Assembly (NCBI GenBank): GCA_019747895.1
Contig: JAIEQF010000021.1
Coordinates: 1,207-65,206, forward strand
From: Chthoniobacterales bacterium
GTDB taxonomy: Bacteria > Verrucomicrobiota > Verrucomicrobiia > Chthoniobacterales > UBA6821
Length of the DNA stretch: 64,000 bases
Reading direction: 5' to 3'
This document shows positions 1-64,000 of the stretch, in pieces. How positions within the stretch are numbered: position 1 is the first letter of the stretch; each line of letters opens with the position of its first letter. The notes beneath the pieces are model-generated. The model did not search any database. It saw nothing but the letters and a program-made list of their open reading frames with translations, and was not told the origin of the DNA. Both the position numbers and the translations under genes were made by a program.

Positions 1-227
1 CGCCGACGAATTTCTGTCAGACGACGAAAAAGACCGCGATACGTATCTTCCACCAGCAAATAAGAAACTCCTTTTGGAATTGAATACGCACACTCTCGTC
101 GCAAAGAAACAATGGTCACCTCATCACCCTGCGCTACTATTGCCTCGGCCAGCGTTAAAACAACGCGCTCTGCACCGCCTCCAGCAAGTCCATCGATAAT
201 AAAAAGAACGCTTTTAGAATTCCTCAT
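1..227 (-). CDS. glycosyltransferase (GT4-like), 5' part only; gene runs off the window start
   Basis: Not in ORF track (no stop in window). My translation of the minus strand from ATG 227-225 gives MRNSKSVLFIIDGLAGGGAERVVLTLAEAIVAQGDEVTIVSLRRE..., open to nt 1. A GGAER-type N-terminus is typical of GT-B/GT4 enzymes. ATGA start/stop overlap with 224-1279. Confidence 0.55.
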   Translation of the reverse strand, partial: MRNSKSVLFIIDGLAGGGAERVVLTLAEAIVAQGDEVTIVSLRRECAYSIPKGVSYLLVEDTYRGLFRRLTEIRR

Positions 228-1279
228 GAATGAAGCAATTCTTCGACCGCAGCAATCACCGGAGCAACAGGAATATTTTTTAAATAACGTTCTCGCGTTC
301 CGGTGTTCACGGCATCCGGATCAAGCAAGCTTCCATAATCGCGCGCATCAATCAACCGATATCGCGTCTGCCAAGGATGCCATTCTTTAATTTTCGTAGG
401 ACCAAAAAGAGCGACCGTATCTTTTTTCAACGCTGCAGCCATGTGCATGGGGACAGAATCAACGCCCAGAAAAAGGCGTGATCCTTCAATCAAGGCTGCA
501 AGCTGCCCCAGCGTCAATTGCCCAGCTAACGAAATGATGTTGGGACCCGTAACTTTTTTTAAAATCGCATCGACCAATGCCACCTCTTCTTTTTCTGGTG
601 AAGAAGTGAGGATGACGGGCCACCCTTGGCGAGCAAAATGTTGAATCACTTCCGCAAAGCGATTGTCTTCCCAGCATTTAAAAACCCATCGCGCTGCAGG
701 GTGGACCACGAGATAAGGTTTTTCAATCTGATGATGTTGCAAATATTTTTGCAACACACAGCGATCTTCGTCAACAATCTCCAAGCGACAGCAAGCTTGT
801 TTTCCAACAAGATCAATTCCTAACGGCCCTAACAATGCTAGATTTTGCTCCACCGTATGATGCGTATTGCTGGCAAAGAGCGACACCAAATAAGTAAAGC
901 AAGAGCGCCAAAAAATATCTCGCCGACGCGGATAATCGATGCCGATAGACCCTTGTCGTGCGAGAAGCTTTGCCATCAAGGCACCTTGCATCTGATCGGA
1001 AAGATGCAGCACCCAATCATACTTCTGCTTCCGTAATTGAAAAAAAACTCGCAGATGATTCCAGGGGCTCCTCCATCCTCGCAGATCTCGATTCCAACAC
1101 CAGATATGACGGAAGTCGGGATCATTTTTAACAAGCGGCTCGGTCCCCTCGTAGACCAAAAGATCAATCTGAGACGTTGGAAACTTTTCCTTTAACGCAC
1201 GTGCTACCGGCGTCGTTAAAAGAACATCACCATGATGACGTAGTTTAATAAGGAGAATGTTCAATCTATTAGAATGCAC
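224..1279 (-). CDS. LPS heptosyltransferase (glycosyltransferase family 9)
   Basis: 351-aa ORF. N-terminal ILLIKLRHHGDVLLTTP and C-terminal GVDSVPMHMAAAL match the GT9 heptosyltransferase motifs (RxxxxGD ... GxDSxxMHxAAA). Lies in an LPS-core gene cluster. Confidence 0.8.
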   Translation of the reverse strand: MHSNRLNILLIKLRHHGDVLLTTPVARALKEKFPTSQIDLLVYEGTEPLVKNDPDFRHIWCWNRDLRGWRSPWNHLRVFFQLRKQKYDWVLHLSDQMQGALMAKLLARQGSIGIDYPRRRDIFWRSCFTYLVSLFASNTHHTVEQNLALLGPLGIDLVGKQACCRLEIVDEDRCVLQKYLQHHQIEKPYLVVHPAARWVFKCWEDNRFAEVIQHFARQGWPVILTSSPEKEEVALVDAILKKVTGPNIISLAGQLTLGQLAALIEGSRLFLGVDSVPMHMAAALKKDTVALFGPTKIKEWHPWQTRYRLIDARDYGSLLDPDAVNTGTRERYLKNIPVAPVIAAVEELLHS

Positions 1280-2183
1280 TCAAGTGCTGAAATGTTTCAA
1301 ACCGTTCTTGGATCTGTTCTGGCGTCACGGTACGCAAGCGATCCACACTAAAGGCTTCAACACTAAAACTGGCCATGACGCTGCCGTAGACGACGGCCTG
1401 ACAAAGATGCTTAAATTCAACTTTTGTTTCTTTGGAGCCATCGCGTTTTGCTAAATAACCCGCTAAGCCGCCAGCAAAAGCATCACCAGCTCCAGTAGGA
1501 TCGTGAATATCTTCGAGAGGAAACGCAGGACAACTGAAAAATTCTCCATCCCCAAAAAGAAGACAGCCATGCTCTCCTTTTTTGATGGCCACATAAGCAG
1601 GTCCCATCTCGCGCAGACAGCGTCCTGCTTTGATAAGACTAGTCTCACCCGTGATCTCACGAGCCTCACTATCATTGAGGAGGAGCATGTCAATGCGACC
1701 CAGCAAGTCCATCAGACGCGGGCGCGCAATATTGATCCAGAGGTTCATCGTATCAGCCACAATAAAACGTGGCGCTTCGAGTTGGTCGAGCACATGAATT
1801 TGCAAATCGGGAGCGATATTCCCAAGCAAAACAAAATCTGTTTTTCGATAAGCTTCTGGCAACGTCGGCGTGAAATGTTCAAAGACATTTAAGTCTGTCG
1901 ACCGCGTATCACGGTTGTTCATGTCGTAATGATATTCCCCTGACCAACGGAAGGTCTTTCCAGGAACAACCTGCAAGCCAGCGAGGTCGATGTTCCTTTC
2001 TTTAAAAAGAGCGATATGCTCTTTGGGAAAATCATCTCCAACAATACCTACCAAATAGGGTGTTGTAAAAAAACTGGCGCTCACAGCTGCGTAGCTAGCA
2101 GCACCACCGAGAATCTCGGCGTGTTCTTCAAAAGGAGTTTTAATAGTATCAAGTGCGATGGAACCTAAGACGAGTAAAGACAT
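1269..2183 (-). CDS. PfkB-family sugar kinase
   Basis: 304-aa ORF. N-terminal LVLGSIALDT and C-terminal DPTGAGDAFAGG (PfkB signature 2). 11-nt overlap with the downstream heptosyltransferase. Substrate not inferable. Confidence 0.75.
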   Translation of the reverse strand: MSLLVLGSIALDTIKTPFEEHAEILGGAASYAAVSASFFTTPYLVGIVGDDFPKEHIALFKERNIDLAGLQVVPGKTFRWSGEYHYDMNNRDTRSTDLNVFEHFTPTLPEAYRKTDFVLLGNIAPDLQIHVLDQLEAPRFIVADTMNLWINIARPRLMDLLGRIDMLLLNDSEAREITGETSLIKAGRCLREMGPAYVAIKKGEHGCLLFGDGEFFSCPAFPLEDIHDPTGAGDAFAGGLAGYLAKRDGSKETKVEFKHLCQAVVYGSVMASFSVEAFSVDRLRTVTPEQIQERFETFQHLSAF

Positions 2184-2193
2184 GCGGGGCAGA

Positions 2194-2356
2194 TTACAGG
2201 TTACAGGTTGCAGGTTACAGGAAAAAATTCGAAGATTGAGTTGAAAAGTTGAAGTGTTTTAAAAACAAAGTGCATGTTGTTTAAAAAAAACGATTAATTT
2301 TTTTCTGTTGATGGCTTTTCCCCTACACCCTGTAACCTGCACCCTGTAACCTGTAG
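2194..2356. repeat. split-arm inverted repeat, CCTGTAA/CCTGCAA heptamer family (both arms)
   Basis: Left arm 2194-2221 ttacaggttacaggttgcaggttacagg; right arm 2328-2356 ccctgtaacctgcaccctgtaacctgtag; about 105-nt AT-rich spacer. The left arm ends 10 nt from the PfkB start. The right arm is inside the GT2 3' end. Confidence 0.9.
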
Positions 2357-3097
2357 CTCATACCCCCGACTGTAGCGGACAAACGTTGAGAACCCGGTTG
2401 CTACAGCAATCCAAAGCCCTGGGAAGCCATCGAGAAATCCGCAGCGAAAAAAATAGCCGCGGAAAAATCTCCAGATCGAACGCGTGAGCGTTGCCCAAAG
2501 AGACCATGATTTTTTTTGATCGAGTTGCTTTTTTAAAAACTCATCAGCAAAAGGATTGATTTTATCGATGTAGCGATTCATCGAAGGGAAAGAGTAATGC
2601 AGCAACTCTCCTGAGAGCGTTGTGACTTTTCCTGAAACTTCTACAAATTCATGAATCGGTTCTTTCCAACGTCCTTTGTCACGGCGAAAAAGCCTCAACT
2701 GAAAATCAGGATACCAATCTCCATGCCTGATCCATCGCCCTAGAAACCAGGTTTTACGCGGAAAACGGGCCCCATCGAGATACTGATCTTTACCTTGCTC
2801 AAAAAAAGCGATGATCTCTTTTTTTAATTCAGGAGAAACTTCTTCATCGGCATCGAGCGCAAGAACCCAGGGTTGAGAGCAAAGATCGAGAGCAACATTT
2901 TTTTGATCACGATAGCCAAGCCACGACTGCTCTTGAACAATCGCTCCAAAATTCTTGGCAATTGCCATTGTTCCATCTGTTGATCCAGAATCGACCACGA
3001 CAATTTCATGCGCTAAATCGGCAATACTCTGCAAGCAGCGCGCTAAGTTGCGCTCTTCATTGTAGGTGATGATCGCGATGGAAAGGGGCAAGGTCAT
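2294..3097 (-). CDS. glycosyltransferase family 2 (WaaE/KdtX-like LPS core glycosyltransferase)
   Basis: 267-aa ORF. SIAIITYNEERNLARCLQSI...VVVDSGSTDGT and LDADE (DxD) motifs. The last ~20 codons (ELQVTGCRLQGVGE...) are encoded by a heptamer repeat arm. Confidence 0.8.
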   Translation of the reverse strand: MTLPLSIAIITYNEERNLARCLQSIADLAHEIVVVDSGSTDGTMAIAKNFGAIVQEQSWLGYRDQKNVALDLCSQPWVLALDADEEVSPELKKEIIAFFEQGKDQYLDGARFPRKTWFLGRWIRHGDWYPDFQLRLFRRDKGRWKEPIHEFVEVSGKVTTLSGELLHYSFPSMNRYIDKINPFADEFLKKQLDQKKSWSLWATLTRSIWRFFRGYFFRCGFLDGFPGLWIAVATGFSTFVRYSRGYELQVTGCRLQGVGEKPSTEKN

Positions 3098-3104
3098 AAA
3101 AAAA

Positions 3105-3288
3105 AATTAACCACAAAGAACACAAGACAAAGAAGAGAATTAACCGCAAAGAACGCAAAGAACGCAAAGAAAAAATTGCAGTGATTTACTTTTCCAAATT
3201 CACAAAGTTGGGTTATCACGCAAATAAAGACAAAATGCCACTAGCGAAGCTTCATCTTTCAACTTTTTTGCGTTCTTTGCGGTTAATT
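3105..3288. repeat. split-arm inverted repeat, (A/G)CAAAGAAC 9-10-mer family, long form
   Basis: Left arm 3105-3171 aattaaccacaaagaacacaag...aattaaccgcaaagaacgcaaagaacgcaaagaa; right arm 3268-3288 ttgcgttctttgcggttaatt. The spacer is similar, in reverse orientation, to the spacer of 59195-59374. Confidence 0.85.
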
Positions 3289-3302
3289 TTTCCCCTTTCT
3301 TT

Positions 3303-4253
3303 CTAAACCTCTCGATCTCGCTGCAGAAGAGCCAAACGAGCGGCTTCCAATTTTTCTTTTTCTTGATCGGTTAAGCTACTGAGCCCAGTAGCATTGATCT
3401 TGTCGAGGAGTTGATCCACATAAATCATCGGACTGCTTTTTTTAGTCTTTTTTTGAAAAGCAGGAGAGAGGGAAGCTGTCGATGGTTTGAGGCTTTCCGT
3501 CGGCAGCGATGCTACCAATGTTGATCCCATAAAGCGGCGATCTCCTTCCTGCTTCTCTGGTGGAGGCAGAACCACAGGTTTTGACAGCGAGCGCTTGATG
3601 GCATTTTCAAGTCCGTTTACAGGGAAAAAATAGAGTGGTTCTTGATAACCTCTTTTTTTCATAAAAAAAACAGCTGCCACCGAGAGCGCGAGAAGCTGAA
3701 CCATTGAGATCCATTGATGCTCTGCTAGCAATTGCAGCGAAGAAAGCCCTAACAAAAGAAGCAGCATCCATCGCGCAGCAATACCAAAGAAAAACGAAGC
3801 GTTCGGAACCATCGTCACAAAAGCAGCGAAGAGCCCCATCCCCACCATCTCCATTCCATGGGCCTCCGTTGGGTGACCTAGAAGATGAGCAAGTTGAAAC
3901 AAGAGACCTTGGAGCAAGATCAACCCTCCATAAAAAAGCGCAAATGATTTACTTCCAATTCCAGATTCCACCAAGCGCCCGAAGTAATAAAGCATCCCCA
4001 TTTCTAACGCGAACCAAATATTGGGAGGATTGATCAAAGGATAAGTCACCAACCGCCAAAGCTCACCATGAGCCACCGCTGTGCTGTTGTAGACAAAAAG
4101 TTGAACGAGATCTTGACGCCCCGCAGCCAGGAGGAGCGCCATTCCAATAGTAGCAGCCACATAAAGACTCACTAAAAAAGGAACTGTATGAACGGGACGC
4201 CCGCTCAACCAAAATAACGGCTGCTGATCACGTGAAGAGGAAGAGGAAAACAT
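3303..4253 (-). CDS. polytopic membrane protein, rhomboid-like (possibly non-catalytic)
   Basis: 316-aa ORF with several hydrophobic helices. WRLVTYPLIN...EMGMLYYFGRLVE resembles the rhomboid WR/helix-2 region, but I cannot find a clear GxSG active site. Charged C-terminal tail. Confidence 0.4.
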   Translation of the reverse strand: MFSSSSSRDQQPLFWLSGRPVHTVPFLVSLYVAATIGMALLLAAGRQDLVQLFVYNSTAVAHGELWRLVTYPLINPPNIWFALEMGMLYYFGRLVESGIGSKSFALFYGGLILLQGLLFQLAHLLGHPTEAHGMEMVGMGLFAAFVTMVPNASFFFGIAARWMLLLLLGLSSLQLLAEHQWISMVQLLALSVAAVFFMKKRGYQEPLYFFPVNGLENAIKRSLSKPVVLPPPEKQEGDRRFMGSTLVASLPTESLKPSTASLSPAFQKKTKKSSPMIYVDQLLDKINATGLSSLTDQEKEKLEAARLALLQRDREV

Positions 4254-4395
4254 AGAGGGAGAGTAACGGTCAGCTGATGGATTTTTTGCTTTATGAATAG
4301 AAAGGGTTATCTAGAGTCTACCAGTAATTTTCTCTCTTCCATCCTAAAAATTAATTTAGAAAATGAAAACCATAATAAAACTATATTGTTTCTGA

Positions 4396-5829
4396 ATGCT
4401 TTTATTAACGGTCTCAACACTGGTTGCCGACCCTGTCTTATTCAATTATCTTGGAACAGGAGAAAATCCAAGGCTCTCGCTTACCTTATCTTCTAATGGG
4501 AATAACTGGAATCCTTATTCCATCGATTATCAAAGCAGTGGAAATATTCCATGGGGTTCTAATGCAGGAAATAATTGGAGCACTTGGGATGTCAAAGATG
4601 AAAATGGCCAATATTATGGAACGATCACGATAGAAGATGTCAACGGTGCACCTTCTGAGACAAAGTATGTTGGAGGAAACGTTGGTTATTATCTCGAAGG
4701 AGTTCATTTTAATTATGTCTCTGCAGACAACTACAGCCTGACTGTTGACGTTATCCATGGATATTCTAATAGTGACCCCTTTCCCGATGCGCCCGTTGCG
4801 ACACCTGCCGTTTATCCCGACTCCGAAACTCCAATTATCCTCTCCACTTCTGGCAATACCATTATTAACGACAAAGGCACCCCAATAATTTTAAAAGGTC
4901 TCGTACGTCCCTCGCTCGAATGGAATGCACAAGGGCAATATTTGAGTGTTAGTGACATTATCAACATAAGAAACTGGGGAGCTAATGTCATTCGTCTCGA
5001 TCTCAATCAAGGCTACTGGCTCTCCTCCGCCCCTATTAGCACACAGGGATCTTATAAGCAAATTATCGATGCGATTATTTATTATGCTACTCAAAATAAG
5101 ATGGCGGTGATTTTAGATTTGCACTGGTTGACTCCTAATGGGGGACAACAACCGATGGCAAATAGTGACTCGATCACCTTTTGGCAACAAGTAGCGAATC
5201 AATACAAAAATTTTGGCACGGTCATCTTTGAACTCTATAATGAACCCTATGGAATCAGCCAAAATGATTGGTTAAATGGTGGAGATGGATATATCGGATA
5301 CCAGCAACTTTATGATGCAGTACGAGGCGCAGGAGCAAACAATCTCTGCATCGTCAATGGTCTTGATTACGCCTATGACCTAAGCTTTGTGAATGATAGT
5401 TTTCGCGTCACTGGTTCTAATATTATCTATGGCTCGCACCCTTATAATCAAAAAGGCCAAGATGGATATACCGGCGCTGGAGGCACCTTTGCAACAGACT
5501 TTGCGGGCATCTTAGGAAAATATCCGATTATTTTTACAGAGTTTGGAGTCAATGATAACAGCTACTTTCCAACAGCCTATAAATCGATCTATGAAAATAT
5601 TCTAGCCTACGCCAATGCTAATAGTATTTCTTATTCTGGTTTTGCATGGTGGGTCGATACTAATCCTGCTTTTCCAACGCTGATTAGTGATTGGAATGGA
5701 ACCCCGCTCAATGGTGGCGTTCTTGTTCATGATGATTTACAAAACAACCCTGGAACCTCGATTTTTCAAGAGACTGCTAAAGAGCCAAAAAAGAGAACGT
5801 GGCGGTCATGGTGGTTATCATGGTGGTAG
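4396..5829 (+). CDS. glycoside hydrolase family 5 (endoglucanase/cellulase-like)
   Basis: 477-aa ORF. FELYNEP (acid/base Glu in the NEP motif) and IIFTEFG (nucleophile Glu) about 130 aa apart, as in GH5. Asn/Tyr/Ile-rich composition. See the finding on an in-frame TGA just upstream. Confidence 0.8.
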   Translation: MLLLTVSTLVADPVLFNYLGTGENPRLSLTLSSNGNNWNPYSIDYQSSGNIPWGSNAGNNWSTWDVKDENGQYYGTITIEDVNGAPSETKYVGGNVGYYLEGVHFNYVSADNYSLTVDVIHGYSNSDPFPDAPVATPAVYPDSETPIILSTSGNTIINDKGTPIILKGLVRPSLEWNAQGQYLSVSDIINIRNWGANVIRLDLNQGYWLSSAPISTQGSYKQIIDAIIYYATQNKMAVILDLHWLTPNGGQQPMANSDSITFWQQVANQYKNFGTVIFELYNEPYGISQNDWLNGGDGYIGYQQLYDAVRGAGANNLCIVNGLDYAYDLSFVNDSFRVTGSNIIYGSHPYNQKGQDGYTGAGGTFATDFAGILGKYPIIFTEFGVNDNSYFPTAYKSIYENILAYANANSISYSGFAWWVDTNPAFPTLISDWNGTPLNGGVLVHDDLQNNPGTSIFQETAKEPKKRTWRSWWLSWW

Positions 5830-5839
5830 ACTGTCTTTG

Positions 5840-6604
5840 CTACCGCGCTTTTGGCAGGGAGGGAATCAAAAATTCCAAGCTCCCCGAAGCAACCCATCCT
5901 TCCTGCCCAGTAGCCGTGCGCACGTAGGACCAAACGCCATGCTGCGAGAGCAAGATGAGGCAGCTCCCTGTCGGAAGTTGAGCAAGCACCGAAGAGGCAT
6001 CAGCTGGCGTAGCACGAAGAGGTGTTGTCGCAGGACGATCTGGTTGATGTTCTAGTGCCGCTTTAGCATCGGGTTTTGGAAGCAACACAACCTCATAGCG
6101 AGCGTGCAGACGCGGGTCAATGATCACACCCAATACCGAAATAGCATGTCCCACGAGACAAAGAAACACGACCAAGAAAAAAAGGCGCCATCGCTTAGGC
6201 TTCTTTGTTGATGGAAGAATTTGCAGGAAAAAAATAACGATAAGAATTGCCGTTGCGCTCCATCCGATCACAGTTCCAACAAAAGTTATTTTTTCAGGCG
6301 CGTAGCGTGATGCTAGCTTTTGCTGCCAAGAAGACTCCATGGGCAACTCCATTTTTGACAACACTTCTTGCAGCTCTTGTTGGGCTACAGCAAGAGTCGG
6401 ATCAAGCACCAGAGCCCGCCGCAGAGCTAACGAAGCAGCTGGCAAATCTCCTGCATCTTTTTCAGCGAGCGCTTCGTTGTAGTATTCCTCGGGAGAGGCA
6501 GTCTTACTCTTCTGTGATACACTCATTGCGGCAAGAGGCACTCCCAACAATAGGAAAAAAATAATGAGTAATGAGTAACGGGTAATGGGTAGCTGTCGCT
6601 TCAT
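5840..6604 (-). CDS. BatE-like TPR / transmembrane / SH3b protein
   Basis: 254-aa ORF. Last gene of the Bat operon. Contains a TPR-like segment (YYNEALAEKDAGDLPAASLALRRALVLDP), two TM helices and a C-terminal SH3b-like segment (GSCLILLSQHGVWSYVRTATGQEGWV). Confidence 0.55.
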   Translation of the reverse strand: MKRQLPITRYSLLIIFFLLLGVPLAAMSVSQKSKTASPEEYYNEALAEKDAGDLPAASLALRRALVLDPTLAVAQQELQEVLSKMELPMESSWQQKLASRYAPEKITFVGTVIGWSATAILIVIFFLQILPSTKKPKRWRLFFLVVFLCLVGHAISVLGVIIDPRLHARYEVVLLPKPDAKAALEHQPDRPATTPLRATPADASSVLAQLPTGSCLILLSQHGVWSYVRTATGQEGWVASGSLEFLIPSLPKAR

Positions 6605-6711
6605 AGGTTTATTCTAATTTAAAGTTTCATCTTTTTAATATGCAAATAACGTTTTTGATTCGTTTTTACGTATGTCCTGCCTCTGTCTAACACTCATTAC
6701 TCATTACCCAT
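6563..6711. repeat. split-arm inverted repeat, TAATGAG/TAACGGG heptamer family
   Basis: Left arm 6563-6591 aatgagtaatgagtaacgggtaatgggta (translated as the BatE-like N-terminus LPITRYSLLI). Right arm 6692-6711 actcattactcattacccat (contains the batD stop and last codons). Confidence 0.85.
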
Positions 6712-8475
6712 GACTTTTTTCAATTGCTTTATCAATCGTTCTTTTTCAGGAGCAGTCAAAAAGGTCATGCGTGCGCCATAGTGAATTTCATCTCGCCGTC
6801 TTAAAATTTCTTCGAGATCAGCAACGTCAGCCACTCCTTGCTTCAGAAATAACTCCGCAGCAGTTGCTGCTTTGTCATAAAATTCAGCAATGGAAAGCTC
6901 TTCTTTCTCAAGCTCTGCAATCAACTCTTCAAGGCGCTGCCGCTCTTGATCAAGGGGCGATCGTGCTCGCTGACTATAAGCTCTGACTGCAAAGATGCCG
7001 ATGAGCACCACAGAACCAAAGAAAAATGCCAACCAGGTCAGCACCCATTCTTTTTGATGGAGCGGATCTTTCCAGGAACGCTCCGTTTTTTGGTTTAAAC
7101 GCTCTCCGGCAACTAGCTTTGGAGCAGCAGGAGAAGGAGAGGCTGTTGCGCCTCCAGCAGCTGAAGGAGCTCCTGCTGTTGGAGTGGGAGCAGGCGTGGC
7201 GTTGCTGATTTCAAGTGGAAGTGGCTTCGTCTTTAGCGTGACATATTTTGTGGCAATAGGATCGAAATAAGAAAAAGAAGAACCTGGCGTCGCTGTCACC
7301 GCCTGCTGCGCAATCATGGTCGTATCAAAAGTCTTCACCCCCCTCCATCCAAAAACATCTGTTGCTTCAAAATGATCAGCTGGAGGATAAGTGCGCCATC
7401 CTTGTGTTTCTGTCAACTGGGGTCCTTTCAAGGCTTGAAAATTTCCTTGCCCAGAAAGTTTTAAAGAAAGCGTTACTGGATCTCCTTGATCTACTTTTTG
7501 CGGAGCAACAGATCCCTCTAAACGAAATTGACCAATCGCACCTGAGAAGTCTGCTGGACGACCTTCTGAAGGCAGAGGCATGACCTCACAATGTGTTGCA
7601 CTTGTTTTGAGCGTCATCTTATGTTGTCGAACCAAAGGAGACCTTCCTCCCATGAGTCGTGAAAAAAGATCGGGATCGATCCCGACTGGCGTTGGCTCTG
7701 GAATGGCAACAGCAATATCCAATGTCGCTGGCGGAATATCCAAGACTCCCGTCTTCACAGCAGCAAAGAGAGTGCGAAAGGTGGCCACGGTATAGATTAA
7801 ATTGTTTCGATTTTCACGACTCTGCTCCGGATCTTTGAAACGATCGGTCAAGACCCCCTCTCCCCCAAAGTTAGGTGGCCCCATGGTAGAAAATCCGTAA
7901 TGAGCATCGACGTAAAATCGAATTTCTACCGGCACGACTTCTCCGACATAAAATTTCTTTTTAGGAATTACGACTTCTGCAAAACCGAGACGACCTGGAT
8001 CAACGTTGTTGCTAGGTTGGTTCGCAAGCCTCGATGGCAAGGTAGCAGAACCAGGATTCATTGGAGACACCTGTTGCGAAGGAGCATTTGGAGAGGCTGA
8101 CCCTGAACCTATTACCGCCAATTGCAATGGCGTTGTTTTCATCATTCGCCCTTCAGCTCGCACGGTGACAGGAGGAACGGTGAGGTTTCCCGTTTTTAAA
8201 GGAACCACAATGTAAGAATAGATCACCGAAGAAGAGACTTGAAAATTAATCATCTGAACCTGAGATGATTGCCCTGTGAGCTTGATTTGGAGACCCTCTG
8301 CAGCAATCTCAGGAGGAACATCTGCTTGTTCTGCACCCGTCACTTTGACATCAAGCTGCACGACCTCTCCCGCAGCCACACGATTGCGCGATAACGTCGC
8401 CGTTGCATTGACCGAGGGGGAAGATGCAAAACAGATATTGCTGAATAAAAGTAAAATGAATAACGAGTATTTCAC
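6697..8475 (-). CDS. batD: BatD-like oxygen-tolerance protein
   Basis: 592-aa ORF with signal peptide, long beta-rich ectodomain, a late TM helix (WVLTWLAFFFGSVVLIGIFAV) and a cytoplasmic tail. It occupies the position after the batA/batB-type VWA genes. Confidence 0.7.
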   Translation of the reverse strand: MKYSLFILLLFSNICFASSPSVNATATLSRNRVAAGEVVQLDVKVTGAEQADVPPEIAAEGLQIKLTGQSSQVQMINFQVSSSVIYSYIVVPLKTGNLTVPPVTVRAEGRMMKTTPLQLAVIGSGSASPNAPSQQVSPMNPGSATLPSRLANQPSNNVDPGRLGFAEVVIPKKKFYVGEVVPVEIRFYVDAHYGFSTMGPPNFGGEGVLTDRFKDPEQSRENRNNLIYTVATFRTLFAAVKTGVLDIPPATLDIAVAIPEPTPVGIDPDLFSRLMGGRSPLVRQHKMTLKTSATHCEVMPLPSEGRPADFSGAIGQFRLEGSVAPQKVDQGDPVTLSLKLSGQGNFQALKGPQLTETQGWRTYPPADHFEATDVFGWRGVKTFDTTMIAQQAVTATPGSSFSYFDPIATKYVTLKTKPLPLEISNATPAPTPTAGAPSAAGGATASPSPAAPKLVAGERLNQKTERSWKDPLHQKEWVLTWLAFFFGSVVLIGIFAVRAYSQRARSPLDQERQRLEELIAELEKEELSIAEFYDKAATAAELFLKQGVADVADLEEILRRRDEIHYGARMTFLTAPEKERLIKQLKKVMGNE

Positions 8476-8493
8476 AGGGATGGAATAAAGAGA

Positions 8494-8634
8494 GGCTATA
8501 GGCTGTAGGTTATAGGAAGTTTTTAGATCAAAACATAAATTAAAAAATCGGTTGAACTTATCGAGTGAAAAAATTTCTTTTTTTGCCGAAGGCCTTACTT
8601 TGACCTACAGCCTATGGCCTATAGCCTACAGCCT
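8494..8634. repeat. split-arm inverted repeat, GCCTACA/GCCTATA heptamer family
   Basis: Left arm 8494-8516 ggctataggctgtaggttatagg; right arm 8604-8634 cctacagcctatggcctatagcctacagcct. Lies between the batB stop and the batD start. Confidence 0.9.
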
Positions 8635-8638
8635 GTCT

Positions 8639-10867
8639 TCACCAATCTTTAGTGACCTCTTCGGAGTTGCTACGCTGTTGAAATTTGACTTGCTGCTCTT
8701 CTTCTTGCACAGAACGAAGAAGCCCCTCTGCTTGATGACGAGACATTTCTTTTCCATCTTTCTCTTCTTTTCTTTCCTCGGCCGAGGCTGCTGGCTGCCC
8801 CCCTCCTTGGCCTGCGGCTTGGAGTGCGCCACTCTTTTTTTCACCAGGCGTTGGACGAGGCGCCGCCTGTGAACCGTCACGAGACTGTTGTTGTTGGGAA
8901 GATTTTTCACCTCCTCCTTGTTGTTGAGGAGAAGAAGGAGTCGCTGTTGGTGAAGGGGAAGGAGCAGCTGAAGACCCCTCCTTGCCTGAGGAAGAAGAAG
9001 GCGTTGGAGTTGGCGTTACTCCTCCTCCTTTCTGCTGGCCTTGCGCAGAAGAGCCTTGTTGATTTTTTTGATCGTTGTTTGGGGAAGGAGTCGGCGTTGG
9101 ATTGGGAGAGCCAGAAGCTTGTGGCGGTTGTTGCTCATTCTCCTTCGGCTGATTCTGTTGCTGATTCTGGTTTTGCGGTTGTTGTTTCTGTTGCTGATTT
9201 TGTTGTTGTTTCTGCTGCTGACCTTGACCTTGCTGTTGCTTTTGATCCTGCTGTTGCTTTTGATCCTGCTGTTGCTTTTGATCCTGCTGTTGCTTTTGAT
9301 CCTGCTGTTGTTGGTTTTGCTGTTGTTGGTTTTTATTTTGTGGCGGGGTTTTCTCGTCCTGTTTTTTTTGCAAATCCTCCATTAACTTCTTAACAAGATC
9401 GCGATTCTCTTTTGCATTTTTGTTATTCGGGTCTTGTTTCAAGACAGTGTCATAATGCTGCAACGCATTTTTCCAATCAGAAAGTTTGATGTCACGATCT
9501 TGCTGCTGCTCGCCAGAACGAACAAGCGTGTTGGCAAGATTGTAAGTCGCCGCTTCTTGCAGTTTCTGATCAGAAGCCGTCATCGCACTGGTAAAATAGT
9601 CTGCTGCTTTTTGATAATCTCCCTTTTTGTAAGCAGCCGCACCTGCATCAAAACGCACTTCTGGAGAAGAAGGAATTTTTTCGAGCCTCTGCTCAAAACT
9701 TTGAAGCGCGGCTTCGTAGTCTCCTTGCTGATACTCTTGAATTCCAGGTGTTGCTTGCGCATTAGAAGCCGCTATCAAAGCCACAGCGATCCAACAGCCA
9801 ATCTTTCTTCGACGAAAGCGCGGAAAAAAACAAAAATGACTGTCTGTTTCGCCGCGTGCGCGGGGACAAGCCCGCAACAAAATCGAAAGCAATAGCAAAA
9901 CCAGCGCGATGCTCGCTGGAATTTGATACCGCTCAATAGGCTTTCTGGCGCTCATTTCAGCGGTCAATCCAGCCTCGAGCGGAGCAATTCCTTTTTCAAC
10001 AATTGTGTGTGCTGCCTGAGGACTGAAAGGTTCATAAAAACCTCCTGTCACTTGAGCAATCTCTTTTAAACGAGCCTCATCGAGTTTAGAAAGAACCGGC
10101 TTGCCACGTTCATCGCGCACAAAATCAGTTCCTCCATTTTCATTTCTAATAGGAATGAGTGATCCTGCTGCAGAACCGATGCCGATCGTAAAAATTTTAA
10201 TCCCTTGCGCTGCCGCTTGTTTGGCTACGGCGACAGCATCTTCTTCCAAATCCTCACCATCAGTGATAATGACTAACGCACGGCTCGTCCCTTCCCCTTT
10301 GCCAAAAGCGATCTCTGCTGTTCGGATCGCTTCCGAAATATTTGTCCCTCCTTTTGGAATGAGCGCTGTATCTAATTCCGCGAGCGAAGCCGTCACAGCG
10401 CTATGATCAAGTGTCATCGGAGCTTGCAAAAAAGCACTTCCTGCAAAAGCAATTAACCCAACGCGATCTCCTGGCAACAAATCGAGAACGTCTTGCCCTA
10501 AAAGCTCTGCCCGTGCTAAGCGTGTTGGCGTGACATCCGTTGCTAACATGCTGCGGGAGGTATCAATCGCGATCATCACGTCGCGCCCGTGAGAGACCAC
10601 TTTCTTTTCTTCATATCCCCATCGCGGTTCCGCTAATGCAAGAATAAGAAAAGCCCAGGCAAGGAGCAATACCATCGAGCGAGCGGCTCTTCTCCAAGGA
10701 GTCACCGAAGAAAGCAAGACGGCCCGAAGTCGCAACGCAACAATTTTAGCAAGAAGTCGCTGCCGTCGCCGATGCGCTTTCCAAAAAAGAAGCGCAAGCG
10801 GAATGATCGCCACAAGCATCCAGAGTAAGGATGATCGGCCAAAAGCGAGAGTGTGATCAAAAATCAT
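8639..10867 (-). CDS. batB: BatB/BatC-like VWA + TPR protein with long Q/P/S-rich tail
   Basis: 742-aa ORF. N-terminal TM helices, VWA MIDAS motif (VMIAIDTSRSM), TPR region (YQQGDYEAALQSFEQ..., YKKGDYQKAADYF), then ~250 aa of low complexity including DQKQQQ x4. Confidence 0.75.
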   Translation of the reverse strand: MIFDHTLAFGRSSLLWMLVAIIPLALLFWKAHRRRQRLLAKIVALRLRAVLLSSVTPWRRAARSMVLLLAWAFLILALAEPRWGYEEKKVVSHGRDVMIAIDTSRSMLATDVTPTRLARAELLGQDVLDLLPGDRVGLIAFAGSAFLQAPMTLDHSAVTASLAELDTALIPKGGTNISEAIRTAEIAFGKGEGTSRALVIITDGEDLEEDAVAVAKQAAAQGIKIFTIGIGSAAGSLIPIRNENGGTDFVRDERGKPVLSKLDEARLKEIAQVTGGFYEPFSPQAAHTIVEKGIAPLEAGLTAEMSARKPIERYQIPASIALVLLLLSILLRACPRARGETDSHFCFFPRFRRRKIGCWIAVALIAASNAQATPGIQEYQQGDYEAALQSFEQRLEKIPSSPEVRFDAGAAAYKKGDYQKAADYFTSAMTASDQKLQEAATYNLANTLVRSGEQQQDRDIKLSDWKNALQHYDTVLKQDPNNKNAKENRDLVKKLMEDLQKKQDEKTPPQNKNQQQQNQQQQDQKQQQDQKQQQDQKQQQDQKQQQGQGQQQKQQQNQQQKQQPQNQNQQQNQPKENEQQPPQASGSPNPTPTPSPNNDQKNQQGSSAQGQQKGGGVTPTPTPSSSSGKEGSSAAPSPSPTATPSSPQQQGGGEKSSQQQQSRDGSQAAPRPTPGEKKSGALQAAGQGGGQPAASAEERKEEKDGKEMSRHQAEGLLRSVQEEEQQVKFQQRSNSEEVTKDW
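9230..9301. repeat. 18-bp tandem repeat x4 inside batB-like gene (DQKQQQ units)
   Basis: ctgctgttgcttttgatc repeated four times head-to-tail on the plus strand, flanked by degenerate CTG/TTG-rich sequence. Confidence 0.9.
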
Positions 10868-10880
10868 TTTTTAATTTCTT

Positions 10881-10915
10881 TTCTTTGCGTTCTTTGTGTT
10901 CTTTGTGGCCATTAA
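10881..10915. repeat. solo arm, (A/G)CAAAGAAC family
   Basis: ttctttgcgttctttgtgttctttgtggccattaa between the batA stop (10920) and the batB start (10867). No complementary partner nearby. Confidence 0.8.
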
Positions 10916-10919
10916 ATTC

Positions 10920-11954
10920 TCATGGAATCTTATTCCACCTCGTTTGAGACAAAACCATCTCTAATGTCAGCAACAAGACCGCCAACGCCAGAAACCACCA
11001 GAAAAAATCTTTAACATCAGTTTTTTTATCCAGCGTGACAGAACTTTTTTCAAGATGGTCAATTTCTTGGAATGTCTTTTGCAGGGAGGCTTCATCAGCA
11101 GCTCGAAAATATTTTCCATCTCCAATAGTTGCGATGTCTTGCAATAATTTTTCATCAAAATCAAAAGTCACTTTTTGCATGACCACTCTCCCAAAAGGAT
11201 CACGCACAGGAATGGAGACTGGCCCATTACTCCCAGCTCCAATCGTGTAGATGCGGATTCCAAGAGCCTTGGCTGCCTCGGCAGCAGTCAGAGGCATTAC
11301 TTTTCCTGCATTGTTAGCGCCATCGGTCAATAGGAGAATCAATTTGCTCTTTGCCTCTTTATTCTTTAAGCGAGAAGCGGCTGAAGCAAGCGCTGACCCA
11401 ATAGCGGTCCCATCTTCCACAAGTCCGAGCTGAATTCGATCCAGATTTTGAATCAGCCAATCGTGATCAAGCGTAATCGGGCTCACTAAATAAGGACGAC
11501 CTGCGAAGGCAATAATTCCGATGCGATCATTAGGACGGCCTTCAATAAATTGCTGCGTTACTTGCTTCACAGCCTCAAGGCGGCTCGCCTGCTGACCTCC
11601 GATGACATAATCTTGTGTGGACATCGACCCTGAAACATCGAGAACAATCATGATATCAATTCCACTCGCTTGAACCCGAGTTGTTGTGTTGCTCCATTGC
11701 GGCCGCGCGAGAGCCACGATTAGTAAGGCCATCGCTCCATAAAGCAACGTCAGGAGCACTGCTCCAGCAGCAGAACGATGCACTTGTCCCAACTTTGCGA
11801 CTAAAGTGGTCGATGAAAAAAGAACTCCTGCTCCACCCTTCCCTCCTTGCAATAAGCTCAGCAGCGGCACGAGGAGCAGTCCCAATAAAAACCAAGGGTG
11901 AGCAAAAGAGAAGCCACCCCACGTTGTTGGTAATAATTTTAGGAATGCTGTCAT
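10920..11954 (-). CDS. batA: BatA-like VWA domain membrane protein
   Basis: 344-aa ORF. Two N-terminal TM helices, MIDAS motif DIMIVLDVSGSM, C-terminal TM. ATGA overlap with the upstream gene. Confidence 0.8.
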   Translation of the reverse strand: MTAFLKLLPTTWGGFSFAHPWFLLGLLLVPLLSLLQGGKGGAGVLFSSTTLVAKLGQVHRSAAGAVLLTLLYGAMALLIVALARPQWSNTTTRVQASGIDIMIVLDVSGSMSTQDYVIGGQQASRLEAVKQVTQQFIEGRPNDRIGIIAFAGRPYLVSPITLDHDWLIQNLDRIQLGLVEDGTAIGSALASAASRLKNKEAKSKLILLLTDGANNAGKVMPLTAAEAAKALGIRIYTIGAGSNGPVSIPVRDPFGRVVMQKVTFDFDEKLLQDIATIGDGKYFRAADEASLQKTFQEIDHLEKSSVTLDKKTDVKDFFWWFLALAVLLLTLEMVLSQTRWNKIP

Positions 11955-12454
11955 TGTTTTTCTTGCTCCTCTCCTTTCTGAACAAATTTCTCTGCAGCCT
12001 CAATTAATGCCAAGCGCTCTCCCGCTTCAGCCACACCTTGAGCAAACTTCAAAATATCCGATTGTCGAAGAAAATCACTCAAGGCCTCTTGCTCTGGTGG
12101 AGAAAAGCGCTCTTGCCCGTGCAGTGATTTCAAAAACTCCTCCGTCGTCTGACGCGGAGCCGCCAACCCAAAAACCTCGCCTAAATAATTTCTCAACAAC
12201 GTCGAAACATGAATTCCAAAATCGTGATCACTTCCAACCATGAGTTCTTTTTTCAAGGCGGCCAGAACTTGTAGCATCGCTTCTTTGCGCGTAAGCGGCC
12301 GCTTACGACGACTCCTTAAAATCAAATATCCCACACCGATTAATACCAAACACAAAATCAAAATAGCCACCATGATCTGTGATGTCGTGTAAGGAAAAAA
12401 GGGAACCGGCCCGACGATATCGTGAATGGGCGCTGGAGAAACAGTTGTTTGCAT
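11951..12454 (-). CDS. DUF4381-like single-pass membrane protein of the MoxR/Bat operon
   Basis: 167-aa ORF. One TM helix (IMVAILILCLVLIGVGYLIL) followed by RSRRKR. It sits between the DUF58 and batA genes, as in Bat operons. Confidence 0.5.
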   Translation of the reverse strand: MQTTVSPAPIHDIVGPVPFFPYTTSQIMVAILILCLVLIGVGYLILRSRRKRPLTRKEAMLQVLAALKKELMVGSDHDFGIHVSTLLRNYLGEVFGLAAPRQTTEEFLKSLHGQERFSPPEQEALSDFLRQSDILKFAQGVAEAGERLALIEAAEKFVQKGEEQEKQ

Positions 12455-12488
12455 TTCTTTGTGTTCTTTGCGTTCTTTGTGGTTAATT
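12455..12488. repeat. solo arm, (A/G)CAAAGAAC family
   Basis: ttctttgtgttctttgcgttctttgtggttaatt directly abutting the DUF4381-like start codon (12454). Same orientation as the 10881 arm. Confidence 0.8.
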
Positions 12489-12498
12489 TTCTTTTTCC

Positions 12499-13377
12499 CT
12501 ACCTTCTCCTCTCACGATGCGCAAAAAAGGAACGTAGGATCGGCAAGTAATCTTCATCGGTTCGAAGCGGGACAATATCGACATGATGAGATCCAAAAAG
12601 ATGGAGCAATTTTTTCTTTTGTCGTTCGACCTCTTCTTGATAAGTGGCGCGGAAAGAACGGGCGGCAGTATTAATCTCCAGTCGTTCTCCTGTCTCAGGG
12701 TCTTGAAGCGTAATCACGCCCACATCAGGAAAATTTTCCTCTACCGGATCGATGATAGGAAGGGCAATCATATCGTGTCGCTTCGCAGTCACCGTCAAAG
12801 GCCTCGAGAAGTCACCATCAAAAAAATCAGAAATCACAAAAACAATCGCTCTTCGCGTGAGAACTCTGTTGAGAAATTCCAACGCCTGACCAATATCTGT
12901 CTTGCGACTTTGTGGCTTAAAGAAAAACATCTCACGAATGAGTCTCAAATGATGCTGCCGTCCTTTTTTTGGAGGAATAAAAAGTTCAATTTGATCAGAA
13001 AAAAGAAGTAACCCCACCTTGTCATTGTTGTAGATAGCGCTAAAAGCTAACAGTGCCGCAACTTCCGCAGCGACTTCACGCTTACTCTCATTCACGCTTC
13101 CAAAATTTCCGGAGGCACTCACATCCAGAAGAATCATCACCGTGACTTCGCGTTCTTCATTAAATTTTTTAATGAAGGGCTCTCCCGTACGTGCCGTGAC
13201 ATTCCAGTCAATCGTCCGGATTTCGTCTCCAGGAGCATAAGGGCGAACCTCTTCAAAATTCATTCCGCGTCCTTTAAATACGCTTTGATACTGCCCCGCA
13301 AAGGAAGATTCGACGAGACGCTTCGTCTGCAATTCAATGCGGCGCATCTTGCGCAAAATTTCTGAAGAAGTTTTCAT
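12499..13377 (-). CDS. DUF58 family protein (MoxR-associated, VWA-like)
   Basis: The ORF track starts at 13419, but its first 14 codons (MLFVFFCGYSFCFF) are repeat-arm sequence. The likely start is ATG 13377 (MKTSSEILRKMRRIELQTKRLV...), a typical DUF58 N-terminus. Lies downstream of moxR. Confidence 0.8.
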   Translation of the reverse strand: MKTSSEILRKMRRIELQTKRLVESSFAGQYQSVFKGRGMNFEEVRPYAPGDEIRTIDWNVTARTGEPFIKKFNEEREVTVMILLDVSASGNFGSVNESKREVAAEVAALLAFSAIYNNDKVGLLLFSDQIELFIPPKKGRQHHLRLIREMFFFKPQSRKTDIGQALEFLNRVLTRRAIVFVISDFFDGDFSRPLTVTAKRHDMIALPIIDPVEENFPDVGVITLQDPETGERLEINTAARSFRATYQEEVERQKKKLLHLFGSHHVDIVPLRTDEDYLPILRSFFAHRERRR

Positions 13378-13390
13378 AAAAAAACAAAAG

Positions 13391-13555
13391 GAATAGCCAC
13401 AAAAGAACACAAAGAGCACAAAAAAAAGACAAAAATTTAATAGATGTTTCTTTTTGAAAAAGAAAAATTTATTTCATCAGAACGCCACTTCTAATTATAC
13501 CTTCTTTGTGTTCTTTTGTGGCTATTCTCTTTTTTTCTGTGTTCTTTGTGGTTAA
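13391..13555. repeat. split-arm inverted repeat, (A/G)CAAAGAAC family
   Basis: Left arm gaatagccacaaaagaacacaaagagcacaaa (13391-13421); right arm tctttgtgttcttttgtggctattc (13503-13527) plus an extra tctgtgttctttgtggttaa (13536-13555). Lies between the moxR stop and the DUF58 start. Confidence 0.85.
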
Positions 13556-13570
13556 ATTTTTTCTTTCTAC

Positions 13571-14560
13571 TTAAGGAACAGGAAGCCCAGCAAAAACTTT
13601 GCCAATGATATCTTCCGAAGTGATCGACTCCGCTTCCGCCTCGTAGCTGACCGCAACACGATGTCTCAACACCTCCACGCCGATTGACTTCACATCATGC
13701 GGTGTCACATAGCCACGGCCCTGAAGGAATGCATGAGCTTTCGCAGCGAGCGTCAAATAAATCGTGGCTCGAGGCGAAGCTCCATAACGAATCATTCCCT
13801 CTAATTTTAGTTTGTAGGCGGCTGGTTCCCGTGTAGCCCAGACAAGGTCAACGATGTAATCTTTGACTTTATCATCAACATAAATCTGATTCACCACTTC
13901 ACGCGCTTCTAAAATTTGATCTTTTGAAATCACATGATTTACCCCAAGGCGTGGGGAAGAAGTTGCCATGGCATCCAAAATAGCACGCTCCTCCTTACGC
14001 GTAGGATAGCCAACAACGACCTTTAACATAAAACGGTCAAGCTGTGCTTCCGGAAGTGGATAGGTTCCTTCTTGCTCTAGCGGATTTTGTGTTGCTAACA
14101 CCAAAAACGGATCTGGAAGAGGAAAGGTCTCTTCGCTGATCGTGACTTGATGTTCCTGCATCGCTTCTAGCAAAGCGCTCTGGACCTTGGCTGGAGCACG
14201 ATTGATTTCATCCGCCAAAATGAGATTTGCAAAAATAGGACCCTTGCGCGTCGTGAACATCGTCTCCCGCGGATTGTAAATTAATGTTCCAATCAAATCA
14301 GCCGGCAAAAGATCGGGAGTAAATTGCAAACGTTGAAACGAGGCATTAACACAAGCTGCCAGCGTGCGCACCGTTAACGTCTTGGCTAATCCTGGAACGC
14401 CCTCCAACAGAACATGTCCATTGCTGAGCATTCCAATGAGCAGGCTCTGGATGAGCCCCTGCTGCCCAATCACCACGCGACTAACTTCCTGCATGAGAGG
14501 CTGCACCCACGTTCCAGCCTGCTGCACCTGTCGATCGAGTTCTTGAATAGAATGAGTCAT
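13571..14560 (-). CDS. moxR: MoxR-family AAA+ ATPase
   Basis: 329-aa ORF. Walker A LEGVPGLAKT, Walker B LILADEINRAP. First gene of the MoxR-DUF58-Bat operon. Confidence 0.9.
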   Translation of the reverse strand: MTHSIQELDRQVQQAGTWVQPLMQEVSRVVIGQQGLIQSLLIGMLSNGHVLLEGVPGLAKTLTVRTLAACVNASFQRLQFTPDLLPADLIGTLIYNPRETMFTTRKGPIFANLILADEINRAPAKVQSALLEAMQEHQVTISEETFPLPDPFLVLATQNPLEQEGTYPLPEAQLDRFMLKVVVGYPTRKEERAILDAMATSSPRLGVNHVISKDQILEAREVVNQIYVDDKVKDYIVDLVWATREPAAYKLKLEGMIRYGASPRATIYLTLAAKAHAFLQGRGYVTPHDVKSIGVEVLRHRVAVSYEAEAESITSEDIIGKVFAGLPVP

Positions 14561-14563
14561 AAA

Positions 14564-14592
14564 GTTGAAGTTGAAGGGTTGAAATATTGAAG
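14564..14592. repeat. solo arm, GTTGAAG heptamer family
   Basis: gttgaagttgaagggttgaaatattgaag starting 4 nt upstream of the moxR start codon (minus strand). Confidence 0.7.
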
Positions 14593-14769
14593 CTTTTAAA
14601 AATGATCCTAACTAAAAAATACACATCTCTTTCATTTTGCAAAAAGAAATTTTATGTGGTTCCGGAAAAATTAACTTTTAAAAACGAATATTCATTTTTA
14701 TTTGATGCCTGATCCAACCACAGATAAGTACACTTTATTTCTCCTGTTCACTAAGTTTTTATCAAGCGT

Positions 14770-15963
14770 TCAAGGCAATGGCTCTGACAGCAGGTTCATC
14801 CTAGCTAAATATTCCTTTGCCTGCTGCAGCAATTCCTCGCGATGTTCTCCCGTGAACGTGATGTGCCCCATTTTGCGGCCAGGCTTCGCCTCTTTTTTCC
14901 CATAAAGATGCAAGCTGATCTCTGGATGTCCTAGAAACGGCTTCCAATCTGGTTCGCCAGCCTGCCAAAGATCACCTAAAAGATTGAGCATAATGGCAGG
15001 CTTGACTAATTCAGTAGAACCGAAGGGCACTCCGGTCAGCGCACGTACGCTTTGTTCAAACTGACTCGTCTTAGATGACTCGATTGTGTGATGCCCTGAA
15101 TTGTGAGGTCGCGGCGCCAGTTCATTGACAATGATCTCGTCATTCGAAAGCACAAAAAATTCAATCGTGATCAAGCCCACAACATCGAGAGCCTCTGCTA
15201 TTTTTTGAGCTAAGGAGATCGCTTGCTCCAAAACTTTTTTAGAAAAACGAGCAGGCGCTCTTGAAACATCAAGGATTCCTTTCACATGACTATTTTCTTG
15301 CGGAGGGAAAGAGCTGATCTCTCCGCTCGTCGACCTTGCCACAATCACAGAGCCTTCTGCGCAAAAATTGATTCGCTTCTCCAAAACAGCGCGCTTGGCA
15401 CGCAAGTCCGCCCACGCTTGTTGCAGCTCTGCTGCAGAGGCATTTGCTGCGATGGAGACCTGCCCCTTGCCATCGTATCCCAGCGTTGCTGTTTTCAAAA
15501 TGGCATCGCTTTTTAATTCGCTCACTGCTGCAACAAGTTCTTCAACAGAGGTGATCACTCGAAATGGAGCCACAGGAAATCCACTTTTTTGCAAAAATTC
15601 TTTTTCAAAAATGCGATCTTGGCAAATGCGAACCACCTGTGGAGAGGGATACAGCGGCCGCAATGTGGACAGCAATTCGAGAGAGGCGGCAGGAATATTT
15701 TCAAACTCCAACGTGATGAGATCAACACGACTTGCAAAATCTCTCAATGCCTTTTCGTCCTCAAACGAAGCCACGATCATTTCATCACCCACCGAAGCAG
15801 CTGGACCTCCTGGAAGAACATCGTACACCAGCACGCGATGCCCCATTTTTTTCGCAGCCATCGCCATCATTTGCCCGAGCTGGCCACTGCCAAGGAGGCC
15901 TAAGGTCAGGTTACAGGTTGCAGGTTGCAGGTTATCAGGTTGTTTGTTTTTACTGGCTCTCAT
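14770..15963 (-). CDS. purK: N5-carboxyaminoimidazole ribonucleotide synthase (ATP-grasp)
   Basis: 397-aa ORF. LGLLGSGQLGQMMAMAAKKMG N-terminal Rossmann segment and an ATP-grasp core. The first ~20 codons (..QPDNLQPATCNLT) are heptamer-arm sequence, so the true start is uncertain. Confidence 0.85.
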   Translation of the reverse strand: MRASKNKQPDNLQPATCNLTLGLLGSGQLGQMMAMAAKKMGHRVLVYDVLPGGPAASVGDEMIVASFEDEKALRDFASRVDLITLEFENIPAASLELLSTLRPLYPSPQVVRICQDRIFEKEFLQKSGFPVAPFRVITSVEELVAAVSELKSDAILKTATLGYDGKGQVSIAANASAAELQQAWADLRAKRAVLEKRINFCAEGSVIVARSTSGEISSFPPQENSHVKGILDVSRAPARFSKKVLEQAISLAQKIAEALDVVGLITIEFFVLSNDEIIVNELAPRPHNSGHHTIESSKTSQFEQSVRALTGVPFGSTELVKPAIMLNLLGDLWQAGEPDWKPFLGHPEISLHLYGKKEAKPGRKMGHITFTGEHREELLQQAKEYLARMNLLSEPLP

Positions 15964-16090
15964 GAAATGCTAAGACAATTACTTTTCTCAATTTTCAAAA
16001 ATAACATCACCACCTTAACAAACAATGATTCTCAAAAAAAATGAATAATGCTTTTTACCTGCAACCTGTAACCTGTAACCTGTAACCTGC
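15905..16090. repeat. split-arm inverted repeat, CCTGTAA/CCTGCAA family, shared by the divergent purK and lpxL-waaF genes
   Basis: Left arm 15905-15940 gtcaggttacaggttgcaggttgcaggttatcaggttg (inside the purK 5' end). Right arm 16058-16090 cctgcaacctgtaacctgtaacctgtaacctgc, ending 3 nt before ATG 16094. Confidence 0.9.
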
Positions 16091-16093
16091 TTT

Positions 16094-17749
16094 ATGTCCC
16101 GCCTCATCTATTTCATTGCACTTTTCGTAGTCACCATTATTCGAAACCTTCCACTGCGTTGCTGCTTCCGGTGTGGACAGGCATTGGGATGGATCGCATG
16201 GCTGATACTGCCTCAATATCGTCGCTTGGCCCAACGAAACTTGCAGATTGCTTTTGGAACAGAAGTCTCTTCCTCTCAACTTCATCGCTGGACTCGTCAA
16301 AGCTTGATGATGTTGGGCGCCAACATCCTCTCCTCTTTAAAAATGCCTGCGATGCAGATCGAGGAAATTCAGAAGACCTTCACGATCGAAGGAGAAGAAT
16401 ATTGGGAAAAATTTATTGCCCGCAATGATCATGGCGGCACCGTAGCTGCGCTAAACCATTTTGGAAATTGGGAACTCAATGCTCAAGCGGTTGTCTGTCT
16501 CAAAATGCGCGCTGCGGGAACCGTCTATCAACCTCTTCGCAATCGCTTCATTGATGATTTAATTAATCGTGACAGGAGAAGTCGTGGCGTTGCTACTTTT
16601 GATCGACGAAAAGATTTATCAGCAGCAGCTTCTTTGCTGCGACAGGGAGGATTGCTTGGCATCTTGACCGATCAACATGCCGGCGACGCTGGCATCTGGG
16701 TTCCTTTTTTTAACAAACTCGCTTCTACATCACCTCTCGCTGCAACCTTGGCTCAAAAAACAGGCGCTGCACTCATCCCCATCACGATCCGCACTGTTGG
16801 AGTAGCTCGCTGGGTCATCAAGATTCACCCTCCCATCGCAACTCAAGATAGAGCGATTAGACCTCTTTCGAAACTCGCTGCTGGCGATAACCGAGCCTCT
16901 TGGGAAGAGGCGAGATGCCTCTCGTCAGAGAGCCCAAAGGGCGAGCAGTCGGGAAGACTGCGAGGCCAAGAGCAAGGAGAGGAGGCGCACAGACGAGGAG
17001 TGTATAAGGACATACTCGACGAGACGAGCACCGATGCGACACAGCTATTCGCGTCAGCAGTAGAGTCTCCAAAGAGGTCCATCGGTGCGATCACCTACGA
17101 CTTGGGCGAAGCCTTAGCTCAAGAAATTCGCCGCTCGCCCACCGATTGGTTTTGGGTTCATAATCGTTGGAAACTTCCTAAGCCTGCATTTTTATTGAGT
17201 CGCACTCGCCGCGGATTTTTTCTGCCAGAAGCAACACCGCAATTCGCGGCAACAGTAGAGTTTCGAAAGAAGTTACAACCGCTGAAACTTCTCGTTCGTT
17301 CCCCCAACTGGCTTGGAGACGCTTGCATGGCGCTCCCCGCCATTCGTTCTCTCAAAGCAGGTCGTCCCGATCTTCATCTCACGATCTTGACGCCAGCTAA
17401 GCTCGCTGATCTTTGGAAGGTTGTTTCAGAAATTGATGACATCATCATCATTCCTCCCAAAGCCGCTCCGTGGGAGGTTGCAAAGCTCTTGCGGCAGCGT
17501 ACCAATTCGAATTTGGTACCTCCGTTTGCTGCGGCACTCCTCTTGCCGAATTCCGTCCGCTCTGCACTGGAAGTTTGGCTAGCCAAGATTCCACGCCGCA
17601 TTGGCCGTGTTGGAAAAAAAGGAAAGTTGCGTTCTTGGCTGATCAACCAACCCTTCCCTGATGACATCGAAAAACTAAACCACGAACGAGATCAATACTT
17701 CGCCGTGGCCCGCTGGCTGGGAGCGCCGGAAACAGACTGTAGGCTGTAG
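16094..17749 (+). CDS. fusion: lipid A secondary (lauroyl/myristoyl-type) acyltransferase + N-terminal domain of ADP-heptose:LPS heptosyltransferase
   Basis: 551-aa ORF. The N-half has the LpxL/HtrB HX4E motif (ALNHFGNWELN) and the WFWVHNRWK end. It continues without a stop into LLVRSPNWLGDACMALPAIRSL...LLPNSVRSAL (GT9 N-domain). It carries an in-frame palindromic insert at about 16855-17083 and ends at a TAG inside a repeat arm. Confidence 0.7.
   Translation: MSRLIYFIALFVVTIIRNLPLRCCFRCGQALGWIAWLILPQYRRLAQRNLQIAFGTEVSSSQLHRWTRQSLMMLGANILSSLKMPAMQIEEIQKTFTIEGEEYWEKFIARNDHGGTVAALNHFGNWELNAQAVVCLKMRAAGTVYQPLRNRFIDDLINRDRRSRGVATFDRRKDLSAAASLLRQGGLLGILTDQHAGDAGIWVPFFNKLASTSPLAATLAQKTGAALIPITIRTVGVARWVIKIHPPIATQDRAIRPLSKLAAGDNRASWEEARCLSSESPKGEQSGRLRGQEQGEEAHRRGVYKDILDETSTDATQLFASAVESPKRSIGAITYDLGEALAQEIRRSPTDWFWVHNRWKLPKPAFLLSRTRRGFFLPEATPQFAATVEFRKKLQPLKLLVRSPNWLGDACMALPAIRSLKAGRPDLHLTILTPAKLADLWKVVSEIDDIIIIPPKAAPWEVAKLLRQRTNSNLVPPFAAALLLPNSVRSALEVWLAKIPRRIGRVGKKGKLRSWLINQPFPDDIEKLNHERDQYFAVARWLGAPETDCRL
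16855..17083. mobile_element. in-frame palindromic element (RPE-like), copy in lpxL moiety
   Basis: The termini gattagacctctttcgaaactcgctgctggcgataac and ctattcgcgtcagcagtagagtctccaaagaggtccatc are reverse complements of each other with few mismatches. Central gagtgtataaggacatactcgac. Translated without a stop as ...LSKLAAGDN...LFASAVES... Boundaries +/- a few nt. Confidence 0.75.
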
Positions 17750-17873
17750 GCCAGAAGCAAAATTTTCTCACTATACTTTTTTACAAAGAACAGTTCTTCA
17801 TAAAACGAAACGAGAAATGAAATTTAATCATCAATCACAACCCCTACAGCCCACAGCCTATAGCCTACAGCCT
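17737..17873. repeat. split-arm inverted repeat, GCCTACA/GCCTATA family, inserted inside waaF
   Basis: Left arm 17737-17752 ctgtaggctgtaggcc (supplies the TAG stop of 16094-17749). Right arm 17843-17873 cctacagcccacagcctatagcctacagcct (translated in 17817-18392). The spacer supplies the ATG at 17817. Confidence 0.9.
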
Positions 17874-18392
17874 GAGTCTAGCGGCCTGCTTGCAGCTGCT
17901 AGACAACGCATTGCCATCGCTCCCGGCGCCGAGTACGGCCCTGCTAAACGTTGGCCGACCGATCGTTTTCGTAACGTGATGGATCAGCTCTCTACCAAGC
18001 ATGAGATTGACTGGATCTTAGTTGGAACAGCCGCGGAACGTCCCATTGCAAAAGAAATTTTAACTCCTATTTTTTATGGTCATGTTGAAAACAAAGTCGG
18101 AGAAACCTCGCTAGCTGAGCTCATCCAACTTTTGCAAACCTGCGACCTTCTCCTCACCAATGACACAGGGACGATGCACTTGGCAGATGTCTTAGAAATT
18201 CCCACCGTTGCTATCTTCGGTTCAACAGACCCAACCCTCACTGGCCCGCAAGGTCCTCACCATCGCATTCTGCAACACCCTGTTTCGTGCAGCCCTTGTT
18301 TTTTGCGCAAGTGCCCGATTGATTTTCGCTGCATGCTCGGAGTCACTCCAGAAGAGGTTGCGACGGCGATTGAGGAACAACTCGAATTATAG
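17817..18392 (+). CDS. waaF: C-terminal domain of ADP-heptose:LPS heptosyltransferase (split from 16094-17749)
   Basis: 191-aa ORF. IAIAPGAEYGPAKRWP and TNDTGTMHLA match the GT9 C-domain motifs (PGAxxGxxKRWP, xNDSGxMHxA). The first 20 codons (MKFNHQSQPLQPTAYSLQPE) come from the repeat spacer and arm. Confidence 0.7.
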   Translation: MKFNHQSQPLQPTAYSLQPESSGLLAAARQRIAIAPGAEYGPAKRWPTDRFRNVMDQLSTKHEIDWILVGTAAERPIAKEILTPIFYGHVENKVGETSLAELIQLLQTCDLLLTNDTGTMHLADVLEIPTVAIFGSTDPTLTGPQGPHHRILQHPVSCSPCFLRKCPIDFRCMLGVTPEEVATAIEEQLEL

Positions 18393-18407
18393 AGCAGCGA
18401 AGAAATA

Positions 18408-18697
18408 GGGAGAAGATTCACAGAATACGTGCGGCGTGGCAGCCGCCGGATCGACTGCCGAAGGCAGCCCCGAAGGGGCGATCCTCACCGGAGCGAGCGA
18501 GTTGAAATGGAAGCGACGGAAGGGATAAAAGAAGAAATTTTTTTCATAAAATTAAATTTTTGAAAAGTGTTATCAAAATTTATTGGAAGCTAATTTTAAA
18601 AAGCAAAATCTAGAAAATCTATTTTTTTAGCATCCCTTCCATTGCTTCCATCCCTGTGAATCTCTTCTCTTCCCTGCTTTTCTTTGTGGCCATTTCC
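18408..18697. repeat. composite inverted repeat with nested GC-rich insert
   Basis: gggagaagattcacag (18408-18423) plus atggaagcgacggaagggat (~18506-18525) pair with atcccttccattgcttccatccctgtgaatctcttctcttccc (18632-18674). The left arm is interrupted by ~83 nt of GC-rich sequence holding the small hairpins ctgcc-gaa-ggcag and cccc-gaa-gggg. Followed by ttctttgtggccatt (9-10-mer family fragment). Confidence 0.7.
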
Positions 18698-18730
18698 TTT
18701 TGATTATGATAAACGACTTCACCGTTTTTC

Positions 18731-19864
18731 ATGAACCATTCTCCGCATCAGCATAACGTCGAGCAAGAACAACATTTTATTGTGGCTCTGGTTGAGGAAC
18801 TCCTCGCACGAGCGATTCAGTTAGGTGCTAGCGACATTCATTTAGAGCCACTCTCAACGCGCCTCCGTGTTCGCTTCCGTTGCGATGGAATTTTGAGAGA
18901 GGTCCAATCACTCCCGCAACAGTGGCAGGCGGCCCTCCTCAGTCGACTCAAAATCATGACGCAGTCGATGAACATTGCTGAGAAGCGCCTTCCGCAAGAA
19001 GGTCGCTTTGAATTAGAAAAAGAAGGGCTCGAAGTTCGCGTCGCGACGATGCCGACCTCGCATGGTGAAAGCATGACGCTGCGCCTTTTAAATCCAGCCG
19101 CTTTTTCACAAGGATTCACAGAATTAGGTTTGGATTCCAATGATCTAAAAATCTTAGAGCAACTCCTTCAGCGACCTGATGGATTAATCTTAGTCACTGG
19201 CCCCACTGGCTCTGGAAAAACAACGACACTCTACACCTGCCTCCAGAGGCTTGCCTCACAGGGAGCCAAGGTAATGACGATCGAAGATCCTGTTGAATAC
19301 CGCATCCCAGGCGTCAATCAAGTTCAAGTCCATGAAGAGATTGGATTGACTTTTTCTCAAGCGCTTCGCTCTTTGCTGCGACAAGCGACCAACAAAATTA
19401 TGGTCGGAGAAATTCGTGATGCCACCACGCTAGAAAGCGTCTTGCACGCCTCGCTGACGGGGCATCTCGTTTTTTCCACTCTTCACACTCACGACACTCC
19501 GAGCGCCGTCGTCCGACTTAAAAACATGGGAGCATCCTCTTCTTCATTGGCCACCAGCCTCCGCGCCATCATCGCACAACGTCTCGTGAGGCGATGTTGT
19601 GAAATTTGCAAAAAAACAAATTCATCTAAGTCTATCGGCTGCCCTCACTGTAACGGCACTGGCTTCCGCGGTCGTGTTGGCATTTTTGAAATCTTAGTGC
19701 TGGATGAATCACTGCGTCATCATCTTCATCACGCTACCTCGTTGGAAGAGTGGACTCACCTCGCGCGACACCGCTGCACGAAGAGCCTTCGCGAAGATGG
19801 CCTCATGAAAGTTGAAGCCGGGCTGACAACGATAGAGGAAATTTTCAAAGCCACACCCGCATGA
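18731..19864 (+). CDS. GspE/PilB-family secretion ATPase (short form, no N-terminal domain)
   Basis: 377-aa ORF. Walker A GPTGSGKTTT, Asp box, His box TGHLVFSTLHT, C-terminal CxxC...CxxC. ATGA overlap with the next gene. Confidence 0.8.
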   Translation: MNHSPHQHNVEQEQHFIVALVEELLARAIQLGASDIHLEPLSTRLRVRFRCDGILREVQSLPQQWQAALLSRLKIMTQSMNIAEKRLPQEGRFELEKEGLEVRVATMPTSHGESMTLRLLNPAAFSQGFTELGLDSNDLKILEQLLQRPDGLILVTGPTGSGKTTTLYTCLQRLASQGAKVMTIEDPVEYRIPGVNQVQVHEEIGLTFSQALRSLLRQATNKIMVGEIRDATTLESVLHASLTGHLVFSTLHTHDTPSAVVRLKNMGASSSSLATSLRAIIAQRLVRRCCEICKKTNSSKSIGCPHCNGTGFRGRVGIFEILVLDESLRHHLHHATSLEEWTHLARHRCTKSLREDGLMKVEAGLTTIEEIFKATPA

Positions 19865-21390
19865 ATTCCAAAGAAATTCTCCCGCTTTTTCAAGAGCTCG
19901 GTTTTGCGGACACTTCATCCATGAAGCCTCAAGATTTCTGCCAAGCCACTGCTGCGCTAGTGGGGACGGATGCGTCACTCCTCGACCCTTTTGAAATCGA
20001 TTTTTCTTTAAAAAAAGTTTTCCCTCCAGCGTTGGCTGCCCGTTGTCAAGCGGTTCCGCTCACACGAGAGGAGCATCATCTCTGCGTAGCGCTCGTTGAT
20101 CCTTTTGATGGGGAGGCGCTCGCTCTCCTCCGTTTTATGCTGGATGAACCCATCGAGCAAATCGTGGCTCCTCCAGAACGAGTCAAAGAACTTTTAGAAT
20201 GCTACTGCAGCAGTGAAAGCAATTCCTTTACGCCAGTGGCAGACCATCTGGAACAGCTGCTCGAACATGCGGTCGCCACACAGGCGAGCGATCTTCATCT
20301 GGAGCCTTCGGAGCAAGGTTGGACGATCCGCTATCGGATTGATGGTGTGTTACAGGAGCATCCCTCTTTTTCAAAATCACGAGGACTCGCGATGGTCTCT
20401 CGTCTAAAACTGATGGCTCATTTGGACATTGCCGAGCAACGTCGCTCTCAAGATGGACGTTTGGAATATCGATCGCGCAACGATCGCAACAGTCCCTCTT
20501 CAGCTTTTCGTGTGGCGACTCTCCCAACGCAGTTTGGAGAGAGCTTGGTTTTGCGACTTCTCGATCGTCGCGCGACTTGCCTAGATCTGGAGCAATTATC
20601 TTTTCCGCCCACTGTGCGAAAGGCGCTGCTCGAGCTCCTGCTGGAGCCTTATGGATTGTTCATCGTGACCGGCCCGACTGGTTCCGGAAAAACGACAACG
20701 CTCTATTCTTGCCTGCAACATCTCCATCACGAAACGATCAAAATTGTCACCGCAGAAGATCCGGTCGAATATGAATTGGAAGGGGTGTTGCAAATTCCAA
20801 TCAACGAGGCGATCGGGCTCTCCTTCCCTCGCACCTTGCGTTCGCTGCTACGTCACGACCCTGACATCATCATGGTTGGAGAGACCCGCGACGCGGCAAC
20901 AGCGAAGATGGCGCTCCAAGCCTCACTGACAGGACATCGTGTCCTGACCACGCTGCACACAGGAGATGCAGCTGGAGCAATTGCGCGCCTATTAGAAATG
21001 GGAGGCGAGGCAACAACTTTGGCGACGGTCTTGCGAGGCGTGTTGGCGCAACGTTTGCTGCGCACGATCTGCCCAGCATGCCGCATGGCCTATCAGCCAG
21101 GAGAAAAATTACTCGCCTCACTCGGACTCTCGCACACGCCAAACGATTTTCATTTCTATCGAGGTGAAGGATGCGACGCTTGCCAACAGACAGGCTACGC
21201 CGGGCGACAAGCAATTTTTGAATTATTTTTAGCGACCGATGAAATTCAAAATCTAATCCACCAAGGCGCCTCGCACTTGCTCCTCCGAGAAAAAGCCATC
21301 GAACAAGGAATGGTTCCGCTCCGCGCAGAGGCTCTGCGACTGCTTTGCGAAGGAATCACCACCGCAGAAGAAGTGCTGCAGTGGACATAG
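19861..21390 (+). CDS. GspE/PilB-family secretion ATPase with T2SS-E N-terminal domain
   Basis: 509-aa ORF. N-terminal domain (AARCQAVPLTREEHHLCVALVDPFD), Walker A GPTGSGKTTT, TGHRVLTTLHT, CPAC...CDAC. Confidence 0.8.
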   Translation: MNSKEILPLFQELGFADTSSMKPQDFCQATAALVGTDASLLDPFEIDFSLKKVFPPALAARCQAVPLTREEHHLCVALVDPFDGEALALLRFMLDEPIEQIVAPPERVKELLECYCSSESNSFTPVADHLEQLLEHAVATQASDLHLEPSEQGWTIRYRIDGVLQEHPSFSKSRGLAMVSRLKLMAHLDIAEQRRSQDGRLEYRSRNDRNSPSSAFRVATLPTQFGESLVLRLLDRRATCLDLEQLSFPPTVRKALLELLLEPYGLFIVTGPTGSGKTTTLYSCLQHLHHETIKIVTAEDPVEYELEGVLQIPINEAIGLSFPRTLRSLLRHDPDIIMVGETRDAATAKMALQASLTGHRVLTTLHTGDAAGAIARLLEMGGEATTLATVLRGVLAQRLLRTICPACRMAYQPGEKLLASLGLSHTPNDFHFYRGEGCDACQQTGYAGRQAIFELFLATDEIQNLIHQGASHLLLREKAIEQGMVPLRAEALRLLCEGITTAEEVLQWT

Positions 21391-21400
21391 AGCCTACCCA

Positions 21401-21420
21401 AAAAAGACAGCGTCTTTTTT
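21401..21420 (+). terminator. weak hairpin plus T-run after gspE-like gene 2
   Basis: aaaaagac-agc-gtcttttttt begins 11 nt after the stop at 21390. The stem is mostly A-U, so terminator strength is doubtful. Confidence 0.3.
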
Positions 21421-21475
21421 TGAACAGGCTCAGTTTGAGTTATCTAGGCTTCGCTAACAATAAACACGAGGAATA

Positions 21476-21540
21476 GGGACCAGTCCCATAGATCGTTATA
21501 TTTGGTGCCAGTGCATTAGTTTTTAATCTAATTGCCAATA
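21476..21540. repeat. solo copy of the Rpn-gene 5' block
   Basis: gggaccagtcccatagatcgttatatttggtgccagtgcattag closely matches 56765- (gggggcagtcccatagatcgtcacatttggtgccagttcattac), but no Rpn ORF follows directly. Confidence 0.65.
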
Positions 21541-21598
21541 GACTTAAAAAAGACCTTTTCCTTTTCTCCTCATTTTTGATTCGACAGCACCTCCTTTT

Positions 21599-22246
21599 TT
21601 GAAAGATCCTCTAGCGACTCTAATTTTTATGTCCATCGAATCTTCTATTATCTCTCCAGCCTCTCCACCGCTCTTCGATCTTTTTTGGGAAGAGCATCGC
21701 CAAAAAATTCTCCTCACTCTTGCTGGTATTCTTTTCCTCTTGCTTGCGATAGGGGGCATTTTGCTCTTGCGGCACTCTCGTCGCCTTGCCTCGGAGAGCC
21801 TCCTGGCACAGAGTGCTGATATTGCAAGTTGGCAAAAAGTCATCACCTCCTATCCTGGCTCTGGCGCTGCTGCGAATGCCATGCTCTTGATCGCTGCTGC
21901 TCAACGTCAGGCTCACAATCTGGAGCAGGCCAATGCAACCTATGCGCAATTCCTAGAAAAATTTCCGCATCACCCGCTCGCCATCTCGGCCATGATTGGT
22001 TGCGCACTCAATGACGACATGGCCGGACATTCCGATCAAGCGCTAGATGAGCTCCAACAAGCCTCCGTCGCCTATCCCAAATCGTATGGAGCTCCCTTTG
22101 CACTCTGGATGAGGGCCCGGATCTTGGCCCGCATGGGCAAAATGGAAGATTCCAAAAAGACAATCCAGATGATCTCCACGCAATACCCTGATTCTTTTGT
22201 CAACAACATGCTCCTGCGTCAGCGGATGGAGCAACTACCAAGGTAG
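21599..22246 (+). CDS. membrane-anchored TPR-like protein
   Basis: 215-aa ORF (start possibly ATG 21629, MSIESS...). One TM helix (ILLTLAGILFLLLAIGGILLL) then helical-repeat sequence resembling YbgF/YfgM-type TPR proteins. Function not inferable. Confidence 0.4.
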   Translation: MKDPLATLIFMSIESSIISPASPPLFDLFWEEHRQKILLTLAGILFLLLAIGGILLLRHSRRLASESLLAQSADIASWQKVITSYPGSGAAANAMLLIAAAQRQAHNLEQANATYAQFLEKFPHHPLAISAMIGCALNDDMAGHSDQALDELQQASVAYPKSYGAPFALWMRARILARMGKMEDSKKTIQMISTQYPDSFVNNMLLRQRMEQLPR

Positions 22247-22258
22247 AAATCTTGCTAG

Positions 22259-22342
22259 TGTTGAAGCGTTGAGAGCTTGAAACGTTGAAGAGCCGGTAAC
22301 TTTGTCTCTTGTAACTATTTCAACGCTTCAACGTTTCAACCT
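22259..22342. repeat. split-arm inverted repeat, GTTGAAG(C) family, short spacer
   Basis: gtgttgaagcgttgagagcttgaaacgttgaag ... ttcaacgcttcaacgtttcaacc, with a spacer of about 28 nt. Confidence 0.85.
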
Positions 22343-22468
22343 TGTTCGTAGTAATAAACAATGTTCTTGTTTCAAATAGAGCGGTTGCCTTGGCCTGCAA
22401 TGATCTTCAAATACTCCCCCGTTCCGATTTGACACACCTTGACATGCTCGTGTATCTTGCTTGGTCCT

Positions 22469-23371
22469 ATGAAACCGAAGAAGTTGATTCAATTTGATTG
22501 GGCGATCAAGACGCTTTTGCGGAACAAAAGCCATTTTCCGATTCTGGAAGGTTTTCTCTCAGAGTTATTGGAAACGGATGTAAAAATTGAGTCGCTTTTA
22601 GAAAGCGAGTCCAACAAAAAATATGCCGAGGACAAATCGAATCGCGTTGATCTTTTAGCCGAGCTCAAGAGCGGAGAGAAAGTCATCATCGAAGTCCAAT
22701 GCGCTCATCAATGGGATTTTTTCTCGCGGATGTTGTATGGCGTTTCTAAAGTCGTGACAGAACACCTGAAAGAAGGAACCGAGTATGGAACCATGCCACG
22801 TGTCATCTCCGTCAACATTGTCTACTTCGATTTGGGCCATGGCGAAGATTACATCTATCATGGAACGACCGATTTTAAAGGCCTTCACAAAAAAGATATT
22901 TTGCAGCTGAGCGCGAAAGAAAAAGAACATTATCCTGCGCGAATCGATCACGTTTCCAAAGTATTTCCAGAATACTACGTTTTAAAAGTCAGCGCATTTG
23001 ATTTAAAAATTAAGGACACCCTCGATGAGTGGATCTACACGTTGCAACAGTCGGAGGTCCGACCTGAGTTTAAAGCCAAAGGGCTTCAGGAGGCCGCTAA
23101 TCAATTAAGCATTCTTCAACTTTCGGATGCCGAGCGTGCCGCATATGAGCGTCATGTTGGTGATAACAGAGATTCAAAGAGCATTTGGCGAACCTACTAC
23201 AGCGATGGAAAAAGGGAAGGTTTAGCGCAGGGTCTTGAACAAGGACGCGCTGAAGAAAGAGCCGCTGTGATTAGCAATCTGTATCGTTTGAGATTGCCAC
23301 TAGAGCAGATTGCTGCAGCAGTAGAACTTTCTTCTGAAGAAGTCCAAGAAATTATTTCTTCTAAAAAATAG
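22469..23371 (+). CDS. Rpn/YhgA-like PD-(D/E)XK nuclease family putative transposase, copy 1
   Basis: MKPKKLIQFDWAIKTLLRNKSHFPILEGFLSELL...DKSNRVDLLAELKSGEKVIIEVQ (D...E.Q/K nuclease core) and C-terminal ISNLYRLRLPLEQIAAAVELS helix-rich tail. Paralogue of 53848-54714 and 56904-57782. The ATG at 22469 is chosen by alignment with the other copies. Confidence 0.7.
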   Translation: MKPKKLIQFDWAIKTLLRNKSHFPILEGFLSELLETDVKIESLLESESNKKYAEDKSNRVDLLAELKSGEKVIIEVQCAHQWDFFSRMLYGVSKVVTEHLKEGTEYGTMPRVISVNIVYFDLGHGEDYIYHGTTDFKGLHKKDILQLSAKEKEHYPARIDHVSKVFPEYYVLKVSAFDLKIKDTLDEWIYTLQQSEVRPEFKAKGLQEAANQLSILQLSDAERAAYERHVGDNRDSKSIWRTYYSDGKREGLAQGLEQGRAEERAAVISNLYRLRLPLEQIAAAVELSSEEVQEIISSKK

Positions 23372-23443
23372 AACCTTTCAAAAAAGCGTTGCTCCCTCCG
23401 CTGCGCTTCTCTAGAGTTAAGGGCTATTATTGATCCTTCTTAA

Positions 23444-26032
<2,589 letters not shown>

Positions 26033-26042
26033 AGAAAGAGTT

Positions 26043-26142
26043 AATAGCCACAAAAGAACACAAAGAGCACAAAAAATAGGCATGCAAAAATTGAAAGCTC
26101 TTTAATTCTTCTTTGTGTTCCTTGTGTTCTTTTGTGGCTATT
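26043..26142. mobile_element. ~100-bp MITE-like element of the (A/G)CAAAGAAC family, copy A (between convergent gyrB and nadB)
   Basis: aatagccacaaaagaacacaaagagcacaaaaaataggcatgcaaaaattgaaagctctttaattcttctttgtgttccttgtgttcttttgtggctatt. Nearly identical to 41514-41615, including the spacer. Confidence 0.8.
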
Positions 26143-26147
26143 CTCTT

Positions 26148-45180: not shown

Positions 45181-47127
45181 ATGGATCACCTAATTACTGG
45201 ATTGAGTGCTTTAGGCGATTTTTTTTCTAGTACGATGCTAGGAGGATCTTCGGGTCCTTCTAAAAAACCGGTTGCTGCTAGCGCCGCTACTAGCAGGTCT
45301 GCCAGCCCCATAACCACTACAGACTCGACATCCGTAATCACTGACGATGGCCATTCGATCGCCTCAGTCGACCCTTCTGCAGGTCCCGAGGCCAAAATAA
45401 CATTTGATATTAGAGCTCGTAGTGTTGCTGCAAAGGCTGCACATGAACAAGCTCAGGTAGAACAAAAAAATAGTTGTGGTGAATTAGCAAAGGCAGACAA
45501 AGCTTTTGAAGCAACCCCTGTCTACCGGTTCAATACACGAGCTACTCTCCATAAGGCATCTCTTAAAGCACAGATTAAATTTAATTTGTCTAAAGCTGAT
45601 ACTCATTTCGAACAGCTGCACGTTGATTATTTAGATGCTTTGAGCAAGAGTTCTCTTTCTCCGAAAGAACAGCATGAAAAATATAGTCTGTTTAAAAAAG
45701 CTTTAGACCATGCTCATCTGAAGTGTCTCGTTGCAGCAAGTGATGAAGAAGCTTCTGTAGGATGCTCGGCTTCAATAATAAAAGCTTTTGCTGCAAAAGA
45801 TGCTGCGTCTAAAAGCGCTGCCACTGCTGCTGAACAAGAAGTCCAAAAGCTCCTCAACGACATTCAAAAACCTCATACAGAACTAAGAAGTAATATTGCT
45901 GCAAACTTACATTACCGACACGTGCAATTGAGTAATCCTGCAAAAACGGAAGATGAAAAAGCAAGGCTAAAATCCGATATGACCGCTATCAGGTCATTCC
46001 AAGCTACCGGAGGATTATCTTCGCTAAAAGCGGATGAGGCAGACAATCTCAATAATTTATTCAAGGCCGCATCCTCAAAACATGCTATATTAACCAAGCT
46101 TAACGAAACTCTTAAAGAGACACCCAGCACCCCTTCTTCTATCGCAAAAATTGAAGATGATATTGCAAAAGCCAAACTGGCATTTGAAGCGGCAGACAAG
46201 GTCGTGATGAAAGAGATCTTCCGTCTAAGAAACCGCCACGCATTGAAAAATAATTTAATTTCCAACATAGCTTATAGAGATCGCCAATTAAGTGCATTGC
46301 CAACGGGAGAAGATACTAGAGAGAAGCGTCTTGACCTCTTAATGCCGAAAAACCTTATTTTGGATTTTCTTGATTCTGACAAGCTAAGCTCCTTAACTCC
46401 AGAAGAGGTAAACCAACTCAATGATTTGTTTCAGATAGCACAAGAAAAGCAGGTTCTTTTGGAAAACTTACGTAGCCATGTTGACAACGCTCCTAAAGGC
46501 TATACATCAAAAATTACAGCAGATGACCTGACACAAGCCAACGCAGCCTTTCAAGAAGCAGATGATGCCATCATAGCTAAAATCAGCGAACTTCTTTTTT
46601 CTGCGCCACCTAACCCATCTGCACTGCAACCACCAATACCAGGAAAAGACAAATCTTTAACGTCACCTACAAGTGCCGCAGCAACTCCTCTTCCGGACGA
46701 TGAAAGTGTCGACCTGCCTGCTCCCAAGGCTGCTCCAACCTCTTCTTCCGCAGTAAGTGCTGCTGGTGGTTTATCTGCACCACCCTCTAAGGCAGATATC
46801 GATGCATTGAAAGCTTTTGCAGGAAAGATGAAAGAAACAATAGAAGCGAAAAAAGAGAAGATAATAAGTGATAGCGGTGCAACTGGATATATAACTGATC
46901 TAAAGAACCAATTAGAAAGCCTCACAAAACTTCTAACCCTGCTTGATAAGCCTAATCCTCCAGCTGAAAAAATAAACCCTTTAGTTGCACGGGTGAAAGA
47001 GATTGAACGGACGAATAAAGAACGTCCCACCGTATCAGACGAGGACCGAGAAGATCTTAAAGCGGAAATAACCGCTCTTGAAAACCAATTCATGTCAGAA
47101 CTTGAGAAAATTTCTTCCACCATTTAA
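45181..47127 (+). CDS. hypothetical coiled-coil protein with an internal ~115-aa repeat (effector candidate)
   Basis: 648-aa ORF with a good SD (AGAGGGGG) upstream and no signal peptide. Ala/Lys/Glu-rich helical sequence. Two related units (IAANLHYRHVQLSNPAKTEDEKARL...AFEAADKVVMKEIFRL vs ISNIAYRDRQLSALPTGEDTREKRL...AFQEADDAIIAKISEL). Confidence 0.5.
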   Translation: MDHLITGLSALGDFFSSTMLGGSSGPSKKPVAASAATSRSASPITTTDSTSVITDDGHSIASVDPSAGPEAKITFDIRARSVAAKAAHEQAQVEQKNSCGELAKADKAFEATPVYRFNTRATLHKASLKAQIKFNLSKADTHFEQLHVDYLDALSKSSLSPKEQHEKYSLFKKALDHAHLKCLVAASDEEASVGCSASIIKAFAAKDAASKSAATAAEQEVQKLLNDIQKPHTELRSNIAANLHYRHVQLSNPAKTEDEKARLKSDMTAIRSFQATGGLSSLKADEADNLNNLFKAASSKHAILTKLNETLKETPSTPSSIAKIEDDIAKAKLAFEAADKVVMKEIFRLRNRHALKNNLISNIAYRDRQLSALPTGEDTREKRLDLLMPKNLILDFLDSDKLSSLTPEEVNQLNDLFQIAQEKQVLLENLRSHVDNAPKGYTSKITADDLTQANAAFQEADDAIIAKISELLFSAPPNPSALQPPIPGKDKSLTSPTSAAATPLPDDESVDLPAPKAAPTSSSAVSAAGGLSAPPSKADIDALKAFAGKMKETIEAKKEKIISDSGATGYITDLKNQLESLTKLLTLLDKPNPPAEKINPLVARVKEIERTNKERPTVSDEDREDLKAEITALENQFMSELEKISSTI

Positions 47128-47245
47128 GTCTTCCGCTTGGTCCGGATGTGCGCCACTCCGTTGAAATTGTAAAATGATACTAAAAATTTTTCTGTTGCAT
47201 TTCTAAAATAATATTTTAACTTCGAGGAAGTTATATCAACTTCCT

Positions 47246-50242
47246 ATGAAAACAAAAAACCATTTTGCTTGGAATATATTATTAATCAGTCTTGGATGTT
47301 TTCTGTTTACTATGCATTCTAGCAGCGGAATGTTTGGGGAAGAATTTGACCAAGCAAAAGCGGATGAAGCTGCCAGGCTGAAAGCGCAGCAGCAAGCTGA
47401 GCAACAACACAGACAAAGGGAGCTGACTTCTCCTGATAATCAAAGTAGCGATCTACAAGTCGATGGAGCGAGCATTGCTACTCGTGGAGATTTAAGTAAC
47501 GACGGACCAAGCGAACAACCTTCTGAAGAAATGGCGGAGAATGAGTCTATTCGCATCATAATGCGACCTTATTTCCCGTTGCTCTCTCAAGAGGAGGAAA
47601 ATTACCTTATTGGTAATATTAGTTATGAATTTTTTCGATCTAAGCTTGATTATGAAGAGGACAACCGCATTTTTACCCCAGATGCTAAAATTTTTTCTAT
47701 AACTTCCAAACTTGCCAGAAAAGCAGGCCTTCCTCGACCAGCAACCGTTGCTGATGCTGTCGCTGCTTATAAAGCAAGAGTATCTTCACTAACTGAGGCT
47801 GAGCTGGCTGATTTTCCTTTATTGGCAACGCGTTTAAAATCAGGAGGTGAATTGATCCTTGTTAGAACTCAACAACCAGCAGCAACTCATCTCGTTGCCT
47901 CCCTCCCTCAAGAACAACCGCGCCAACCCCAACCATCCGTCAAAGCCGCTGCCGTCTTACTTCCAGCGCCCGTTAAAGCTACTCCCGTTCTTCCACAACA
48001 ACCTCCACAAGAATCTGCCTTTGAAAGACAAAAAAAAGAAACCCTGCGTAACCTTCGCTGTCAAATAGATGCAGCACAACGTGAGCTTCCTACTCATGAA
48101 GCAACAATGAGTCGGCTTCAACCTTTACAGCAAGAACTGGAGCACCAGAAGCAAAACAGTCGTGCTGCACAGCAAAAGGTTGATGATTTTAAAGCCCGCT
48201 TTCCAGTCGCTTCTCGTATTCCAGGAACAGATGAATATTACCAACTTCAAGCCTTAAGAGCCAAGCGTGATGCTGCTGCTTCAGCAACAACTCAGTCCGT
48301 TAATGAAACATTTGTTGCTATAGTCGCTGGAGCAAAACCCATTGCGACTTTGTCCTCTCGCATCCAATCATTAGAGGCAGAACATACACGCGTTGCTGCC
48401 AGCGAGGATCCTATTATTGTTGAAAAACGACGGCAAGAAGCCGCAGCAGCTAGAGCCGCAGCTCTTGAACGACAACGACAACGAGAAATTACAGAACTCG
48501 CTCAACGAAAAGCAGCGGAAGCACAGCTCGCAGCAGAGAGAGCAAAGACCCTTGCTCTGCAACGCCAACAACAAGAAGAATCAGCAGCTAGAGCAAGGGT
48601 TCTTGCTCAGCAACAAACATCCGTTAAAGCCCCCGCCGTCTCACTTCCAGCGCCAGTTAAAGCTACTCCCGCTCTTCCACCACAACCTCCACAAGAATCT
48701 CCCTTCGAAAGACAAAAAAAAGAAACCCTTCGCAACCTTCGGGAGCAAATAGCTGCTGCACAACGGGAGCTTACTTCTCATCAAGCAACTCAAGATCGCC
48801 TTCAGAAAGAGAAGGAAGGACACGACGGTAGAGTAAGCGAAACGAAATCAGATCTTGAGGATTTTAATAACAGGAATCCTCTTTCTTCCATTGGCTTTAG
48901 CTTTGGATTTACAGAACATTCTAGAAATCTTCTCGCTCAAAAAGATCGTTTGGAAACAGCTCATAATAATGCCATCCGAGCTAAAAATCAATTTATTCGT
49001 CAGAACATGTCTACTTTGGAAGCTGCAAAAAACTCCATCGCCACGTTGACCACACGGATTCGTTCCTTAGAGCAAGATCACACACGCGTTGCTGCCAGCG
49101 AGGATCCTATTATTGTTGAGCAACGACGACAAGAAGAAGCAGCAGCTAGAGCGATACGTCTTGAACAACAACGACAACAACAAGCCGCAGAAGGTAAAAT
49201 CGCAGGACTTGCTCAACGAAAAGCAATCGAAGCACAGCTCGCAGCAGAGAGAGCAAAGGCCCTGGCTCAGCAACGCCTGGGTGTGGGCAGCCGTGAAAGT
49301 TCGGCCTCCTCTTCTCTTCCATCCACCCAACCAGGAGGCAAAGGAGACTCTTCTCCGGAACAACTGCTAGCCAAGAGCCTTGGAAGCCATTCCGACGGCT
49401 CAACCAGCGGAGAGGAAAGCAACCACTCCACTCCAGAAAAAATAAAGACCCCTCTCATGACCGAGATCGAGCAGCTGGAAGAGCAGGTTAGCAAAATTCA
49501 TGCAGCCGTGGTCAATGCTAGAGATGCTATTAAAATTATAAACAAGGAACTTTGGCAGCATTGGGATCGTTACTTCGAGCTAGCTGAAGAGCGGAGCGAG
49601 CTGAAACAACGTCTAGCAATTTTGAAAGGAAATACTCCTGAACCAGCTTTTAAAGCAAGCGACAAGAAACCTCTACTTACTCGGTATAGTGATGCTCTTT
49701 TTGAGAAAAATCGTTTTTTTGAAAATTTAAACCGGTTAGGTACTGACATTAAAAATCTTTATAAACGCCATAGTATCCACTCCATGGTTGACTATTATAG
49801 GAATACTGAAGTTCAAAAACTAGAACAACCATTGATTCAACGCGTTCAGAAAGATCGTCAATGGGCTGCTATGCAATTCTTGCAAGCTGAATTAGCATTA
49901 CTTGCCGTTGAAGAACATCCTCCCATTCTTCAACAAATAGAAGAATGCGTCTGGCAAAACATGCCATTTTCAGAGAAAGATAGAGACGAAGCTGTACGCG
50001 CAGCATATGGCAGTCATCTCACTCACCTTACAGAATGTAGTATAGCTCTCGAATACTCTGGCGGTTACTCGGGTTCCTCTGCCGGCGGCTCTTCTAGCTC
50101 CTGGAATCCAGCTGCTAATGCTAATCAGATACTCAACTATCGAGGACAACAGCAAGCAGCTCAACAGCAGCAGGTGTTGAATCAACAGAATGCTAATTAC
50201 ATTTATAATTTGAATCGTCCTGCTTATTTTATGCCAAAGTAA
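47246..50242 (+). CDS. hypothetical large secreted/membrane-anchored coiled-coil protein with ~225-aa tandem duplication and Q/N-rich C-terminus
   Basis: 998-aa ORF. N-terminal hydrophobic segment (WNILLISLGCFLFTMHSSSG). Duplicated blocks SVKA.AV.LPAPVKATP.LP.QPPQES.FERQKKETLRNLR and HTRVAASEDPIIVE.RRQE..AAR. No recognisable catalytic domain. Confidence 0.5.
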   Translation: MKTKNHFAWNILLISLGCFLFTMHSSSGMFGEEFDQAKADEAARLKAQQQAEQQHRQRELTSPDNQSSDLQVDGASIATRGDLSNDGPSEQPSEEMAENESIRIIMRPYFPLLSQEEENYLIGNISYEFFRSKLDYEEDNRIFTPDAKIFSITSKLARKAGLPRPATVADAVAAYKARVSSLTEAELADFPLLATRLKSGGELILVRTQQPAATHLVASLPQEQPRQPQPSVKAAAVLLPAPVKATPVLPQQPPQESAFERQKKETLRNLRCQIDAAQRELPTHEATMSRLQPLQQELEHQKQNSRAAQQKVDDFKARFPVASRIPGTDEYYQLQALRAKRDAAASATTQSVNETFVAIVAGAKPIATLSSRIQSLEAEHTRVAASEDPIIVEKRRQEAAAARAAALERQRQREITELAQRKAAEAQLAAERAKTLALQRQQQEESAARARVLAQQQTSVKAPAVSLPAPVKATPALPPQPPQESPFERQKKETLRNLREQIAAAQRELTSHQATQDRLQKEKEGHDGRVSETKSDLEDFNNRNPLSSIGFSFGFTEHSRNLLAQKDRLETAHNNAIRAKNQFIRQNMSTLEAAKNSIATLTTRIRSLEQDHTRVAASEDPIIVEQRRQEEAAARAIRLEQQRQQQAAEGKIAGLAQRKAIEAQLAAERAKALAQQRLGVGSRESSASSSLPSTQPGGKGDSSPEQLLAKSLGSHSDGSTSGEESNHSTPEKIKTPLMTEIEQLEEQVSKIHAAVVNARDAIKIINKELWQHWDRYFELAEERSELKQRLAILKGNTPEPAFKASDKKPLLTRYSDALFEKNRFFENLNRLGTDIKNLYKRHSIHSMVDYYRNTEVQKLEQPLIQRVQKDRQWAAMQFLQAELALLAVEEHPPILQQIEECVWQNMPFSEKDRDEAVRAAYGSHLTHLTECSIALEYSGGYSGSSAGGSSSSWNPAANANQILNYRGQQQAAQQQQVLNQQNANYIYNLNRPAYFMPK
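47935..49275 (+). repeat. intragenic tandem duplication (~680 bp x2) inside 47246-50242
   Basis: The DNA blocks at about 47935-48105 and about 48615-48785 are clearly similar, as are about 48355-48570 and about 49045-49275 (for example cacgcgttgctgccagcgaggatcctattattgttga in both). Confidence 0.8.
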
Positions 50243-50249
50243 TTGTTGT

Positions 50250-50453
50250 TCACAACTGTTGCGCATAGTAAGGATCATAATCCAACGCCTTGGCTCTGTT
50301 TCTCTTTATTTCACGAGTAATGCTTGATGGCGAGCGAGCCAAAGCTGCCGCGATTTGCTGGATCGTTTTCCCTTTTTCTCGAAGAAGGGAAATTTTACAC
50401 CGCTCCTCCAGCGAGAGCTGTTCATAGTTTGTTCCCATAGCAACACCGAGCAT
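50250..50453 (-). pseudogene. IS30-family transposase, N-terminal HTH fragment only
   Basis: 67-aa ORF. LSLEERCKISLLREKGKTIQQIAAALARSPSSITREIKRN is the IS30 transposase N-terminal HTH region. A full protein would be more than 300 aa. The ORF ends 8 nt from the stop of 47246-50242. Confidence 0.75.
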
Positions 50454-50461
50454 CGTTGGTA

Positions 50462-50482
50462 TTGCACTCGTTTGTGAATTTA
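50462..50482. repeat. 21/22-nt IS-end-like sequence, copy 1 (adjacent to IS30 fragment)
   Basis: ttgcactcgtttgtgaattta lies 9 nt upstream of the IS30-fragment ATG on the minus strand. It recurs at 53285-53306 with one extra t. Confidence 0.55.
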
Positions 50483-50678
50483 GAGCATGACGTCGGGGTG
50501 TAGCGATTGTTCACTCAAAAATGAACACACCTTTTTGACCAGTGAGCCGAACGCATACAAAAAATTTATTTCCACACGCTTCACTCTTTCCCCTTTAAAA
50601 GCGTTCTGCTGAACCGATACAAGACGACTCTTCTATCTCTCGTCTCCTATCTTCCTATCCGTTCATGTAAATGAATAC

Positions 50679-52565
50679 CTACACCCTTGTAGAACTAACC
50701 ATGGTCGACATGTCTTGAGCAACGGCAGCTAAATTTGAACGAATCTGTTGTGCTACTGACTCGGTATTGCTGATTCCTGATGACATTGATTGTACTGTCG
50801 AGCCTTCTACCTGAGCTGCAGCTGAATCTTTGGTTCCTTTAGCTTGGTAAAGTTCATTTTCCATGTTTCCAACCCCATTCATTGTTTGTGCTAGGGCCGT
50901 GCCAACACCTGCATAAATCTGTGACTGTTGAAGTTTATTTTGATAAGCTTGATGCCAAGCTGAGGAGTTTTTATTGGTTTTAAGATTGGCAACATTGGTT
51001 TTAAAAGTTGCAGCTGGTTTAGTTAGCATTTTTGCTTGTGTTGCTGTGTCGCCACTATCAACAGCTTTCTTATATTGTTCGTTTTGATCGTCACTCCAAC
51101 TACTCTTAATAGCCTTTTCAGCATCTTCATCAGAAACCTTACTGCCAGGCTTGATTCCTAGTTTAGAAAGCTGAGCCATAGAGGTGCCACTAGCCTCCCG
51201 ATCAGACTGGATGGTTTTTGCTTGAGCATTGTAGGCAGCAGCAGCTTCTTGAGGATTGGAAACATCTGTTCCGTCCGGATTTTTTAAGAAATTTCCAGCT
51301 TCATCTTTAGGTCGAGTCCATCCAGTAGGAACAGGATCCCCTGTTTTATACCCTGCCTCAGCACTTTTCAATGCTGCTGAATTAGCATCCATTTGTGCGG
51401 TAATGGAATCTCTTTGCTCTTCAGTAATATTCCCCTTTTCGCATTGCAGTTCAGCTGAAGTCCTCGTCTCAGAAATAGAGACTTTTGCTTTGGCTATAGT
51501 AGCTGGATCTTTTGTCGATAGAGCATCATCGGTAATCCTAGAACTCTGCTTCGCAGATGAGTTTAAGGCTGTCTCCTGCTCACTCATTGACGCAGTCTCT
51601 GCATCATCTCCCTCTGCAGAAGCTGCTCCAACGGCACTCGCTGAATAAGCTGCAGTCGCCATGCTTACAGAGAGACCAACAGTAGCCATGCTCATCATCA
51701 TATAGGCTCCCTTGGTCATAGCGGCGGCTTGAGCCATGGTATCACTCGCCTGCAGGCTAATCGCATCAATCATCGAGGTTTGTTGCTGAGCCATGGTTAA
51801 ACTCTCCTGATTAGTTAATTCCCCCATTTCAGCCATGATGGTTGATAAATTGCACCCATCATCAGGAGGTGGAGTGGTCTCTGTGCTACCAGTGCTACCA
51901 GTACTGCCGCCGCTACCACTACCATCCTTAGCAGGAGGGGCGTCGCCGCCTGACATTGTTGTCGATGTATTGGTTATGACAGCTCCACTAGAACTCACTG
52001 TCTCGGATGTCACTGTTGTGATGGTTTCCCCCGTTGGGCTTTCTGCCCTAGAGACACTGCTCCCGGCAGTAGGTTCAGAGCTCCCTGCGCCCCCTTTTCC
52101 TTTGCCTTCAGCTTTCCCTCCTTTTTTTGCTCCGTCAGCACCTCCGTCGCCTTTTATTTTTCCTTCTACAGAACCTGAACCTGCCAGCCCACTCACATCC
52201 GAAGCAAAAGTATTCGTTATGCTGCTAATATTGTCCAGATCATCAGCAACATTTCCTAGGGAGGCTACCATCGATTGAGGATCTATGCTCGCAGGAGCTG
52301 CCCCTAAAACACTTGCCGCATCCATTCCCATTTCAGAAAGACCGGATGTTGACATGGCTCCTTGCACTTGTGGATCAACAATGAGGGAATTAACTCCTAC
52401 TGCATCCGATGCCCCCTTAGAGGCACTAACACCCGAGATTGATCCCATGGTCTTATCTGCTGCTGGTGTCGGCGTCCCAGTCGTTCCTGGTTGTGCCATG
52501 CTACCTCCTGTTTGATCAGGTGGTGGAAGAGTGGGAATGCCAGAAGTAAGATTAAAGTTGTCCAT
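50679..52565 (-). CDS. type III secretion translocator-like protein (YopB/IpaB/CopB-class candidate)
   Basis: 628-aa ORF directly downstream of a class-II T3S chaperone gene. G/S/T-rich N-terminal third, central long hydrophobic stretch (AAAMTKGAYMMMSMATVGLSVSMATAAYSASAVGAASA), and a second weaker hydrophobic segment near the C-terminus. The call rests on context and architecture, not on recognised sequence identity. Confidence 0.4.
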   Translation of the reverse strand: MDNFNLTSGIPTLPPPDQTGGSMAQPGTTGTPTPAADKTMGSISGVSASKGASDAVGVNSLIVDPQVQGAMSTSGLSEMGMDAASVLGAAPASIDPQSMVASLGNVADDLDNISSITNTFASDVSGLAGSGSVEGKIKGDGGADGAKKGGKAEGKGKGGAGSSEPTAGSSVSRAESPTGETITTVTSETVSSSGAVITNTSTTMSGGDAPPAKDGSGSGGSTGSTGSTETTPPPDDGCNLSTIMAEMGELTNQESLTMAQQQTSMIDAISLQASDTMAQAAAMTKGAYMMMSMATVGLSVSMATAAYSASAVGAASAEGDDAETASMSEQETALNSSAKQSSRITDDALSTKDPATIAKAKVSISETRTSAELQCEKGNITEEQRDSITAQMDANSAALKSAEAGYKTGDPVPTGWTRPKDEAGNFLKNPDGTDVSNPQEAAAAYNAQAKTIQSDREASGTSMAQLSKLGIKPGSKVSDEDAEKAIKSSWSDDQNEQYKKAVDSGDTATQAKMLTKPAATFKTNVANLKTNKNSSAWHQAYQNKLQQSQIYAGVGTALAQTMNGVGNMENELYQAKGTKDSAAAQVEGSTVQSMSSGISNTESVAQQIRSNLAAVAQDMSTMVSSTRV

Positions 52566-52628
52566 AACGGTAATAGTGTGCTGTTGTAGTTTTGTTAATG
52601 ATTAAAATTAGGTTGGCAGTTGCGAAAT

Positions 52629-53210
52629 TTACCAATTGCTCTGCTGCTGTTTTTTCTCTTCGTAGCAAAAAAAATCTGGTTTTTGAGCGCTTGAAGAATC
52701 TGCGGCGACGAGCTGCGCAAGAGGATCCTCTGTTTCAAGATGTTTTAATGCTTCTGCTATTTTATGAAGCGCAATATAGCAATCACGAGTATAAAAAATC
52801 GGCGGCCGATTTTCAGAATCTAAACGCACTGTGAGATGATGGCAAAGGATGGCTTCGTTGGAAAAGTGCAGTTGATCCAAGGAAGAAGCTAGACCTTTCC
52901 ATGCACGCAAATCAAAGCAGTTGTAAAACGCAAAGGTCTCAAAAAAAATGACCGCGTCTTTGTATTTTTCGCGAGCAAAGCAATCATACGCCTTAGCATA
53001 AAGCGCCTCCATGTCTGGCTCTCCTAGTCCTTGCACTTCGTAAAACGGTTTTTTGTTTGTCTTCACAGCTTCACTAATAGCCCTGACTAGCGCCGGCTTT
53101 TCTCTCAGCATCTGCTGAAGAGCCATTGCAGCTCGTTGCAGCCTAGGATAGTTGCAAAAAGCACTCTCAGTATGTTCGGTTTTTTGAAGCATCATTAAGA
53201 TGGTTGGCAT
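52629..53210 (-). CDS. type III secretion class-II (translocator) chaperone, SycD/LcrH/CesD-like TPR protein
   Basis: The track ORF starts at TTG 53234; ATG 53210 (MPTILMM...) is more likely. ALYAKAYDCFAREKYKDAVIFFETFAFYNCFDLRAWKGLASSLDQLHFSNEAILCH follows the three-TPR pattern of SycD/LcrH (YxxAxxxYxxGxYxxAxxxFxxLxxxDxxxxxxxxGLGxC). Confidence 0.6.
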   Translation of the reverse strand: MPTILMMLQKTEHTESAFCNYPRLQRAAMALQQMLREKPALVRAISEAVKTNKKPFYEVQGLGEPDMEALYAKAYDCFAREKYKDAVIFFETFAFYNCFDLRAWKGLASSLDQLHFSNEAILCHHLTVRLDSENRPPIFYTRDCYIALHKIAEALKHLETEDPLAQLVAADSSSAQKPDFFCYEEKKQQQSNW

Positions 53211-53284
53211 CCACTCCCAATACGACTTCGACAAGAAGACTCTTATTGCGAAAAAAAATCAATAGAATTTTTTTAAATCACCTG

Positions 53285-53306
53285 TTGCACTTCGTTTGTG
53301 AATTTA
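53285..53306. repeat. 21/22-nt IS-end-like sequence, copy 2 (solo, upstream of the chaperone gene)
   Basis: ttgcacttcgtttgtgaattta. Same orientation as 50462-50482. The two copies bracket exactly the chaperone-translocator pair. Confidence 0.5.
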
Positions 53307-53708
53307 CTGCTAAAAAATGCTGTAGCCTTTTGAGAATCACAAAAAGAGCGCTCTCTACAGCCTGAAACCTGTTCCGATTGCCTCTGGCAACAGGAAAATT
53401 TGACCGATTTTTACAGAGAAAATTGCGAGGGACCTTACCTAGCAGACAAGACTATTTTGCAGACAACTCCTTGATTATCTGGATGATTCAATGGAAATTC
53501 GACGTAGCAACAACCTCATTCCATGCCATAGGAACATAGCACCCCTCTCCACAAACGAAGCTACAGGTCAAATGCGGAGGTTTTTTGTGAAAACGCCTCA
53601 AAATTTCAAGAGATTGTTTTGAGGGAAACTTAGTAACTTGTTTATAATTTGAGCGTTGCGTGATAATTTGAAAAAAGGGGTCGGAAAAGGGGCGCCGATT
53701 CAAAAAAA

Positions 53709-53847
53709 GGGGTCGGTTCCGTTATTTCGATAATTTGGTGCCATAGCATTAATTTAAAAATTATTTTTGATTTTGCTTTCGTCTTCGAGTTTTTGCTTCC
53801 ATTCAATTTGACATCCGTTGACAGGATCTAGTAGATTGTTTGGTCCT
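53709..53847 (+). promoter_or_regulatory. conserved 5' block of Rpn-like gene copy 2 (possible element end plus promoter)
   Basis: ggggtcggttccgttatttcgataatttggtgccatagcattaatttaaaaatta...attcaatttgacatccgttgacagg. Repeated at 54758-, related at 56765- and 21476-. Contains TTGACA hexamers 25-40 nt before the ATG. Confidence 0.45.
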
Positions 53848-54714
53848 ATGAAGCCAAAGAAGCTGATTCAATTTGATTGGGCGATCAAGACGCTTTTGCG
53901 AAACAAGAGTCACTTTCCGATTCTAGAAGGCTTTCTATCGGAGCTGTTGCACACCGATGTGAAAATCGAGTCGCTCTTGGAAAGTGAGTCGAATAAAAAG
54001 CATGCCCAAGACAAATCGAATCGCGTTGATGTTTTAGCTCAGCTCAAGAGCGGAGAGAAAGTCATCATTGAAGTTCAATGCGCTCATCAATGGGATTTTT
54101 TCTCACGCATGTTGTATGGTGTTTCCAAAGTAGTTGCTGAGCACCTCAAGGAAGGAGAAGAATATGGCACTATGCCACGTGTGATCTCCGTCAACATCGT
54201 TTATTTCGACTTGGGTCACGGCGAAGATTACATCTATCATGGAACGACCGATTTTAAAGGCGTTCACAAAAAAGATATCTTGCAGCTGAGCCCCAAAGAA
54301 AAAGAACATTATCCTGCGCGCATCGATCACGTTTCTAAAGTATTTCCGGAATACTATGTTTTAAAAGTCAGTGAATTTGATTTGAAAATTAAAGACACGC
54401 TCGATGAGTGGATCTATGCACTGCAACAGTCCGAGGTCCGACCTGAATTTAAGGCCCAAGGAATTCAAAAGGCCGCTGAACAATTAAGTATTCTTCAACT
54501 TTCAGAATCCGATCGTATCGCATACGAGCGTTATGTTGGCGATAACAGAGATGCAAAAAGTGTTTGGCGTACTTATTACAGCGATGGTAAGCGAGAAGGA
54601 AAAGCTGAAATGATTCACAACCTATATCGCTTGGGATTGCCTCTGGAACAAATTGCCACAGCCGCTCAACTTTTGCCGGAGCAGATCGAGGAGATTTTGA
54701 AATCAGAAATATAA
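53848..54714 (+). CDS. Rpn/YhgA-like PD-(D/E)XK nuclease family putative transposase, copy 2
   Basis: MKPKKLIQFDWAIKTLLRNKSHFPILEGFLSELLHTDVKIESL...VDVLAQLKSGEKVIIEVQ. Very similar to copy 3 throughout. Confidence 0.7.
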   Translation: MKPKKLIQFDWAIKTLLRNKSHFPILEGFLSELLHTDVKIESLLESESNKKHAQDKSNRVDVLAQLKSGEKVIIEVQCAHQWDFFSRMLYGVSKVVAEHLKEGEEYGTMPRVISVNIVYFDLGHGEDYIYHGTTDFKGVHKKDILQLSPKEKEHYPARIDHVSKVFPEYYVLKVSEFDLKIKDTLDEWIYALQQSEVRPEFKAQGIQKAAEQLSILQLSESDRIAYERYVGDNRDAKSVWRTYYSDGKREGKAEMIHNLYRLGLPLEQIATAAQLLPEQIEEILKSEI

Positions 54715-54757
54715 GTGAAATAGAGAGAGTGAAAAGGGGTCAAAAGGGGTCTAAAAA

Positions 54758-63010: not shown

Positions 63011-63090
63011 AGGGGTCAGTCAGCCCTATTGGCACATTTGATCCCATAGCAAAAATTATATAAATGTGCCAATAGGGCTGACTGACCCCT
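63011..63090. repeat. GGGGTCAGTC hairpin H3 (variant arms)
   Basis: aggggtcagtcagccctattggcacattt - 22-nt loop - aaatgtgccaatagggctgactgacccct. The outer aggggtcagtc and inner acattt are shared with H1/H2. The middle differs, but both arms changed together. Confidence 0.9.
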
Positions 63091-63144
63091 AGGTTGAATT
63101 TGCTTTAGCCTGCAGCCCGTAAGGTGTATCGTGATAGCCCGTCT

Positions 63145-64000
63145 ATGTCTGAATCCCCAAAGCCCAAGAAACTTTCGTTCCCTCAACTCTTGATTGCAGT
63201 CTGGAAGCCGTATCGGAGTCTCTCCGTTTTTCTCACACCTTACCGAGTGAGGCTTGTATTGGGGCTTCTGGCTGGCGTCGGTTATGCCGCTTCGAATGCT
63301 GCTGTTCCTCTCGTGATCAAAAAGGTGGGAGGTTCTGTTTTTAGTGGCGGATTTTCGCAGACGCAACTCTTGAGTGGAAATGTTCCAACAGGAGGACCAG
63401 ACGTTAAAGATGTGCTCTGGATCTGTCTCTTGGTGCCAGTGATCATGCTCGTAAGAAGCATTCTTTCGTATATGAATACTTACTGCCTCACGTGGGTCAG
63501 TCTTAAAGTGCTCCGTGATATTCGACGTAAAGTTTTTGGGCATCTCATGGAGCAGTCACTCGATTTTTTTAATCGCTCTCAGTCGGGACGCCTTTTGTCG
63601 CGTGTCCTCAATGACACCCGCGTCGCTCAGGAATCACTCGTCGGCATTGTCGGCGATGTCATCAAAGAGCCACTAACGGTCATCGGAATGGTCTACGTCT
63701 TGATGCGTATCGATTGGAAATTTAGTTTCGTCACCCTCTTTCTTTTTCCCATCTGTCTCGTACCGCTGATTGTCTACGGTCGTAAGGTGCGCAAAGCTGG
63801 TAAAGCGGAAGAAAATGAAGCCGGCATCATGGCGGTCATTCTGCAGGAATCATTCGCTGGCATTCGCGTGATCAAATCATTTGCGCGCGAAAAATTCCAG
63901 CTTGATCTTTTCGACAAATCGAGTGAAATCCAGTTCAAATCGAGCCTCAGCGTTCAGAAGAGCTCAGCGATTGTGCAGCCGATGATCGAAACCGTCTCGG
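63145..64000 (+). CDS. msbA: ABC transporter permease/ATPase, MsbA-like (N-terminal TMD only; continues beyond window)
   Basis: Not in the ORF track (no stop in window). My translation from ATG 63145: MSESPKPKKLSFPQLLIAVWKPYRSLSVFLTPYRVRLVLGLLAGVGYAASNAAVPL...LKVLRDIRRKVFGHLMEQSLDFFNRSQSGRLLSRVLNDT...AGIRVIKSFAREK, the type-I ABC exporter TMD pattern. Confidence 0.8.
   Translation, partial: MSESPKPKKLSFPQLLIAVWKPYRSLSVFLTPYRVRLVLGLLAGVGYAASNAAVPLVIKKVGGSVFSGGFSQTQLLSGNVPTGGPDVKDVLWICLLVPVIMLVRSILSYMNTYCLTWVSLKVLRDIRRKVFGHLMEQSLDFFNRSQSGRLLSRVLNDTRVAQESLVGIVGDVIKEPLTVIGMVYVLMRIDWKFSFVTLFLFPICLVPLIVYGRKVRKAGKAEENEAGIMAVILQESFAGIRVIKSFAREKFQLDLFDKSSEIQFKSSLSVQKSSAIVQPMIETVS

Follow-up and report, generated by a model that had tools for sequence, protein, structure and literature searches.

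Heptanucleotide arrays at gene boundaries of a Chthoniobacterales-type verrucomicrobium: the stop-bearing array before lpxL as a probable arm of an STRR-like foldback cassette

The DNA analysed here is a stretch of 64,000 nucleotides (hereafter called the window) containing the divergent genes purK and lpxL. The homologues of PurK and ThiE place it among Chthoniobacterales-like Verrucomicrobiota known from metagenomes, and our Pfam scans concur with the gene names given in an earlier reading made from the sequence alone. The subject of this study is a C-rich array in the 5′ leader of lpxL (16057–16090, plus strand), which comprises 4.7 copies of the unit CCTGYAA. In the window sequence and in the output of Tandem Repeats Finder, positions 16057–16089/90 consist of one ACCTGCA, three consecutive ACCTGTA, and a final ACCTG. 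The array ends 4 nt 5′ of the lpxL ATG at 16094. Its partner arm (15907–15941, minus strand) reads (CAGGTTR)n on the plus strand and is of the CCTGYAA type on the sense strand of purK, where it is translated as the PurK N-terminal sequence NLQPATCNLT. The AT-rich centre between the two arms (15942–16056, 115 nt) is 87% identical in the relative L121. It contains the purK ATG (15963, minus strand) and a weak promoter-like match on the plus strand (16015–16042), and a 14-codon upstream ORF (16041–16085) begins in it and terminates in the C-rich arm. The arms and the centre together (15907–16090) span the entire divergent purK–lpxL spacer.

How are the stop codons arranged in this array? Relative to the lpxL ATG, the three TAA triplets begin at −25, −18, and −11, one in each frame. 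Since 7 equals 1 modulo 3, any stop-bearing heptamer array closes all three reading frames. The sequence-only reading had proposed that positions 16058–16090 close all three frames 3–17 nt before the lpxL ATG; the closure is correct, but the actual gaps between the stop codons and the ATG are 22, 15, and 8 nt. In a random heptamer array with the composition of this genome, a stop codon would occur on a given strand with a frequency of 33%, and on either strand with a frequency of 54%.

The purK–lpxL cassette is one of seven arm pairs in the window (E1 to E7, of which it is E4), which also holds six to seven solo arms. Tandem Repeats Finder reported period-7 repeats of 2.1–5.4 copies at about 20 places, in agreement with a separate period-7 scan, and CCTGYAACCTGYAA with at most one mismatch has 25 matches in the window, as compared to the 0.04 expected. 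Every array in the window sits in a spacer or overlaps the opening or closing codons of a gene. The cassettes share the order of a G-rich arm, an AT-rich centre of 87–131 nt, and a C-rich arm. The unit type varies among them (CCTGYAA, CCTAYAG, CCTTCAG/CCCTCAG, ACTCATT, and GTTACTC) and is always identical between the two arms of a pair; the commonest unit here is CCTGTAA.

In E1 (2190–2355, minus strand), the left, C-rich arm (2190–2221) precedes the PfkB ATG at 2183, and the right, G-rich arm (2322–2355) is translated as the C-terminus of GT2. E2 (6554–6721, minus strand; left arm 6562–6591, right arm 6692–6715) is built from the unit TAATGAG/ACTCATT. Its C-rich arm codes for part of the signal peptide of an SH3 protein, and its G-rich arm contains the BatD stop codon (TAA, 6697–6699). 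E3 (8493–8634, minus strand; arms 8493–8516 and 8604–8634), with the unit AGGCTRT/CCTAYAG, lies between the VWA-TPR gene and BatD. E5 (17737–17873, plus strand; arms 17737–17751 and 17843–17873) interrupts an lpxL-GT9 fusion gene in the following manner. The G-rich arm supplies the TAG (17747–17749) that stops the N-terminal ORF, the centre supplies an ATG at 17817, and the C-rich arm is translated. E6 (29935–30098, plus strand; arms 29935–29957 and 30068–30098), with the unit GGCTRAG/CCTTCAG, occupies the accB–accC spacer. Finally, E7 (35135–35275, minus strand; arms 35135–35165 and 35259–35275) occupies the bioB–thiE spacer, where the G-rich arm contains the bioB stop codon (TGA, 35263–35265) and the translated C-rich arm overlies the ancestral thiE start codon. 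These coordinates bear out the earlier statement that the stop codons of bioB, batD, and a waaF N-terminal fragment (here the lpxL-GT9 N-terminal ORF) lie inside arms.

Solo C-rich arms precede the nucleotidyltransferase (MNT) gene (28066–28098, minus strand), the FMN-reductase gene (37441–37471, minus strand), and the GNAT gene (43046–43077, plus strand), and two others lie in the pdhA–pdhB spacer (39191–39212, plus strand; with TAA, TAA, and TAG) and the pdhB–pdhC spacer (40213–40237, plus strand). The solo arm before secG (29345–29382, minus strand) has five units, of the GTTACTC type on the sense strand, and a short C-rich arm of two units (43735–43752, plus strand) stands before the amino-acid permease gene, which has its ATG at 43761.

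When folded, each of the seven cassettes is closed by a stem of 18–34 pairs between its arms (z = −3.5 to −9). The stems showed no sense-versus-antisense asymmetry of G·U pairs, which served as the test for RNA-level selection. An all-against-all comparison of the cassette centres yielded no mutual alignment, and no centre has a second copy in the about 180 kb formed by the window and the relatives. Rfam and tRNA scans gave no matches, and a promoter and terminator scan was at background, with 24 promoter-like sites versus 20.3 expected.

Are the arms that overlap genes really translated? The four peptides listed in the sequence-only reading are correct translations: NLQPATCNLT (purK), FLQPSAFSLQP (thiE), PLQPTAYSLQP (waaF-C, the GT9 C-terminal part), and ELQVTGCRLQ (GT2). 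In purK, no start codon lies between the arm and the conserved LGLLGSGQLG, and the N-termini of PurK homologues carry unit-specific peptides (LQPSAFSL, SLQPTAYSL, and NLQPATCNL) with a conserved length. In thiE, there is no alternative start either. Its relatives start with MNPLLASS-LYGILD, and the in-frame MKNFLQPSAFSLQP fusion on ThiE occurs only in the window and its two closest relatives. The E2 arm encodes a segment of the plausible signal peptide MKRQLPITRYSLLIIFFLLLGVPLAA. The lpxL-GT9 fusion is a single ORF of 647–682 amino acids in the relatives L130, L127, and L121, and L126 shares the split, with an E5 centre that is 89% identical. When the window is aligned with L126, a 3-nt indel separates the translated C-rich arms of E5, whereas the G-rich arms diverge by two units, or 14 nt, in the part that is not translated. 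Because of the missing alternative starts, the 3-nt as opposed to the 14-nt difference, and the signal-peptide segment, the purK and thiE arms, and likewise those of the SH3 protein and the GT9 C-terminal part, are probably translated, and the LQP peptides are probably real. It had been suggested that these peptides could turn out to be annotation artefacts; the comparative evidence points the opposite way. Arms with open frames have thus probably been absorbed into genes. In this lineage, one cassette can take the place of another at a given site, and a cassette can also split a gene (lpxL-GT9) and donate a stop codon, a new start codon, and an N-terminal peptide.

We compared the window with syntenic contigs of relatives at about 80–86% DNA identity; a metagenome scan with PurK returned only three close relatives, and an exact search with the PdhB of the window matched no record. 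At the purK–lpxL site, the window and L121 share the CAGGTTA type and a homologous centre; the type is AGGCTGA in L124 and L127, which have a different centre, and AGGCTAT in L126, which has a third; the spacer of L130 has no arm. Both arms and the centre therefore vary jointly between the relatives. The PurK of L124 is 92% identical and its flanking coding DNA is identical, and yet its purK–lpxL cassette differs. L130 has no array in 21 kb. Similar replacements occur elsewhere: L121 has an element with 9-mer arms in place of E3 at the BatD/VWA site, and L200 has an inverted repeat of the GGGATGRAAG type at the accB–accC (E6) and pdhA–pdhB sites. At the pdhB–pdhC site, L200 has a diverged, stop-free array (CCTACAA CCTCCAA and so on). 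The window and L126 carry E5, which is missing from L121, L127, and L130; E7 is present only in the closest ThiE relatives.

Other arrays are well conserved. The stretch 6473–6772, which includes E2, is 93–100% identical to L121, as compared to about 85% in the flanking genes, and L200 matches the FMN-reductase arm and its T-run in 38 of 38 nt, against a background of about 80%. Where the copy number shifts in non-coding parts, it does so in 7-nt steps: the E2 right arm differs by one unit, and the secG arm has five units in the window and two in L200, so in situ expansion also occurs. The empty bioB–thiE site in L200 reads TGA-AAAATTTCTC-GTG. The window retains the 11-mer TGAAAAATTTC between the E7 centre and the C-rich arm; therefore, the E7 arm lies exactly on the ancestral thiE start, and this cassette is not one contiguous insertion. 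Comparison of the junctions with empty or alternative sites revealed no direct repeat, and hence no target-site duplication, at the outer edges of E4, E5, and E7. From these alignments, some copies are constrained, while others turn over as whole units between close relatives. No single simple process explains the origin and maintenance of the cassettes, because whole cassettes turn over at some sites and, at others such as secG, units expand in situ.

The arms have a consistent polarity relative to the genes. In the window, C exceeds G on the sense strand in all 14 start-proximal arms, and G exceeds C in all six stop-proximal arms. In the relatives, C exceeds G on the sense strand of the nearest gene in 12 of 12 cases, and the arm directly before a start codon is C-rich on the sense strand in all 26 instances from the window and the relatives. 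This arm ends about 4–8 nt before most of the start codons, and the start regions of this genome in general are C/T-rich and show no Shine-Dalgarno motif. The partner arm is the complementary G-rich array, located about 90–130 nt upstream and often overlapping the end of the upstream gene. The invariant feature of the arms is this polarity, and not the stop codons. It extends across phyla: among the matches listed, the 5′ arm is the G-rich one in 31 of 32 heptamer pairs, whatever the unit. Symmetric slippage does not predict such a polarity, and stop codons do not explain it. We rejected the idea that stop-rich purine strands at gene ends produce it, because CCTGTAA carries its stop codon on the C-rich strand and yet has the same polarity. 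Avoidance of Rho loading is rejected as a general explanation, because cyanobacterial pairs obey the same polarity and cyanobacteria, to our knowledge, lack Rho. An orientation test relative to genes in other phyla gave no signal (19 versus 16, and 16 versus 13), and it is unreliable, as the ORF calls were crude, both arms of a short hairpin count as start-proximal, and spurious ORFs cross the arrays.

What, then, is the meaning of the stop codons? The sequence-only reading had held that each heptamer contains a stop triplet on one strand. The stops it quoted are real, but the stop content does not go beyond what chance would give, and the common variant CCTGCAA is stop-free on both strands. 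Within the window, TAA units outnumber CAA units by 16 to 9. Across many phyla, however, the stop-free CAA units number 236 versus 195 TAA units among the matches listed, at 120 or more loci, and in 45 of 120 loci of other phyla, again among the matches listed, only CAA units occur. Frame counts verified that the arm at 39191–39212 closes all three frames before pdhB, and that the PfkB, MNT, and FMN-reductase arms close two each, as had been reported. Of the 14 start-proximal arms in the window, only those of lpxL and pdhB shut every frame by themselves. Closed frames are more numerous on the sense strand in eight of these 14 arms and on the antisense strand in six; all eight belong to the CCTGYAA family, and all six to other unit families. 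Among the arms of relatives for which genes were called, the sense strand prevails in four and the antisense strand in ten. The stop-bearing orientation thus has no strand bias, and this is precisely the outcome that had been named in advance as speaking against a function of the stops. Moreover, the 45 nt upstream of the start codons contain on average 1.57 closed frames in arm-bearing genes, versus 1.71 in 38 arm-less genes. In the orthologous lpxL leaders, two frames are closed in L121, L124, L126, and L127, and also in the arm-less L130.

These counts weigh most directly on the proposal that the arms insulate downstream starts, with periodic stops halting ribosomes in any frame and thereby shielding the start codon. 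The lpxL and pdhB arms, the several arms that close two frames, and the excess of TAA units in the window speak for it, as does the lpxL arm of L121, which has decayed and yet retains three stops (TGA, TAG, and TAG). Against it stand the absent strand bias and four unit families in which stops are confined to the strand antisense to the downstream gene. The arm-bearing leaders, moreover, close no more frames than the arm-less ones, L130 included, many loci elsewhere use only stop-free units, and the upstream genes are already terminated by their own stop codons. Stop insulation would be a new way to insulate translation; in light of these data it is hardly tenable, and we advise abandoning the claim. 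The stops fall in all three frames as a by-product of arithmetic and do not constitute a demonstrable ribosome barrier. The other possibility raised in the sequence-only reading, that the pattern reflects what survives selection after insertion, fits the data. The arm stops may still have a minor role, since the FMN-reductase arm keeps TAA-TAA-CAA-TAA and the decayed L121 arm keeps its three stops. Another role for the stops would be leader-peptide coupling, in which short ORFs born in the centre end in the arm just before the ATG and ribosomes reinitiate there, the genome having no Shine-Dalgarno sites. For cyanobacterial STRRs, a coupling of translation has been suggested (PMC2670836). The ORF at 16041–16085 does terminate 8 nt before the lpxL ATG, a shorter version of it exists in L121, and a comparable ORF enters the PfkB arm. 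However, the only ATG-initiated ORF of the L124 lpxL leader stops ahead of the arm, no ATG precedes the arm in the spacers before pdhB and pdhC, and the CCTTCAG, ACTCATT, and GTTACTC arms have no stops on the sense strand. Chance ATGs are to be expected in AT-rich centres, and we regard coupling as highly improbable.

Two further explanations concern the repeats themselves rather than the stops. By analogy with known regulators, the arrays could be a platform for an oligomeric RNA- or DNA-binding protein that reads the 7-nt register. Examples are HutP, which recognises UAG-N4 repeats, and TRAP, which recognises spaced GAG/UAG triplets. The arrays here have the 7-nt periodicity but no triplet common to all of the unit types. 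An operator would accord with the typical length of 3–5 units at a fixed 4–8 nt before the start codon, the perfect conservation of the FMN-reductase arm, and the recurrence of a small repertoire of units among the relatives. Unrelated units (CCTGTAA, CCTTCAG, ACTCATT, and GTTACTC) occupy equivalent positions, even at the same gene across relatives, and the genes involved have no common function; a dedicated operator therefore seems very unlikely. The arrays could also be neutral or selfish foldback DNA without a host function, in which 7-nt slippage and intrastrand template switching homogenise the arms and selection purges the harmful cases. Several observations agree with this: the 7-nt copy changes (one unit in the E2 right arm, two in the E5 G-rich arm, and five versus two at secG), the decay of arms in L121, the replacement of elements by other repeat families at the same sites, and the lack of any array in the 21 kb of L130. 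In addition, many bacteria have more heptamer repeats than expected, for which slippage of the polymerase has been put forward as the source (PMC4692102). On the other hand, E2 and the FMN-reductase arm exceed the neighbouring coding DNA in conservation, and symmetric slippage does not predict the strict order of G-rich and then C-rich arms in 31 of 32 pairs among the matches listed. We consider purely neutral foldback DNA unlikely.

The architecture is not confined to this lineage. A scan of a 596-Gb genome collection with CCTGYAACCTGYAACCTG gave at least 120 loci, where we estimate that about 70 single hits would arise by chance, and these loci served only for the statistics of architecture. 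Among the matches listed, the CCTGYAA unit and the cassette architecture also occur in Bacteroidota, Chloroflexota, Acidobacteriota, Planctomycetota, Cyanobacteria, Patescibacteria, and others. Within 400 nt, 28 of 120 arrays have an inverted partner and 10 a direct partner, and 25 of the 28 inverted pairs have the G-rich arm before the C-rich arm, again among the matches listed.

Considering all of these results, we propose that the array before lpxL is probably the lpxL-proximal arm of an STRR-like foldback cassette of about 185 bp, that its stops arise from arithmetic, and that its most likely action is that of an intercistronic hairpin. In an RNA spanning both arms, the closing stem of 18–34 bp would form, and such a hairpin could separate, stabilise, or silence read-through transcripts. 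RNAs that begin in the AT-rich centre, in contrast, would carry only the unstructured C/U-rich arm as a leader, which would resemble the pyrimidine-rich, Shine-Dalgarno-free leaders that are general in this genome. Upon invasion of a gene end, the arm stops would terminate the upstream ORF, and open frames of the arms would be absorbed into N-termini; only such configurations would persist. A role at the DNA level is equally possible as one at the RNA level, because the stems lack the sense-versus-antisense G·U asymmetry.

A broader interpretation is that the cassettes are self-renewing gene-boundary modules that occur across phyla and stem from a polar generating process. We regard this as doubtful. 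If it were true, there would have to be a mechanism dedicated to generating or recombining the cassettes, and these would play a general part in organising expression in genomes without Shine-Dalgarno sites.

How do the foldback cassettes relate to known repeats? Heptanucleotide repeats with phase variation, in E. coli neuO and the H. influenzae hmw promoters, are likewise tandem 7-nt units at the 5′ end or promoter of a gene, and their copy number decides the frame or the expression (PMC8262952, PMC13001214). The arms here, in contrast, are attached to housekeeping genes, and the translated arms have a fixed copy number or 3-nt indels between relatives, and therefore give no sign of on/off switching. 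Correia, NEMIS, and other MITE-type elements are also intergenic inverted-repeat elements of about 100–190 bp beside gene starts or ends, and their presence varies between relatives, as do the filled and empty sites of E5 and E7. In RNA, the terminal repeats of Correia elements base-pair and are cleaved by RNase III; Correia elements also supply promoters. The cassettes differ in that their centres are not conserved and are single-copy in about 180 kb, in that E4, E5, and E7 show no target-site duplication, and in that the bioB–thiE cassette is not one contiguous insertion. We rejected an ordinary MITE (e.g., Correia or Nezha), as the cassettes share no centres.

E. coli REP hairpins stabilise intercistronic mRNA. 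REP, BIME, and REPIN elements (Bertels and Rainey 2011, PMC3116915) resemble the cassettes in being multicopy, intergenic, and hairpin-forming, with two inverted copies set apart by a spacer. However, a REP arm is one conserved palindrome per family and is tied to a RAYT transposase, whereas the arms here are tandem heptamers with a unit that differs by cassette, and a Pfam scan of the ORFs in the 64-kb window found no RAYT or Y1 transposase domain. Also comparable are the heptameric repeats of Xanthomonas (GGGAATC) and Nostoc (GGGGAYT), the inverted pairs of which are convergent (Rehm et al. 2015, PMC4692102). They average about four units, lie mostly in intergenic DNA near a gene end, and vary in length between related genomes. 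Many form inverted pairs with the G-rich strands always convergent, the same polarity as here. Their units carry G-runs and have been studied as G-quadruplex formers, while none of the units here contains three consecutive G; the G-quadruplex is thus rejected as a common explanation.

The closest likeness is to the cyanobacterial STRRs, hairpin-capable intergenic 7-bp repeats of unknown function, for which a role in transcript stability or translational coupling has been suggested (PMC2670836). Both are tandem 7-bp intergenic units that also occur between the genes of operons (hupS–hupL in cyanobacteria), and inverted arrays form hairpins in both. The tandem 7-nt units, the many dispersed copies near gene ends, and the convergent inverted pairs that characterise STRRs were all found in the window. 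The differences lie in the host, here a Chthoniobacterales-type verrucomicrobium, in the units (CCTGYAA, CCTAYAG, CCTTCAG, ACTCATT, and GTTACTC), in the long centres of 87–131 nt, some with the downstream start codon and promoter-like matches, and in the frequent translation of the arms. The repeats described here are a new lineage of this known, functionally unexplained heptanucleotide class. This lineage provides unusually clean comparative material on heptanucleotide arrays, with site swaps, better-than-coding conservation, arms in N-termini, a split gene, and a polarity common to several phyla, which makes the function and origin of the repeats experimentally testable.

The cassette E2, one of the inverted repeats with arms of 7-nt units, lies in the best-conserved part of its surroundings. 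The stretch 6473-6772, comprising E2 and its non-coding centre, is conserved at 93-100% in the comparison with the related contig L121, versus about 85%, and this is the highest conservation in the 2.5-kb block. Conservation at this level suggests that the stretch functions as a promoter, a leader or a small RNA.

The lpxL (lipid A acyltransferase) and GT9 heptosyltransferase region, at 16094-18392, is a single fused ORF in relatives. The heptamer cassette E5 divides this fusion into two ORFs at a variable linker, both in the window and in L126. Within lpxL, an in-frame insert of 225 nt (75 codons; 16858-17082) is present in L124 and missing in L121, L126 and L130. The insert has inverted ends of approximately 28 nt, as judged by eye, and its partial copies (17228-17273 and 42633-42714) are located within other coding regions. 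The insert resembles a small mobile element that, when translated, is tolerated.

Three paralogous genes encode putative transposases of the PD-(D/E)XK type (PDDEXK_2, Rpn-like; 22439-23371, 53818-54714 and 56874-57782), and the first of them is missing from the syntenic L121. Their upstream sequences are alike, and a period-8 inverted repeat (22260-22340) adjoins the first gene. The segment 4254-5873 contains a GH5 cellulase-family gene (4396-5829), while L121 has only about 255 nt at the same point. Across the window, no Shine-Dalgarno motifs were seen in the start regions, and the final 5-15 nt ahead of most start codons are C/T-rich, as in ttttcATG and cttccccATG.

Near-perfect palindromes of 30-34 nt with loops of 16-27 nt, a fourth repeat family (TAGGGGTCAGTC...AAATGT / ACATTT...GACTGACCCCTA), are located after genes, at 42091-42174, 61971-62061 and 63010-63091. 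The VWA/TPR gene carries 18-nt perfect tandem repeats (TGCTGTTGCTTTTGATCC x4.4; 9148-9341) beside related periods of 12-54 nt, all of which are in-frame and coding. In L127, another small inverted-repeat element with AGTGTCTTAAATTGAAAAG... ends (9818-10002) is nested within the purK-lpxL cassette, and the arm-less purK-lpxL spacer of L130 contains a related sequence (9623-9657).

A second inverted-repeat family has arms composed of 9-mers, CACAAAGAA ... TTCTTTGTG, and occurs at 3138-3288, 13382-13536, 26036-26149, 41515-41615, 43620-43696 and 59190-59349. The arm order is invariant, with the purine-rich arm first, and a stop codon lies within a few bases of the beginning of most copies. In L121, a member of this family occupies the site of the heptamer cassette E3 instead. 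A third family, with GGGATGRAAG / CTTYCATCCC arms, is found at 18507-18651 in the window, at about 4-155 in L103 (a Verrucomicrobiia MAG) and at 1200-1470, 2410-2660 and 10030-10150 in L200, where such repeats stand in spacers that carry heptamer elements in the window. The copies from these three sources are 71-73% similar.

Follow-up and report, generated by a model that had tools for sequence, protein, structure and literature searches.

A naturally split lpxL-waaF gene, probably encoding a two-polypeptide heptosyltransferase, in a Chthoniobacterales bacterium

Structure of the split lpxL-waaF locus

The locus described here comes from a Chthoniobacterales MAG, the host being a soil or freshwater bacterium, and lies in a window of 64 kb, the term referring throughout to the whole stretch of DNA that was analysed. 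A bifunctional lpxL-waaF gene, of the heptosyltransferase II type of glycosyltransferase family 9 (GT9) as judged from its sequence, is naturally split into two open reading frames, termed the N ORF and the C ORF. The relevant features are as follows.

224..1279, minus strand: GT9 gene of the heptosyltransferase III type, intact, scoring 453 bits with TIGR02201 (cut-off 170)
15907..16089, no strand assigned: neighbouring cassette in the gap between purK and the N ORF, with GGTTRCA / CCTGYAA arms and a 123-nt spacer of 72% A+T
16094..17749, plus strand: N ORF, 551 aa, LpxL-type lipid A acyltransferase plus GT9 N-domain (NCBI MBX9577813.1, K2W97_04990)
16854..17078, plus strand: in-frame insert of ~225 nt (75 aa) in the LpxL domain, from an inverted-repeat-ended insert family
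17285..17722, plus strand: GT9 N-domain, TIGR02195 positions 1-138, with the closing helix ...ERDQYFAVARWLG
17734..17751, plus strand: left arm, AGACTGTAGGCTGTAGGC, two heptamer units, carrying the N ORF stop TAG at 17747-17749
17752..17842, plus strand: spacer, 70% A+T, with a palindrome at 17779-17805 (TTTTACAAAGAAC/GTTCTTCATAAAA) and the start codon ATG at 17817-17819
17817..18392, plus strand: C ORF, 191 aa, GT9 C-domain (NCBI MBX9577814.1, 'glycosyltransferase family 9 protein')
17843..17873, plus strand: right arm, CCTACAG CCCACAG CCTATAG CCTACAG CCT, complementary to the left arm, with pairing extending to ~17883

In the N ORF, residues 4-253 correspond to PF03279 (LpxL) in a Pfam search, and residues 398-539 match positions 1-138 of TIGR02195 in a profile search, the GT9 N-terminal acceptor-binding Rossmann domain occupying residues ~398-543. 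The protein ends ...APETDCRL, directly before the TAG in the left arm. The C ORF, whose ATG is preceded by gaaacgagaa, lies in frame 0 as against frame 2 for the N ORF, and its translation reads MKFNHQSQPLQPTAYSLQPE...IAIAPGAEYGPAKRWP...TNDTGTMHLA. Residues 1-29 are a disordered leader coded by the spacer and arm, the right arm being translated as PLQPTAYSLQP, and residues 30-189 make up a complete GT9 C-terminal ADP-heptose-binding domain that matches PF01075 (9e-31) and TIGR02195 positions 170-336 in profile searches. The original prediction had placed the end of the lpxL-fused GT9 N-domain at a TAG in the left arm, a new start at 17817 in an AT-rich spacer, and a reading frame passing through the right arm into the GT9 C-domain in a different frame; the coordinates, the composition of the spacer, and the translation and domain matches bear out all of this.

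Both ORFs of the split gene are annotated as proteins by NCBI. Scored separately against TIGR02195, the halves reach 61.9 and 121 bits, and the curated equivalog cut-off of 134.6 bits is passed by their sum and by neither half alone. The heptosyltransferase III-type gene is the sole other GT9 gene within the window; a further gene of the HepII type may lie elsewhere in the genome. As a separate matter of context, the in-frame insert at 16854..17078 belongs to a small insert family, lies outside the split, and is missing in the closest relative.

Position of the break in the protein

That waaF is split within its inter-domain linker, as had been proposed, is confirmed by alignment with E. coli HepII (1PSW) and by AlphaFold models. 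Both halves align along the length of the E. coli enzyme (E = 4e-31), with the end of the N ORF at about residue 155 and the C ORF segment RIAIAPGAEYG at residues 182-192; the C-domain of E. coli HepII is given in the literature as residues 182-348. In the model of a fused relative (P0004, pLDDT 88.8), the last helix of the N-domain covers residues 448-458 and residues 459-483, between the domains, form a coil in which pLDDT drops below 50 (468-474). The model of the C ORF shows disorder over residues 1-29 followed by a complete Rossmann domain. The break is thus modelled as sitting in a disordered inter-domain linker, with the arm-coded leader forming a floppy tail.

Catalytic and binding residues are retained on either side of the break, namely NWLGD, PGAEYGPAKRWP and TNDTGTMHLA. 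NWLGD aligns with SWVGD of the E. coli enzyme, in which the catalytic Asp is Asp13, and the donor-binding motifs PGAxxGPAKRWP and TNDxGxMH are invariant across 22 C-half proteins.

The cassette at the break

The sequence that separates the two coding regions is a cassette of roughly 140 nt, consisting of inverted arms built of heptamer units, two in the left arm and four in the right, around the A+T-rich spacer. The arms are 88% complementary (17734-17750 and 17843-17859), and their predicted RNA fold has a free energy of -42.7 kcal/mol (z = -5.3). A 16-mer motif taken from the arms occurs 13 times in the window, where 0.16 matches are expected by chance. In a related split lineage (L172) the homologous left arm has four units, and in fused relatives the same site is occupied by a heptamer array that is translated in frame. 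Origin of the stop by one point mutation in a GTTACAG array was considered and rejected, as the units differ at several positions.

A scan of the spacer for sigma-70 promoters and terminators gave no good match. The best promoter candidate found by eye, TTTACA-15 nt-TAAAAC, is weak; its counterpart in L172 is GTTACA-15-TAAAAT. A Shine-Dalgarno-like motif was found at 2 of 50 gene starts, and a search of the region against Rfam returned only sub-threshold miRNA and snoRNA noise, with no intron or ribozyme.

Fused and split alleles in relatives

Fusion of LpxL to a GT9 N-domain is common in Verrucomicrobiota, and alignment of the relatives' waaF, as the original prediction had recommended, shows some 150 other loci in the phylum to be uninterrupted (79/79 genome loci in a GTDB scan and 72/72 metagenome loci in a JGI scan) and other lineages to be split at the same linker. 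The homologous cassette, with its ATG conserved and a spacer 87-90% identical to that of the window, is present at the same site in L172-L177, which are six contigs from six ENA assemblies, and the same cassette is inferred in P0123 from its leader peptide. Neither half is disrupted by a frameshift or stop in any of these six assemblies.

Between the window and L172, both of which are split, dS is 0.41, and dN/dS is 0.13 for the N part and 0.18 for the C-half (31 nonsynonymous and 42 synonymous differences), values that may partly reflect time spent in other backgrounds if the split allele was recently acquired. Such a recent gain by the window lineage is possible because its closest relative, L004 (dS 0.10), is fused. 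A third allele, P0241, is also fused and yet another, P0243, is split; close strains alternate between fused and split alleles, and the split allele may have spread through homologous recombination at the locus.

The same linker has been split independently at least two more times, once in P0005 / L001, where the junction is an ATGA overlap, and once in seven lineages that together form a monophyletic clade. For five of these lineages (L005-L009) the DNA was read, and their two ORFs either overlap by 4 nt or lie 18-146 nt apart. The C-halves of the clade have dN/dS of 0.11-0.21, with dS values of 0.74 or more. The order and adjacency of the N-half and C-half are kept in every split lineage.

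Heptamer arrays at gene boundaries

The arms in waaF belong to heptamer arrays that lie at gene boundaries across this genome group. The window holds 15 period-7 arrays, as compared with 0-6 for periods 5, 6, 8 and 9, and all of the heptamer arrays (16/16) fall within ~100 nt of a gene end, in a window of which 82% is deep coding sequence. The units are GGCTGTA/GGCTATA, GGCTGAA, GGTTACA/GGTTGCA and GAGTAAC; one strand is free of stops in 14 of 16 arrays, and many arrays are arranged as inverted pairs that enclose an A+T-rich spacer and stand 90-162 nt from each other. In 10 of 13 such paired cassettes stops are read inward on both sides, and outward reading meets few or none. The neighbouring cassette at 15907..16089 has its right arm ending 4 nt short of the ATG at 16094.

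The original prediction had described the element as a portable stop and re-start cassette. The same architecture is found at many junctions, and the inward stops and strain-to-strain differences fit that description, with whole cassettes present, absent or replaced at orthologous sites among close strains. Portability in the sense of a mobile copy fares less well. Searches of the 64-kb window, 177 loci and plasmids found no second copy of the 94-nt spacer, the matches being confined to orthologous sites, and a simple MITE model is rejected because the spacers are single-copy. The joins between strains resemble replacements, and a clean target-site duplication was not seen. A cassette of this kind could nonetheless end one ORF and allow the next to begin, because the arm stops mostly read inward. 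It is a speculative and rather doubtful extension that heptamer-arm cassettes form a modular class of 'gene punctuation' in Chthoniobacterales, ~140-190 nt long with an A+T-rich core as initiation site, which could be placed between genes or within them and turn coding sequences that overlap or are fused into ORFs that each have their own start.

Function of the split gene

The best explanation for the locus is that it encodes a functional, naturally split two-polypeptide GT-B enzyme of the heptosyltransferase II type rather than a dead gene, a reading given a probability of about 0.72. The first polypeptide would comprise LpxL and the GT9 N-terminal acceptor-binding Rossmann domain, and the second, of 191 aa, the whole C-terminal ADP-heptose-binding Rossmann domain. 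The left arm would give the TAG stop, the spacer the ATG, and the translated right arm a floppy N-terminal tail. The C ORF would probably be translated by re-initiation on the operon's read-through mRNA, or else from a transcript begun at a weak spacer promoter, and in this genome neither route should depend on a Shine-Dalgarno sequence. The halves are predicted, by analogy with Alg14/Alg13 and EpsE/EpsF, to associate non-covalently and rebuild the GT-B cleft. To our knowledge, a GT9 enzyme reassembling in this way has never been demonstrated.

The original prediction left the choice between a waaF pseudogene and separately made halves; the shared split allele, purifying selection, and independent and long-lived splits favour the halves. 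A recent pseudogene, in which the cassette, or a stop arisen in an existing linker array, killed waaF and the C ORF has yet to decay, is unlikely. It would fit the fused state of the closest relative, an ATG that has neither a Shine-Dalgarno sequence nor a clear promoter, and the failure of either half to reach the TIGR02195 cut-off. Yet the split allele persists to a dS of 0.41 with low dN/dS in both parts and, in the six assemblies that share it, an undamaged reading frame and a conserved start codon; C-halves are strongly constrained in the other split lineages; a missing Shine-Dalgarno sequence is the norm for the genome; and the downstream-acting HepIII-type gene is intact.

Less probable again is an uncoupling of the halves, in which the free C-domain acts with a different partner or serves to bind ADP-heptose and the LpxL-linked N-domain is left vestigial. 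The ORFs are indeed separate, and fission may precede neofunctionalisation, but constraint on the two halves is similar and strong, the acceptor-side NWLGD and the donor-side motifs are both retained, and the two genes have stayed adjacent and in order throughout the split lineages.

Very little weight can be given to synthesis of a single polypeptide by recoding, be it ribosomal bypass over the hairpin-enclosed spacer, frameshifting, or excision at the RNA level. The strong arm stem (z = -5.3 and -6.0) brings the stop, itself located directly in the stem, near the downstream coding sequence. Against this, the right arm has just one CTG that could match the last sense codon CTG, and this one (17871-17873) is out of the C ORF frame; no Rfam intron or ribozyme was matched. 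Joining is moreover unnecessary because the other split lineages have plain ATGA overlaps or short gaps and no arms. Programmed bypassing of the T4 gene 60 type in particular is rejected, the take-off CTG having no in-frame landing codon. An assembly or binning artefact, raised in the original prediction as a read or assembly error, is a negligible prospect: the exact window allele is known from one MAG contig only and short repeats lie nearby, but P0123 and, in a diverged lineage, six independent assemblies carry the same cassette, and the arms (15-31 nt) are below typical assembly k-mer length.

Comparison with known systems

Precedent for a two-polypeptide GT-B enzyme with the proposed organization comes from Alg14/Alg13 of eukaryotes and EpsE/EpsF of bacteria and archaea, whose evolution includes changes between fused and split forms in both directions (PMC8993221). 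In these pairs, as here, an acceptor-binding, membrane-associated N-half is separate from a nucleotide-sugar-binding C-half, and the two halves form one active site, an assembly that is predicted by analogy for the split waaF product. The known pairs are GT1/GT28-related and their split is ancient and fixed, whereas the present enzyme belongs to GT9, its alleles alternate among close strains, and its N half has LpxL fused to it as well. Compared with Pfam and NCBIfam, the two glycosyltransferase halves matched GT9 heptosyltransferase families and no Alg13, Alg14, EpsE, EpsF or MurG family; the resemblance to Alg14/Alg13 is one of analogy, not membership. With E. coli WaaF/RfaF (1PSW; TIGR02195) the split protein has in common the Asp of NWLGD, PGAE.GPAKRWP and TNDxGxMH, but the E. 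coli enzyme is one 348-aa chain, in contrast to an LpxL-fused N-domain and a chain broken in the linker.

The closest parallel to the arms is provided by the TAACTGA heptamer repeats of Beggiatoaceae, some Cyanobacteria and Bacteroidetes, which in forward orientation present stops in all three frames (PMC4679880). Those repeats and the window arrays are both tandem 7-nt intergenic units, placed mostly a few nucleotides upstream of starts that have no Shine-Dalgarno sequence; both carry stops one way and are translatable in reverse, and both differ between strains in 7-nt steps. The unit itself is TAACTGA in Beggiatoaceae and GGCTGTA, GGCTGAA, GGTTACA or GAGTAAC here, and inverted pairs are many here as against only one case reported in Beggiatoa (PMC4679880). 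The cyanobacterial STRR are likewise 7-bp, hairpin-capable and intercistronic, as between hupS and hupL, and of unknown function (PMC2670836). They differ from the window arms in units and phylum, and no STRR is known that interrupts a coding sequence or provides both a stop and a start.

MITEs, REP/REPIN and Rickettsia palindromic elements are small, have inverted-repeat ends, are intergenic or in-frame, vary between strains, and possess a conserved core in many copies. By comparison with these families as generally described, only the arm motif recurs here, and the spacers are locus-specific.

Significance

The literature searched gave no earlier report of heptamer repeats in Verrucomicrobiota, and the undescribed abundance of heptamer arms around intergenic regions, in a lineage of the phylum that does without Shine-Dalgarno sequences, parallels the unexplained heptamers of Beggiatoa and cyanobacteria. 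The waaF locus would represent gene fission caught in the act, with the responsible sequence still present. If the punctuation reading were true, the cassette would be a natural means of splitting genes at the linkers between domains, and the waaF linker, the T2SS-ATPase junction of L004 and the purK leader would share one mechanism.

For the enzyme family, GT-B glycosyltransferases being antibiotic targets, the occurrence of fused and split alleles of one enzyme in close strains would constitute a natural experiment on GT-B domain closure. A functional split waaF would be the first natural evidence known to us that a GT9 heptosyltransferase can do without a covalent connection between its two Rossmann domains, and would carry the Alg14/Alg13 principle into synthesis of the LPS core.

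Anatomy of the split lpxL-waaF gene

The window belongs to a Chthoniobacterales (Verrucomicrobiota) MAG, and its waaF gene is interrupted between the two domains of its product by a cassette whose left arm carries a stop and whose spacer carries a new start.

16094-17749, plus strand: N ORF, 551 aa, with an LpxL-type lipid A acyltransferase domain (PF03279) at aa 4-253

Residues 398-539 of the N ORF match profile TIGR02195 at positions 1-138, the N-terminal half of GT9 heptosyltransferase II (HepII), and its 3' end reads ...AVARWLGAPETDCRL-TAG, the stop (17747-17749) lying inside the second of two left-arm heptamer units, AGACTGTAGGCTGTAGGC. An ATG at 17817 in the spacer, which is 70% A+T, begins a 191-aa C ORF in a reading frame other than that of the N ORF. 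The right arm, four complementary units (CCTACAG CCCACAG CCTATAG CCTACAG), is translated in the C ORF as PLQPTAYSLQP and leads into the C-terminal GT9 half (PF01075; TIGR02195 positions 170-336). Every element of this anatomy in the original prediction, namely linker position, stop in the left arm, start in the spacer and translated right arm, was right. The arm motif has 13 matches versus 0.16 expected by chance, the arms are 79-88% complementary, and the cassette RNA folds with z = -5.3. Both ORFs are annotated as proteins by NCBI, and HepII catalytic or ligand-binding residues are kept (NWLGD, PGAEYGPAKRWP, TNDTGTMHLA).

In an alignment with E. coli HepII (1PSW), the end of the N ORF falls near position 155 and RIAIAPGAEYGPAKRWP corresponds to positions 182-198; the HepII C-domain comprises residues 182-348 (bioRxiv 10.1101/2022.06.13.495986). 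The AlphaFold model of a fused relative, P0004 (mean pLDDT 88.8, pTM 0.89), has the final N-domain helix at 448-458 and the opening C-domain strand at 484; the stretch between them (459-483) is coil, and its pLDDT falls below 50 at 468-474. In the model of the window C ORF (mean pLDDT 81.7), residues 1-29 are disordered and are followed by a complete Rossmann domain and C-terminal helix. Thus the alignment, the domain limits and the two models place the break in a disordered inter-domain linker, and the peptide encoded by spacer and arm is predicted to be a floppy tail on the C ORF.

The same split in other assemblies

A homologous protein, P0122 (192 aa, 87% identity to the C ORF, beginning MNFNHQSHLQPTAYSLQPESS...), is encoded on six contigs, from six ENA assemblies (L172-L177). 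The N ORF is also present on the five contigs that extend upstream of the C ORF, the contig of L176 starting within the spacer; it is complete in L172-L174 (468 aa), where its stop lies 95 nt before the C ORF start. The L172-type cassette is alignable with that of the window as DNA: the left arm has four units versus two in the window and so is 14 nt longer, spacer identity is 87-90% with the start ATG kept, and a 14-nt duplication lies directly upstream of that ATG. A further protein, P0123 (81% identity), has a related leader, MKLNPQARPLQPPASSLQPESS. On these homologues the waaF split is neither an artefact nor a one-off, and the independent assemblies dispose of read or assembly error.

Both halves are under constraint. 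Between the window and L172, dN/dS is 0.18 at dS 0.41 for the C-half (about 31 nonsynonymous and 42 synonymous differences) and 0.13 at dS 0.42 for the N part, and about 10-13% of spacer positions differ, compared with 32% of synonymous sites. Within a clade of seven split lineages, C-half dN/dS is 0.11-0.21 at dS 0.74-1.9, low values that indicate long maintenance of the split state under constraint.

Fused and split waaF among relatives

Homology searches show that fusion of LpxL with GT9 is usual in Verrucomicrobiota. To the question whether waaF is uninterrupted in relatives the answer is divided: the GT9 part is unbroken in 79/79 evaluable GTDB loci, in 72/72 JGI metagenome loci and in L004, but several nearer relatives are split. 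The halves overlap by ATGA in L001, which carries P0005, and L005-L009, within the monophyletic seven-lineage clade, are split at the same linker place with 4-nt overlaps or gaps of 18, 22 or 146 nt. The 146-nt gap, in L006, is flanked by GTTGAAG / CGTTGAA arms (4440-4560). In split relatives every N piece terminates directly after the ...WLG helix. A neighbour-joining tree of N parts gives at least three split origins (the cassette allele, P0005 and the seven-lineage clade), and P0021 may be a fourth. More distant GT9 proteins of 166-178 aa consist of the C-half only (P0141, P0142, and also P0183 and P0229, whose contigs are about 60 kb long); all begin directly before ...IGLCPGAEYG, which hints at further independent splits at this linker.

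The fused L004 is nearest to the window (dS 0.10) and has, at the exact left-arm site, four in-frame GTTACAG units (PETGYRLQVAGYR) followed by coding linker. Units of this type also stand at the linker of L170 (four) and L171 (one); P0241, with a C-half identity to the window of 90% or more, is fused with a third linker allele, and P0243, of the P0122 cluster, has a split junction of a different kind. By dS the window groups with L004 and L172 with L171, yet the cassette allele occurs in the window and L172. Because of this discordance, either recombination transferred the linker allele or the fused and split forms are both long-standing polymorphisms, and on either reading covalent continuity of the linker appears dispensable.

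Heptamer-arm cassettes as a class

The window holds 15 arrays of period 7, versus 0-6 for neighbouring periods, and none of the 16 arrays is more than about 100 nt from a gene end; by this pattern the waaF arms belong to a wider class. In 13 paired cassettes from the window and four relatives, the two arms are separated by 90-162 nt and the spacer A+T content is 60-76%, and ten of these cassettes (units GGCTGTA, GGCTGAA, GAGTAAC) have inward stops on both sides and few or none outward; since 7 mod 3 = 1, three units put a stop in each frame. GGTTACA-type arrays do not follow this pattern: read as CCTGYAA, seven of the eight lie 4-43 nt upstream of the annotated start, and the eighth, the purK-side arm, falls just within the longest purK ORF. 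Genes that appear to begin in a spacer and read outward through an arm include purK in both the window and L004, an MshE-like gene of L004, a thiE-like gene (MKNFLQPSAFSLQP...) and a secreted-protein gene (MKRQLPITRYSLLII...).

Window genes whose sole plausible start lies in a cassette spacer
14770-15963, minus strand: PurK gene; arm leader MRASKNKQPDNLQPATCNLT-LGLLGSGQ
34514-35176, minus strand: thiE-like gene; arm leader MKNFLQPSAFSLQP-LYGILD
5840-6604, minus strand: gene with leader MKRQLPITRYSLLIIFF, signal-peptide-like

Entire cassettes vary at orthologous sites between strains. The purK-lpxL intergenic region has three spacer alleles that are unrelated to one another, each bounded by a different type of arm (GGTTRCA, GGCTGAA, GGCTGTA). 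Their distribution does not follow strain relatedness, and in L001 the L004-type spacer lacks arms.

Spacer alleles between purK and lpxL
15907-16089: window
3852-3996: L004
4276-4494: L172

Between two T2SS/T4P ATPase genes, L004 carries a GAGTAAC-arm cassette of about 180 nt (7368-7551), whose left arm holds the stop and whose spacer holds an in-frame ATG that reads across the right arm; the corresponding genes overlap by ATGA in the window (19861-19864), L170, L171 and L172. No second copy of any spacer was found in all sequence available, each being single-copy. The proposal of a portable stop and re-start cassette therefore stands in part: whole-cassette strain differences, inward stops and spacer starts fit it, single-copy spacers give no evidence of transposition, and the cassettes may be portable.

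The closest known repeats are the TAACTGA heptamers of Beggiatoaceae, some Cyanobacteria and Bacteroidetes, which precede start codons lacking an SD, place stops in every frame when read forward and vary among strains by 7-nt indels (PMC4679880), and the cyanobacterial STRR heptamer hairpins located between hupS and hupL (PMC2670836). The heptamer-arm cassettes described here differ from both in units, phylum, paired-arm arrangement and gene-splitting role.

Other repeats in the region

A family of in-frame inserts, about 100-225 nt long with inverted ends AGACCTCTTTC...GGGAAGAGGTCT and encoding ...LSKLA...DVLEDASTxAT..., lies within coding genes (LpxL domain, GspE/MshE-like ATPase). The insertion sites differ between two strains of about 95% identity, and the family resembles Rickettsia palindromic elements. 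A second abundant intergenic class has inverted arms of GAACGCAAA / GAACACAAA units (e.g. ATAGCCACAAAAGAACACAAAGAGCACAAA ... TTTGTGTTCTTTTGTGGCTAT). A third arm type has GTTGAAG / CGTTGAA units and is also found in L006, and a long palindrome, GGGGTCAGTCCTGCCTTTTGTAACATTT ... AAATGTTACAAAAGGCAGGACTGACCCC, has two copies directly downstream of genes.

Other repeats
In-frame inserts: window 16854-17078; L004 4925-5022 and 8165-8309
Second class: window 3098-3302, 10868-10919, 12455-12498, 13420-13570, 26033-26147, 41503-41600, 43609-43700, 59189-59266
Third arm type: window 14561-14600, 22250-22350
Long palindrome: window 42087-42221, 62014-62096

Relative to L004, the window has a 252-nt insert (18419-18670) between waaF-C and the T2SS ATPase gene. 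The left flank GAGAAGATTC recurs in inverted form as the right end of the insert, GAATCTCTTCTC, a hint that an arm may originate as a copy of the flank on the other side. Three paralogous genes (22439, 53818, 56874) have near-identical 5' ends, TTGACAGGATC.AGTAGATTGTTTGGTCCTATGAAGCCAAAGAAG, with conserved upstream sequence (...GGTGCCA.(A/T)(G/T)CATTA...).

Expression and function of the two halves

An SD-like 4-mer at -20 to -4 precedes 2 of 50 predicted gene starts across the whole window, so ATG 17817 is typical here in having no SD before it; regions upstream of gene starts are 64% A+T, and initiation across this genome is suggested to be SD-independent. A promoter scan found no sigma-70 site in the spacer; a weak promoter-like TTTACA-15-TAAAAC is present, as is an invariant palindrome, AAGAAC.GTTCTT. 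It is equally possible that the C ORF is expressed by re-initiation past the N stop, the terminating ribosome opening the arm hairpin.

The original prediction left waaF as either a pseudogene or a pair of separately made halves. What is seen is two intact, constrained ORFs, with a stop in the left arm, a start in the spacer and a disordered leader. We consider a functional split, giving a two-polypeptide enzyme, the preferred reading (probability about 0.7); that waaF is a pseudogene is unlikely. Apart from waaF, the window has a single GT9 gene, an intact one of heptosyltransferase III type (224-1279, minus strand; TIGR02201, 453 bits), of a family assigned to the same LPS-core heptose pathway. 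It adjoins a PfkB-family sugar kinase gene (1269-2183) whose product weakly resembles the RfaE heptose-7-phosphate kinase domain.

In a functional split, the LpxL-tethered N-domain and the free C-domain would assemble into one GT-B enzyme. Alg14/Alg13 and EpsE/EpsF are likewise separate N-half and C-half proteins with one active site in common (PMC8993221), and split waaF would resemble them as a GT-B enzyme formed from two polypeptides.
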